This document shows positions 1 through 64,000 of a DNA stretch of 64,000 nt, piece after piece (positions within the stretch are counted from its first letter, which is position 1; the number at the start of each line of letters is the position of its first letter). The stretch spans positions 87,792,001-87,856,000 of the forward strand of contig OX597818.1 in NCBI GenBank assembly GCA_951406725.2. The letters run 5' to 3'. The notes under the pieces are model-generated. The model saw only the letters and a program-made list of their open reading frames with translations. It ran no database searches and had not been told where the DNA came from. Position numbers and translations under genes: made by a program. This DNA comes from Octopus vulgaris (lineage: Eukaryota).

Positions 1-691
1 CACACACAAACACACACAAACACACACACACACACACATACACACACACACACACACACGCACAGAGAAAGAGGTGGTGGTTGTTGTGGTGATGGTGGTG
101 GTTGTTGAGAGGGTGGTGAAGGTGGTGGTGGGGGAGTTAAGATTATTTCTACTCTTTCACCATTGCCAGGTGATTTGCTGGGGAGAGAAAAGTCGGCCAT
201 TGTTAAAGTTGACGCGGCCTGGAATGAGAGATTATGTAGAAAACAGGGTAGTTTACTCTTATGATCAATAAGATGGGTGACAGGTGGTGGCAAGTGGGTA
301 GGTATGGATAGGAGAGGGGGAAGGAAGTGTGGTAGGGTGTTCAGAATAGGGTAGAGTAAAGATGATGAAGTGAAAAGGTGGGGGCGGAGAAGCAAGAGGT
401 GGAAGATTGAAAGTCGAAATAATTATTGGTTTTGATGTTTAACAGTTGACATGGTGGTCACCAGTTCATTTGGAAGCTGGTCTGAGAACTTGTGGGGATG
501 GGGACGCGGGTGGGGGTGGAAGTCGGGTGTGAATACCGCTGGTCATATGATGTTAGGGTACTGAGGTTGTGATGGCGGGGGAAGAGGTTACAAATTGCAT
601 TTATTTTAGTGTTTAGTTTGGGATAGAAGGGTAGCGCTTAAAGCCCTTTCTTCTTCTTCTTATTATTATTATTCTTCTTCTTCTTCTTCTT

Positions 692-722
<31 letters not shown>

Positions 723-778
723 TTATTATTATTATTATTATTATTATCATCATCATCATCATCATCATTATTATTATT

Positions 779-2357
779 GAGTGAGAGAGCAATCAATGCA
801 CGCCATCAAAGTGACACTGGGGTAAAATATACGAAGCCCAGTATACTCATCATGACCACCCGTTTGATAAGAGTACACCAGGCACATGCATCACAACCAT
901 ATGTGCACGACAATGTGATCTTATATCAAGATTAACAGCACATGACCTTGCAGGTGGGGCCCAGTTAGAGATCTAGTTTTTTCATTCGCAAAATATGCAT
1001 TTTTTAAAAGACAGTAAAAAAATCTGAAAATTGGCTTTAATATTAAAGTTTTCTGGTCTTATTGCTATGAAGGGATGATATTGTGGAGAAAACAAATTGG
1101 TGGTAAAAGTTACCGAGGTTTAAAAATCGAAAAAAAAACTGTATTTATAGCCAATATCGAGACAAAAATTTTCTGTGTTTAGCAGACCGGTGTCAACTTT
1201 CAGGGTGTACCCTGTGAAATTTATAGTTTAGCGTCTGACCTGTTATTGTAGGTTTGTAAATAAACAGAAATACCTAATAAAATCAACATGTATCATCTTA
1301 CTGTTTCTTTTGTCTCTTCATTGATTGTATGTTTTTATTATTTTTTCTTAGTTTGTAATATTAATATAATTGTCTGTATGTGTTTACTTAATGCGTATTT
1401 CAGTATTATGATTACCTGTCATGCATTTGTGTACATCATTAATATATGAGTCAATGTGTGTGTGAGAGTGTGTGAAAAGGGAGCATCTGTCTCCAAAACT
1501 TCAAAGTTGAGTAACGTTTTCATGCTTGGATTTGTAAGAATAACACTGGTCAACAAAGAATTTGTCTCAAGGAAAAGAATACCTGTTCTTATATGTTTTT
1601 GCATGCAGAATTCAAAAATAGTGGCAGATTATCTTATCAAGTTCACATATTCCATTCACCTTCACAATGCCAAGAAACTGTATAAACATCGGAAACGACT
1701 TTTGCTATATATCAAAAATACGTAAAATATTAAGACAAATATCTATTACAAAAATTATAATCGATTAATATAAATTTTTATTAAAACAAAACACGCGGAT
1801 GAAGTAAATCTCATGGTGTGAAGAATCAACACAATGTACGGTTGTCATGGTAACAAGCTCTTAATGCCTCGCTATCTGTTGATTGGCTAAAATTACCCGA
1901 ATTTCCCAACTTTAATTCCAAATAGCATCAGATTCTTTAAGTTACGAGATAAAGTAATTGGTTGATCATAATCAAAATTCAGAGTTGCATCGATACATCA
2001 AAAGTGAAAGCAATCTGAACAAAAATTAAAAGCGGCTCATTTTGCGAATGAAAAATTCTAGATCCCCAGTTAGAATTTCCTTCAGGCCGAGCAGCCCATC
2101 CCGCACAAAAGGTCCCCTGAATAAGGGTTTTCTAAGGATGTCGAACAAAACACCCATGTTTCCAAAGGGGAATTATCCAAACCCCAAACAAATCCTCTCA
2201 ACACATGGCTATGATGCTCCCTCACTACTTCTGCTCATGATGAGAGATGCACGTATTGCCTGCTCAACTGGTTAAGATCAATCAATTGACAAGCAAATCT
2301 GTGGTCATAAGTAGAATTTTTGCTGTAGTCCATCTTTTACACCAAGACAAAACAATG
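779..2357 (-). mobile_element. Non-coding interspersed repeat (779-969 + 2065-2357) in a (TAT)n tract, split by the MITE
   Basis: Continuous across the TSD; bounded by trinucleotide microsatellites. Strand inferred from the (AAT)n tail. Confidence 0.45.
970..2064. mobile_element. Non-autonomous TIR DNA transposon (MULE-like MITE)
   Basis: ~25-bp TIRs GATCTAG(A)TTTTT(T)CATTCGCAAAAT; 10-bp TSD CCCAGTTAGA at 960-969 and 2065-2074; no ORF. Confidence 0.85.
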
Positions 2358-2393
2358 TTGTTGTTTTTGTTGTTGTTGTTGTTGTTGTTTTTA

Positions 2394-2451
<58 letters not shown>

Positions 2452-2466
2452 CATCATCATCATTCA

Positions 2467-3456
2467 GCAGTCAAAAACCGTTCGCGGGAAAACAACCCAA
2501 GATTCCTATAGGAACTAGTTGAAGATATGAGTGATGATGGCCTAGGATTGAATCTAGGCATTGACGAGAACAATCTGAGTAGTCTCTTCCAGAGAGCCTT
2601 CCGGTCAAAGATCATGGACAATTTCCAAAGTCTTTCGCTTGACAGTGCTACAGAGAGGCATTGCCCGTTCGAGACAAGCTCTTTAAGCATGGAAGTGCTA
2701 ACAGCCGAACCTGCCCGAGGACGGAACCGTTCTGCATGCAATAATTCAGTGTCGATGCATCAGAGATAGTTGTGTGATTGTGTGAAATAGCTGTTACCGA
2801 TGCAAGACGAATTCAGCTGTCTGCCGAGTGTATAGTGAAGATCGACGCACCACTTTCCCTTAACAGAGAAGGAAGGCAGATATTTCTCTGCTTAGTGGCT
2901 GTGGTAAAAGAGGCTGTGTTGAGGACCCGTCTGAAAACTTTGAAGACAGGCACATCCCTATCTGGTGAAGCCCTCATTAAATCCTTGAAATATCATTTGA
3001 AGAGGAACGTGATGGTAAAGAGGGAGCTGCTGTCTTCTGGTGTGTTTATCAAAAAGTAGCCGACTATGGCAAGACTGGGGAGATTGAATGGATCTACTCT
3101 GAATATGCTTTTCCAGGCAGGAGGAAAGAAGCTGGAAGAGGGCACTTTTCCATGCCTTGGAGATGGCAGAGTAATCCAAAAATTTTGCGTGGGGTTTACC
3201 CCGGATTACTCTAAGTGGGCTGTACCACTATTGGGGATTTTATTTATTTACTTATTTATATATTTATTATTTATTTATTATTTATTTCTCAACTTTTTAT
3301 TATATATCCTCTGTTATATCCTTCAATGTGATAGTATTTCACCTTGATTGAAGTTAACACCACATGTTTTTGTAGCTTTTGAACTTTTTTTGTGCAGTAA
3401 CTCGCCCTTCGATATTATCCTCCATGTCTTAGGCCCTTGAGGCCAATAAAAGAAAT
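2467..3456 (+). mobile_element. 3' fragment of an L1/Tx1-clade LINE (zf-RVT region + 3' UTR)
   Basis: Frameshifted CYREALPVRDKLFKHG..TCPR..TVLHAIIQC; ends AATAAAAGAAAT then (CAT)n/(TAT)n. Confidence 0.75.
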
Positions 3457-4138
3457 CATCATCATCATCATCATCATTATTATTATTATTATTATTATTA
3501 TTGTTGTTGTTGTTGTTGTTGTTGTTGTTTCACTAGCAAGCTGATCTTAGTAATAGTAGTAGTAGTAGTAGTAATAGCAACAATAGCAGCAGTGGCGGTG
3601 GCAGCAGCAGTGGCGGCAGCAGCAGCAGCAATGGCAGCAGCAGCAGCAGTGGCAGCAGCAGCATCAGCAGCAGCAGTTCGCGGCGGTGACTCTCTGCCGT
3701 CGTTGTAAAGCTATGGTTCAGTAAATGGATGACGTTGTGCAGTGAAGCCTAACGGCAGGCTGGAATAGATCCACCAGTAACCTACATGCGGGTGGCAAAC
3801 ACCCAGCCAAATATTTACCCATTGTTTGTTGGTCTTACTTAGAGACAAAAGCATTCAAAGACTAGACAAGTTTGTTGTCGACATTCTGGCTTGTCATGGT
3901 TACTAAGTCATCCTATTTTCCTCTTTGTTGTCTCTGAGATACGAACAAAAGAACAGTCATAAGGTCTAAGTGGACTGGCTTATATACGCACACACATTTA
4001 TGTACACATATACACCAATTACACACACACACATACACATACACACACACATATAGATACAAGTTTATAAATACAAACACATACATGCATTTACATAAAC
4101 ACAAACACAAACACACACACAAATATATATGATATATT

Positions 4139-4199
<61 letters not shown>

Positions 4200-4449
4200 T
4201 TACTTATATATATATGTGTGTGTATGTGTGTGTGTGCGTATGTGTGTATGTATATATGCATATATCGTGGCACTCTGGTGGTTATGACAATGAGGGTTCC
4301 AGTTGATCCGATCAACGGAACAGCCTGCTCGTGATATTAACGTGCAAGTGGCTGAGCACTCCACAGACACGTGTACCCTTAACGTAGTTCTCGGGGAGAT
4401 TAAGTGTGATACAGAAAGTGACAAGGCTGGCCCTTTGAAATACAGGTAC

Positions 4450-4680
4450 AACCTTTCCAGCGTCATAAAACACAGCAAAGTGAAAATATTCGCTGACGAC
4501 TCTAAGCTCCAGAAAATTATCTATGAAAAAGAAGACCGAACTTAACTGCTGTCTGATCTACATGCTGCGAGTCAATAGGCAGATAAAGACAAAATGCAAC
4601 TAAGCGAGGGAAAATTTTGATGCATTTTGGAAAAAAGAATAGTCCTTTCGATAAATGCACCAACTCATCGGAGCCAACAT
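4450..4680 (+). pseudogene. CR1-type LINE RT fragment
   Basis: LSSVIKHSKVKIFADDSKLQK followed by stops. Confidence 0.7.
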
Positions 4681-5956
4681 TTGACAGAAAAGTTTTTCAT
4701 AAATAAATGAATAAATGAGTGGAGACATTACCGGTGAGTGTGTTAAATAATAAGGTATTAAGAGAGAACGACTCTCCCCAGACACAACACAATATGCTTC
4801 AACACACGAACTCACATAAAGAATCTTGCAAACCAAATCCCAAAACGAAGTTTTTCAACAGTTTTTTTTTTTATATTAACTTCTTGTCAACACTTACATC
4901 TTTCTGGCAACATGAAAAGGAGACATCACTCCTGTCGAGCAACTCGCAGAGTTTAGTAGACCAAATCGCAGACCTTTCTTCACCTGTGTTATTCGTGTAA
5001 CAAGTGGCACATGATTCTCTTGGCATGTAGGTTCACGATCCAATTCAAATTCCAGATCCGACATACGAAAGGATCTAGATATGATGTTCTCATAAGATAC
5101 GAACACAAATTGGTTATAGGTTCATTGAAGCTGTTTAAGGCGCATTTTTTAAAATTCATAAATCGTTCGATTACACCATTGAAGTTTCTTTTCAATGATG
5201 TCTAAGAGAGAGGATCAGTCTAGATCTGGTGGCATTTCATTTTCTGCGAATGAAATTTTTAATAACCTCAAGAAAACAGTATTTTCATTGTTTTAGGCGC
5301 ATTTTTAAATTCCTAAATCGTTCGATTACACCATGAAAGAGAGTTTCTCTTTAATGATGTCTAAGTGAGAGGATCAGAATACATTTGGTGGCATTTAATT
5401 TTCTCCAAACGAAATTTTAAATCACCTCAAGAAAACAGTATTTTCATAATGGAATCGAACAATATATCAATAAAAATGCGTCTGAAACAGCTGTAGTGAA
5501 CCTGCGAAAAAATTGGTGATAATATTTCATATATATATATATATATACGGAAACTACGCAATCCCGAATTTACCAATCGTCGAGAATAAGTCTAGCGACT
5601 TATTGTTATCTCGGGGATCACTAAATGATAGTTGCGGTTAACCGGCATCTGAAACGGTTTTAAGAGGAAGTATGGCAACCACCAGGACTATAGATCCCTT
5701 TAAACTTATTCTTTGTAAGCCAAGTATTTATTCTATCGTTCTCTTTTGCCAAATCGCTAATTTACGGAGACGTAAGCACACCAACTTCGGTCGTCAAGCG
5801 ATGGTGGAGAGAAACACACACACATGTATGTATGTATGTATGTATGTATGTATGTATGTATGTATGTATGTATATATGTATGTATGTGTATATATATAAA
5901 TATATATATATATATACATATGCATGCATGCATGTATGTATGCGTGTATGCATGTA

Positions 5957-6003
<47 letters not shown>

Positions 6004-6004
6004 T

Positions 6005-6035
<31 letters not shown>

Positions 6036-6416
6036 ACACACAAGAATACACACACCCACGTTCATATGATGCAAATTAAGACATACATTGATAAATTGCA
6101 CGATAAATATACAATACTCAGCACTAAAAGTGTGTTATCGTTCATGTTATTGTATTCATATAGAAACTGATGGCTATCTCTACGCTGGTTTCTTCTGTCA
6201 ACAATTTAGCAGTTCAATGAAGTTATGTATAACGGTTACGTTTAATGCCTCTGAAGATTTGACTGAAAGTTTTGTGTAATTTACGTCATGTAACTAATAA
6301 TAATGTACTCTGTTAATGAAATGTACGTACAATAGCTTATAAGCATTTTCTCCTGTTCAGTTTTATATGTATGTGTTTATGCCTGTAAATCCATATATAT
6401 ATATATGTGTGTGTCT

Positions 6417-6510
<94 letters not shown>

Positions 6511-6523
6511 CTCTATCTATCTA

Positions 6524-6558
<35 letters not shown>

Positions 6559-6577
6559 GTCTGTCTGTCTGTCTCTC

Positions 6578-6630
<53 letters not shown>

Positions 6631-7086
6631 GTGTATGTGTGGGTGTATATATATATGCGTGTGTGTGTATGTATACACACACACCATAGCTGCTGATCTC
6701 TCACTATGACATTAAGAGACACACAAAGATCACTCAGATAAACACATATAAGCAGTCAATACCACACACACCACACATACACATGCACACAAATGTACAC
6801 ACACAGAGTTACCACCACCTACATACACACATACCACCATCATATGCACGCACACACACGCTACCGTATATACACACGCTACCGCAGACACTCTTCCACA
6901 CACACGCACCACCGCACATATACCCACACGTACACACAGATACCAACCATTCTTCACACTCACCTTCCGAGAAAGCACTTTCTCTTTGTCCATTTACTTC
7001 TAGTCATTCCAAAATGTAACTACACGTGGATTGTTGGGGATCCCCCCCCCCCTTCTTTCCTTTCTTTTGGACTTTCCTCTCTCTCT

Positions 7087-7123
7087 TGTTTCCGAAGATG
7101 AGATGTGCTCGAAATGTAAAGCA
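7087..7123 (+). ncRNA. Minimal hammerhead-like motif (variant)
   Basis: TGTTT-CCGAAGA-T-GAG ATGTG CTC-GAA-ATGT-A-AAGCA. Confidence 0.5.
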
Positions 7124-7206
7124 GCAACTCTTTAGTTGAAAGCTGTAAAACTTTTATATATTTCGGGTGCAAGGGCCCATTTTCAGAAGAGTCCAAAGAA
7201 AAAATA

Positions 7207-8213
7207 TATATCCTCTCATAATAACAAACTGTTAAATATTAATACATTTACTAATACTAACATTAATTTAGCTAATACCATCCAACCCTCTAGAAATATT
7301 AATAACAAGGTTATTGTATCTGAAGTCAATTCCAATAGAATTAAATTTATGTCAAGTAACTCTAAGATTAAAAATTCTATATACCAGTGTATAATCAGTA
7401 CTCGTAATAAAGTACGATTTTACATTGGAAGTACATCGTTAGAGTTATCTAAAAGAATTTCTATCCATTACTCAACATTTAGGGATAGAAATAAACGGAA
7501 TAGTACCGGTCTCAGCAAACTGATTTGGGATTTAAAAGACCACAATGAACAATTTCATTTAGAATGGTTGATCCTCTCAATTTCAATACCATATGACAAA
7601 GGCAAGAAATTCTGTCTTCTCTGCAATTCTGAGCTATTTTTCATTATTTTTTCTAAAAATACTCTAGTAAACACGGTTATAGAACGAGCATACAGATGTA
7701 AGCATTGGCAGAAACATACATTTAGTGCATATAAGTAGTCTCTATCATTATATATAATTTAAACTTTAATTTCCTTTATATTTAACATTCACTATTAATA
7801 TCCCTACTCTTTCTGTTAGCTACTTATGACGTTATATCATATAACGTTTTTTTAAACAATATTAATAGCGTTCTGTCTATCGCTATACAAATCCATCATT
7901 TTTTGCTAAAATGTCGTATTGACGAGTTTCGTTTTTTTCACTTTCCCGAAGAGAAGATTGCATTGTTTATACCATTTATTCTTTTGAATAGTATCAGTGG
8001 AATTTTCGAAACATGTGTAGAAAGTAAAAATACTTGTTTAAACCTGCGTTAACTCCATTTTTTATTCATATTATTCAAAATATTCAACGTAAACACGAAG
8101 TTTCAACCTTTATAAAAAAGGAGTTACAATATCTTTACTTGTGAGATTTTGCTGCCCTGGTAACTATTTATTTATTTTTCCTTGTTAATTGTTAACAAGG
8201 TAAAAATACACTC

Positions 8214-8222
<9 letters not shown>
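7207..8222 (+). mobile_element. 5'-truncated PLE of a related subfamily (GIY-YIG domain + pLTR)
   Basis: ISSHNNKLLN..VSEVNSNRIKFMSSNSKIKNSIYQC..FYIGST..CLLCNSE..CKHWQKH (stop at 7738) is paralogous to the C-terminus of the 17237 ORF. Followed by an HHR, a donor site and (TA)n. Confidence 0.9.
7933..8030 (+). ncRNA. Hammerhead ribozyme, CCGAAGA core variant
   Basis: TTTTTCACTTTC-CCGAAGA-GAAGATTGCATTG...CAGTGGAATTTTC-GAA-ACATGTGT-A-GAAAGTAAAAA. Confidence 0.75.
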
Positions 8223-8270
<48 letters not shown>

Positions 8271-8472
8271 CCCATGCCATATTCTGTTTATTATTTTTTT
8301 TTTGTTTCTTTTGTCCCCTTTCTGCCTTGTTGTCCGTCTTGTCTTGCTATATTTCGGTCGCTTCCCCAGCTGGTTGCATTATCGATAATGACATGAAATT
8401 ACGTTCGACGCTCTAACCGATTGTTGATGACGAATGTGTATATACATACATACATACATACATACACGCACG

Positions 8473-8505
<33 letters not shown>

Positions 8506-8850
8506 CCACTACATATCTGCTTGCTTCTTAGTCTCTTCTCAACATTATGTTCAACTTCTTAGACCCAACACTCGCCTGTATGCTCAGTCCGTCTGCATCG
8601 AAACACAAGTTCTCGAGAATCTCCTCTCTGATCATGTCTTAGCAGCGAGGTGCTGACCTCAATAGAAAGTTAACATCAATTTTACCGGCTTTGGAATCAG
8701 AGTTTTAGTAATCACGGTCACAGCACAGTCACACCGTCTTCCTTGAAACACTTTATGTAAAACTGTGTATGTGCGTGGATGATGAATATATATATATATA
8801 GTTATAAGTTAGAGTTGTTTAAAACCTATGTCTTTCGCTTTTCTCATCTC

Positions 8851-8904
8851 GCATTCTGATGATGTCTCCCACAACGATTGGTAAACAGAAACGATCGTAA
8901 ATGT
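8851..8904 (+). ncRNA. Compact hammerhead ribozyme, intact core
   Basis: GCATT-CTGATGA-TGT...ACA-GAA-ACGATCGT-A-AATGT. Palindromic stem III, GUA site, just downstream of a (TA)n tract. Confidence 0.8.
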
Positions 8905-9003
8905 ACTATTACTACAACTGTTCTTTATATGAATGAATTAAATTAATGGCTTTTGGCGCAAACGACTAGCTTCTTCCTGCTATTTTTCCTCCATTTACTT
9001 CTT

Positions 9004-9072
<69 letters not shown>

Positions 9073-9380
9073 CACACACACATATATATATATATACAAC
9101 GGGCTTCTTTCAGATTCCGTCTGCCAAATCCACTCACAAGGCTTTGTTCGGCCCGAAGCTATGGTAGAAGACAATTGCTCAAGGTACCATACAGTGGGTC
9201 TGAACCCGGAACCATATGGTTGGGAAGCAAGTTTCTTACCACAGAGTAACGCCTATACATACATACTTACATACATACATTCATACATACATACATACAT
9301 ACATACATACTTACATACATACATTCATACATACATACATACATACATACATACATACATACATACATACATACATACAT

Positions 9381-9420
<40 letters not shown>

Positions 9421-9481
9421 ATAACAAATTAATAAATAAAGCATATGCATATATACATACATACATGTATACATACACACA

Positions 9482-9583
<102 letters not shown>

Positions 9584-9670
9584 TACATACATATATTCAT
9601 GCATCCATATATATATATGTATGTATGAATATATGTATGTATAAATATATATATATGTATATATATATAT

Positions 9671-9705
<35 letters not shown>

Positions 9706-10054
9706 TACGTACTTCATGCACATAAGCTTAGGGTGCTAATTTATGGTGAAGAGTGAAGAGTTTTTATGTGAGAATCTGGCCAAAATCTCAGTTTAAATGT
9801 TCATGTGTGTGTGTGTGTGTGTGTGTGCGTGTGTGTGTGTGTGTGTGTATGTCTGTGTCTGTGTGTGTGTTTGAGTGTGTGTCTGCGTGTGTCTGTGCGT
9901 GAGTGTGCGCGTGTGTATCAAAGCTATGTTGCACCTGAAAGAGAACTTCCAAGCCGTTTCTTTCGTACTTGAATTCACGCATGAGTTCAATGCTAATAAC
10001 AGGATCAACTTTTTAAATATGGGCACGTTCGCACTCAACAACATTTTTACGTTA

Positions 10055-10890
10055 GCAACAGCACCAAAAGCAGCGCCGCCTGGGCCACCGCCACCAGCGC
10101 CATTACCATCAGCAGCGCCATTACCATCAGCAGCACCATCACCACCGACTACTACCGAAGCTATTATTGTCACCACCACCTCCATCACAACGAAGGCACC
10201 ATAACCACCATCGGTGTCACTGCCACCACGACCACCATTATCGTTACCACCGGCATCACCATCACCATCACCACTATCATTATCATTGCCACCACCACAA
10301 CAAAACACAATCACTTCCATCGCCACCAGTTGTACACTAAAATTTACCACCACTACCACCACCACTACAGTAACTAACCACCATAACCATTACCACCGCC
10401 ATTACCATAACAACAAACACTACCACCACCACCACCACCACCGCCGCCGCCACTACTTCCACTATAAGAATAACCACAAGTACCACCACCACTACCACCA
10501 TCACCACCAACACGACCGCTACAGCCGCGGCCACCAACACGACCACCATAGCCGCCACCACCACCACCAACACGACCACCACAGCCGCCACCACCACCAC
10601 CACCAACACGACCACCACAGCCGCCACCACCACCACCACCAATCCGACCACCATAGCCGCCGCCATCACCACCGCCGCATCATTCTCCGCCACCGCCGCC
10701 ACCGCCGCCGCCATCACCACCACCACCACTGCACCGCCGCCACGGCCACTACAAACAACAGCAACACCGTCACCGCTGCCTCCACACCACCGAGGCCACG
10801 ACCACCGTCGCCACCACCACCACCACCACCACCACCACCAGCACCAGCACCACCACCATTGCCGCCATTCGCCACCTCCACCACTATCGC
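10055..10890. repeat. (CAC/CAT/CGC)n low-complexity tract; the complementary type occurs at ~50480-52620
   Basis: Degenerate trinucleotide repeats giving poly-H/P/T/V pseudo-ORFs. Confidence 0.85.
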
Positions 10891-11186
10891 CATTCCACGA
10901 AAAACCCATTAAGAATTACGTTCACCTGAATGCTGTTTGCGATTGTCCCTTTAAATACAGAAATTTCTGTCATAAAATCCTCAGAGGATATTTATCATGT
11001 TGTAACATGCGAGCCGAGTCTATGAAGAAATCACCAAAATAAACTGAATACCAGTCATTTATGGCTACAGTAATAAACTAGTCGGTAGCATCGTAGTGCA
11101 ATTTAAGTAAAAACCAAAAAATCGATAATGCCACCAATTTCTCGAAACTAACCTCTTGCCCCAACACACAAACTCTCACGCAGACA

Positions 11187-12304
<1,118 letters not shown>

Positions 12305-12904
12305 GTTATATCTTATATTCATACCAAGGAAGATTGTACGCAATATATGGTGCAGAGTTTATTCATATGTTTATTTAATGTGAAACTTCGGCCAAAATCA
12401 CAGTTTAAACTTGAGCGCACGTCTGTGTATGTATGTGTGTGTCTTTGTCTGCCTGTGTGTGTTTGTGTGTGTGTGTGCGTGTATGTGTGTGTGTGTATAA
12501 CTTCTCCATAGTCACCTTTTGCCCCTAAAATACATATATACCCTGCGTAAAATATATTACTCATACCAAATATATACAAACTACAAAATAGATGAAAGCT
12601 TTCTTGGGAATATCAACATATAAATCAGAATATTTTATGAGTTTACACCTACGATCGCTATACTAAACTATAGCAGCCTGTACGTTCGCCCGGCTAAAAA
12701 ATACAAATAATCTCACTCACGTCGCGTCCTAACGCACAAAATAAAGGAAGGACACGTTAGATAGTGTATTCCGATGATGCATCATATGTGTTATGCTTCA
12801 TCATTTTATAATTTACTTGTTTCAATCAATGGAATAAAGTCATATTGCGGCACTGCTTTGAAGGATTTTACGCGGCCGAATCGAACCAGTTACTTATTAT
12901 TATT

Positions 12905-13190
12905 GACCTGTGAGTCGGAGAGAAGGAATTGGAGGGGGCACTTGCTCCTGGGGTTTCAGGGAAATCTCGGTCAGTGGGGTTCCTCGATTATCACTAGAGG
13001 CGTTCCTGTATTAGGAGGACCACATCTCTATCATCCCCACTTTTCTTTTTTTTTTTTTTTTACCTTTGTATGCTACGCATATGTCTCTCCTTTTTTTATC
13101 ATTTCGTTATCATATGTAATTCCACATTTTATGTCTGTCTCTGTATTGTCCCCCTCATCCTTCGCCCTTGTGGCAAATAAAAGAAGAGTT
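12905..13190 (+). mobile_element. Short 3' end of a related Tx1-like LINE
   Basis: Terminus GCCCTTGTGGCAAATAAAAGAAG resembles 3433-3456; in TAT repeats. Confidence 0.5.
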
Positions 13191-13199
13191 TATTACTAT

Positions 13200-13390
13200 T
13201 ATTTATTGTCTTTGCACAGCTTCTATCACTGGAGATGTGCTTCAGTGCCAGCTGTTCACTACCAATGAACTAAGGTAACAGCCCTTATTTTTCGAGCACC
13301 ATCCGAAGTATTAGAGCGGCTCCAAGCAGTGCCCTTTTCTACAAGTGCGCCACGCTTATTGCAGCCCCTATTTGTTCCATGTACTTTTAA
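13200..13390 (-). mobile_element. C-terminal fragment of an R4/Dong-like RLE non-LTR retrotransposon
   Basis: Minus translation KYMEQIGAAISVAHL*KRALLGAALILRMVLE resembles LQK.ALLGTARILR.VL; TAA-rich tail. Confidence 0.6.
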
Positions 13391-13524
13391 AAAGATAAGT
13401 ACTAAAATCGTCTAAAATCTCTTCGAGGCAATGCACCTGTATGGCTACAGTTTAATGACTGAAACAAGTATGAGATAAAGGATAGAAGATGTGTGTGTGC
13501 GTGTATGTGTGTGTGTGTGTGTGT

Positions 13525-13890
13525 AATGTGGTTAGGGCAGCGGACTCGCGGTCATAGGATCGCGGTTTCGATTCCCAGGCCGGGCGTTGTGAGTGTTTAT
13601 TGAGCGAAAACACCTAAAAGCTTCACGAGGCTTCGGCAGGGGATGCTGGTGATCCCTGCTGTACTCTTTCACCACAACTTTCTCTCATTCTTACTTCCTG
13701 TTTCTGTTGTACCTGTATTTCAAGGGGCCGGCCTTGTCACTCTCTCTGTCACGCTGAATATCTCCGAGAACTACGTTAAGGGTGCACGTGTCTGTGGAGT
13801 GCTCAGCCACTTACACGTTAATTTCACGAGCAGGCTGTTCCGTTGATTCGGATCAACCGGAACCCGCATCGTCGTAACCGACGGAGTGCT
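13525..13890 (+). mobile_element. tRNA-derived SINE family B (also 41333-41680 +; 37540-37826 - with a different tail)
   Basis: GTGGTTAGGGCAGCGGACTCGCGG..GTTTCGATTCCC head; tail ends CGTAACCGACGGAGTGC. Confidence 0.8.
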
Positions 13891-14788
13891 TCCATCCAAT
13901 GTATACATGATTGTTTGAGTTACTGTTTGTATATGTATGTGTTTATCCGTGTTGTTTCGTTCCAGTTGAGTACCTCTGTCCTTTGTATCCTAGTTGCAAA
14001 ACTACTAACGTATATTTTTAATCTTTGGCACTTTCTAGATGAACAACATCATGTTTTCCGGCCAGCGCCGAAACTGTTATGATTCTGGATAATTACCTGG
14101 CTGACGAAAGTGTTTTTCGACGTCGCTTTGTTATTCGTTAATTGTTGTCAACGCCTTCGCACTATTATATGTACCGGTGTATTTGCTTGCTTGCTTGTGT
14201 GTGTACGTGTGTGCGTGTGTGCGTGTGTGTATGTGCGTGTGTGTGTATGTGTGTGTTTACGTTTATGTATATGTTTATTGCAGTTTGTGAGAGAGTTTCT
14301 GCCGAAAACACATCCACTCGTTGTAGTTCGTTACTTTTATAATTGACTAATTAATTTTTGGAGAAATCATTGAAACATTCACTGTTGTGTCATGAAGACC
14401 TTTGAAAACACGAATTAATTGATTAATTAACCAATTAATTGTTTAATTTATTAATTAATAATATAAAAGTGAACTGTATCCATTGCGTATGCTTTTATTG
14501 GCAAAATTACTCGTTTGATGTGCAAGGAAGGAGAGAAAAAGATACATAGAGAAAGTAAGAGAGGAAGAAAAAAACAGAAGAGGATAAAAGAAGGAGAAAG
14601 AGCTAGAGAGAAAGGGAAAGAGAGAGAGGGAGAAAGAAAAAGAGGATAACAAAGAGAGTAACAGCTAGAGAGAAAGAGAGAGAGAGGAAGAAAAAAGGAG
14701 AGAGAAAGAGCTAGAGAGAAAGAGAAAGAGAGAGAAAGAAAGAAAGAAAGAAAAAGAGGATAAAAAAGAGACAGAGTTAGAGAGAAAT

Positions 14789-14840
<52 letters not shown>

Positions 14841-15206
14841 GAAGAAAAAGAAAAAGTGAAAGAAAAATGGCTGCCAATAAATACTGCATTGTTTTCCACC
14901 ATTTTGCGCTCGCAATTCTTTGTTGCGATCACACACACATACACACACACACACATACATTCACTGATATACCCACACATGTTTTCATTATATGTGTGTA
15001 TATTCGAAATTCGTTAATTCCGTTCATACTCTTTGTATAAGCATTTGTCTTTAGGTGCAGGCGTGACGGCTTGGTTAAGAAGTTTGCTTCACAACCACAT
15101 GATTTCGGGTTCAATCCCACAGTGTGGAAACTTGATCAAGCGTCTTTTACTGTAGCCCTGGGCCGACACAAAGTGGCTGGAACTTGAAAAAAACCCGTCG
15201 TATATC

Positions 15207-15608
15207 TCTCTTTTTCTCTCTTTTACTTGTTTCAGTCATTTGACTGCGGCCATGCTGGAGCACCGCCTTTAATCGAGCAACTCGACCCCGGGACTTATTC
15301 TTTTGTAAGCCCAGTACTTATTCTATCGGTCTCTTTTGCCGAACCGCTAAGTGACGGAGACATAAACACACCAGCATCGGTTGTCAAGCAATGCTAGGGG
15401 ACAAACACAGACACACAAACACACACACGCATATATATATATATACGACGGGCTTCTTTCAGTTTCCGTCTACCAAATCCACTCACAAGGCTTTGGTCGG
15501 CCCGAGGCTATAGTAGAAGACACTTACCCAAGGTGCCACGCAGTGGGACTGAACCCGGAACCATGCGGTTGGTAGACAAGCTACTTACCACACAGCCACT
15601 CCTGCACC
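15207..15608 (-). mobile_element. SINE family A, full length
   Basis: Reverse-complement match to 46867-47283. Confidence 0.85.
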
Positions 15609-15616
15609 TATATATG

Positions 15617-15957
15617 TATGAGGGATGCTGAAAAGTTACTGCTTTTAAGGTTGTCGGGAAAGAACTGGTTGGAAGCCCTACCTTTCGAGTTCTTTTACAA
15701 AGCTTAGAGAAATTGAAGGACCGTTGCAATAAGTGTGGATCTGAGAGGAGAATAAGTTGAATAAAATCATAATTCACTGATCCTCCTGTATTTTCTTTTA
15801 CCTAAAGCCAAGATGATCAGTTGATTACGATTTTATTCAGCATATTCTCCTATCAGATTCATACACTTATCGCAACGGTCCTTCAATTTTTCTAAGCTCT
15901 GTAAAAGCATTCGAAAGGTTGGGCCTCCGACCAGTTCTTTCGTTCAGAACCCCTCGT
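15617..15957. mobile_element. Mariner-derived fold-back MITE
   Basis: ~100-bp imperfect inverted arms (15658-15755 / 15843-15941) encoding LEKLKDRCNKC..LRGE (mariner C-terminus-like); ends GAGGG..TGAA / TTCA..CCCTC. Confidence 0.6.
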
Positions 15958-16364
15958 GTATGTGTGTTTCTGTGTGTGTGTCTTTATGTTTGCCTCCCAC
16001 CATCGTTTGATAACCGGTGCTGGTTTCTTCGTGTTTTCGTAACTTAGCAGTTCGGCAAAAGGAAACGGTAGAATAAATATCAGACTTAAAAAAAAAAAAA
16101 TCCTGAATACTCGGGTCGATTTGCTTTACTAAAACCCTTGAAGTCCGAAGTCCTATGACTGAAACAAGTAAAAGATAAAAGCAAGAGGTAGACCCCAGTT
16201 GTTTTCTGGTTCGTGGTTTCTCAGTGAATTGATGCTTGGACGAGACAAGTTAAAATGATGCCGGTGAGGTTCATATTTCTGACTCTCTCACACACACACG
16301 CATACACACGCACACTCAGTATTGGTCTCAAATTTTGGACTAAATTTTGCATATCATCCTTTTA

Positions 16365-16528
16365 GGCGCCGACGTGGTTGTGTGGTAAAGAAGTCTACTT
16401 CCCAACCACAAGGTTCCGGGTTCAGTTCCACTATGTAACACTTTGGACATGTATCTTCTATTATAGTTCCGGGCCGACCAAAGCCTTATCAGTAGATTTG
16501 GTAGACGGAAAGTGGAATAAGCCCGTGG
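16365..16528 (+). mobile_element. SINE family A 5' half (3' half at ~20320-20530), split by the PLE
   Basis: Head ends at AAGCCCGTGG-TATATA; tail resumes CAGCATCGCTTGACAAC after the PLE and microsatellite. Confidence 0.75.
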
Positions 16529-16577
16529 TATATATATAAATAAATGAAAGAATGGAGTTGAACGACGAATTAAAAAA

Positions 16578-16676
16578 ATTCCTTTATTCTCGACATGTTT
16601 CGAAGGCTGCATATTCCTAATTTCGAAGGAATAAGGGGTGCATTATGCCGCCTTCTCATCAGGAAAAACAAGGAAT
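16578..16676 (-). ncRNA. Type I hammerhead ribozyme in the PLE 3' pLTR, intact core
   Basis: Minus strand: ATTCCTTGTTTTTC-CTGATGA-GAAGGCGGCATA...TATGCAGCCTTC-GAA-ACATGT-C-GAGAATAAAGGAAT. Stems I and II pair, palindromic minimal stem III, GUC cleavage triplet. Confidence 0.9.
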
Positions 16677-17236
16677 TATGTCAGCATCAAGATGAACAAA
16701 AACTTTTAGATGACTGCCCACACGGAGCCCATAGCGATAATGAGTGTTTCTTTAAAATATTCCGTTATAAGCAGTGACGTCAAAAATGGTTGAATGTAGA
16801 AGATTCTAGAAGGTTCAAGGGTTCAAACAAGGTTGGAGGAGAAAGGTCTAAGAATAGGAAGGTGACAGGGTGCAAGTCATATGAATGGTGATTTGTTGTT
16901 GTTTTCTTTTGTGATTGAGTGCCTATGTGTGTGTATGTATATAACTGCATTCATGTCTATGTGTGTGTATGTGTGCGCGTGATTGTGTGTGTGGTTGGGT
17001 AGATGCCAAAAACAAACAGTGGTGAAGTGACAGGTTTGTGTCTGTGTGTTTGATTGTGCTTACGATAGAGAGAGGGAAAGAGAGAGAGATAGAGGAGGGC
17101 GAGGTAGAGAGACAAAGGTAAAACATACCTCAATGGATTGGGTAGTAGTCCTTTATGAGTATAAAAATTGACTATGTGGGTGATGTATAAATGGAACTAA
17201 ATTATTAAAATTTAAGGAGGTTATCTATATTAATCA

Positions 17237-19883
17237 TCATTCATATGAGTGAAAGGTGTGTTTCTGCCAGTGCATGCACCTATAGGATTTTTCGACCATT
17301 GTATTTATTAAAGGGACTTTGGCGAACAATATATGGAAAAGTTCGGAATTACAGACGCCACAAAATGTTCTGCCCTTATCAAACGGAAAGGATACAGACA
17401 ATATGGACCATTTCAGCTTGAAAGTTGTATTGCTGTCCTTAAGACGCCAAACTAATTTACTTAGTCCTATGCTTTGTTGTTTTCTCTTATCTCGGAAAGT
17501 TGAATAATGATTGGAGATCCTCTGGGCTAATTTAGAAGTAGTTTCCCCAATGTAGAAGAAGACATCGGTACCGGAAGAAATTTTACACTGGTAAATGGAA
17601 TTTCTAATTTTGGAATTGCTGGATAAGAACTTTAATCTGTTAGGGTTTACCTCCGAGACTAAGACGGAGTTTTTATTGTTATGATTGCTGTTAATATTAT
17701 TGCTAGCATTGACCACAATACTATTCCTATTATTATTATTACTATTAATTGTACTATCGTCGGCAATTTCCCTGACTATAGGAATGCTGGTGTTGTTATC
17801 ATCAATACTACCACTGTTATTAGAAATGCTGTCGTTATTACCACTAACACTACCACTGTTAATAATCCGACTAATATTATTATTAATATTACTATTGTTA
17901 ATGCCAACACTGCTATGAATGTTGCTATTATCAATACTATTTCTATTATTATTATTATTATTGTATGTTTGGTTGGAATTGGTAAGGGCAGTGTCGTAAC
18001 TCCCGGGTGATGAGTCCTTATTTAGCAGCTTGTTATTATGGGAGGCAATGATCTGCGATAGATTTCTAGTGTTAGAGAACACAATCCTTACCTTATGTGA
18101 ATTGATAGTAGAGTAATACCTAGAATTCCTGGGAAAGTTCCTAGCTACGGCTTCACGGAACTGTAAAGGGAGGTTTGACCTGATTTGTTTCCCGAAATGT
18201 ATGACAAACCAGATATAGTCTTTTGTGGACTTAGAATAGTTCAGAGTGTTACCATTTACATTAAAGGGAGTATTTCTGTGCTGGAGAATTGGTGTTGGTT
18301 GCCGATTGCCTCCCCTGGTCCGTAAATTATTTTTGTTAAGTATAGTGGTGTCGACGTTGTTAGAGCTGAAATCATTATTTACATTATTTCTATTGTTATT
18401 AGTTTTCTTATCCTGAGAAGCATATATTGGTTTAGAATGGGCCAGGTCTATATATACTTTATCTCTATAACCGGCTTTTGACATGGCGGCGTTATAAAAT
18501 TCCGCTTTTTGGTTAAAGATGTCAACATTAGCAGATAAATTTGATAGTCTTAAGGAAATATTTTTAACTAAATTATCGGTGATATTTTTGGCATGGTTAC
18601 TGAAAATGCTGATATATTTAAAATTAGTAGAAGGCTTATGATAAGGGAAGTAAGAATTATTCTGCAGATTTAGGGTAACATCTAAGAAGTTGGCTTTAGT
18701 TAATTCGTCGTCGAAAACTATGCTCAAGCCCATTCTGCTAAAAAATCTAGCTAATCTGTTTTTAGTCTTCTGTATCATATTGTTCGGAGCATTCTGTAGG
18801 TAAAGTAGACAATCGTCTCGATACAGACCGCCGCAGATGTCCGGGAATTGGTCGGCCAATTCATAGAGAATATAGATTCCGACCAAATCGGCTATCTGGG
18901 CGCTATCTGCACTTCCCATTAGCACATCGAACGCGTTGGGGGTATCCCTGCGGACCCATAACTTATCATCGAACTGTATGAAGGATTTTCTAGCCGCTAA
19001 AATTACATTAATTTCCTCCCTTGAGAGGCCTGCCTTATTATGTGCGTGCCATAGGGCCTTATTGAGTACACTAGGGTTGATCGAAGGGTAGAAACTAGAT
19101 ATATTGAATTGAATGAATTTTGTGTTGTCCTTATTAGTAATAGAAGTAAACCACTCTACGACTTGAGTGGAGTTAGACCATAGGCTGAGTTTTAACTTAT
19201 TGATTAATATAGGTATGTATTTATCTAAAATGTACTTAGTAAGGATACCGATGTCGGAACTAGAGGGGCATATGAGCCTTAATGCCGGGTTGGTATGAAA
19301 GTTTGGTTTATGGTCCTTAACGATGAATCTTGGTTTTCTGGGGTTCAGCGGTTGTGTTTTCATTTGTAATCCATATGTTTCCATGATTTTATTAATTTCT
19401 AAGTTGGCTTGTCTGAGTGTATTCCTACTTGATGTCCTGTAATTCTTATGTATTTCTTTCTTGAGCATTTCTAAATACTGGTTCTTTGCTAGCTTATATG
19501 TGTTCCTGGTTTTATCCGATTGGACCAGGATAGCGTCTAAACTGTTTATATCTTTGATGACTTTATCGAGGTATTTGAGGTGTTTATTCCTAAGGGGCGA
19601 TTTACGGAATTTAATGGCCCTTACGATGTCCCACAGATCATCTTCAAATTTCTTCAGTCTGGGATGGATTAGGTGGAGAGGTTCCCCTCGACTTAAATAA
19701 CTTTTTATATTCGAAAGATGTGTCAATACTGTTCCGTTTTATGTCCTCATTATCGTGGAAGAAGGCGAGCCATCTAATGCGGTTGATAAATGCATTTGTT
19801 TTATTAACAATTTCCTTAAGGAAGGTTTCTTTTGGTGGTATTGGTATGTCCTTAAGGGATGCGTTAATGTCGAACAACTCCAT
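17237..19883 (-). pseudogene. PLE reverse transcriptase + GIY-YIG endonuclease ORF, frameshifted and with a mutated catalytic Asp
   Basis: N-terminus MELFDINASLKDIPIP..RIRWLAFF..FKS..PPN (19883-~19670) continues after a 1-nt shift as HPRLKKFEDDL. Motifs: DKTRN, KDHK..RLICP, FIQFNISSFYPSI (D>N), FDVLMGSADSAQIADLVG, GLYRDD, FLDVTL, SIYQC..FYIGET..R..H, CGVCNSE..CMH. Confidence 0.92.
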
Positions 19884-19920
19884 TTGCGGTATCGGTTAAG
19901 GTAGCAGGATCTCAAGGAGA

Positions 19921-19985
19921 CTGTATATGAATAATTGAGTAGTTGAATGAATTATCTTATTATGGATAATTCGGTTAACCGATAC
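19921..19985 (-). other. Predicted 65-nt spliceosomal intron in the PLE 5' leader
   Basis: CCCAG|GTATCG...TACTCAAT...TCATATACAG| ending 37 nt before the ATG. Donor context recurs at 53860 (-) and 8160 (+). Retained 5' introns are a known PLE trait. Confidence 0.7.
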
Positions 19986-20164
19986 CTGGGTAGCAAATTC
20001 ACGTCAGAAAAACACGGTTGAAGCTACATGCCAAGGGCAGAGATCACGTGCTTTCGTGTGGAAATTTGTGTTTATAGACTGCCATATTAGTATGGCGATA
20101 ACTATTAATATCCAGTAACGCTGCCGTAATCTCCTTTAGAGAGACTTAGTAATTTTAATATTTC

Positions 20165-20251
<87 letters not shown>

Positions 20252-20572
20252 TGTATGTATGTATGTATGTATGTATGTATGTATGTATGTGTGTATGTAT
20301 GTATATTTGTATGTATTTGTGCGTCTGCATTTATCACCCCAGCATCGCTTGACAACAGATGGTGGTGTGTTTACGTCCCCATAACTTAGTGGTTCGGCAA
20401 AAGTGTCCAATAGAATAAATACTTGGCTTACAAAAAATAAGTCCTCAGGTCGATTTCTTAGGACTAAAGCCCTTTAAGGCGGTGCTCCAGCGTGGTTGCA
20501 GTCAAGTGACTGAAACAAGTAAAGGAATAAAAGAATATATGTGTGTGTCTTTGTCTGTGTATGTGTGAGTGT

Positions 20573-20615
<43 letters not shown>

Positions 20616-21242
20616 TGTGTGTGAGTGTGTGTGTGCTTATGCATGTGTTTTTATTAATGTATGCATTCATAATTATCTGATGTACCATTTCCATAACCTT
20701 TCTTTTATTCGGGTCTCCACTCCAAACCACTTTAAACGTTAGTAGGGCTCAGTGCCTTGGTGAAAAAGGAAAGGGATAGAATGAGTTGAGACGGGTTTGT
20801 GTGATAGGATGGGAGGTGAGTCATACTTATATACATTCATACACGCGCACACACACACAGACTCCCATACACACCCATACATATATATACACACACACAC
20901 AAAAGCACACAGATACATACATACTCAGTCGTATATGTATATATACATACATTCATATACACATACTAATAACAAGGCATGTACACGTATGTTGAAATAG
21001 ACTGTTTCCTGCTTTTTAGTTCTTCCGTCGTTGTCGACGATGATCAATAACAAACATAAGGGAGATGTCGGGGTATACACATACGTGCATACACACATAT
21101 GCACACCCACACCTATACACGCTTTCTCACTCATTTATACGCTCTCTCTTTCTATCATTCTCGCTGTCTGACACACGCACTCCTCATACGAAGACAAACG
21201 CATTCTTATCTTCATACGCATACACACACGTAAGTATAAATG

Positions 21243-21298
<56 letters not shown>

Positions 21299-21557
21299 CG
21301 TACACCCTCACACGCTAACTCATTTACACTTTCTTTCTATCTCTCTCTCTCTCTCTCTCTTTGACACACACGCGCCCATACAATGACAAACGTATACTCA
21401 CACTCATATGCGTAGTAACACACACACATACACACAGACACACACACGTACATACACATTTGTGCGTAGGCATATACACATACATTGAAACATATAGACA
21501 CGCAAACACAAATACAAGTACGGATATACCTATATACAGACATGCATACGCTTACGT

Positions 21558-21592
<35 letters not shown>

Positions 21593-22234
21593 CCTTTGTC
21601 TCTGTCTGTCTCACTTTTTCTCACACACACACACCTTCTTTCACTCCCTCTTCCTCTATCTCTCTTTCTCTGTCTCGCTTTCTCTCTCTGACTCACATAC
21701 ACATACACATACAAGTTCCCTCTCTGTCTCTCTCTATTTCTTTGTCTGTCTGTCTATTTATCTTACCTCTCTCTCTCATACACAAACACACATACACACA
21801 AACACTCACAGATACACACAAGCATACATAGACACAAGACATTTACAAAAACACGCACGCAGACACACTCTCTTACACACACACACAAACACACACTAGT
21901 CACCTCTTTCCGACACACTAGCTCCTCTCTCACACACACGCTAACATACACACACACACAGACATACATAGATACAGATACACACAAGCATACACACACA
22001 CACACACACACAAACACACAACACACAAGCATACATACACATACACACACGCACGCACACACGCACACACACACACATAAACGTACACAAGAGACACAAG
22101 ACACGCACAAAGACTCACACACAGACAAGCATATACTCTTATAGGCACACACTTACACATACACACACACATACTAGATCCCTCCACAAATACTAGACCG
22201 CTCACACGCACACACACACACACATACACACTAA

Positions 22235-22600
22235 CCACCACCCCTTCACACTTACCAGCCCCTCACACATACATACACACGTACACAAATACACAAACTA
22301 GCCACCAGCAACCCTCACACATACATACACACGTTCACACACACACACACAAACTAGCCACCAACACCCCTCACACATACATACACACGTACACACATAC
22401 ACACAAACTAGCCACCAACACCCCTCACACATACATACACACGTACACACACACACAAACTAGCCACCAACACCCCTCACACATACATACATACACACAA
22501 ACTAGCCACAAGCACCCCTCACACATACATACACACGTACACACATACACACACAGACACACTAGCCACTAACACCCCTCACACACATACTAACCGCTAC
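22235..22600. repeat. Minisatellite, ~50-56-bp unit, about 7 copies
   Basis: CTAGCCACCAACACCCCTCACACATACATACACACGTACACAC... repeated. Confidence 0.85.
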
Positions 22601-22999
22601 CCTTCGACCACACACATACACACACACACACACCGCCGCACGACACACGCAATTCACAATGCTTTTGAATATTGCAAAGTTACACAGCATGTCAGAACGA
22701 AACGTATTAAGGTGGGCCGCCATTGAGAATTGATGTTATTCGGGGTTACAGAGATGGCAATAGGAGGACTATATTGATGGCAGGGAAGGGCTACTGTGTT
22801 GCAAGATAGGGATCTTATATGTGACCTGTCTCGCCCAGTTGACCTCTTCTTTTTAACTTTTCTTTTGAACTCTTCACACAAACGACCCCGGTCGTTTTTT
22901 TTTTTTTTCTTCTTCTCATTTCTTCTTCTGGCTTCTTCTCACCCACCACGCCATTTCATTCTCCCTTATTTCATTCTTTTGTTCGTCTGTCTATCTGTC

Positions 23000-23030
<31 letters not shown>

Positions 23031-23061
23031 CCTTCTTCATCTTCTTCTTCTTCTTCTTCTT

Positions 23062-23092
<31 letters not shown>

Positions 23093-23267
23093 TTCATCTC
23101 CTCCTCTTCCCCTCCTCCTCCTTCTTCGTTTTCTTTTCTTCCCTTTTCCTTCATTCTTCTTTTTATTCTCGTCTTCTTCGTTATCTTTTCTTCATCCTCC
23201 TCATCGTCTCTCATCTTTCTTCGTCTTCCCCTTTCATTTCCACCACCACCACCACCACCAACCACTT

Positions 23268-23335
<68 letters not shown>

Positions 23336-23909
23336 GCCACTACTACTACAATTGCTCCTGTTATTAAAACTATTACCGCTTGGTCTTCCTCTTTATTCTT
23401 GTTGCTATTTAACCCAAGTACAACAGTGATCAAGATTTACGATCCTAGACATTCCTACCATGACCAACCAGTCTTTTAGGGTGTTATCTAGGACGTCATT
23501 AAGCAGCATGTCCTTTCAGTTACAAAATTGTACGACGTGATTCTAGGGAGATTTCGTTGCTATTTTAGCAGGCTGTGCGACCATGTAGAGTATATTGTTA
23601 TTATTGTAACTATTAATGTATTAATGAAGCAATAAGTACTAGGGCTTATTGTATCATGTATAATCCCTCTCCTGGGGTCGCTAGTTCGATCTGTGTGAAG
23701 GCGCAGGGTTTAAATGACAGGGCATTTGGTTCACGACCGTAAGATCATAAGTCTTATTCCCGGCGGCGCGTTGTGCCCTTGGGCAAGACTCTTTATTTCA
23801 CGTTGCGCCAGTCCACTCAGCTGGCAAAAACTGAGTAGCTGTATTTCAAAGGACCAACCTTGTCACAACGTGTGACCCTCTGAATTTCTATGAGAACTAC
23901 ATTAAGGGT

Positions 23910-24330
23910 ACTCTTTTACTCTTTTATTCTTTTACTTGTTTCAGTCGTTTGCCTGTGGCCATACTAGAGCACCGCCTTTAGTCGAGCAAATCGACCCCAG
24001 GGCTTATTCTTTGTAAGCCTAGTACTTATTCTATCGGTCTCTTTTGCCGAACCGCTAAGTTACGGGGACGTAAACACACCAGCATCGGTTGTCAAGCGAT
24101 GTTGGGGGACAACACAGACACACAAACATATACACAGATATACATATATACATATGTATATATATATATACGACGGACTTGTTTCCGTTTTCCGTCTACC
24201 ATATCCACTCACAAGGCTTTGGTCAGCCCGATGCTATAGTTGAAGAGACTTGCCAAAGGTGCCACGGAGTGGGACTGAACCCGGAACCATGTGGTTCGTA
24301 AGCAAGCTCCTTACCACACAACCACTCCTA
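23910..24330 (-). mobile_element. SINE family A, full length
   Basis: Reverse-complement match to 46867-47283. Confidence 0.85.
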
Positions 24331-24891
24331 CGGGGATTTTTTCCTGTTTAGCTGCCACTTTTCAATTTCTTCAATTTTTGCTCCAATTGATTTCATATTT
24401 GGTGTGCTGATGTAGTTTTTGTAAAGTAATCATTGACATGAAATTCCTCTTCTGGAAAAAGTGAATTATCTCCTGAGATTCGGCGTAAAAAATTACATCA
24501 ATGCACCAGGTGCAGCCAAACAGAAATGATCCGGGTATAGGTTAAACATTATGTATTGTCTAAAAAACTAAAATACACGTAGATAGGTGTGTAGAAGTAA
24601 TATTTGCAAATTGAAGAAGGTTGAAGATGTTGGATTCACGATGGTAAGGTCGTGAGCTCGATTTCTGGCGGTGCGTTGTCTTTGAGCAAGACACGTTATT
24701 CTAGCCCATTCGGCTGGCAAAGATGTGTTGTACCTCTGTTTCAAAGGGTTAGGCTTGTGACATTCTGACTGACGCTGAATCTCCCTGAGAACTACATAAG
24801 CAGTAAGCATGTCCGCGGAGTGCCTTCTACTATAGCCTCGGGCCGGCCAAAAGCTTATGAGTGGATCTGGTAGACGTCGTATATATATAAT

Positions 24892-24951
<60 letters not shown>

Positions 24952-25123
24952 AGATGTATAATATATTTGTTTTAATCTTTTCTGCCCATTTTTTCAAATA
25001 TTCTCATCATACTGTTGTACTTTTTTATGTCCTTAACATGTTCCTGTTACCAAAGACTGTATATATACATGTAATGTGGCAATTTGCAACAACCAATAAT
25101 TAACGCAACCAAACTTCCATATG

Positions 25124-25168
25124 TTACTTTTGACAATCTTTTTCTAAAGAGCGAAACCGGTTAAGTAA
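25124..25168 (+). ncRNA. Degenerate hammerhead in a (TA)n-flanked fragment (~24951-25254)
   Basis: TTACTT-TTGACAA (decayed CTGACGA)-TCTTT..AAAGAGC-GAA-ACCGGT-T-AAGTAA. Confidence 0.5.
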
Positions 25169-25248
25169 ATAAACATCTTTTAAATTGCATTTTCAAACCT
25201 TCTTTCGTATATAATTCCACTCGTGCGATACCCCACAACTCAACTTTG

Positions 25249-25428
<180 letters not shown>

Positions 25429-25592
25429 CAAACACTTTTTTCTGCAAAATAGGGGTAGCTTGTCCTATTCAGGCTATATTATTAGCATTATCCTGCGTTT
25501 GAGAATTTAAAATCACTTCTTTAACTTTCTAAGACATCTCAACGCTTCTAAAGCAAACTTCGTTTCTTTGTTTACGTTCATCGTAATTTGAA

Positions 25593-25686
<94 letters not shown>

Positions 25687-25769
25687 GTGATCATATTCAT
25701 GACCCCCACCACATTCACCATCACCACCACGACATTATCCCCACTCATAGAATCACCAGGCCACAGCTC

Positions 25770-26011
25770 CCTCTCATCACTTGACAATACAGTTCTTTTG
25801 CACTTGTTAAGTCAAAAATAAAATGGGCGGTGCCTATGGCCTTTGTAGGTCTATAGATGAGCAGTTTCGGGAAGATATTTGCATGCCAGACACGATCTGA
25901 TGTGGAGGGTGACAACAATGTTTTGCTTTCACATAATTTCTGCTAGGTGGGTCAAGGAGAGTAGATCACCAGTGAATTTGGTCATTTGGAAACTGTACAA
26001 GAGGTCGTGAA

Positions 26012-26061
<50 letters not shown>

Positions 26062-26620
26062 CAAAGGATGGCAGGGATGTTGTTGTCAAAGGCCGTCTCC
26101 ATTTTCTTAAAGGTATTAGGAGTGAGTGCAAGAGGGTGATAGGTGATAGTTCGCAGAGACAGAGGGGTTGCCTTTCTAGGGAATGGAACATTTTGTAACG
26201 TATTTACAAAAGACCAGAGTAAATCCCTGTAGAGAAGGAGAGATTGAAGAGTTTAGTGAGCGACGGGAATAACTGTGGGCTGCAGTGTTTGAGTGTAATG
26301 AAAGGGACGCTGTCATAAAAAGTGACATTGTTGGTTTTTGAGCGGCGACAAGAAGTACTTTTGCACTTCACCTCCGAGTCTATGAAAGATGGTGGAGCAG
26401 TAAAGAACGGAAAAGGATTGACTTAAAAGGGTTTCACTAAATATGTGTAGTGTATAGTTGGTGGCAAAGCGGGAAGTAACCATGGAAGACTTCTTCCGGA
26501 GAGTACTGCAGACAGAAACATCGCTGTTGTGAAACAGAAAGAGAATTCTGCAAAACTGGTAAATATTCTTTTCGCATGAAACCAGAAAGATCAGTTGCAG
26601 CTTTCCTTTGTTCTACTTCT
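25770..26620 (-). pseudogene. Decayed LINE RT fragment (CR1/Jockey-like)
   Basis: PSLTKLFNLSFSTG and KGNPSVSANY-like segments; many lesions, (GA)n insertion. Confidence 0.5.
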
Positions 26621-27244
26621 TTTTTTTTTTTTGTTATTTTGTGGAGAATGTAAGTAATATTACAACCAGTCTTTTTGAACTCATACTGTAAGATTATCTT
26701 AACGGTTCGGCAAAATAAAACGGTAGACTAAGTACTAGGCTTGAAAAAAAATTAAGAAAACAACCCACTGTGGTCAGTGTATTCGATGAAAACATTTAAG
26801 GTGGTGACCCAGCATGAACGCAGTCACTTATGTTTACAGTAAGAGTGACATATTACCATTGCAATTAGAAAACAAAATCTCTCTCTAGGGATGTTTATAA
26901 TTAAACAAAAATCAAACAAGGAAGATAAGTCCAATAAAATCAAACTGGGATACAATATAGATAAACATAGTTTAAAATAGATTCGGTCATTGATATATAT
27001 ATATGTATGTATATTCTGTAGTGTCTGGGAAGAGTCATTCTCTTTTGGTGCCTTATAGTTTAATACACCGGTAAAATTTTCCCTTATTTCTTTTTTATTT
27101 TTCTAAAATTTTCGTTGCGTCTTGTAACCTAAGGTACCAAAAGAGAATGACTCTCCCCAGACACAACAGAATATATACTTCAACACACGAACCCACATAA
27201 AGCAAACCAAATCAAAAAACGAAATACATACATACATACATACA

Positions 27245-27280
<36 letters not shown>

Positions 27281-27289
27281 TATATAACT

Positions 27290-28052
27290 TAGAAAGGTTT
27301 TGGCCAGTATTGGCCCAGGCCATGTCTAACTTAATAGCACCACCTGGCGAAGTTTTTCAATTCAGGATTTGGGCACCGAGGCCCATTCGAGCAGAGAGTT
27401 ATTGTTTGTGGAGACATATCCGGGTGTGGGTGGTTTGTCCGGGACTGTTTGAAAGAATTTGTCCAAAGACTTCTTGAATTTTGTGTGGTCAGTTTCTGTT
27501 TTGACGTGTCCTGGTGTAATGTTGAAGAGAGCGGGTCCAATTGAGGTGAAATAATTGTGCCGTATTGTCGTTATGTGATGCGATTTAGATTTTTGTTGTG
27601 GACGGTTGGCACGTGGTGCAAGCCTTGGATGTATTTTGAAGGTGATGCCAACGTCATTCGGACAGTGCTGATGGAATATTTTCCACATCATACCGATAAC
27701 GTAGCGTTCACGGCGTCGTTGGAATGAATACAGTTTCAGCTTCTCTAGTCTACCCCAGTAGTCAAGGTCTGACATGCCATCTATCTTTTTTGTGATTGAC
27801 CTTTGGGAAGCTTCAATTCTCATAATATTTTGTTTTGTGTATGGAGACCACAGTGGACAGCAGTATTCATGGTGGAGTCGGCAAAAGTGGAGAAGAGAAG
27901 GATAATAGTGTGGGAATCTCTCGACTGGAAGGTTCTGAGAATCCAGGAACACATTCTGCGGGCCATTTCAACTTTGCTGCTTATATGTGTAGCCCAGCTT
28001 ATGTTGTTGTCCACTGTTACTCCCAAGTCTCTGATGTTGTTGGACGCCATGA
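27290..28052 (-). mobile_element. 3' portion of a CR1-clade LINE
   Basis: RDLGVTVDNNISW..H, EYCCPLWSPY, LKLYSFQRRRERY, GPALFN.. over two frames. Confidence 0.85.
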
Positions 28053-28053
28053 G

Positions 28054-28099
<46 letters not shown>

Positions 28100-28681
28100 T
28101 CGTTTATTTACGCTGCGTTCTTCGTTCAAATCCCGCCACAGTCAATTTCGCCTACCACAAATTTATGGGTCGACAAGTCCAAAGCCAAAAACACAGGAGA
28201 TAGTGGAGAGGTCAGACGGAGACGGCTGCTTATAGCAATCAGTAATTACCACTACCATTTTGTAACATCTAACTTGAGATCAGTTGAGATAGTGTTGATA
28301 GGGGGTATAGCGTAGAGTCACCAGTATTAGTGCTGAAGAAGCAAAAAATAGAGAAGGTTACAATAGACTGGAGTTCACTGAAGAATTAATGTTTTGTCTA
28401 AAATGACTGGAGAACCGGGAAGATACCAACCAGTGTTATTTCAGGAGTTTTATCAATTTTCATGCCGCCTTCCGGACTGGTTAACCTTTACTGAATAACT
28501 TCGTGCTGCCTGACAGCTTCGGTTTGGTTCACTGATATAACGTTGAATAAACCGTGTACGGATGTCCATGAACGAGTGTGCCTATATATATGTATATATA
28601 TATATATATATATATGCGCGCGTGTGTGTATTCTTGTGTGTGCGCGCGCGCGGTTTACGCTTATATGTGTATATATAAGTA

Positions 28682-28763
<82 letters not shown>

Positions 28764-29278
28764 CATGTATGTGCGCGCGTGTGTGTATGTGTGTGCGTGC
28801 ATACATATAGATAAATAACTGATACATACATACATAAATACATACATACGTACATAATACATACATACATATATACATACATACATATATACATACATAC
28901 ATACATACACACTTAGATAAATAGATAGACTGTTAGAAGCTGATTCACTTTATTTCTGGTATTGAGAACCTGGTTTGTATACACTAATGTATATTCATTT
29001 ATTAGCGCGCGCACACACACACACACACGCACGCACACACACGCACGTACACACACATACGCACACAAACACACACATACATACACGGCTTAATAAATTG
29101 TTAAGTGCAAATATCAATTATTTTGCGAAACTCATGTAGTTCTTCATGAAATTCATTGTTTTTTCGCAACAAACAATAACATTAATATTAATACCATATA
29201 TAAACAAAGATACATGCATGTATAAATGTGTATGTATATATGTATATATATATATAAGTGTGTGTATATATATACATA

Positions 29279-30430
29279 CAGGGTGTCCCGAAATCAAGGC
29301 AACCGAAGTTCCGGGCTTTAATAACTATCAATAAATGTGGTAAGATATGAAAATTATACATCATTTTAAAAGCTTTGTGCGTCTTCTTTTCGTTTCAGAC
29401 TAAATAAATTCAGATTTATTAACAAAATAATGGCTATAGACCGAAATACAATCATAACCTTCCACAAAGGAGGCGAGAGTCATGCAGCTATAAAAAAAAA
29501 AGCTTAAAATTAAACAAATGAAAGTCTAGAAAATTGCCAAGACATTTCAAGACCGTTTACACCCCTGATCGATCATGACGTAGCCGAAAAAGAAGTGTGC
29601 GGACCCCTCAGTTTATCACAGGTACCAGAGAAAGGATACGACGAAATCCTAGTCGCTCCGTCAGAAAACTGGCTGCTGTAGCAAAAATAGGCCGAACATC
29701 GATGAAACGAGTGCTGGAGGCGGATCTTAGAACCCACCTCTACTAGATGATCCGTCGTCATGAGCTCCAGCAAATTTATAAAGCCGTGAAACAGGAGAGA
29801 GTTCGTCCTATCCTGCGAAAGATTGCTGACGGCACGCTGCCCAACCTGGTGTTCACTGATGAAAAGAAATTTGACATCGAACAGATAGTAAACAATCAGA
29901 ATGACCGACTTTAGAGTGTATCTGGTTCCGTCGAGGGTAGGCTCGTAAATCGATGTCAAAATCCAGTCATTTATGGTTTGGGCGGCTGTGACAGCCAATG
30001 GAAGGTCTCCTCTCGTTTTTGTGTCCTCGGGTGTTAAAATTAACACCAAGCGATACATTAGCGACATTCTGGAAGCTGAGCTGCTTCAACGGACTAACAA
30101 GCACTTTCAAAGTGCACTTTGGAGCTTCCAACTGGATTCAGCACCATCTCGCAGCTCCTACACTGGATTCAGAAAAACACTCTGTCGTTCATCGGTAAGG
30201 ATGTATAGACCTCAAGATGTATGGATCTCAATCCGTTGGATTTTTCTGTTTGGTCCATTTTGGAAACGAAGGTCTCGAGCACGCCTCATGCTTCACTCGA
30301 CGCCCTGAAGGCAAAACTGCGCTAGGAATAAGCTTCGATTACACTAGAATAGCTGGATGCTGTGTGAAGCATTGCACGCCTAGACTTCGGTTGTGATTCG
30401 AAGCAGAGACGGTCATATTGTATAAATGTG
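29279..30430 (+). mobile_element. Tc1/mariner-superfamily DD37D (maT)-like transposon with a disrupted transposase
   Basis: TA|CAGGGTGTCCC left end; ATG 29430; VFTDEKKF, MVWAAVT..G.SPLVF, FQLDSAPS, DLNPLDFSVWSILE. Frameshifts; right TIR not seen. Confidence 0.85.
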
Positions 30431-30562
30431 GTAGTGTCATAATTGTGTTCCCTTTACCATTACATAACAATGCTCCTGCACGGAATATAACAATACTCTG
30501 CTTTGGTAAAATTGAAATATATATATATATTTATATATATTTGTGTGTGTGTGTGTGTGTGT

Positions 30563-30873
30563 GAAGGCGGGTAGCTTAGTAGTTAGGGTATTTTGCTCAC
30601 GAATGTAAGGTCGTGAATTCAATTTCTGGCGACAAGTTGTGTCCTTGAGCAAGACAATTTATTTCACGTTGCTCCAGTCCACTCAGCTGGAAAAAATGAG
30701 AAGTAGTTTCTGTGTTTCATAGGGCCAGCCTTGCCACATTGTGTGTCACGCTGAATCTCCCTGCAAACTACGTTAACGGTACACATGTCTGTGTTCAGCC
30801 ACTAATTACACAAGCAGGCTGTTCTGCTGATCGGATCATCTGGAACCCTCGTCATCGTAACCGACGGAGTGGC
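30563..30873 (+). mobile_element. tRNA-derived SINE family C (also ~23698, 24640, 35600, 38735-39221, 39820; minus 4270, 63890)
   Basis: tRNA-like head, GTCCTTGAGCAAGAC motif, same tail as family B. Confidence 0.8.
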
Positions 30874-30951
<78 letters not shown>

Positions 30952-30987
30952 ATATCTATCTATATATCTATCTATCTATCTATCTAC

Positions 30988-31046
<59 letters not shown>

Positions 31047-31055
31047 CCTACCTAC

Positions 31056-31174
<119 letters not shown>

Positions 31175-31219
31175 GCTAGCTATCTATCTATATCTACATA
31201 TATATATATATATATATAA

Positions 31220-31301
<82 letters not shown>

Positions 31302-31389
31302 TTGAAATTGACAAAAAAACAAAAGACGAAGACAAGTGTATAAACAACAAGCAGGTGTATTAGTTTAACGCTCGGGAATGTGAAAAACT

Positions 31390-31425
31390 CTTTTACGTTT
31401 CGAGCCTACGCTCTTCAACAGAAAG
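31390..31425 (-). ncRNA. Minimal hammerhead-like motif with an extra A after the core
   Basis: CTTT-CTGTTGA-A-GAGC GTAG GCTC-GAA-ACGT-A-AAAG, in a TA-flanked fragment ~31300-31710. Confidence 0.5.
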
Positions 31426-31709
31426 GAACACGAGTAAATAAACAAAGACAGAATAAAAAAAAAACTTGTGTCTTTAGCGATCAATCATGGTGACACATAT
31501 ATACTTAAAGGCTCTGACAGGGATTTGGTAAGTCGGAACAAACAAAACCTCTCTCGGGCACGAGACAGGGGTTTAGTGGATGCTGACCTGAGAGTCGGAG
31601 TGCGTAGGATTAGGATCCAGCAGATAGCCACTGGTCTCTCCTTGGCTCTCCGTCCCAAGACGGACCGGTGTATTGATACAGCTCTCTTAGCTTCATAGGC
31701 AGTCAATGC

Positions 31710-31742
<33 letters not shown>

Positions 31743-31918
31743 TTTATAATTAGGGTTCAGCAAAGATTTGCTTCACCACATACCGAAGTTTAGAAATAGC
31801 AGTCAAAAAATCTTAGCTATTCCCTTTACTTTAAAAGGGGCTCCCAGAAAAACCAAAGTACTTGAAAACAATCCACGCAGGCAAAAGGGAAAAATAACGA
31901 AAATCAATCGAGATTAGG

Positions 31919-31971
<53 letters not shown>

Positions 31972-31982
31972 TATAAATACAT

Positions 31983-32086
<104 letters not shown>

Positions 32087-32239
32087 GTCCCTCAATATCG
32101 AGCCCTTAGTATATCGTGGATTTTTCTGGCTAATATAAGTAAATTTATATTGCGGCCGATAAGTATTGACTTTTGTGTCACTATGCTCGAAACGTCAAAA
32201 TTATCTCTTTTTAGTAAGCGTTAAGCTAACACATTCCAA

Positions 32240-32290
<51 letters not shown>

Positions 32291-32293
32291 ACA

Positions 32294-32528
32294 CAGGGTG
32301 GCCCAAAAGTAGGTTTACAGTTATCGTGTAGGCACTTTAGATTTCTTTTAAAACATTATTCTATAACATTTAAATTTCTGTCTTACAAACTGAAAAGGGA
32401 GCTTGACTAAATTAACTAAATTAGCATAGAATAATTGTGTTATATTTTTTGATAATTAAGATCAAAATTGTTAATATATTTATGCGAAAGAGATAGTTGA
32501 ATAACTGTAAACCTACTTTTGGGCCACC

Positions 32529-32531
<3 letters not shown>
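32294..32531. mobile_element. Tc1/mariner MITE
   Basis: 31-bp perfect TIRs CAGGGTGGCCCAAAAGTAGGTTTACAGTTAT, within TA repeats. Confidence 0.88.
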
Positions 32532-32564
<33 letters not shown>

Positions 32565-32957
32565 CAACACGCGGTGCACACACATACAAATGCTGAAAAT
32601 TAGTCTAACACATTTACATGAGACTTTGGCACGCACAATGGGACTCTTTTAAATATAGAATTATAACTTCATACATACATGCAAAGGCACAATTACACAC
32701 ATACACGTACATAGAGAGCATACATGAGCAGACATACGCACACACACATTCCCATACAGAGATTAAACGAATTATTTATGTTGCTTAGTGTTTGCTGTGT
32801 CGTTCGTACGTCTGTATGTAAATACATTTGAAGCAGCAGTGATGTCACTCGAAATTCTCTCAAAAGAACATAAATTTGTGCAATATGGAAATTGTTATAC
32901 ACATGCGTACGCACACACGGACGCGCTTACACAAGCACACACACTCGTGTGCGCGCA

Positions 32958-33021
<64 letters not shown>

Positions 33022-33121
33022 GAGAGAGAGAGAGAGAAAGAGGAAAGAGATAGAGAACATAAATTTGTTTAATATGGAGATTTATGCATATATCGATACA
33101 TATACACACACATATATGTCT

Positions 33122-33154
<33 letters not shown>

Positions 33155-33250
33155 CACACACATTTATAAATATATGTATGTATATGTACACACACACACC
33201 ACACACCACACACATACATGTATATACCCGTGTCTCTATGTGAGTGTACA

Positions 33251-33309
<59 letters not shown>

Positions 33310-33311
33310 TT

Positions 33312-33398
<87 letters not shown>

Positions 33399-34696
33399 AA
33401 TATATAATGTATGCATATATATACACATCCATTTATGGATATGTGTGTGTGTGCATTTGTGTGTATGTATGTATAAAAAGAGATAAGAAAATGCCAAAGG
33501 GCATAAAGTATAATGCGTATTTACAATAAGTCTTCAGATCAGACCGATGCCTAACTCCGAGGTTAAGCGCAGTGATACGGGATCAGTAGAAACAAGCATT
33601 AGTTACAGGCAACTCCGCAGCTATGTGCATTTATCTTCTCAGAAATATATTCATTTCTTGAAGATGAGTTAGGTCACTGGTACAGCTCACGCTACAATAC
33701 TTCCGCACACATCTGCCTTATGCATATGGACAGATCATTTTCCAATGTACGCCTACCTCAGAAATAACTATAAAGAATCAACTACAATGTAATGTCTATC
33801 CCTTGGGAGACCTTCACTAGCGGCCCATGAATTTTATTTACCGAAAACGGTTGAAACAACACGATGGGCCTCTTGAATTATTTTTGTATCTCATGAACAA
33901 TATTAGTATATGATTTTCATATATTTGTACTTGTCGTCCCCGAATCACTGTGAACTTTCTCCTGATGAATTCTTTCTTTTGGTTTCCTGCTAGATTTATT
34001 TATTTTTCTACTCTCTTCTGTATAAATGTATTATGACTTGATGTCTTGCGAATCCCTATTCATATTGTGTTCTATTCTGTTATGCCTACACACGTATGTA
34101 TGTATGTATTTTCGTACGTACGTACGTATGTATGTATGTATGTATGTATGTATGTATGTATGTATGTATGTATGTATAACAACAATACTAGTAATAATAA
34201 TAATAAATTAAAAAAAACTTTTAAATTAAACAAAAAAAACTTAAATAGTTATTTATTTCTATTTGTTTATTTATCTGTGTATTTTATTTATTATGTTTTC
34301 GGTTTTGTTTATATTGTAACCAGTTTATTGGGATCCTCTACCGTCATATTGGCTAAACTGGCAAACTGACCATTCCGAAATATAACAATATCTGTTTCAC
34401 CACACGACTTCACATAAAAAATCTTGCACAACAAATATATAAACGTACTATATATATTATTGTTTTGAGTATAACTGTTATTGGGGTAAACGCCTTTCAA
34501 CCTGCCCTTGTTCTAAGCGAACTTCTTAGCTGCATAGACATACCTAAATAGATATAAAATTTATAGTCACGGAATAATTATGCTGATATCTACTTCAAAT
34601 TCCCACTTAGCGACATATTAATACAGTAGCTTACGGCAACAATAATCGGCTGTCGTTTGGACTTCACGAGACCTTCTTAAAATCACCTTCTTCAAA

Positions 34697-35155
34697 TCTA
34701 TCTGTACATCTTGACAATGGCCAGCGTGTATATTTCACAGAAGACAATGCTCGAATCGTAGTTCTGAATCCATGAGTAACCACTTTGACAGCTTTGACAA
34801 ATTATGCCAATGTGATCTGTTTGCCCGAACACTGTTGTATGTAGAGGTCGCCATGTACTATACCTGGGCACACAATAAATGGAACAGACGCAAGCAAGGA
34901 ACATGCATTGAGGGCTGGGAAGAAGATGCTGTCTTCAGAAGTGGGACCATCGAGCGGGTGTACACTGTGCACCCTAATCAGCAGGAGTGCTTCTTTCTGC
35001 AACTACTGTTACACACTGTCAGAGGTCCTGTATCATTCACAGACTTTCGAAGACACAATGGGAAGTCTGCACGACCTATAGAGAAGCCTGCACCAAATAT
35101 GGACTACTGGAGGACGATGCTCACTGGGACCAGTCACTGGAGGAGGCAGCAATCA
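34697..35155 (+). pseudogene. Helitron Rep-helicase fragment
   Basis: VHLDNGQRVYF, FARTLLYVEV..YYTW, RVYTVHPNQQECFFLQLLLHTVRGPVSF, TYREACTKYGLLEDD. Confidence 0.88.
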
Positions 35156-38100
35156 GCACAAAGGAAGAACAAAAATGTTGTTTATCAAGAAGCTCTGCAA
35201 ATTTAATAAGGTTCACCAAAACATCAAGTATTTATTTTTTAACTGTAATATTTGTAAGTGTTGTAAATCTGAGTTCAAATTCCGCCGTGGTCGACTTTGC
35301 CTTTCTTCCTTTCGGGATCGATAAATAAAATACCATTTTAGTATTGGGGTCGATGTAATCGATTTGACCCCTCCTCACAAATTTCAGGACTTGCGCTTAT
35401 AGCAGAAAGGAGTATTATATACAATAAGGAGTTTTAAATATACTCCAAAAGATTAAAGTAATTTGAACTCTGCATGTGTATGACTTTTCTTCACTGTATA
35501 TTAACCTAAATTTGAAAATGGTAGAAAAAAAGCAGATTTAGAATTATTGATATAAGACATAGTTATAAGTTATAAATATATCTCCATTAAAAACGGTGAA
35601 GGCTTTCGGTCCCTGTCCAGTTGTCATAATTTTGGCAAAAATGAGCTGTACCTGTAATTCAAAGAGCCATCCTTGTAGCATTCTGTGTCACGCTGAATCG
35701 CTCTGAGAACTTCGTTAAGGGTACGTGTGTCTGTAGAGTGCTATGCCACTTGCACGTTAATTTCATGAGCAGGTTGTGCCATTGATCGGATCAACTGAGG
35801 CACTCGTCGCAACCGATGAAGTGCCATCACTTGTTTAAATAAAGTTAGATTAATGATGTTTAACTTTATCATTAATAACACATATATTGCTATAGCTGGT
35901 AGGATATTTAAAAAAATTAAGGGTGTTCCGATGGGTTATAATTGTAACCCTTTATTAGATGACATATTTATTTTCGTGTGAGATTAGTTTTCTTAAGGAT
36001 TTATACAAACGGAAAAGAAATAGATTTACTTAAGTAGCTTAGTGGTTGCTGCAAATACATCGGTGATATTTTTATTCCTACTTATAATTATTTAGAAAAT
36101 TTGTCTGGGAAAATATATTCAGAAGATTTCGTAGCTAATAAAAGTGGTGTCACGGCAGATGTGTTAATTATTTGGATGTTAAAGTAGTTTATGTGGATAA
36201 AAAAGGTTGTGACTAGCATTTATAATAGAGTTGAAAACTTTAATTTTCGTATTGCATCTTTGCCCTGAACATTAAATAGTATGCAGTTAAGATAGAGTAC
36301 AATGTTTTCTCCAGTTAAGGTTTTAAGTACGTTATGATTATAAATGAGGTTAGTATACTTTTGGAAAGAGTTAAAATGTTGATGCTGCATATGGAGAAAG
36401 CAAAGATACATTAAGTTGCTAGTTAAATGTTTAACTGTTGCTTGGGGAGCCATAATGACATTTTGAGGCAATTTAAGGTAATTTCTTGTTTATGCCTTCG
36501 TAAGAATCTTCGGAATAATTAGTTTGAATTAGCGTTAATAGTAACGTAATTGTTTTATAATTTGGGGGTAGAACGTTACTTCCTCTAGAGAGTAATCTTT
36601 GGATTTTTGCTAATACTTTAGTTTCAAATTTTTGGTACAAGGCAATAAAGTTTGGAGAAGTGGGTAAATTGATTTCATCGACTCCAGTGTTCAACTGGTA
36701 CTTATTTTATCGACTCCGAAAGGAGGAAAGGCAAAGTCGACCTCAGTGGAATTGGAACTCAGAATGCAAAAGTCGGACGAAATGCTGCTAAGTATTTTAC
36801 CCGGTGTGCTAACGGTTCTGCAAACTTCTGCTTATACATTACGATCGGTATTTTGGCGGTGAACAGCAGTTGTGGTACCTTGTTCGTGAAGACCATGCTA
36901 TTTACATAATGAATATTTTCGTAATGGTTCGTTTGTTGCAGTCAATTTTAAGTTTTTCTCATGTGTTATAATGATTTTCTTTTTAAGAAAATATTGGTTT
37001 AAATATATTTCCTATAATTAAAGTATCACGGTATCGACCAGACTGTCGGATGTTATTATACATCGCTGGACACAATGCACTTAGCATTGTTTTAACGTTC
37101 GAATGAACGCCAGCCCACTGGCTTGGCGAGCAAGTCAACCTTCCCACTGATCGGAAGGCTTTTGTCACAGTGACTGGACATAAATTGAAGTGTTTTGCTC
37201 AAGAACGTAATGCACCGCCCAGTCCGGTCCAGGAATCGAACCCATGATCTAGTGAACCTGGGCTCAATACTCTAACCACTAGACCACACGCCTTCACTAA
37301 GATGTGTATATTTAATCCTTTCTATTACACAAGGCACAAGGCCCGAAGTTTGTGGGGAGGGGACTAGTCGATTACATCGACCCCAGAATATCACTGGTAC
37401 TTAATTTATCAACCCCTAAAGGATGAAAGGCAAAGTTGCCCTCGGCGGAATTTGAACTCAGAACGTAGCGACGGGCGAAATACCGCTAAGCATTTCGTCC
37501 AGCGTGCTAACGACTCTGCCAGCGCACAGCCTTTATTATTTTTTTTTTATTTATGCGCCCTTTTTAAGCCTAGCCAGGCTCATAGGCTCGGTTTCCCGGT
37601 TTCTGTGGTGTATGTGTTCCCTCCAACTGGACGGGACGCCAGTCCATCGCAGCGTTACTCAAGAAACAGGAAGATTGAGAGAAAGTTGGGCGAAAGAGTA
37701 CAACAGGAGTCGCCACCACCCCCTGCCGGAGCATCGTGGAGCTTTTAGGTGTTTTCGGTCTGGGAATCGAAACCGCGATCCTCCTACCGCGAGTCCACTG
37801 CCCTCACCACTGGGCTATTGCGCCTCCACCTTTAGTGTATATTTAATATCTATAAGTCTATATATGGTTTATTCCCTTGTGTTGTTTTGAGCTGATTGAT
37901 ACTTAGAAGTGAAAGCGATAGGTTATTTCGCTGATTTGCATTTAGTTCGTTTTAATTATGCTTCAAAGGTCGCTCGGTGCTAACGTCTGTTCATTGATGT
38001 TCTTTAATTAATCTATATATACTTACGGTTATAGAGTGATTATGTATATATATTTACGGTTATAGAGTGATTATGCCTTCGATTATTATCATTTTCCGTT

Positions 38101-38669
38101 TTAAGTGTTTGTATCGTATTTATTTTTCGATGATATTTAATAACGTCTGTTTACTACGTTTAGTTCGCTAGTTTATTTTGATGTTTTATAACTTTTAAAG
38201 TTCTATAATTCTTGGGTAGCAATGTCTGTTTTTTATTAAATTTCTGTTTTTTTTTCATTCTATATTTTATTTCATATTCTCTATGTTTGGTAGTTATAGG
38301 TATGTGACAATTTATACGTGATGTTTTGTGTTCTAGTTGTGTATTGCAACTATAAGCAGATGTTGGCATAAGGAACATATTGCAATAATGATTTGCTCCT
38401 CTTCTAAAAATTAATTCTTAAGCAGCATTTATGTTTTCTTACGCTGTCGACACTGCCAAATCAAAAGCTTCTAAACAGGTGTCGAAACGATAATGATATC
38501 TGTTTGGTAGCTGATGATGGACGTATATGTTTGATGGGCGTCTTCATTTGTCTGTGTTGTTGACTGTGAATTTTTTGTATCTCTGCACCTTGTATTTTAT
38601 CTTTCATTGAGATTCTCTTTTTGGTAAGGCTTAAACTATCTTGTTTAGGAAGTTTATAATATATGGCGG

Positions 38670-38700
<31 letters not shown>

Positions 38701-41700
38701 TGTATGTATGTATGTATGTATGTATGCATGTGTAGAAGCACGTAGTTTACTACATAAGATATTCAGCTCAAGATTGTAAGGTCGTGGGTTCGATTCCTGG
38801 CTACGCGTTGCGTCCTTGAGCAAGACACTTTATTTCACATTGCTCCAGTCCACTCAACTAACAAAAATGTATTGTACTTGTAATACAAATTATTCAAAGG
38901 GCCAGCCTTATGCCATTCTGTGTCACGCTGAATCTCTCTAAGGGTACGCCTGTGAGTTCAATTCCCGGTGACGCGTTGTGTCCTCGAGCAGGATGCTTTA
39001 TTTCACGTTGCTTCAGTCTACTCAGCTGGCAAAAAATGAGTTGCACTTATGATTCAAAGGGCCAGCTTTGTCATATTCTGTCACACTGAAAACCCTTGAA
39101 AACTACGTTAAGGGTACACGTGTCTGTGGAGTGTTTAGGCACTTGCACATTGATTTCATGATCATGTCCTTCCGCTGATCGAATCAGCAGGAACACTCAT
39201 GGTTGTAACAGACGGAGTGCTAGTATGTATGTATGTATGTATGTATGTATGTATGTATGTATGTATGTATGTATGTATGTATGTATGCATGTATGTATGT
39301 ATGTATGTATGCATGTATGTATGTATGCATGTATGTATACATGTATGTATGTATGAATGTATGTATGTACTATGTATGTATGAATGTATGTATGTATGTA
39401 CTATGTATGTGTATGTGTGTATGTATGTGTGTATGTATGTATGAATGTATGTATGCATGTATGTATATGTGTCTATGTATGTATATGTATGTATGTATAT
39501 GTGTGTATGTATGTATGTGTGTATGTATGTATATATGTACATATGTATGTATATGTGTGTGTATGTATGCATGTATGTATGTATGTAAATGTGTGCATGT
39601 TTGTATGTATGCATGTGTATGTATGTATGAATGTATGCATGTGTGTGTCTGTATGTATATGTATGTGTGCATGCATGTTTGTACGTATGTATGTGTGTGT
39701 GCGTGTATGTATGTGTGTGTATGTATGTATGCATTTATGTGCGTGCATATGTATGTATATGTGTAATGTGTGCATGTGTCTGTGTTTGTACGTTTGTGTG
39801 TGGGGGATGAAGGGGCGTGACAACGGTTAGGGTATTCAGCTCTTGATAAGGGCGTGAATTCGATTCCCGGCGTTGTGTCCTTGAGCAAGACGATTCATTT
39901 CACGTTACGGCTGTCCACTCAGGTGGCAAAACTGAGTTGTTCCTGAAATTCAGAAGGCCAGCCTTGTCACATTCTGTGTCATGGAGAAATACGTTGAGGG
40001 TACGCGTGTCTGTGGAGTACCCAGCCTCTTGTACGTTAATTTCCCGAGCAAGAGCAAGCATTTTCGTTAATTGGGTCAACTTGAACCCCCGTTGTCGTGA
40101 AAAGTGGATAAATTCTAAAGTATACCAACAACGTCTAATATAAGTAATGTATTTTAACTTATTGGTCAGTGAAGGTAGATAATGGGAGAGATAGCAAAGA
40201 GGAAGCCAGGGTGTGTCATTAAGATTATAAGAAAAAAATTCAGTAACGTTATACAGCATATGAGAGATAGTACTTTTTGAGAGGAAATATATTTCAAATT
40301 TAAATTTGAAAAATAAAGAAGGAAAAGTAATTTAAACCAAGATAGAACTAAAAAATAAATATCACTCAAAAGCAAGATTTCAAGGGATGGAAAGTAGTGA
40401 GAGATAAGCAAATACAAAAAAAAAAGCATATAAATTGATAAATAAACATGTTGAAAATAAAAACCGTGATAAATGAATGGATGATAATTAAAATCCAAGA
40501 AAGTTTGACGTAATTCTGAGCACTAAGTGAATTAAATAAAAAAAAATATATTAAGCAAATAGCACTGTCAAGGGAAACAGAGTGTACCCTTGATGATATT
40601 GATAATTTTAAAGAAATCACTAAATATGAGGAAGAGATTGGGATAAATATTATTTGAAGAATTGAGATAAATAGGGGAAAAAAATGGAAAAAGAAAGCCA
40701 TAAAATAAATTAATGTAATAAAATAACGATCGGAGAACCACTCCTTTAACAGAGCAACAAGACTATTCTTATCTAGTTAAGGAAATTAAAATATATACAT
40801 GTATATGTGTATTAGTATCTTTACTTTTTGACCGGCAGATTTAGAAAATAATTTTTTGTAACTAAACACTTTGAAACTTCGTATACTGGAAGAATGTGTC
40901 ATATAAAACAGCTTTTACTCTTAGCGTTTTTGAGAAAAGTTTATATTTACGAAGTTATTTCGTGTTAAAGTTGTCGTATTTCGGTAATTTCAACCAATCA
41001 ATGACGTGTATTCAGCTGAATAGAATTACTGCGTGACACAGAGTGTGACAAGGCTAGCCCTTAGAAATGTCCAAAGTTCGAAAGTGTTTAGTTGCAAAAA
41101 ATTAATTTCTCGATCGAGAATGTTGTATCTTAATTAGTATTTCTCACTTTTAAGTTCCAAATATATTTACTTAAAGTAGAAAAGTCTTTTTTCCATCTTA
41201 ATTAAATATCCTGACTTCTTTGATATCTCTCTCACTCTTTAGCTTCAGTGGTCAATAAGTTAAAATTTATGACCTATATCCGATGTTACTATAGCTTAGA
41301 ATACATTCACTTATATCTAGTTTTTAGTGTCGGGGTGCAATGGCCCAGTAGTTAGGGCAGCGGACTTGCGGTCGTAGAATCGCGGTTTCGATTCCCAGAC
41401 CCGGCGTTGTGAGTATTTATTGAGCGAAAACACCTAAAGCTCTACGAGGCTTCGGCAGGGGGTGGTGGCGAACCCTGCTGTACTCTTTCACCACAACTTT
41501 CTTCCTGCTTCTCTTGTATCTGCATTTCTAAGGGCCTGCCTTGTCACACTCTGTGTCGCGCTGAATCTCCTGGAGAATATGTCTGTGGAGTGCTCAGCGA
41601 CTTGCACGTTAATTTCACAAGCAGGCTGTTCGGTTAATCGGATCAACTGGAACGCTCGCCGTCGTAACCGACGGAGTGCCAGGAGTTTTTAGTGGTGGTA

Positions 41701-42228
41701 GCGGGAGACAGCTTGATTTTAAATACGATAGGAATTCTTACCACATTATATTTCATCCCCACACACGGTTTCTATCCTATTCCTCCTCAGTACTCCTTGC
41801 GCAGTATCGTCTTTGGTCAGTCACCAATACAACTAATACAACTACCAAAATCTGATTGAACTCTCCTCTAAAATCTTACAGTGTTATCGTGCCTTGAGAA
41901 CAATATGCCAGCATTTACTTTATAGATCTGCGTAATACTATAATCTATTAACAATATGAGAAGGTATTAACGTATCAGAAACGTACGTTGGCAATTCATA
42001 TATAATAAATTATCAATTAAAGATGTGTTACTTTCCATTCTTCTTTGGGTTTTTTTAATACACTATGGAATATTTTAGGAAATTGTGAATTAAAGATGTG
42101 TAACTCTCCATTCTTCTTTGTAAGCCTAATACTTATTTTGTCGGTCTCTTTCCGAACCGCTAAGTTACAGGGACATAAACACCAACATCAGTTTTCAAGC
42201 GATGGAGGGGCACAAACACAGAGACACA

Positions 42229-42295
<67 letters not shown>

Positions 42296-42404
42296 CAAAA
42301 TGGGACAAGAACGCAAAACATTCAAATAGACGATACAAAAAACGGACGGGTCATTCGAAGCCTCTAATCTTCAGTCAAGAACCGGATCATCCTCGCAATT
42401 TCGG

Positions 42405-42534
<130 letters not shown>

Positions 42535-42843
42535 TACACGGCGGGCTTCTTTCAGTTTCTGTCTACAAAATCCTTTTAAAAGGCTTTTGTCGGCCCGGCG
42601 CTATAGTAGAAGACACTTGCCCAAAGTGTCACGCAGTGGGACTGATCCCGGAACTATGTGGTTGGGAAGCAAGCATCTTACCACACAGCCACGCCTGCTT
42701 ATTAAATGATATTTATCCCTCACTGGATAGAGTACTTATTTTGTTGAGCCCACTAATTAACGGAACAATACACTACACACACATTATATATATACTTTAT
42801 ATATGTGTATGTGTGTGTGTGTATGTATGGATATATATATATG

Positions 42844-42902
<59 letters not shown>

Positions 42903-42913
42903 GTGTGTATATA

Positions 42914-42962
<49 letters not shown>

Positions 42963-43919
42963 GCATACATTTACACGCGCACACAATGAATTGATAATGA
43001 CAACTTAATACATGCTACAGATATTTCATTAGCATGCCAGTCTAATTACAGTCAGTGTATTACCAAGTCGAGTGTCAATTATTATCTGCCGAGGATTTCG
43101 AAATTCCCAAGGAAACGACTGGCAATTTGACTTATGTAATATACTGATTGCCAATAAATTGCCATGCTATCGAAACATATGTTGCATGCAGTGAACTGTC
43201 GTTATCCATTTATCTTCACTTACCATATCTGTGCACTACGTGACATATGTAGAATACTTTTTTATCTTTAAACTAATTTATCTGGTGACTGGATAGTATA
43301 ATAGGAATATTTACATATTAGCATTCCTACAGTAAACATCGCAAACCAATTATACGCTAAAGGCTAGCGAGTAAATAACGACGAATATTACTACGAAGAA
43401 CCAATCAATACTTTTACATTGAGTACTATATTCATGTATTTTAACACGGAAACAATTGATAGTGACTACAAAGTTTCAGCTTACTTGCTGACGTCAAACT
43501 GCCTGATGATAGTATGTAAGATGAACCTTCGAAATCACTGTCAGCTTTTTATTTGTAGACGTACATACGCTCACACGCAAAATACACTCAACATACACAT
43601 GTGCATTTATACGCACAAGCATCTACCTATTTTCCAACGTACGTACGTACGTACGTACCTACCTACCTACTTATGTATGTATGTATGTATGTATGTATGT
43701 ATGAATGTATGTATGGGTTTATGTGTGTATGTATGTGTGTGTAGGTATGTATGCATGTATATAAGTATGTATCAATCTATCTAACTGCCTGACTGCCTGC
43801 CTGTCTGTTTGTTTGTCTGTCTGTCTATCTGCACACACTCACACACACTTTCTCTCTCATACACACACATACATGTGTGTATATATATACATATACATAC
43901 AAACATATATATATATATA

Positions 43920-43980
<61 letters not shown>

Positions 43981-44206
43981 TATGCATATGTAGAGTAAAT
44001 ACGAGCGAGAGAGGGAGAGAGAGAGACCAAATATCAGTGTATATACTTAAACGTAGAATTAGTATCCAGTGAAACACAAGACATCCAACATATATCCATC
44101 GCAAACATATCTTCTCGCAGGGCAGCGCATTAAATATTTTCTAATATTTCTCCTAAACAGATGGAGGTTACACACATATAAACGAAAAAAATCTAATCGA
44201 TAATGG

Positions 44207-44257
<51 letters not shown>

Positions 44258-44875
44258 GAAACAAACAAACAAACTGTTGGTAGACACAACTATCTATGAA
44301 ATCAATCAAAAACCATACAGAATATTGGAGTGTTTGTTATTTGTTTGCTTGTTAGTCTTTTGTTTTATTTTTTTGAAAAAACAAAATTTTACTTTTATTT
44401 ATATATTTATATCGTTGCTTTTGTTTTTGTTCTTTGGTTTTGTTTTTTGGCGCAATGTAATAAAGCATAACACCACAGACGTTAGGAAAAAAAAAGCGAC
44501 GTCAAAAATAAAAAAGAAACAAACAATTACTACAAAAACAAAAGGAATACACACACACACACACACACATATATATACACACATATATATATATATATAT
44601 GTATGTATATATGTTTATATAGTTGTACAGTTGTTTTGACACCTCGCGTCGCAGAGAGCTGTTTCCAATTTATGCATATGTATATCCGTGTGTGTGTGTG
44701 TTTGTATGATTGTATGAGTGCGAATATGAGTATGTATGTGTGTATGCATGCATATATAGACATATACACACACTCACATACATACAGAAAGTTTCTTTTA
44801 TTTTATGGTAATATTTTAACTATGTAAACACTGTCCACCATTCCGTGTGTCTGTTTTTGAGTTAGTAGATATTTA

Positions 44876-44911
<36 letters not shown>

Positions 44912-44957
44912 TGTATGTATGTATGTATGTATGTATGTATGTATGTATGTATGTATG

Positions 44958-44996
<39 letters not shown>

Positions 44997-45163
44997 GTAT
45001 ATATACATGTATGTGTATATATATATATATCAATATATATATATATTTACATACTTATATATACATATAAATATATATATATATCTACACAGACACACAC
45101 ATACATATATATATATATGGACACATACACATATGTCCGCACACATGTATATATACAGATATA

Positions 45164-45219
<56 letters not shown>

Positions 45220-45247
45220 GGCATGTATATGTATATATGTATATGTA

Positions 45248-45281
<34 letters not shown>

Positions 45282-45607
45282 CATACGCATATGCTTATAT
45301 TGTGTGTGTGTGTATGTGTGTATGTCTGTGTGCATATAGCATTCAGAAATATATTCATCACTTGATACATCCTGCATACATGTACAGATTTTGATATTCT
45401 TTCTTTTTTTTTTTCGCTTCAGACAACAGAATGCGACCAGTCTGGAGTTGCACCTACTGTGGTATAGCAGATCATATCGTTTCCAATACTTACTTTAGCG
45501 ATATCAGTTTGTTGAACCGTAAGTTACAGGATGTAATCATAGATATGGACATGAACACACATAAAACACAACACACGGATGCACACGTACTAGTATTAAT
45601 ATACATT

Positions 45608-45654
<47 letters not shown>

Positions 45655-45664
45655 ACACACACAT

Positions 45665-45712
<48 letters not shown>

Positions 45713-45831
45713 ATTATATATACATATGTATATATGTATATATATATATAGAGATAGATAGATAATTAGATAGATTGATTGATAGATAGATAAATAGCTA
45801 GCTAGCTAGCTAGATAGATAGATAGACAAAC

Positions 45832-45917
<86 letters not shown>

Positions 45918-46401
45918 CCATAACCGTAATCATATCCGATTGTGCAATCATAACAACTTCAGACATCAACCCCTTCCAAAACAAGAGAATTCTTTTTTAG
46001 CTATGATGAATCATGCAATAGAAATAAAAGAAAACCACTTTACCTCTCACACACCACCAGACACTACTGTTACCCCAGTGCACATATAGAAACCAGTGTT
46101 GTCATTAACTCACAAAACAATTCAGTTATAATCCTTTATATTAAAGGGTGATAGTCGATTTCATCGACCACATTACTCATCTGGTACTCAATTTATCGAC
46201 CCCGAAAGGATGAAAGGTAAAGTCGACCTCGGAATTTGGACTCAGAACGTGACGACGGGCGAAATACCTATTTCTTTACTACCCACAAGGGGCTAAACAC
46301 AGAGAGGATAATCAAGGACAGACAAACGGATTAAGTCGATTATATCGACCCCAGTCAGTAACTGCTACTTATTTAATCGACCCCGAAAGGATGAAAGGCA
46401 A

Positions 46402-49070
46402 AGGGGAAATAACATACTCGCCCTTGTCTTTACCGCAAATTTAGACTTCATTCACAATGTTCAGCTCATTCCAACAACTATTTCTGACCACGACATTATA
46501 CAGTTATCTACATATGGCTCAAGGAGGTCAATACACACAAATAACATCAATCATGATTCACTCCTCATGAACCTGTATTTCAGGAAAGCCAAGTGGAAGG
46601 AAATCGAAACTGAAATCCTAAAATTAAAAAAAAATATAAATCTGGTCTTAGTTTATAGGCAACCTCAATGTCAACGAAGAAATGAAGTTTTGTTGAAGAG
46701 TTAATGAAAATCGTCGAATATATACCTCATAGCAACTCGCCGATTCCTACAAGAACTTGATTCCACGAGATAGACGCATGCTAGTGCATAACAGAACCAA
46801 ACTAACAAAACAACTAAAAGAAAAACCAAGTTCTCACAACAGATGCGATTGCGAAAAAAAAAAATAGGCGTAGGAGTGACTGTGTGGTAAGTAGCTTGCT
46901 TACCAACCACATGGTTCCGGGTTCAGTCCCACTGCGTGGCACCTTGGACAAGTGTCTTCTACTATAGACTCGGGCCGACCAAAGCCTTGTGAGTAGATTT
47001 GGTAGACGGAAACTGAAAGAAGCCCATCGTATATATGTATATATATGTATGTGTGTGTGTACGTTTATGTGTCAGTATTTGTCCCTCCCGTCCCCCAACA
47101 TCGCTTGACAACCGTTGCTGGTGTGTTTACGTCCTCGTAATTTAGCGGTTCGGCAAAAGAGACCGATAGAATAAGTACTAGGCTTACAAAGAATAAGTCC
47201 TGGGGTCGATTTGCTCGACTAAAGGCGGTGCTCCAGCAAGGCCACAGTCACATGACTGAAACAAGTAAAAGAGTAAAGGAGAATAAAATTTAAAAAAAAC
47301 ATTGAACTGGAACTAAAAATATCTTATGAAGGAAAAACTTCGCTGAAGGAATACTACCGAGCAATGGAGATTATATAAAGTATATATCCAATTTTTTTCT
47401 CCTTTTTCACAAAAATCATTCGCACATAACCAAGTTAGGCCTCTATTGGATCAGAATGGATCATATACTAGTGATTCATTACAAATATGCGCAGAGTGAA
47501 CAATATAACTGCATTTTCCCAACTCATAACCTACAAAATAGTGAATAATCCAAACGAAGTCTTTGATCCCTGGAACTCAACTGCAGAGACACGTCTAAAA
47601 ATTATTATATATATGATATTACTGAAGATATACTTTCATTTATTAATGACCTAGATTCAAACTCAGCATCTGGACCAGATGGTCTTCTAGCCATATTGTT
47701 AAAAACGTGAGAAAACAACGTCGCCAAACCGTTGAAAATGCTATTTCAAAAATCACCAGATACCAGTATTCTTCCAGATCTACTGAAAGATAAATTGTAA
47801 CACCCAGTAGAAGGAAATTGAAACTGAAATTCTCCAAACAAACTGATCTCAGCGTATTGGCAACCTCAGAGGTAACGAAGGAATGAAGTTTTTGTACGAA
47901 GAGTGAAAAATTCTATCGAAATCATACCCCATATGAGTTCGCATATTCCCACAAGAATTTGATTCGACGAGATTGACGGTAATGTATCTTCTCTCGTAAT
48001 TTGCACTGCTTCTGGAACCACTACGTACGCTGATTCCACCACCATGACCACCATCATCTACTACTGTCGCTGCCACCACCACTATCAGCACCAGGACTGC
48101 TACCTCTATTAAAGCTATCGCCGTCCTTCCTATTACCATCATCAACATTATCGTTCGTCACAAAGGAAGTAGCAGGGCTGAAGCCAAAAATTACAGACCG
48201 CTTTCTCTCCCATTTCGCACATTTAAAATTGTCGAACGCATTGTCCGAAAAAGAATAATTACACACCTTAGATAACACACAATGTGGTTTTCAGACTGGA
48301 CGATGTTCCCTTTCACAGCTATTACAATACTATCCTCAGTTGTCTCTTGAAAAGAATGAAGACTGACTGTATATACCTTGTTGATAAGATTGATCATGGA
48401 ATCATTTGTCGTAGGCTAAGAGATCTTGGTCTCGCAGAAAATTTCTGAGAATAGGTCTTTGGCTTCTTATTGGATAAGAATCAGTCTGTTGCTGCAAAGG
48501 GTTTTCTCTCTGCAAAATCACTTGTAATAAGTGGTATACCTCATGGCACGGTTCGAAGACTATTATCATCCTATCAGGTATACACTAGCAAGTGTACTCC
48601 GTCAACCTGACGAGCTACGCAGATAACACAAAAATATCGATGGCTATCCAAACTCCCGTAGATGTTATCACACATTAAAATGAGCTGAACCTCATTAATC
48701 AATCGGCAGATGAAGACAATATCAAATTTAATGCATTAAAATTTCAGGTTCTTCATTAAGGAGAGAATACACACAAATCACTATATTTGACACCAGATAA
48801 CACAATGACTCAGAGCACTAATAGCGTAAGGGACATAGGAGAAATCATGTCAAATGATGCATCTTTCACCAGCCACATCACCGAAATGCAGACATCTCAT
48901 AGGATGGATCCTACAAACTTTTGTGACAAGAGAACCGGTAGTTATGCTAACTCTATGGTTAACATTAGTTCTGAGCAGACTAGAATACTTCTCCTAGATC
49001 TGGTCTCCAAACTTATTCGATCTTATAGAAGAGATTTACAGGTTACAAAGAAAGTCCACCACTAAAATAA
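46402..49070 (+). pseudogene. Heavily decayed CR1-type LINE(s), endonuclease end to RT, interrupted by a SINE
   Basis: GNNILALVF..ISDHDII, IPRDRR linker (second copy ~47860-48000), DKIDHGI, SGIPHGTV, SYADNTKI, VRDIGEIMS. Confidence 0.7.
46867..47283 (+). mobile_element. tRNA-derived SINE family A, full length with a central TA/TG microsatellite
   Basis: A/B boxes, ACCTTGGNCAAGT central motif, GTAAAAGA tail. Partial copies at ~5690, 9098, 15054, 15960, 42115/42540, 54650, 56470, 58300. Confidence 0.85.
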
Positions 49071-49163
49071 CTTCGGTTATAGGCCTTAATCGTCTTCCAG
49101 GGACATTCTCTCGCTTTTGAAGCGCCCGTACCATTCGAAACATTGCGTCCGACCCATTGCCTC

Positions 49164-49262
<99 letters not shown>

Positions 49263-49285
49263 CGTGCGTGTGTGTGTGTATACAT

Positions 49286-49336
<51 letters not shown>

Positions 49337-49341
49337 CATAC

Positions 49342-49390
<49 letters not shown>

Positions 49391-49410
49391 CACACATATA
49401 TATATATGCA

Positions 49411-49792
49411 TCTCTCTCTATATAAACGGCAGTTTGTCTGTGTGTGTTTCTGTGTCTGTCAGGTTGTACCCTCACCCTGACCACGGCTTTCAACCGATTC
49501 TGATGAAACTTGACACACACATAGCCCAATGTCATAATTCAAAACTAACGCAGCGAAAATTTTGAAAAGTTCCCCCAGTTCTGAAAAAAATCGATAAATT
49601 CGACATGGGGTCGAGAATCAGAAACCCAAACCACAGACCGTCTAGGGGACGCAACTCCACCTTTTTTAACTCTCAAAAAAATTTACCATAATTTTTTTTC
49701 CATTTTTTTGCTATTTTTTGGCTATAACTCTCTAAAATTGCTTTATAGTTATTTCCCTTACAAACCTGAGCAACGCCGGGCGATACTGCTAG
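49411..49792 (+). mobile_element. Non-autonomous Helitron
   Basis: A|TC 5' end; subterminal hairpin CCTGAGC-AAC-GCCGGG; CTAG|T 3' end; no TSD. Confidence 0.8.
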
Positions 49793-50949
49793 TATATTAT
49801 ATATTTACATATATGCATGCGCATACATATATGTATTTATACCTATACACATAAACATATACATATGCATATAAATATAAATACATACATGTATTTGTGT
49901 TTGTATATATGAATATATATATAGATGTATATGTATCTATTTATCTCTATCTATACCTATCTACCTACCTATATATATATACACATGCACACACTCACTC
50001 ACACACACATATATATATATATACACACATCTTATATACAAATAGGTGAACACAAGCTCTCACACTATATATATCCACGACGACGACAACCACCAACACC
50101 AACACCAACATCACCACCACCACCACGACTATCACCACCTCTACTACCACCGCCACCAGCACTGCCTCGCCATCACTGCTAACCCAAGCATTAAGTAGAG
50201 GGTCTACCCTTAAACTCCAGCCCTACCGAAGTCCCACTTAAAGTAGGTATCTGTGCATTAGATAAAAAGAAGGATCAAGCTATACAGTCGACTGAAGAGG
50301 TGACGTGGGTTCGTATCTTACGAACGCCGAATGAAAGGGGAACGTACTGTTGCTAAGTTACCGATACTCTTGCGCGCCTTCTCCTCTTAACCTCTGACAC
50401 AGACTGACCGCGGAGTGGGTTCACCGATTCTTTATTGGGTAGCTTAAGAGTCTGCAGTCAAGTCTGACTGATGGAGATTCGTGGTGATGACGACGACGAC
50501 GACGACGATGATGGTGATTTCATTGGTAGAAATGGTGGGGGATCGTAATGATAGCGGTGGCGGTGTGTGTGTTGCTAGCGATGGTGGTGGTGTTGGTGAT
50601 GATGGTGGTACGGTGGCGGCGGTGGTGATGGCGATGTATTCTAGTTGCTGTTGTTATTGTTGCTAGCGGTGATGACCATGTTTATGCTGTTGATGGTGGT
50701 TGTGATAGTGATGGTGATTGCTTTGTGGTGATGATGAGGGTGTTGTTGTTGGTGGTGATGGTTGTGGTGATGGCGGTTGTGTTGGTAATGATCATGATGG
50801 TGATGGTTGTGGCGGTGAAGATGGTATTGATTGCGGTGCGGGGGGTGGGGTGAGAATAGTGATAGTTCTGTTTGTGGTAGTGGTGGTGGTAGTGGCAGTG
50901 GTGGTGGTGATGGTGTTGTTTTTGTTGTTAGTTGTTAGTTATTTTTACA

Positions 50950-50986
<37 letters not shown>

Positions 50987-52335
50987 TTGTGTGTATGTGT
51001 TTGCGTGTTTGTGTGTGCGCGCACGTGTGTGGTATGTGTTTGCGTGTGTGTGGTATGTGTTTGTGTGTTTGTGTATGTGTGTGTTTACGTGTTTGTGTAT
51101 TTTGTGTGTGTGTTTGTGTGTATGTTTGCGTGTTTCTGTGTGTGTGTGTGTGTGTGTTTGTGTGTTTTTGTGTGTGTGCTTGTGTACGTGTGTGTTTCTG
51201 TGTATGCGTTTGTGTGTGTGTGTTTTTGTGTGTGTGCTTGTGTACGTGTGTGTTTCTGTGTATGCGTTTGTGTGTGTCTGTTTGTTTTTGTGGGTGTGTT
51301 TGTGTACGTGTGGGTTTTTGTGTGTGTGCTTGTGTGTGTGTCTCTGTGTGTTTTTGTGTGTGTGTTTGTGTGTGTATGTGCTTGTGTGCGTGTGTGACTG
51401 TATTGGTTGCGGTGATGATGAAGATGGTGGTGACAAAGATGGAACCGATGGCCATGGCATTGATGTTAAGGTGGCGATAATGGTGTGAAAGGGAGGTGAG
51501 GATGGTTTCAGTGATGGCAGCCGTCTAAATGGTGGGAGAGGTTAATGATGGTGTGGGTGTTGACGGTGGTATGATGGTGTGATATGCATGGTGGTGGGGG
51601 TGTTGACGGTATTGATAGCAATAACGATAAAGATGGTGGTGCCCGGTTGTCACAGGGGAGTGATGGTGGTAGTGGTGGTATTGGGAGTGGCGGTAGCGGT
51701 ATTGGTGTTAGTGGTGGTGGTGGTGGTGGTGGTATTGGGAGTGGCGGTAGCGGTATTGGTGGTAGTGGTGATGGTGGTGGTGGTATTGCGAGTGCTGGTA
51801 GCGGTGTTGGAGGTAGTGGTGGTGGTGGTGGTAGTTGTGGTATAGTGGTGGTGGTGGTGGTGGTGTTGATGTGGTTATGACGATGGTGTTTTCGGTGGTG
51901 GTGGTAGTAGTAGTTGTAGTAGTGGTAGTGGTGGTGGTGTTGATGAGGGCATTAATAGCGACTGTCAGGAAGATAGTGGTGGTAGTTGACGGGGATGGGT
52001 GGTGGCGATACTGATGACGAAGAAGAAGGTGGTGGTGGTGGTGGTTGTGGTGATGGTTGTGGTGATGGTGATGAGGAGGATGATAAAAGCACTGGTATCG
52101 AGGGGGAGCGTCGGGGGTACATGAAAATGATGACAGCAAGTGTGGAAGTGATGGTTGTAGCAGTGGAGACGATGGCGGTGGTGGTAGCGGTGGTAGTGGT
52201 AATGGTGGTGATACCTTGGTGGTGGAGGCGGTAGTGCTGTGGTACTGTAGCTGCTGTTGCTCTTAATGATGTTGGTGATGGTGATGGTTGTAGTTTTGGC
52301 GGCGGTGGTGTATGGGTCGTCGTAATGATTAGAAC

Positions 52336-52434
<99 letters not shown>

Positions 52435-53737
52435 ATGATGATGATAGTGATGGGAATGATGGCGACATTTTTAAGGGTCGTAACAGTCCTGGTGGTGGGT
52501 TTGATGGTAGTGGCGACAGTGGTGTTCGATGGTGGTGGTCGTGGTGGTACCGTCAATATAGACAATGGTTGCAGAAGCAGTGCAGATTGCGGTGTTAATG
52601 GTAGTGGTGTGGTCGTAGTTCTAGTGGAGGACATGTGTATCTATGCATGTATATATGTATGTACTGTATATTTGTATGTATGAATGTATATATGCATGCG
52701 TGTATGTATGTGTACGTACGTATGTATGTATGTATGTATGTATGTATGTATGTATGTATGTATGTATGTATGTGTGTATGTACGTATGTATATATGCATG
52801 TATGTATGCATGTACGTTCGTATGTATACACTGTGCGTATCTTAATGTGTATGTATTAACGTATATATGAATGTATGTATGTATGTATGTATGTATGTAT
52901 GCATGTATGTGTGTATGTACGTATGTATATATGCATGTATGTATGCATGTACGTTCGTATGTATACACTGTGCGTATCTTAATGTGTATGTATTAACGTA
53001 TATATGAATGCGTGCGTGTATATATTTATATGTGTACGTACGTATGTATGTATGTACGTATGCATATATGCATGTATGCACATACGTATATATGTATCAA
53101 TGTATGTATGTTATTATTCAGTTTTATTTCAATATGTCAACCCAATAGAGAAAGAACTGGATTGTAACCTAGATCTAATGCTCCTTCATTGGAATTTCAA
53201 CATCAACAGGGTATGTATGTATGTATGTATGTATGTATGTATGTATGTATGTATGTATGTATGTATGTATGTATGTATGTATGCATGTATGCATGCATGT
53301 ATGTATTCTCATGCATATAGTTGCATATGTAGACATGCTCATATATATATATATTTAAAAGAAAAACTTCTGTAAAGTTTTACAGATTTTTACAGTTCCA
53401 GTGATGGATTGGATCTGTAGTCTTCGAATTAGCTTTCTCCTTTCAGGTTTTGAGAAGCCTAATTTCTCAAGATTGGTATCTAGGCAGTAGTTTTCATATC
53501 ACAGGGCCCCCAAAATTACAGGTATATACCTGAGCTTGTAATCTGGGTTATGTATGTATGTATATGTGCAGCTTTGTATATTTTATTTTATCTATGTATT
53601 CTCATGCACATAGTTGCATATCTAGACATGCTCATGTATATTTAAATGCTAATAGAGAAAGAGCCGGTTTCTAACCTAGATCCAAGGCCACTTGCACGTT
53701 AATTTCACGTAATTTCGTTGTCGTAACCGACAGAATG

Positions 53738-53808
<71 letters not shown>

Positions 53809-54012
53809 AAATGGATAAATGAATTATCTTGTTACGGATTATTCAAATTATAACCGATACCTGGGTAGCAAAAATCACAACAGAAAAATCACGGTTGAGG
53901 TTACGACCATGGGGTATCGCAACCGTGCCTCAGTGCGGATAATTGAAGTTTTATATATTTAGTGAGGGAAGAAATGGAGCTGAACGAAGATTTTACAAAA
54001 TTCCTTTTTTTT

Positions 54013-54098
54013 ATTTTCTACACATGTTTCAAAGGCTGCAAATTCCCTAATTCGGATTGAATAAGGAGACCATTTTGCAGCTTTCTCTTCGGGAAAAT
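54013..54098 (-). ncRNA. Hammerhead ribozyme, left arm (CCGAAGA variant)
   Basis: ATTTTC-CCGAAGA-GAAAGCTGCAAA...TTTGCAGCCTTT-GAA-ACATGTGT-A-GAAAAT. Confidence 0.75.
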
Positions 54099-54426
54099 CC
54101 ACGAACTTAAATCTCCAAACAAATGCGCAGCAAGCTTTTCGAACAAACGCTCCCTAGGAGCCCATGGTATGAATGGCACAAAACTGTCTCTCAATATGCG
54201 TTGACGTCAGGGTGGGTGAAGGCCGACGAAAAAGTCCGTTGAGATAATTCGATAATTAACCGGAATTTGACCTCGAATTATCTCAACGGACTTTTTCGTC
54301 GGCCTTCACCCACCCTGACGTCAACGCATATTGAGAGACAGTTTTGTGCCATTCATACCATGGGCTCCTAGGGAGCGTTTGTTCGAAAAGCTTGCTGCGC
54401 ATTTGTTTGGAGATTTAAGTTCCTGG

Positions 54427-54512
54427 ATTTTCCTGAAGAGAAAACTGCAAAATGGTCTCCTTATTCAAACCGAATTAGGGAATTTGCAGCCTTTGTAACA
54501 TGTGTAGAAAAT
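54427..54512 (+). ncRNA. Hammerhead ribozyme, right arm (GAAA mutated to GTAA)
   Basis: ATTTTC-CTGAAGA-GAAAACTGCAAA...TTTGCAGCCTTT-GTA-ACATGTGT-A-GAAAAT. Confidence 0.7.
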
Positions 54513-54566
54513 AATAAAAAGGAATTTTGTAAAATCTTCGTTCAGCTCCATTTCTTCCCTCACTAA

Positions 54567-54638
<72 letters not shown>

Positions 54639-55630
54639 CTGTATATACCCAAGCTTCTTTCAGTCAGTTTCCATCTACCAAATGCACTCACATCGCTTTG
54701 GTCCTCCCGAGGCTATAGTAGAAAATACATACCCAAAGCGCTACGCAGTGAGATTGAATCGAGAACCGTGTGGTCGGGAAGCAAGTTTCTTATCACACAG
54801 CCACACCTGCGCCTAGCTTCTTACCTCACAGTCAATACTTCACTTTGTAATTATCTTCACTGTTATCATGTTAATACTCGCCCAAACCATTACAATTAAT
54901 TCTCTACCTATTTCACCGAGCATATCGATTTGTTATAACCTATGAGGTGTACTACGCATATTACTTCGCATATTGCAATTTTGGTTTTGAGAGAATAAAT
55001 TTAACCTTCTTTCTGAGAATTTTATATCAATTTCCAGGATTTTGCATATATAAATGCTTTCTCTTAACTTTCCATTGAACATCATATTACCATTATTTGA
55101 TTAGCATTGCGCCTTGCATATTATTGCGATTACCGGAGGGTTATAATCGACATACATAAATTTTTGTAATTATTTTCACAGCCATGCAACAATAATATGA
55201 ACACGCCATTATTATTCATTCACTTATTTGATCATAATTGACTTTTCCAAATTACGTATTGTAAGTTGCATAATCATTTAGATACACTTGCAAACAATAA
55301 TAATGTTTACCCCTTATTTCGAGTCATCCCCTTAAGTCAGTGGTCAATAAAATGGGCAGTAGTGTTCCTCTGAGTGCGCTGGAAAGATTCAAATGGGTTT
55401 TGAAGAAAAGCGGGGTGATAATGGGGTGGTGAAAAGTGGGTGATGGACGTAAACACATCAAAATAATGGGTTCATTAGGTGAATTTTTATTTGTGAAATA
55501 TAGTTCTTTTGAATTTGTTTCAGAAAGTGGGTTATGTTTGTGGTGGTGAGCAGTTGAGCGGAGGTGCTGGGAATTTGGCTTTTGTCCCAATGGGGCGGCA
55601 ACTTGAAAATTTTGGGAACCAAAAGGGTAT

Positions 55631-55681
<51 letters not shown>

Positions 55682-55853
55682 AACAAAATGGGACAAGAAC
55701 GCAAAACATTCGGACAACTAGGTGATACAAAAAAGGGACAACAAAACATCTAGATAGACGATACAAAAATAACAAGGACGGGTCATTCGAAGCTTCCTAT
55801 CCTCAGTCAAGAACCGGATCATCCTCGCAATTTCGGCTGATTAATCTTGAGAT

Positions 55854-55896
<43 letters not shown>

Positions 55897-55899
<3 letters not shown>

Positions 55900-56240
55900 G
55901 TAAATAAGTAAAAGGGATGTACATGTATCAATAAATTACGGCCGTTTCAAACAGCACCATTTAATTGATCAATGAAAACATTACCTCAATTTGAAATAAA
56001 TCGCTCTCTTCAGAAGCAGATGACCTTATTGATTTTAAAAACAAATGATAAACTATTTTTACCAAATTTATATCAATAATAGAAACCAAAATAATTACAT
56101 TGTTTCTTTATGTTACATGTGTGACAGCAATGTTATTTCTGTGCCAAACTGATGTAATGTTTCCTTGGATCAATTAAATGGAGTCGCTTGAAACGGCCGC
56201 AATGTATTGACACTTGTACATCCTTGTTACTTATTTACAT
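55897..56240. repeat. Inverted repeat (~95-bp arms) containing a degenerate hammerhead, likely a PLE pLTR pair
   Basis: 55897-55992 pairs with 56147-56240. Minus strand CTGAAGA (56013-56007)...GAA-ACGGCCGT-A; adjacent to (TA)n. Confidence 0.55.
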
Positions 56241-56359
56241 TCTGTTCATCCATCTTGGAGCTTTGCTGACGATACTGAACTGGCAAGGTGCCTCAATTTA
56301 AGATCCTAATGCAACTGAATCTTAAATGTGTTATATATATGTATGTATGTATATATATG

Positions 56360-56398
<39 letters not shown>

Positions 56399-57184
56399 GT
56401 ATGTATATGTATGTATGTATGTATATATGTATGTATATATGTATTCATGTATATATGTATGTATATGTATCTTCTTGTTGTTTCAGTCATTAGAGTGCGG
56501 CCATGCCGGGGCACTACTTAAAGAGCTTTAGTCGAACAAATCGACCCCAATATTTAATGTTTTTAAAGTTTGGTACTTCTGTCTGTCTGTTCTGCGGAAC
56601 AGCTAACTTACGAGAACGTAGACGAACCAACACCGGTTGATAAGGGATGCTGGGTGACAAGGACAAGTACACACAGATAGAGTTACATACGCACTCACAC
56701 ACTTACACACGCACACACACACACACACATATACGCAAAGACGCAGACTCACACATACACACATATACATGTATGTATGATTGTACGTATGTATTTTCAA
56801 TTGGCAACGTTCAAGGAAGCAGTGAAACCTAAGGAACTAGTAAGACCAAACTAACCACCATCGTTGCTAGTATCACAAACACCACTAGCACACCACCAAC
56901 ACCACCACCACCACCACCACCACTGCTACCACCACCGTCACCACCACCACCCGGGGTCTGTGTAACTCATTAGAAAGACTAGCAGGACGTGACATTTGTT
57001 TTCGTCCCTCTGGTTGCAGCTGATGGGTCAAATTGGCTCCACCTGTGCCGGCGATACACACACACACAGACACACACGCATGTATACACACATATACACA
57101 GACATAAACATACGTATATTTATATCTATTTTGCGCTCTCTCCCTGTATGTTTGTGTATGCATGTGTGTGTGTGTGTCTGTGTA

Positions 57185-57250
<66 letters not shown>

Positions 57251-57305
57251 ATAGACAGATATGGATAGATATAAATAAATATATACATATATATGTACAT
57301 GTGTA

Positions 57306-57365
<60 letters not shown>

Positions 57366-57369
57366 TACA

Positions 57370-58296
57370 TCAATAAATTCTATAATTATGAGTATAATTA
57401 TAATTAGGGTTCAGCAAAATGTGCTTCACCACATACCGAAATTTAGAAATAGCAGTTAAAACTACTATTCTGCTACCATAAGATATCTCCCAGACAGTAA
57501 TACTCAACAACCCACGTAGGTAAAGAGAAAAAAAATAACGAATCCACCCGGCTCTTATTAACTGTATACGCGCTTCGGAGTTAGAGAAACGTGAAAAATG
57601 TAAAACCATATTTCTACTCACTCATTCTCTTCATCAGCACAGTATTTCAAATTTCAAATTTTAGAGCATTGGTAATTAACATACGTATTTGACCAAGTGC
57701 CATCAAACAGCATATATCCAAAGACCAGTTCTTCCGAATTCAAACAGACGAATGAGATCTAGTATTCCTCCTCTCTCACCCACGTGTGAAAACGTGTAAA
57801 AATTCCGCAGAAACTTCAGTTTACTATCAGGAGAGAATTATATTATCAATAATAATAAAGGGCAAAATTAATTAATTAATTAAATGATTAATTAATAATT
57901 AATAATTTTACCAAGTAGTTCGGTATGTTAAAAGAACCATTATCGGTAAACTTATACAAAAAGTCTAAGCTATACAAAAATTATGAGTATAATTATAATT
58001 AGAGTTCAGCAAAATTTGGTTCACCACATACCAAAATTTAGAAATAGCAGTTAAGACTACTATTCTACTTCCATAAAACATCACCCAGACAGCAATACTC
58101 AACAACTCACGCAGGTAAAGAGAAAAAAAAATAACGAATCCTGCTTGAGTTATTGAGTATTGCTGTCTGGGAGATATCTTATGGTAGTAGAATAGCAGTT
58201 TTAACTGCTATTTCTAAATTTCGGTATGTGGTGAGCAAATTTTGCTGAACCCTAATTATAATTATACTCATAATTATAGAAGTTTTGTATAAGTTT
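57370..58296. mobile_element. Second PLE-type pLTR family: two direct copies plus one inverted copy
   Basis: 57380-57545 and 57980-58140 are direct copies; 58141-58296 is inverted. Another copy at 31745-31920. Contains an HHR and a GTATGT..CTAAT..TAG intron. Confidence 0.7.
57562..57642 (-). ncRNA. Hammerhead ribozyme with one core mutation
   Basis: CTGTG-CTGATGA-AGAG...CTCC-GAA-GCGCGT-A-TACAG. Confidence 0.65.
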
Positions 58297-58499
58297 GTAC
58301 ACAAAAGAGACCGATAGAATAAGTACTAAGCTTACAAAGAATAAATTCTGGCGTCGCGGTGCTCCAGCATGGCCACAGTCAAATGGCTGAAACGAGTAAA
58401 AGAGTAAAAGAAAAAAGAGGAATAGTAGCTTTACTGTGTTTCAAGCAAACGGAGGCACTTTCGCAATTTGCGTGTATATTCATGTGGTGATGTGTCTGA

Positions 58500-58835
<336 letters not shown>

Positions 58836-59415
58836 GTAAAATACTACTGCCTTGCGTGAATGGTGGGGGGTAGTTTTGGTGGAGATTTTCTTAGAGCGTA
58901 CAGCGTGGGGTTGGGTACAAAACGGGTAGCGAATGTGAAGTCTTTCTTTACGGAGTGGGGGTGTACTGTTCATAGGTTTATTACTTTCAGAAATAAAGAA
59001 AAAGATCTCTTTGGTTGTGGAAAAAATGATCAGCCGCTGTTTGAGAGACCAAAGAACTTTCAGGCTGCGTGATGCATGGACATATATCCTCTGCGGTTCA
59101 AATCATTGCTAAAATTGAAATGTGTGTGTATCCTATTTTGTAACCGTTGCCATTACTTTTCCGAGGCTACATATTTGCCGTGTGGGGAGCCATATGCGCT
59201 TTCTGTATACTGCCTTCTCAGTTTTTTTTTTCGCTTTTCTTCACTCATTCAATTTTTTTAGCTACTTATGGTATGTGGTTTGTTCCTGAAGAATATGTTT
59301 GAGATATATCTCAACATATGAATCAATTAATAGCACTTAAAGATATGTATTGTGTTTTTAAATAAATAATATTTATCTCACTAGATGGAGTACAATGTTT
59401 GCACGGAACAGTACA

Positions 59416-59453
<38 letters not shown>

Positions 59454-60054
59454 GTATAAACATTATATATAAAATTGGACAAGAACGCAAAAAACACACA
59501 GAGACGACACAAAGAACCGGATCGTCCTAGCAAATTTCGGCTGATTAATCCTGATATCGCTCAGATCCGGTCAGCCCCAAGGAAAAACGAAGCTGCGAGC
59601 ATTAGATTTCTTAGAAAAAGGATCGAATGTATACGAAACAAGGACAGAAAAACGGACGATGCCACACGAATATAAGTACAGAAAACAAAAATAAAATTAA
59701 AAACAAGAATGGTAATAACAGGACAAAAACAGCGGGTGTCTTACGACTTTAGACAATTGAACTTATCTTAGCGGGCGTATTTTGAAATAAATGCCTTTTC
59801 GGCAGAGGAAAAGAGAAGCCGTGTTGTCACAGCAGCGGTCACCAGCGGAAAGGCTAGTTAACCAGCAGGTCACGTGAGAGTAGAGAAGAAGAGACAGAAA
59901 AAAAAAAACAAGGGGGCAAAGGAATCAAAGAGAGAGAGGGAGGGGCGAAGAAACAGAGCGCGCCAAAAGATTGGCTTGGCAATAGAATCAATGGGGCAAA
60001 GTGAGAAAGACAGAGAAATGTGAGAGAGTGGGGGAAGAGGAGACAAAAGGAATC

Positions 60055-60163
<109 letters not shown>

Positions 60164-60281
60164 TTCTCTATAAAGAATACACTTTATAGTGCTTAAGGGG
60201 TTTAAACTTGAGCAGGTAGAGGAGTAAATGTAAGGATAAGCATCTTTAATCTTTCTGTGAACACCTCAAATGTAAAATTCT

Positions 60282-60372
60282 TTCCTGAAGAAGGGTGCTG
60301 GTATTATCCGACGCTGGAATAATTTTACAATTATTATTTTGGACAACCAAACCCCCAGAAACAGCTGTTGGA
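60282..60372 (+). ncRNA. Hammerhead ribozyme with long stem II
   Basis: TTC-CTGAAGA-AGGG...CCCCA-GAA-ACAGCTGT-T-GGA. Confidence 0.6.
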
Positions 60373-60680
60373 CCCGTAAAATGTTTATTCTACCCCTTTA
60401 AATCCTGATATCATTTTTATTCTGTATGTAAACATATATACATTCTGTATTTTAAACGTATATATATATATATATATATGACCGCGTGTGTACCGTTGGC
60501 GATTTTTTACCTCTGTCTTCCCTTCTCCTATGTTTCCAACGAAGAGCTCCGCTCGAAAGTTAAACCTTCCTTCTTTCCTTCTTTCCTGAGCGTCTAATAA
60601 TACTATATTTGTTCCACGTCCTCGCGTTGTTGTGTTTTTTTGTGCTTTGTTGTTTGGATTAACTTTATATATATGTATAT

Positions 60681-60769
<89 letters not shown>

Positions 60770-61402
60770 TGTATGTATATACCAGCTGCTGCAGAAATCA
60801 AACCCAAGCACTTATGATCGGTGTTCAATGACCTAACCGTTGGGCCAAGCGCCTTTATACATGCCTGAATACAGACAGAAACGAAAACATACACATACAT
60901 ACAAACACTTACATGTATGGATGTGTTGAATGGGAAGGTGTGTTTGTAGGTGATCTGTGATTGATGTCCAGATACCAGTCTATTCAACAACAGTGTATAT
61001 TTATCAAACCAACCACATCTACATATATTTTGCTAAAATATGCCACTTGAGATGGCATCATTCAATATTGAGTCTGTGGGGACTTCGTGTAAATATGCCT
61101 TACATACATATACGCAGCCGGAGTTTTTTTCTTTCTCACCTTCCCACTCTCTCTATCACAGTCTCTGCATATATACATATGTACATGCATATATCATATC
61201 ATTATCATGTACATACATACCTACATACATACATACATACATGTATGTATGTATATATATATGTAGATACACAATGCACACACATATATACTTACATATA
61301 TATCTGCATATGTATATGTACACGCAGACAGACACACGTATATACATATCAAGGGAGATAGTATATAAGTATATATTATGTGTGTGCATGTGTACATACA
61401 TA

Positions 61403-61466
<64 letters not shown>

Positions 61467-61858
61467 TATATAGACACACACACATATACATATATATTTA
61501 TATATATATACACACACATATATTTATATATGCATATATGTGTATATGTATGAGAGAGCGAGTGAGAAAGAGATAGAAAGAGTACGGAGCAAAGTAAGGT
61601 TGATTAACGAACATCCGGTTAATATATTCGGGGGTGCATGACTAATAAGTGGAGTTTGTTTGTTTGGGTAGAAATAGTGTCATCATAATATTAGGTTAGC
61701 CTAAACCAAGGTGGAGATTTACTGCGACGGTACCAAAAAACAGACAGTATACTCACACATGGTACACACTGACACACACCAACGCACACGTCCACACACA
61801 CACATAGACATTTACACGTGCGTATCTATATGTGAATATATATATGCATACACATGTA

Positions 61859-61904
<46 letters not shown>

Positions 61905-61994
61905 TACATTTATCTAACTCACGCTCTTTCGCTCTCTCTCCGTGTCTCTTTCTCTCTCTCTCTGTATAAATATGTATATATGTATATATATATA

Positions 61995-62066
<72 letters not shown>

Positions 62067-62188
62067 TATTTTCTTTTTCTTCTTTTCTCTGTTTTTTGAA
62101 TTGCCCATACGCACACACACATATATATGTATATATACATATGTATATATGTGTATGCATATATGTATGTATAGATGTATGTGTGTAC

Positions 62189-62226
<38 letters not shown>

Positions 62227-62254
62227 GTATGCATATATACATATATGTATGTTA

Positions 62255-62305
<51 letters not shown>

Positions 62306-62382
62306 ATAGGCATATATATAAATTTATAATGTATATGTATAAATATGTTACGTATATATATATATATATATATATACATACA

Positions 62383-62422
<40 letters not shown>

Positions 62423-62734
62423 CACACACATACATATATAATCACGCAGAATGAAAGAAAACTAATATTAACTAAAACACACTCACACAAATTATATATA
62501 CATATACACTCCATCTTTCTTCTTATACGAACTGGTTTCATGTTGATATTTGTTCTTATTCGCAGTTCGCCTTTGATCGTGTTCTTTTCGCCTTTCTTTT
62601 CTTTCTTTTCTTACAGCAATACACAAACTTTCGTCTATCGTCACGAAATTTTTTTCGAAAATAAAACTCCTGACATTGGTTAGTCGTTGTGTCTTCTTTC
62701 CGAACCTTGACAATGAATTGAATAGAATATTATA

Positions 62735-63294
62735 TTGGGTTGTCCGGAAAGTTCGTGCCAATTTTTAAAGGAAAGAAAAAGGCCAATAAATTCTTGCCAT
62801 TACATTTTTAATCAACTAAATATGAACCATTTTGTTGCACAATGCGTCTCCATCTTCCCTTTAATTTGAAAATACCCTCTTCCCAGAATTGAGGTGGTTT
62901 CATCACAAAGAATTCATCAAGGTATCTTTTTACGTCATCCAACGATTTGAAATTTTTACTGTCAAGACTACTCTGCGGAGACCTGAATAAGTGGAAATCC
63001 GAAGGAGCAATATCTGGTGAATATGGAGGGTGGGGTAACACATCCCAGCCGAGCTGCAGCAATTTTTGTCTGGTTCCCAAAGCATCAAGTACCGAAAATG
63101 AACTTTCTTATCTTCTTTTTAAGGGGTTACAGAATTAACACAGGTTATAGGAACATAAACCTTCTTCCACGAAAAGATAGCTTAAACTGTGCTCTAAATG
63201 GAGGTGGAGTGAAATCCTATTTTATAGACTCAACCATTTTCTAAAATAAGTCGAAAGGTAAGCTACTTCGGCACGAACTTTCCGGACAATCCAC
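62735..63294 (-). mobile_element. Internally deleted mariner (DD34D, mellifera-like)
   Basis: TIRs TTGGGTTGTCCGGAAAGTTCGTGCC, TA TSDs. N-terminal EDKKVHFRYLMLW joined to LGWDVLPHPPYSPDIAPSDFHLF...NGSYLVD*. Confidence 0.9.
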
Positions 63295-63306
63295 TAGACA
63301 CCTCAA

Positions 63307-63520
63307 CAGCGATGAGCTGACAGAATCGTTGGGACGGTGGGTAAAATGCTTAACGGCATTTCATCCATCCTTTAAGCTATGAATTCAAATTTCGCTGGTG
63401 TCGGTTTTGCCTTTCATCCTTCCATGTTCGATAAAATAAGTACCAATCAAGCACCGGAGTTGATCCAATCGAATTACCCCCGTCTCCAAAATTGCTGGCA
63501 TTGTGCCAAAGTTTGTAACT
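63307..63520 (+). mobile_element. SINE family D (also 35270-35410 +; 36640-36830, 37330-37525, 46150-46402 -)
   Basis: Shared central GCCTTTCATCCTTTCGGGGTCGATAAA..AGTACC domain downstream of a B box (GTTCAAAT). Confidence 0.75.
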
Positions 63521-64000
63521 AATATTATAGGTGACACACTTCTAGTTTTATTTTATTTTTACTGAACGGTTTTACCAGAATTAAATGATTGATAACTAGT
63601 ATGATATGATTGATGTCTCTGGTAGTCTGAGAAAGACCGTTCTGCAATTTCTTGCAGAATTGATTTGTTTATAGTGATCAAGTGTTTGTGCTGTAGATTA
63701 GATCACACCCTCCATCGAATCAACGTTGCCCGAGGAAGTGCGTGGTGTATCACACGCCAGGTGTTAAAGTGATGGTAGAATAACGTGAGCTGAAGTGTTT
63801 TGCTTACAAGATGTAAAAGCTGGAGCATAGTGAAAGGAAATGCTGTGCACAAAGGCTCACTCTGTCGTCTTATTTGGAAATTGATTCCACTGGAATTGAA
63901 ACCATGATCTTGCGATCGTGAGTGCAACACCCTGACCACTAGATCATGCGCCCTCACGATAGCTAGAATAATGATGCATTTATTCATTCTGAATACATTA

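Follow-up and report, generated by a model that had tools for sequence, protein, structure and literature searches.

A long-range helix in the leader of Hydra-clade Penelope-like elements joins two copies of a hairpin motif and may organise the start of reverse transcription

Introduction

Two questions about Penelope-like elements (PLEs) are how template and start site are selected and what gives their insertions tails and inverted ends. The stretch of DNA analysed here (64,000 nt, referred to as the window) contains on its minus strand a PLE leader in which two 12-nt segments can pair with each other. The initial annotation, which was correct in recognising a PLE leader, interpreted this stem as a device that hides the donor of a 5' intron from the splicing machinery and thereby keeps an unspliced template pool apart from the spliced mRNA. 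The question is whether the stem (P1) is real and, if so, what it does.

Some features of PLE retrotransposition are already known. In the anole PLE (PAc Poseidon, Frangieh 2024) reverse transcriptase (RT) starts at two internal sites and the spacing between them equals the tail. The RNA 3' of the starts is required, both target strands are extended, and a dimer has been predicted (PMC11167929). The presence of a tail on one of two inverted pLTRs has also been reported (PMC3846280, PMC8557442).

Results

The element in the window

The PLE extends from about 20071 to 16529 on the minus strand of the window (Table 1). Its ORF contains, as read by eye, YRDD and a C-terminal IY...YIG, which correspond to a PLE-type RT and a GIY-YIG endonuclease. 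The ORF has 144 homologs with a best E value of 4e-109, and a Pfam search with it returned no significant family. Rfam did not report the hammerhead at 16662 and gave nothing meaningful in the window or in five loci. pLTRs, tandem and inverted structures and an optional tail, by which an EN+ Penelope-like element is defined, were all found. In tandem copies motif 1 (see below) follows the short 3' end within about 20 nt.

Table 1. Features of the element and its leader, in window coordinates
Feature	Position	Strand	Remarks
P1 5' arm (donor arm of the initial annotation)	19975..19986	-	core is positions 2-11, 19985-19976
P1 3' arm, upstream of the AUG	19888..19899	-	
P2 hairpin in the P1 loop	19949..19972	-	sequence check and folds
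Motif copy 1	19990..20068	-	CAAATT 20068-20063 / AATTTG 19999-19994, predicted pairing by eye, then CTAC; large loop insert
Motif copy 2 (P3)	19900..19923	-	CAG 19923-19921 pairs with CTG 19907-19905, then CTAC; CAG is the acceptor of the initial annotation
Single-stranded A/C/U-rich linker with the long 3' end of family copies (putative second RT start)	19923..19939	-	97 long ends
Candidate 65-nt GT-AG intron, predicted	19921..19985	-	second AG at 19912-19911
ORF with RT and C-terminal GIY-YIG	17237..19883	-	frameshift near 19650-19740 breaks the ORF in the window copy
Minimal hammerhead motif, 3' UTR / pLTR	16589..16662	-	pattern scan, predicted only
Short 3' end of the window copy, into (TA)n	16529..16545	-	end comparison

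When compared with the Hydra clade (Craig 2021, PMC8557442), the element resembles it in the C-terminal GIY-YIG, the hammerhead, (TA)n insertion (164 of 167 ends) and the signatures RW[K/L] and DKT, and Hydra consensi also carry the doubled motif described below. RWL, DKT, CGVC and CMH were read in the ORF, where the definition of the clade has RWK/DKT, no CCHH and a C-terminal CxxC plus CxH. It differs in having a divergent motif, an Asn-rich linker in place of CxCX5C, and a unit of about 3.6 kb where the clade has less than 3 kb; a relative, P0002, does carry the CxCX5C motif. On its sequence the element is filed here as a Hydra-like, divergent PLE. The long Asn-rich linker lies between RT and endonuclease at 17600-18400 on the minus strand, where the CxCX5C finger would be expected, and it can be likened to the N-rich inserts reported from rotifer Penelopes (PMC3846280).

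The same genome has many related families, here labelled A-I, with 46 DNA matches and 150 protein matches at 54-100% identity. Family F is very young, as all of the 40 pLTR matches listed are 100% identical. Among its members (L110, L258-L287), whose pLTRs are identical, many have a frame of about 900 codons that is still open, and the family is devoid of the first AG discussed below; on C1 at least four 3.6-kb units stand in tandem. A family-D array of at least seven units, tandem and inverted, occupies L019-L026 (C20, about 23.33-23.35 Mb). In the window itself, a 3' fragment of family H (7754-8224, plus strand) stops at its long end in (TA)n.

P1 is a conserved helix

It was confirmed that positions 19986-19975 of the minus strand are the exact reverse complement of 19899-19888 (12 bp) and that the 3' arm lies 4 nt upstream of the AUG at 19883. 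The 8-bp hairpin which had been noted within the loop (P2, 19972-19965 with 19956-19949) is also present; it is predicted at the same place in most of 19 folded leaders, with variable sequence. When the 192-nt leader was shuffled 5000 times with its dinucleotides kept, 3 of the shuffles gave a perfect stem of at least 12 bp. However, the whole window contains 12 non-simple perfect inverted repeats of the P1 class, so that P1 in a single copy is only suggestive and evidence from the family is needed. The family data remove this doubt.

Twenty-seven leaders, picked to span the families, were aligned from sequence alone, and RNAalifold recovered 9 of the 12 P1 pairs unaided. P1 cells were paired in 89.5% of cases as against 78.1±1.5% after shuffling (0 of 500 shuffles reached the observed value), and slid partners gave 21-40%. 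Two of the five covariation measures, those which count pairs or types, were not significant (320/500 and 157/500), and the remaining ones are inflated by related rows in the alignment. An ORF tree was then used for 61 leaders, 15 of 76 being left out for a truncated, deleted or unmatched 5' arm. Five double changes in P1, read by eye, fall on at least three branches of the tree. Four pairs are altered on both sides by way of wobble or mismatch intermediates (G-U, U-G, U-U, U-C): position 5 (U-A/A-U), position 7 (G-C/U-A through U-C and U-U), position 8 (G-C/A-U through G-U) and position 11 (A-U/U-A through U-U, and afterwards U-G and C-G). The end pairs are poorly kept (22/27 and 15/27), leaving a conserved core of 10 bp. 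Unrepaired mismatches exist in subfamilies D and C, and in one leader, L120, P1 fails to fold (0.01). The initial annotation had proposed that genome-wide copies be examined for covariation of the two 12-mers; they are conserved and have undergone compensatory changes. P1 is a real helix under selection.

An origin of P1 as a palindrome or template-switch artefact is ruled out by the stepwise mismatch intermediates that are kept in families. A 6-bp extension over the AUG, seen in the fold of the window copy, is not kept in families F and H and was discarded. A 12-nt self-palindrome overlapping the 5' arm (19982-19971, minus strand) occurs in subfamily A only and is absent from the other families.

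The helix joins two copies of a hairpin motif

The initial annotation overlooked two features of the leader, namely a doubled hairpin motif and the position of the long 3' end of the element inside the loop closed by P1. In the window family the pairing of motif copy 2 (P3) is kept at its three positions in 23, 20 and 24 of 27 rows. The insert in motif copy 1 has a hairpin of its own (20050-20000, minus strand, and homologs), with a perfect 9-bp stem in family F.

A first metagenome scan for relatives found nothing. A later one gave 77 loci. In 24 of them the leader is complete and a GAGCACT-type motif occurs twice. These 24 leaders have a common layout: hammerhead, AU-rich strand, hairpin GCTC...GAGCACT, arm, AU-rich strand, repeat of the hairpin, arm and AUG. 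P1 in these distant leaders always joins the 3' flanks of the two hairpin copies. The arms are unrelated in sequence between families and pair within a family. Among 23 leaders (the 24 minus the near-duplicate L173) the mean energy of the duplex formed with the own arm was -11.88 kcal/mol as compared to -6.25±0.54 kcal/mol for permuted arms, and none of 100,000 permutations was as low. Individually the pairing is significant (p<0.05) in 16 of the 23; in only 7 of 24 leaders was the own arm the best partner, in part because some of the families are related. The motif is present in published Hydra consensi as well, and the same two places are where these consensi stop (PMC8557442, supplement).

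The window family shares this layout, with CAR...YTG-CTAC instead of GCTC...GAG-CACT, copy 1 holding a large insert and P2 following the P1 5' arm. As the letters of the two motifs differ, position and pairing are what suggest that the window motif is homologous to the canonical one. Three decayed families of GAGCACT type (L244, L246 and L247) exist in the genome of the window as well. A search of this genome for the doubled GAGCACT pattern was discarded as mostly chance, with 22 matches against 49 for the control and PLEs in 3 of the 20 loci fetched. The idea that the tail is a second hammerhead was also rejected, the core being broken in several families.

Insertions end at either motif copy, and inverted pairs use one of each

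Loci from the same genome were collected as the best 30 matches of each of five queries (150 loci, hence not a random sample), and 246 alignments with at least 85% identity were sorted by the type of 3' end. Seventy short ends lie just 5' of motif 1 and 97 long ends just 5' of motif 2, with 8 in between, so that 167 of 175 are at either motif; 164 of the 167 run into TA-type repeats. The remaining alignments comprise 37 read-through cases, 5 at locus edges and 29 early ends (27 of them from an unrelated repeat in one reference). In the distant loci 8 of 9 terminal ends are 15-24 nt before GAGCAC.

Of 41 insertions arranged head to head, 39 combine a short end with a long one; two of the 39 may be one duplicated insertion. 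With an expectation of 0.49 per pair under independence, this has a probability of about 1e-10 by hand arithmetic. Of the two that depart from this, one is a 167-bp rearrangement (L006), and in the other two different families lie side by side (L045). In ten pairs of family F the arm that reaches farther is the long one in 6 and the short one in 4. A short arm reaching farther means that these 4 pairs are not the fold-back of a single cDNA. Two inverted insertions of family F (L261, L265) have their 5' breakpoints within about 10 nt of each other and near-palindromic junctions.

Such ends could also arise if the structure acts on DNA or antisense. The doubled motif and P1 would then be structures of single-stranded cDNA or antisense RNA that show the endonuclease where to make its two cuts, and an intermediate resolved in a staggered way would leave the short and long ends. 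Sense pairing gives the better duplex in only 10 of 23 cases, and the 24 distinct arm pairs have G-U in 4 cells as against A-C in 6. The tail has been attributed to EN-mediated resolution (Craig 2021, PMC8557442), cleavage by the Penelope EN needed the tail (as cited in PMC11167929), an antisense self-priming model has been proposed (PMC3846280), and near-palindromic junctions occur in 2 of the 10 F pairs. Against this, the anole PLE works on sense RNA, and the ends of the tail coincide with its two RT starts (PMC11167929), and in the leaders G-U and U-G cells are common to 3 and 8 copies on the sense strand, whereas A-C is confined to 1-2 copies. We regard action on DNA or antisense as very unlikely.

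Splicing as the role of P1

The GT at 19985 and the AG at 19922-19921 are present as letters, and their labels as donor and acceptor are predictions. The candidate intron measures 65-79 nt across the folded leaders. When leaders are folded, P1 is predicted to bury the candidate donor as had been suggested, the unpaired probability of +1 to +6 being at most 0.06 in 14 of 19 leaders.

It is conceivable that a real 5' UTR intron exists in the lineage of the window and that P1, together with P3, masks its splice sites to keep an unspliced template pool. The GT is kept in 58 of 61 leaders of this genome. Of the 61, 60 have an AG at one or other of two sites, and the second is present in lineages without the first. 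The donor context fits 5-7 of the 9 bases of the general consensus. P1 positions 2-4 have no shared double change, and four of positions 5-11 do have one. Introns in the 5' UTR at the pLTR boundary are known from Penelope and Chlamys-3 (PMC2377424, PMC8557442). Genomic leaders number 87 unspliced against 0 spliced by two search patterns, which would fit intron retention and is uninformative on whether the intron exists.

On the other side, +5 is an invariant C that is paired in P1, and the first AG is absent from 19 of the 61 leaders (present in 42), including those of the young family F. The first AG forms the 5' strand of the P3 hairpin, where it pairs in the folds with a near-invariant CTG, and the pairing of P3 partly explains both AGs. 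The distant leaders have no conserved GT or AG: of the 24, five lack a GT near the arm, GT stands at scattered positions in the others, and three have no AG between the motifs. Within the genome of the window, L244 and L246 fold a P1 of 10-12 bp and are free of GT between the motifs; a donor-like GT is present in L247. Among the records listed as containing the sequence, none is registered as RNA. No joint at 19921/19986 was seen among the 15 joints listed for contigs of four runs on 16525-20085, a listing that leaves out a further 11 joints and 63 indels; the RNA status of these contigs is guessed and their depth is mostly due to solo pLTR and tail copies, so that this result weighs on neither side.

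The initial annotation was right about the leader, the conserved stem and the predicted burial of the candidate donor. The intron is not supported, and its presence in the window-family lineage is doubtful, though it is perhaps there. Nor is donor masking supported as the job of P1, a helix which is found in 23 distant relatives without fixed GT or AG and in L244 and L246. A splice switch cannot be the function of P1 throughout the clade, and one limited to the window lineage is unlikely. Such a switch could coexist with a role in priming, given that the P1 5' arm and the long start site would both be lost on splicing. Should the intron also be real in this lineage, its removal would destroy the priming element and so set mRNA apart from template.

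Discussion

The covarying helix, the doubled motif, the two clusters of 3' ends and the rule of one short and one long end are best explained by a scaffold for priming at two sites. P1 likely organises the start of reverse transcription rather than acting as a splicing switch, because it links hairpin copies beside the two ends. We give a probability of about 65% to the reading that each motif copy positions RT just upstream, that P1 joins the copies and that both are primed in one insertion. P1 would be the long-range helix of the Hydra-clade PLE leader, joining the 3' flanks of two motif copies, each just downstream of one of the two 3' ends. By analogy with the anole PLE these ends would be RT start sites. 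The motif would bind RT, and two RT subunits could each prime one nicked DNA strand at the (TA)n target. The tail would be the stretch between the two motifs, about 150 nt in the window family, and the whole structure would be carried only by RNA that reads through the pLTR-leader junction. In the in vitro assay of the anole PLE the choice of start site was alike on both strands (PMC11167929), which counts against this reading, and the duplex comparison above does not favour the sense strand.

Somewhat short of even odds, we would place the idea that two identical hairpins clamped by P1 form a loading platform, which seats an RT-endonuclease dimer and primes both strands of the cut target at fixed sites. 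Were it true, the PLE tail, the inverted structures and the requirement for tandem copies would all be explained, and the RT family closest to telomerase would have its first defined cis-acting RNA fold.

P1 might instead be mainly an element of translation, which occludes or presents the AUG of an RNA whose 5' end is made by the hammerhead. The 3' arm abuts or covers the AUG in the window family and in several relatives. However, the distance from motif 2 to the AUG ranges from 12 to over 50 nt, and the doubled motif, the end clusters and the 39/41 rule are left unexplained, which makes this the least probable of the readings weighed.

Priming from a two-site scaffold can be compared with known systems. 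Known PLEs, PAc Poseidon among them, are alike in having two 3' ends downstream of a hammerhead, an AT-rich target, a tail on one inverted end and a need for RNA 3' of the start site (PMC11167929, PMC3846280, PMC8557442). They differ in that the tail is 30-40 nt long, as against about 150 nt in the window family and about 55-70 nt in canonical Hydra leaders, and in that the start sites lie inside the ORF, whereas they are upstream of the AUG here. In addition, each end here goes with one of two hairpin copies which a covarying helix connects, an arrangement for which the literature searched gave no description.

With regard to splicing, the candidate intron resembles those of the 5' UTR of D. 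virilis Penelope and Chlamys-3 in its position at the boundary of pLTR and body and in its size (75 nt in Penelope). Those introns were demonstrated by RT-PCR or Iso-Seq, whereas the present one is predicted and its sites are not conserved across the clade (PMC2377424, PMC8557442). A weak donor predicted inside a stem recalls the structure-attenuated donor of MLV, which was established by mutagenesis; here the helix also exists in relatives without the donor (PMC2794156).

The leader can further be likened, as an analogy only, to the core of telomerase RNA, which serves a sister RT. In both, a hairpin, a single-stranded stretch for the start and a second structure lie within a long-range helix (PMC4993307). 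Unlike telomerase RNA, the leader would have no reiterated template, as copies run hundreds to thousands of nt past the start, and its 5' hairpin is copied through by RT.

Tails, their occurrence on one of two inverted ends and two RT starts were known before; the structure behind them would be new. No description of the doubled motif, P1 or twin priming in PLEs was found in the openly accessible texts searched, and the term 'twin priming' has 0 occurrences in the four main PLE papers. A motif and a helix at both 3' ends throughout the clade provide exact positions to mutate in the existing in vitro assay. They also allow a structural comparison with telomerase RNA, the RT of which belongs to the sister group.

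Several 5'-truncated copies (L065, L097, L126, L128, L062, L070), from a sample selected for an intact ORF start, break in or beside the P1 3' arm, possibly by stalling of RT. Elsewhere in the window, a two-ended inverted insertion of an E-like sister family has its long end at 53796 and its short end at 54573, and this insertion (53796-54573) is the source of the 301-nt inverted repeat I8.

Follow-up and report, generated by a model that had tools for sequence, protein, structure and literature searches.

A donor-complementary helix in an octopus PLE, reinterpreted as a probable part of a leader fold

The Hydra clade of Penelope-like elements (PLEs; Craig et al. 2021, PMC8557442) shares with the families described below RWK/DKT motifs, a C-terminal GIY-YIG endonuclease, a hammerhead in the pLTR, a (TA)n target and inverted 5' copies, and differs from them in its canonical leader motif, which the window families lack, and in its shorter hammerhead stem II. 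An arrangement of inverted and direct partial pLTRs is usual in PLEs (PMC8557442, Fig. 2 legend). The published leader of Hydra-1_Ajap, read by eye in the supplement of the same paper, has both of the GAGCACT motifs that are analysed here; the text consulted describes neither a double hairpin, nor a helix, nor a tie of either to insertion ends, and the word "hairpin" occurs 0 times in the supplement text.

Two better characterized elements bear on how such a leader may be used. PAc, the Poseidon element of Anolis (Frangieh et al. 2024, PMC11167929), starts reverse transcription in vitro at two internal RNA sites, with a tail between them, and a dimer is predicted for its protein; the starts fall in an AC-rich stem-loop inside the ORF, at a position without homology to the target. 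In Hydra-clade leaders, unlike PAc, the putative sites lie in the leader, beside TATA tracts that match (TA)n and beside a repeated hairpin that is conserved in sequence. In Penelope of Drosophila virilis (PMC2377424), a short 5' UTR intron is placed at the junction between pLTR and leader, as is the putative intron at 58 kb, and splicing has been demonstrated there; its retention needs an unspliced or antisense template (PMC2377424; PMC3846280), and the accessible text of these papers describes no helix complementary to the donor. Non-LTR retrozymes (PMC7229834; bioRxiv 10.64898/2026.07.22.740005) are non-coding, hammerhead-bearing units derived from PLEs, as is the locus at 58 kb, and are recognized by at least two tandem hammerhead units and by circular RNA, whereas the 58-kb locus has one hammerhead, a period of 595 nt, an inverted 5' copy and no array. 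In the article and supplement text searched, neither a leader fold nor a donor-complementary helix was found described for PLEs.

The 58-kb locus and its complementary arms

The window is a stretch of 64,000 nt from Octopus vulgaris (GCA_951406725.2, contig OX597818.1, positions 87,792,001 to 87,856,000), and all positions below are counted within it. Read on the minus strand, the 58-kb locus consists of an inverted partial pLTR, a direct partial pLTR, some 330 nt in which no coding signal is seen, a hammerhead and a second pLTR. Its parts, together with a relative at 31.8 kb, are as follows (a slash marks the donor-like junction).

58140..58296, plus strand: inverted 5' partial pLTR copy, the typical head-to-head structure of PLEs (PMC8557442, Fig. 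2 legend)
57979..58141, minus strand: partial pLTR copy in direct orientation, truncated at the inversion junction 58141
58041..58067, minus strand: predicted hairpin 5' of the upstream arm
58026..58035, minus strand: upstream helix arm with donor-like TTTG/GTATGT (TTCG/GTATGT in most copies)
57970..58031, minus strand: intron-like loop segment with TATA tracts, a putative intron
57938..57940, minus strand: ATG that opens only 10 codons, with no Hydra-clade ORF after it
57919..57928, minus strand: downstream helix arm ACATACCGAA (the "anti-donor")
57645..57860, minus strand: non-coding interior, likely 3' UTR, also present, with less depth, in further copies
57561..57643, minus strand: minimal type I hammerhead ribozyme with a stem II region of 54 nt
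57384..57545, minus strand: 3' pLTR and tail, terminating within the loop equivalent and adjoining (TA)n
31740..31915, minus strand: pLTR of a diverged subfamily, with identical upstream arm and an end in (TA)n within the loop

The locus is a non-coding, rearranged copy of a PLE. A minimal type I hammerhead within a pLTR, partial tandem pLTRs, an inverted 5' copy and a tail are all present, and the ends at 57.4 and 31.8 kb adjoin the (TA)n target of the Hydra clade, while an ORF for RT and GIY-YIG endonuclease is absent from this copy, none of whose frames matches a Hydra-clade profile. In viral contigs, 0 matches to the Hydra profiles or to the family pattern, and no autonomous partner, were found. 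The hammerhead core reads GAAG at 57573, where the aligned contigs have GAAA. In the 31.8-kb subfamily the stem of the hairpin at 58041..58067 is kept and its loop differs, and the 3' ends of the copies at 57.4 and 31.8 kb both fall inside the equivalent of the 58-kb loop segment (57970..58031).

An earlier note on this DNA had reported that the 10-mer ACATACCGAA at 57928-57919 (minus strand) is complementary to a donor context, TTCGGTATGT, and both letters and coordinates hold: the context is perfect at 57431-57440, 58220-58229 and 31778-31787, and has one mismatch, giving a G-U pair, at 58026-58035. The complement is beyond chance, in that a 10-nt complement covering the donor and lying at most 100 nt downstream arises in only 5 of 5000 dinucleotide shuffles. 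When any perfect long-range stem of at least 10 bp in the 161-nt region is counted, it arises in 7 of 300 shuffles, and the longest Watson-Crick stem of the 58-kb copy itself, 8 bp, is matched or exceeded in 74 of 300. The region as a whole has a folding z value of -3.19 (2/200 shuffles), and the predicted pair probabilities of the helix are 0.83-1.0 for nine of the ten pairs and 0.57 for the outermost one. TACCGA at 57944-57949 (minus strand), about 20 nt before the 10-mer, is likewise complementary to the upstream arm, over 6 nt, and could compete with the 10-mer.

Copies of the family were drawn from the window itself and from contigs of four runs, which were aligned to 57540-58140. In run X2 the summed contig depth is 126-214k over 57918-57959 and 216-323k at the donor, and contigs of X12, X17 and X7 bridge the region, one from X7, which carries a second species label, spanning 57920-58051. 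Since the downstream arm occurs in bridging contigs and at a depth near that of the donor, the 10-mer is not a local inversion private to this copy, which would have undone the proposal; the complement is genuine and is present in further copies of the repeat, across contigs of other runs. Over the stretch that contains both arms, depth exceeds that of most of the unit by a factor of roughly ten or more. At position 58033, 281,534 of a depth of 315,205 in X2 has the letter that turns the G-U pair into a Watson-Crick pair, and among the 40 variant rows listed of 136 none falls in the downstream arm (57919-57928). The changes observed in the 10-bp helix are one-sided, with no two-sided compensatory change known.

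A leader fold in the Hydra clade

Other PLE families in the window permit comparison of this layout with that of elements whose affiliation is given by their protein.

17237..19883, minus strand: Hydra-clade PLE ORF with RT and GIY-YIG endonuclease, frameshift near codon 70
19975..19986, minus strand: upstream arm of the 19.9-kb family, GGTATCGGTTAA, with GCTACC directly 5'
19888..19899, minus strand: downstream arm of the 19.9-kb family, TTAACCGATACC, with GCTACC 5' and lying 4 nt before the ATG
53800..54092, minus strand: pLTR related to the 19.9-kb family, with hammerhead and upstream arm, terminating in (AT)n immediately ahead of the second-hairpin position
7136..8222, plus strand: third related family, with endonuclease fragment, hammerhead and an end in (TA)n

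By its protein, the 19.9-kb family is a Hydra-clade PLE, and its copy here is nearly full-length: the ORF has 424 related proteins at E ≤ 1e-20, with the best match from Argonauta (together with the composition of the DNA, a sign of a likely cephalopod host), its N-terminus matches the Hydra-clade profile at E 5e-17, and it contains RWL, DKT, CGVC and CMH, corresponding to the RWK-like, DKT, CxxC and CxH motifs of the clade. The CxCX5C linker, present in the best match, P0001, is absent from this ORF, where an extended Asn-rich region takes its place, resembling the N-rich inserts of rotifer PLEs (PMC3846280). Pfam returned 0 families for six proteins, a result that is uninformative because even this clear PLE ORF scored none. 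The two arms form a 12-bp helix that arises in 0 of 5000 shuffles (of a simpler doublet type) and enclose an intron-like segment of 65 nt (19985-19921), whose "acceptor" TATACAG leads straight to a TCTC…GAGA hairpin. The downstream arm ends close to the ORF start, as in the clade-wide fold, whereas the 58-kb copy has no ORF. In the published leader of Hydra-1_Obim, as inspected by eye in the supplement, AGGT follows GCTACC, and no AG stands before the ATG.

The hammerheads at 7946-8019, 16592-16662, 54019-54092 and 57567-57637 have a long stem II region of 54-55 nt, compared with 10-25 nt in relatives. Another hammerhead repeat family, with short stem II, a (TA)n end and copies 84% identical, occupies 58595-58740 (plus strand) and 60459-60769, and hammerhead-like motifs of other families occur at 8856-8899 and 7092-7147 (both plus strand), the second directly preceding a truncated endonuclease ORF. 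At 53952-54573 there is a near-perfect inverted repeat of 620 nt (96%), consisting of the 3' region of a PLE and an inverted copy of it, and decayed self-inverted, MITE-like repeats lie at 55897-56241, 15658-15941 and 27010-27175. ORF remnants at 34715-35206, 62808-63107 and 27362-27967 resemble proteins of Helitron, mariner and LINE elements, though Pfam gives no match. No Rfam family reaches its gathering score among the best 150 of 376 matches in the window, all of which come from microsatellite-rich DNA.

With an N-terminal profile, 80 metagenome loci (the best 80 of 130 confirmed) and 6 loci from genome contigs were collected. The latter six (L081-L086) are Hydra-clade sequences in prokaryotic genome records, likely contamination from host animals. 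In the 170-200 nt that separate hammerhead and start codon, the motif GCTC-(3-22 nt)-GAGCACT occurs twice, at a spacing of 57-83 nt. When this pattern is applied strictly to the 86 loci, both motifs are found in 48, one in 23 and none in 8, the start being not located in the remaining 7; a covariance model gives 36 matches in the other 38 loci, variants included. Leaders with the double hairpin are exemplified by L008:341-460, L048:1596-1712 and L054:339-457. Each hairpin has a TATA-like tract before it and one arm of a long-range helix after it, and the helix ends near the start codon. The first hairpin covaries, with U-A in 22 and C-G in 7 of 30 sequences, and compensatory variants of hairpin stems (GCAC/GTGC; ACTC/GAGT) are seen at L085:3382-3509 and L067:150-280. 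None of the 20 loci (of 86) submitted to Rfam gave a match at the gathering score.

The helix is formed between the 24 nt that follow hairpin 1 and the 24 nt that follow hairpin 2, and this duplex outperforms shuffled sequences for 21 of the 33 non-redundant elements, compared with 1 of 33 for a coding control; it is not universal, as 12 of the 33 miss p < 0.05. In a register test without fitting (n = 30), the Watson-Crick fraction is 0.35-0.375 at three adjacent offsets, summing to 18-20, against 0.25-0.27, a peak reached in 0 of 300 permutations at each when 20 offsets were scanned. For these 30 rows L018, L028 and L051, close relatives by eye, were omitted; L039, whose chosen motif pair is at a second copy rather than at the match itself, was dropped. 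The pairing in fixed register exists despite an identity of only 28% (0.28, n = 30) between upstream and downstream arms. A held-out set of 20 loci, of which 2 were skipped and 9 were too similar, left 9 elements, and with the register fixed beforehand these gave 0.312 against 0.258±0.019 (3/2000), 3 of the 9 passing singly. Related elements in these tests are not independent of one another. Single-sequence folds contain at least five pairs of the helix in 21 of 32 loci. RNAalifold applied to a MAFFT alignment finds hairpin 1 only, as the arms cannot be aligned on sequence, and the covariance model was consequently built without the helix.

The fold is tied to the places where inserted copies end. 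Among 49 alignment ends listed, 10 enter a TA tract, which corresponds to 8 distinct sites, and all 8 lie 0-6 nt before a hairpin, five at the first and three at the second; most of the remaining 39 ends reflect points of divergence or matches to repeats, and four of the 39 fall at the same positions as TA-flanked ends. Of 32 loci, 20 have TATA or ATAT within the 10 nt that precede hairpin 1 and 14 have it likewise ahead of hairpin 2, compared with 1-2 of 32 in three control segments (L081, which has no upstream sequence, was left out of this test and of the single-sequence folds). In the 58-kb family, too, a long-range helix closes a loop that holds the insertion ends.

Readings of the 58-kb helix

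The DNA similarity of the 58-kb family to the other window families has z about 0, the covariance model finds neither the 58-kb nor the 19.9-kb family, and the best motif score is 5.5 bits, compared with a training minimum of 11.5, with no pair of GCTC…GAGCACT copies detected. Several weak ways (two or three) of mapping the 58-kb hairpins onto the canonical ones were considered and none was adopted. The equivalence of the 58-kb family therefore rests on layout, not on sequence: a hammerhead lies upstream, the upstream arm is preceded by a hairpin, and the helix closes a loop with TATA tracts and insertion ends. The unusually long stem II region that its hammerhead shares with those at 19.9, 53.8 and 8 kb also speaks for a common kind. 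It follows that the claim is one of working like the Hydra-clade fold, not of being a member of it. On balance, the 58-kb 10-mer is likely to be the downstream arm of a PLE helix at the junction between terminal repeat and leader, of the same kind as that fold.

The earlier note had read the same complement as part of a splicing device. It described a 62-nt segment GTATGT…TATAG at 58031-57970 (minus strand) followed by an ATG at 57940, both of which are present, downstream of a pLTR bearing a hammerhead; the hammerhead is in fact part of the downstream copy, at 57643-57561, and the pLTR copy immediately upstream is cut at 58141. Of the two splice signals, the donor-like site is there, with 6/9 agreement to consensus at 58 kb, but the acceptor, TTTTTGTATAG, is peculiar to the 58-kb copy. 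At its position the copies at 57.4 and 58.2 kb have CATAATTATAG/AA and no pyrimidine tract, and bridging contigs have 8-11 gaps across the region, with listed deletions at 57965-57978. No spliced joint is seen among the 15 listed of 29 joints, drawn from contigs only, with two runs guessed as RNA, and contigs of these two runs traverse the acceptor region unspliced, which counts neither for nor against splicing. The acceptor-like AG coincides, in both window families, with a TATA-plus-G tract of the kind that precedes the hairpins where insertions end. With a copy-specific acceptor and an ATG that opens only 10 codons, the intron reading is weak. What stands of the note's second family with the same architecture is a pairing that is real, shared by copies and recurrent as a layout in PLEs; its interpretation as a donor/anti-donor device is not supported, as Hydra-clade relatives pair the same position of the helix without an equal donor. 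Upstream arms that hold a donor of at least 6/9 number 0 of 33 in the clade (3/33 by a looser rule), from which it follows that the helix does not need a donor and predates any donor.

A genuine 5' leader intron, with its donor masked by the downstream complement such that part of the RNA remains unspliced as transposition template, is nevertheless worth weighing, even if it is unlikely. In the 58-kb and 19.9-kb families the upstream arm has G/GTA, and the family at 8 kb has it (G/GTAACT) at the position aligned with that arm (8160). The three donors score 6, 6 and 7 of 9, where the background is 0.08-0.20 sites of this quality per 26 nt, two of these three families having been selected for donor overlap. 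The helix covers the donor at high predicted probability, CTAAT stands 24-28 nt before an AG, and leader introns are documented in Penelope of Drosophila, whose RNA occurs in both spliced and unspliced form (PMC2377424), and in Chlamys-3 (PMC8557442). The clade, however, keeps the helix in the 33 elements without such a donor, and has its acceptor-like TATA-plus-G tracts before hairpins in donor-less relatives as well; the acceptor named at 58 kb belongs to one copy, with no ORF after it, and the families were chosen because a stem overlaps a donor. Because of the G/GTA at or aligned with the upstream arm in three families, masking of a donor is a possible added role of the helix in the octopus host lineage.

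A neutral relic, that is, one short inversion by template switching in the founder of the family, copied ever since, is somewhat less probable still. PLEs often make inverted or palindromic junctions (PMC3846280), and the 58-kb locus has one at 58140; one-sided change in the stem is what such a relic would show, and 7 of 300 region shuffles contain some stem of at least 10 bp. A relic, on the other hand, does not account for both arms lying in the stretch of high depth, nor for an upstream arm that is identical in a subfamily with a diverged upstream part, nor for the same layout being built from unrelated sequence at 19.9 kb (12 bp, 0/5000) and across the clade. Very improbable, finally, is a by-product of coding, in which ACATACC would represent the codons Asn-Ile-Pro of the KNIP motif at the N-terminus of the clade. 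One frame does read GSFNIPNYLVKLL, and S-x-K-N-I-P is nearly invariant in the clade, but the frame has no start codon, its best whole-sequence E against the clade profiles is 0.54, compared with 1e-17 for the 19.9-kb control, and the 19.9-kb arm precedes the ATG instead of lying in the DIP codons.

A probable role at the internal start of reverse transcription

The feature is real and is reinterpreted here as a probable part of a PLE leader fold that is undescribed in the literature searched. Since the 58-kb helix is likely of the same kind as the one joining hairpins that mark insertion ends, it likely helps to position the internal start of reverse transcription and does not mainly serve to mask a splice site.

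Consider how such a leader might work. The transcript would fold, and the RT/endonuclease would bind both hairpins; a hairpin before each strand of the helix makes the layout two-fold symmetric, which would suit a protein dimer. The enzyme would then nick (TA)n, and the nicked end would anneal to a TATA tract, as the TATA tracts at the insertion ends suggest, with copying started there. A choice between the two sites would give the optional "tail" of PLEs.

An extended version, which we regard as doubtful, lets the two-fold scaffold of the Hydra clade (TATA tract, hairpin and helix strand, each present twice) seat an RT dimer and set both start sites, with a leader intron of the host lineage overlaid on it. 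A transcript would then either fold, hide its donor and serve as template, or be spliced, lose an arm together with a start site, and serve as mRNA. If true, scaffold and intron overlaid in this manner would be a structural answer to the problem of intron retention in retroelements, and if the donor overlap in the octopus lineage is real, the choice of splicing would be tied to the choice of template.

These results matter for how PLEs choose their RNA template, start internally, acquire an optional tail and keep introns. The clade-wide double GCTC…GAGCACT hairpin, with its covarying helix and TATA tracts at the ends (L001-L086), is a candidate RNA family; short and tied to exact insertion ends, it offers defined residues and base pairs for mutation in an in vitro assay that already exists, and a sequence marker for the boundaries of Hydra-clade elements.
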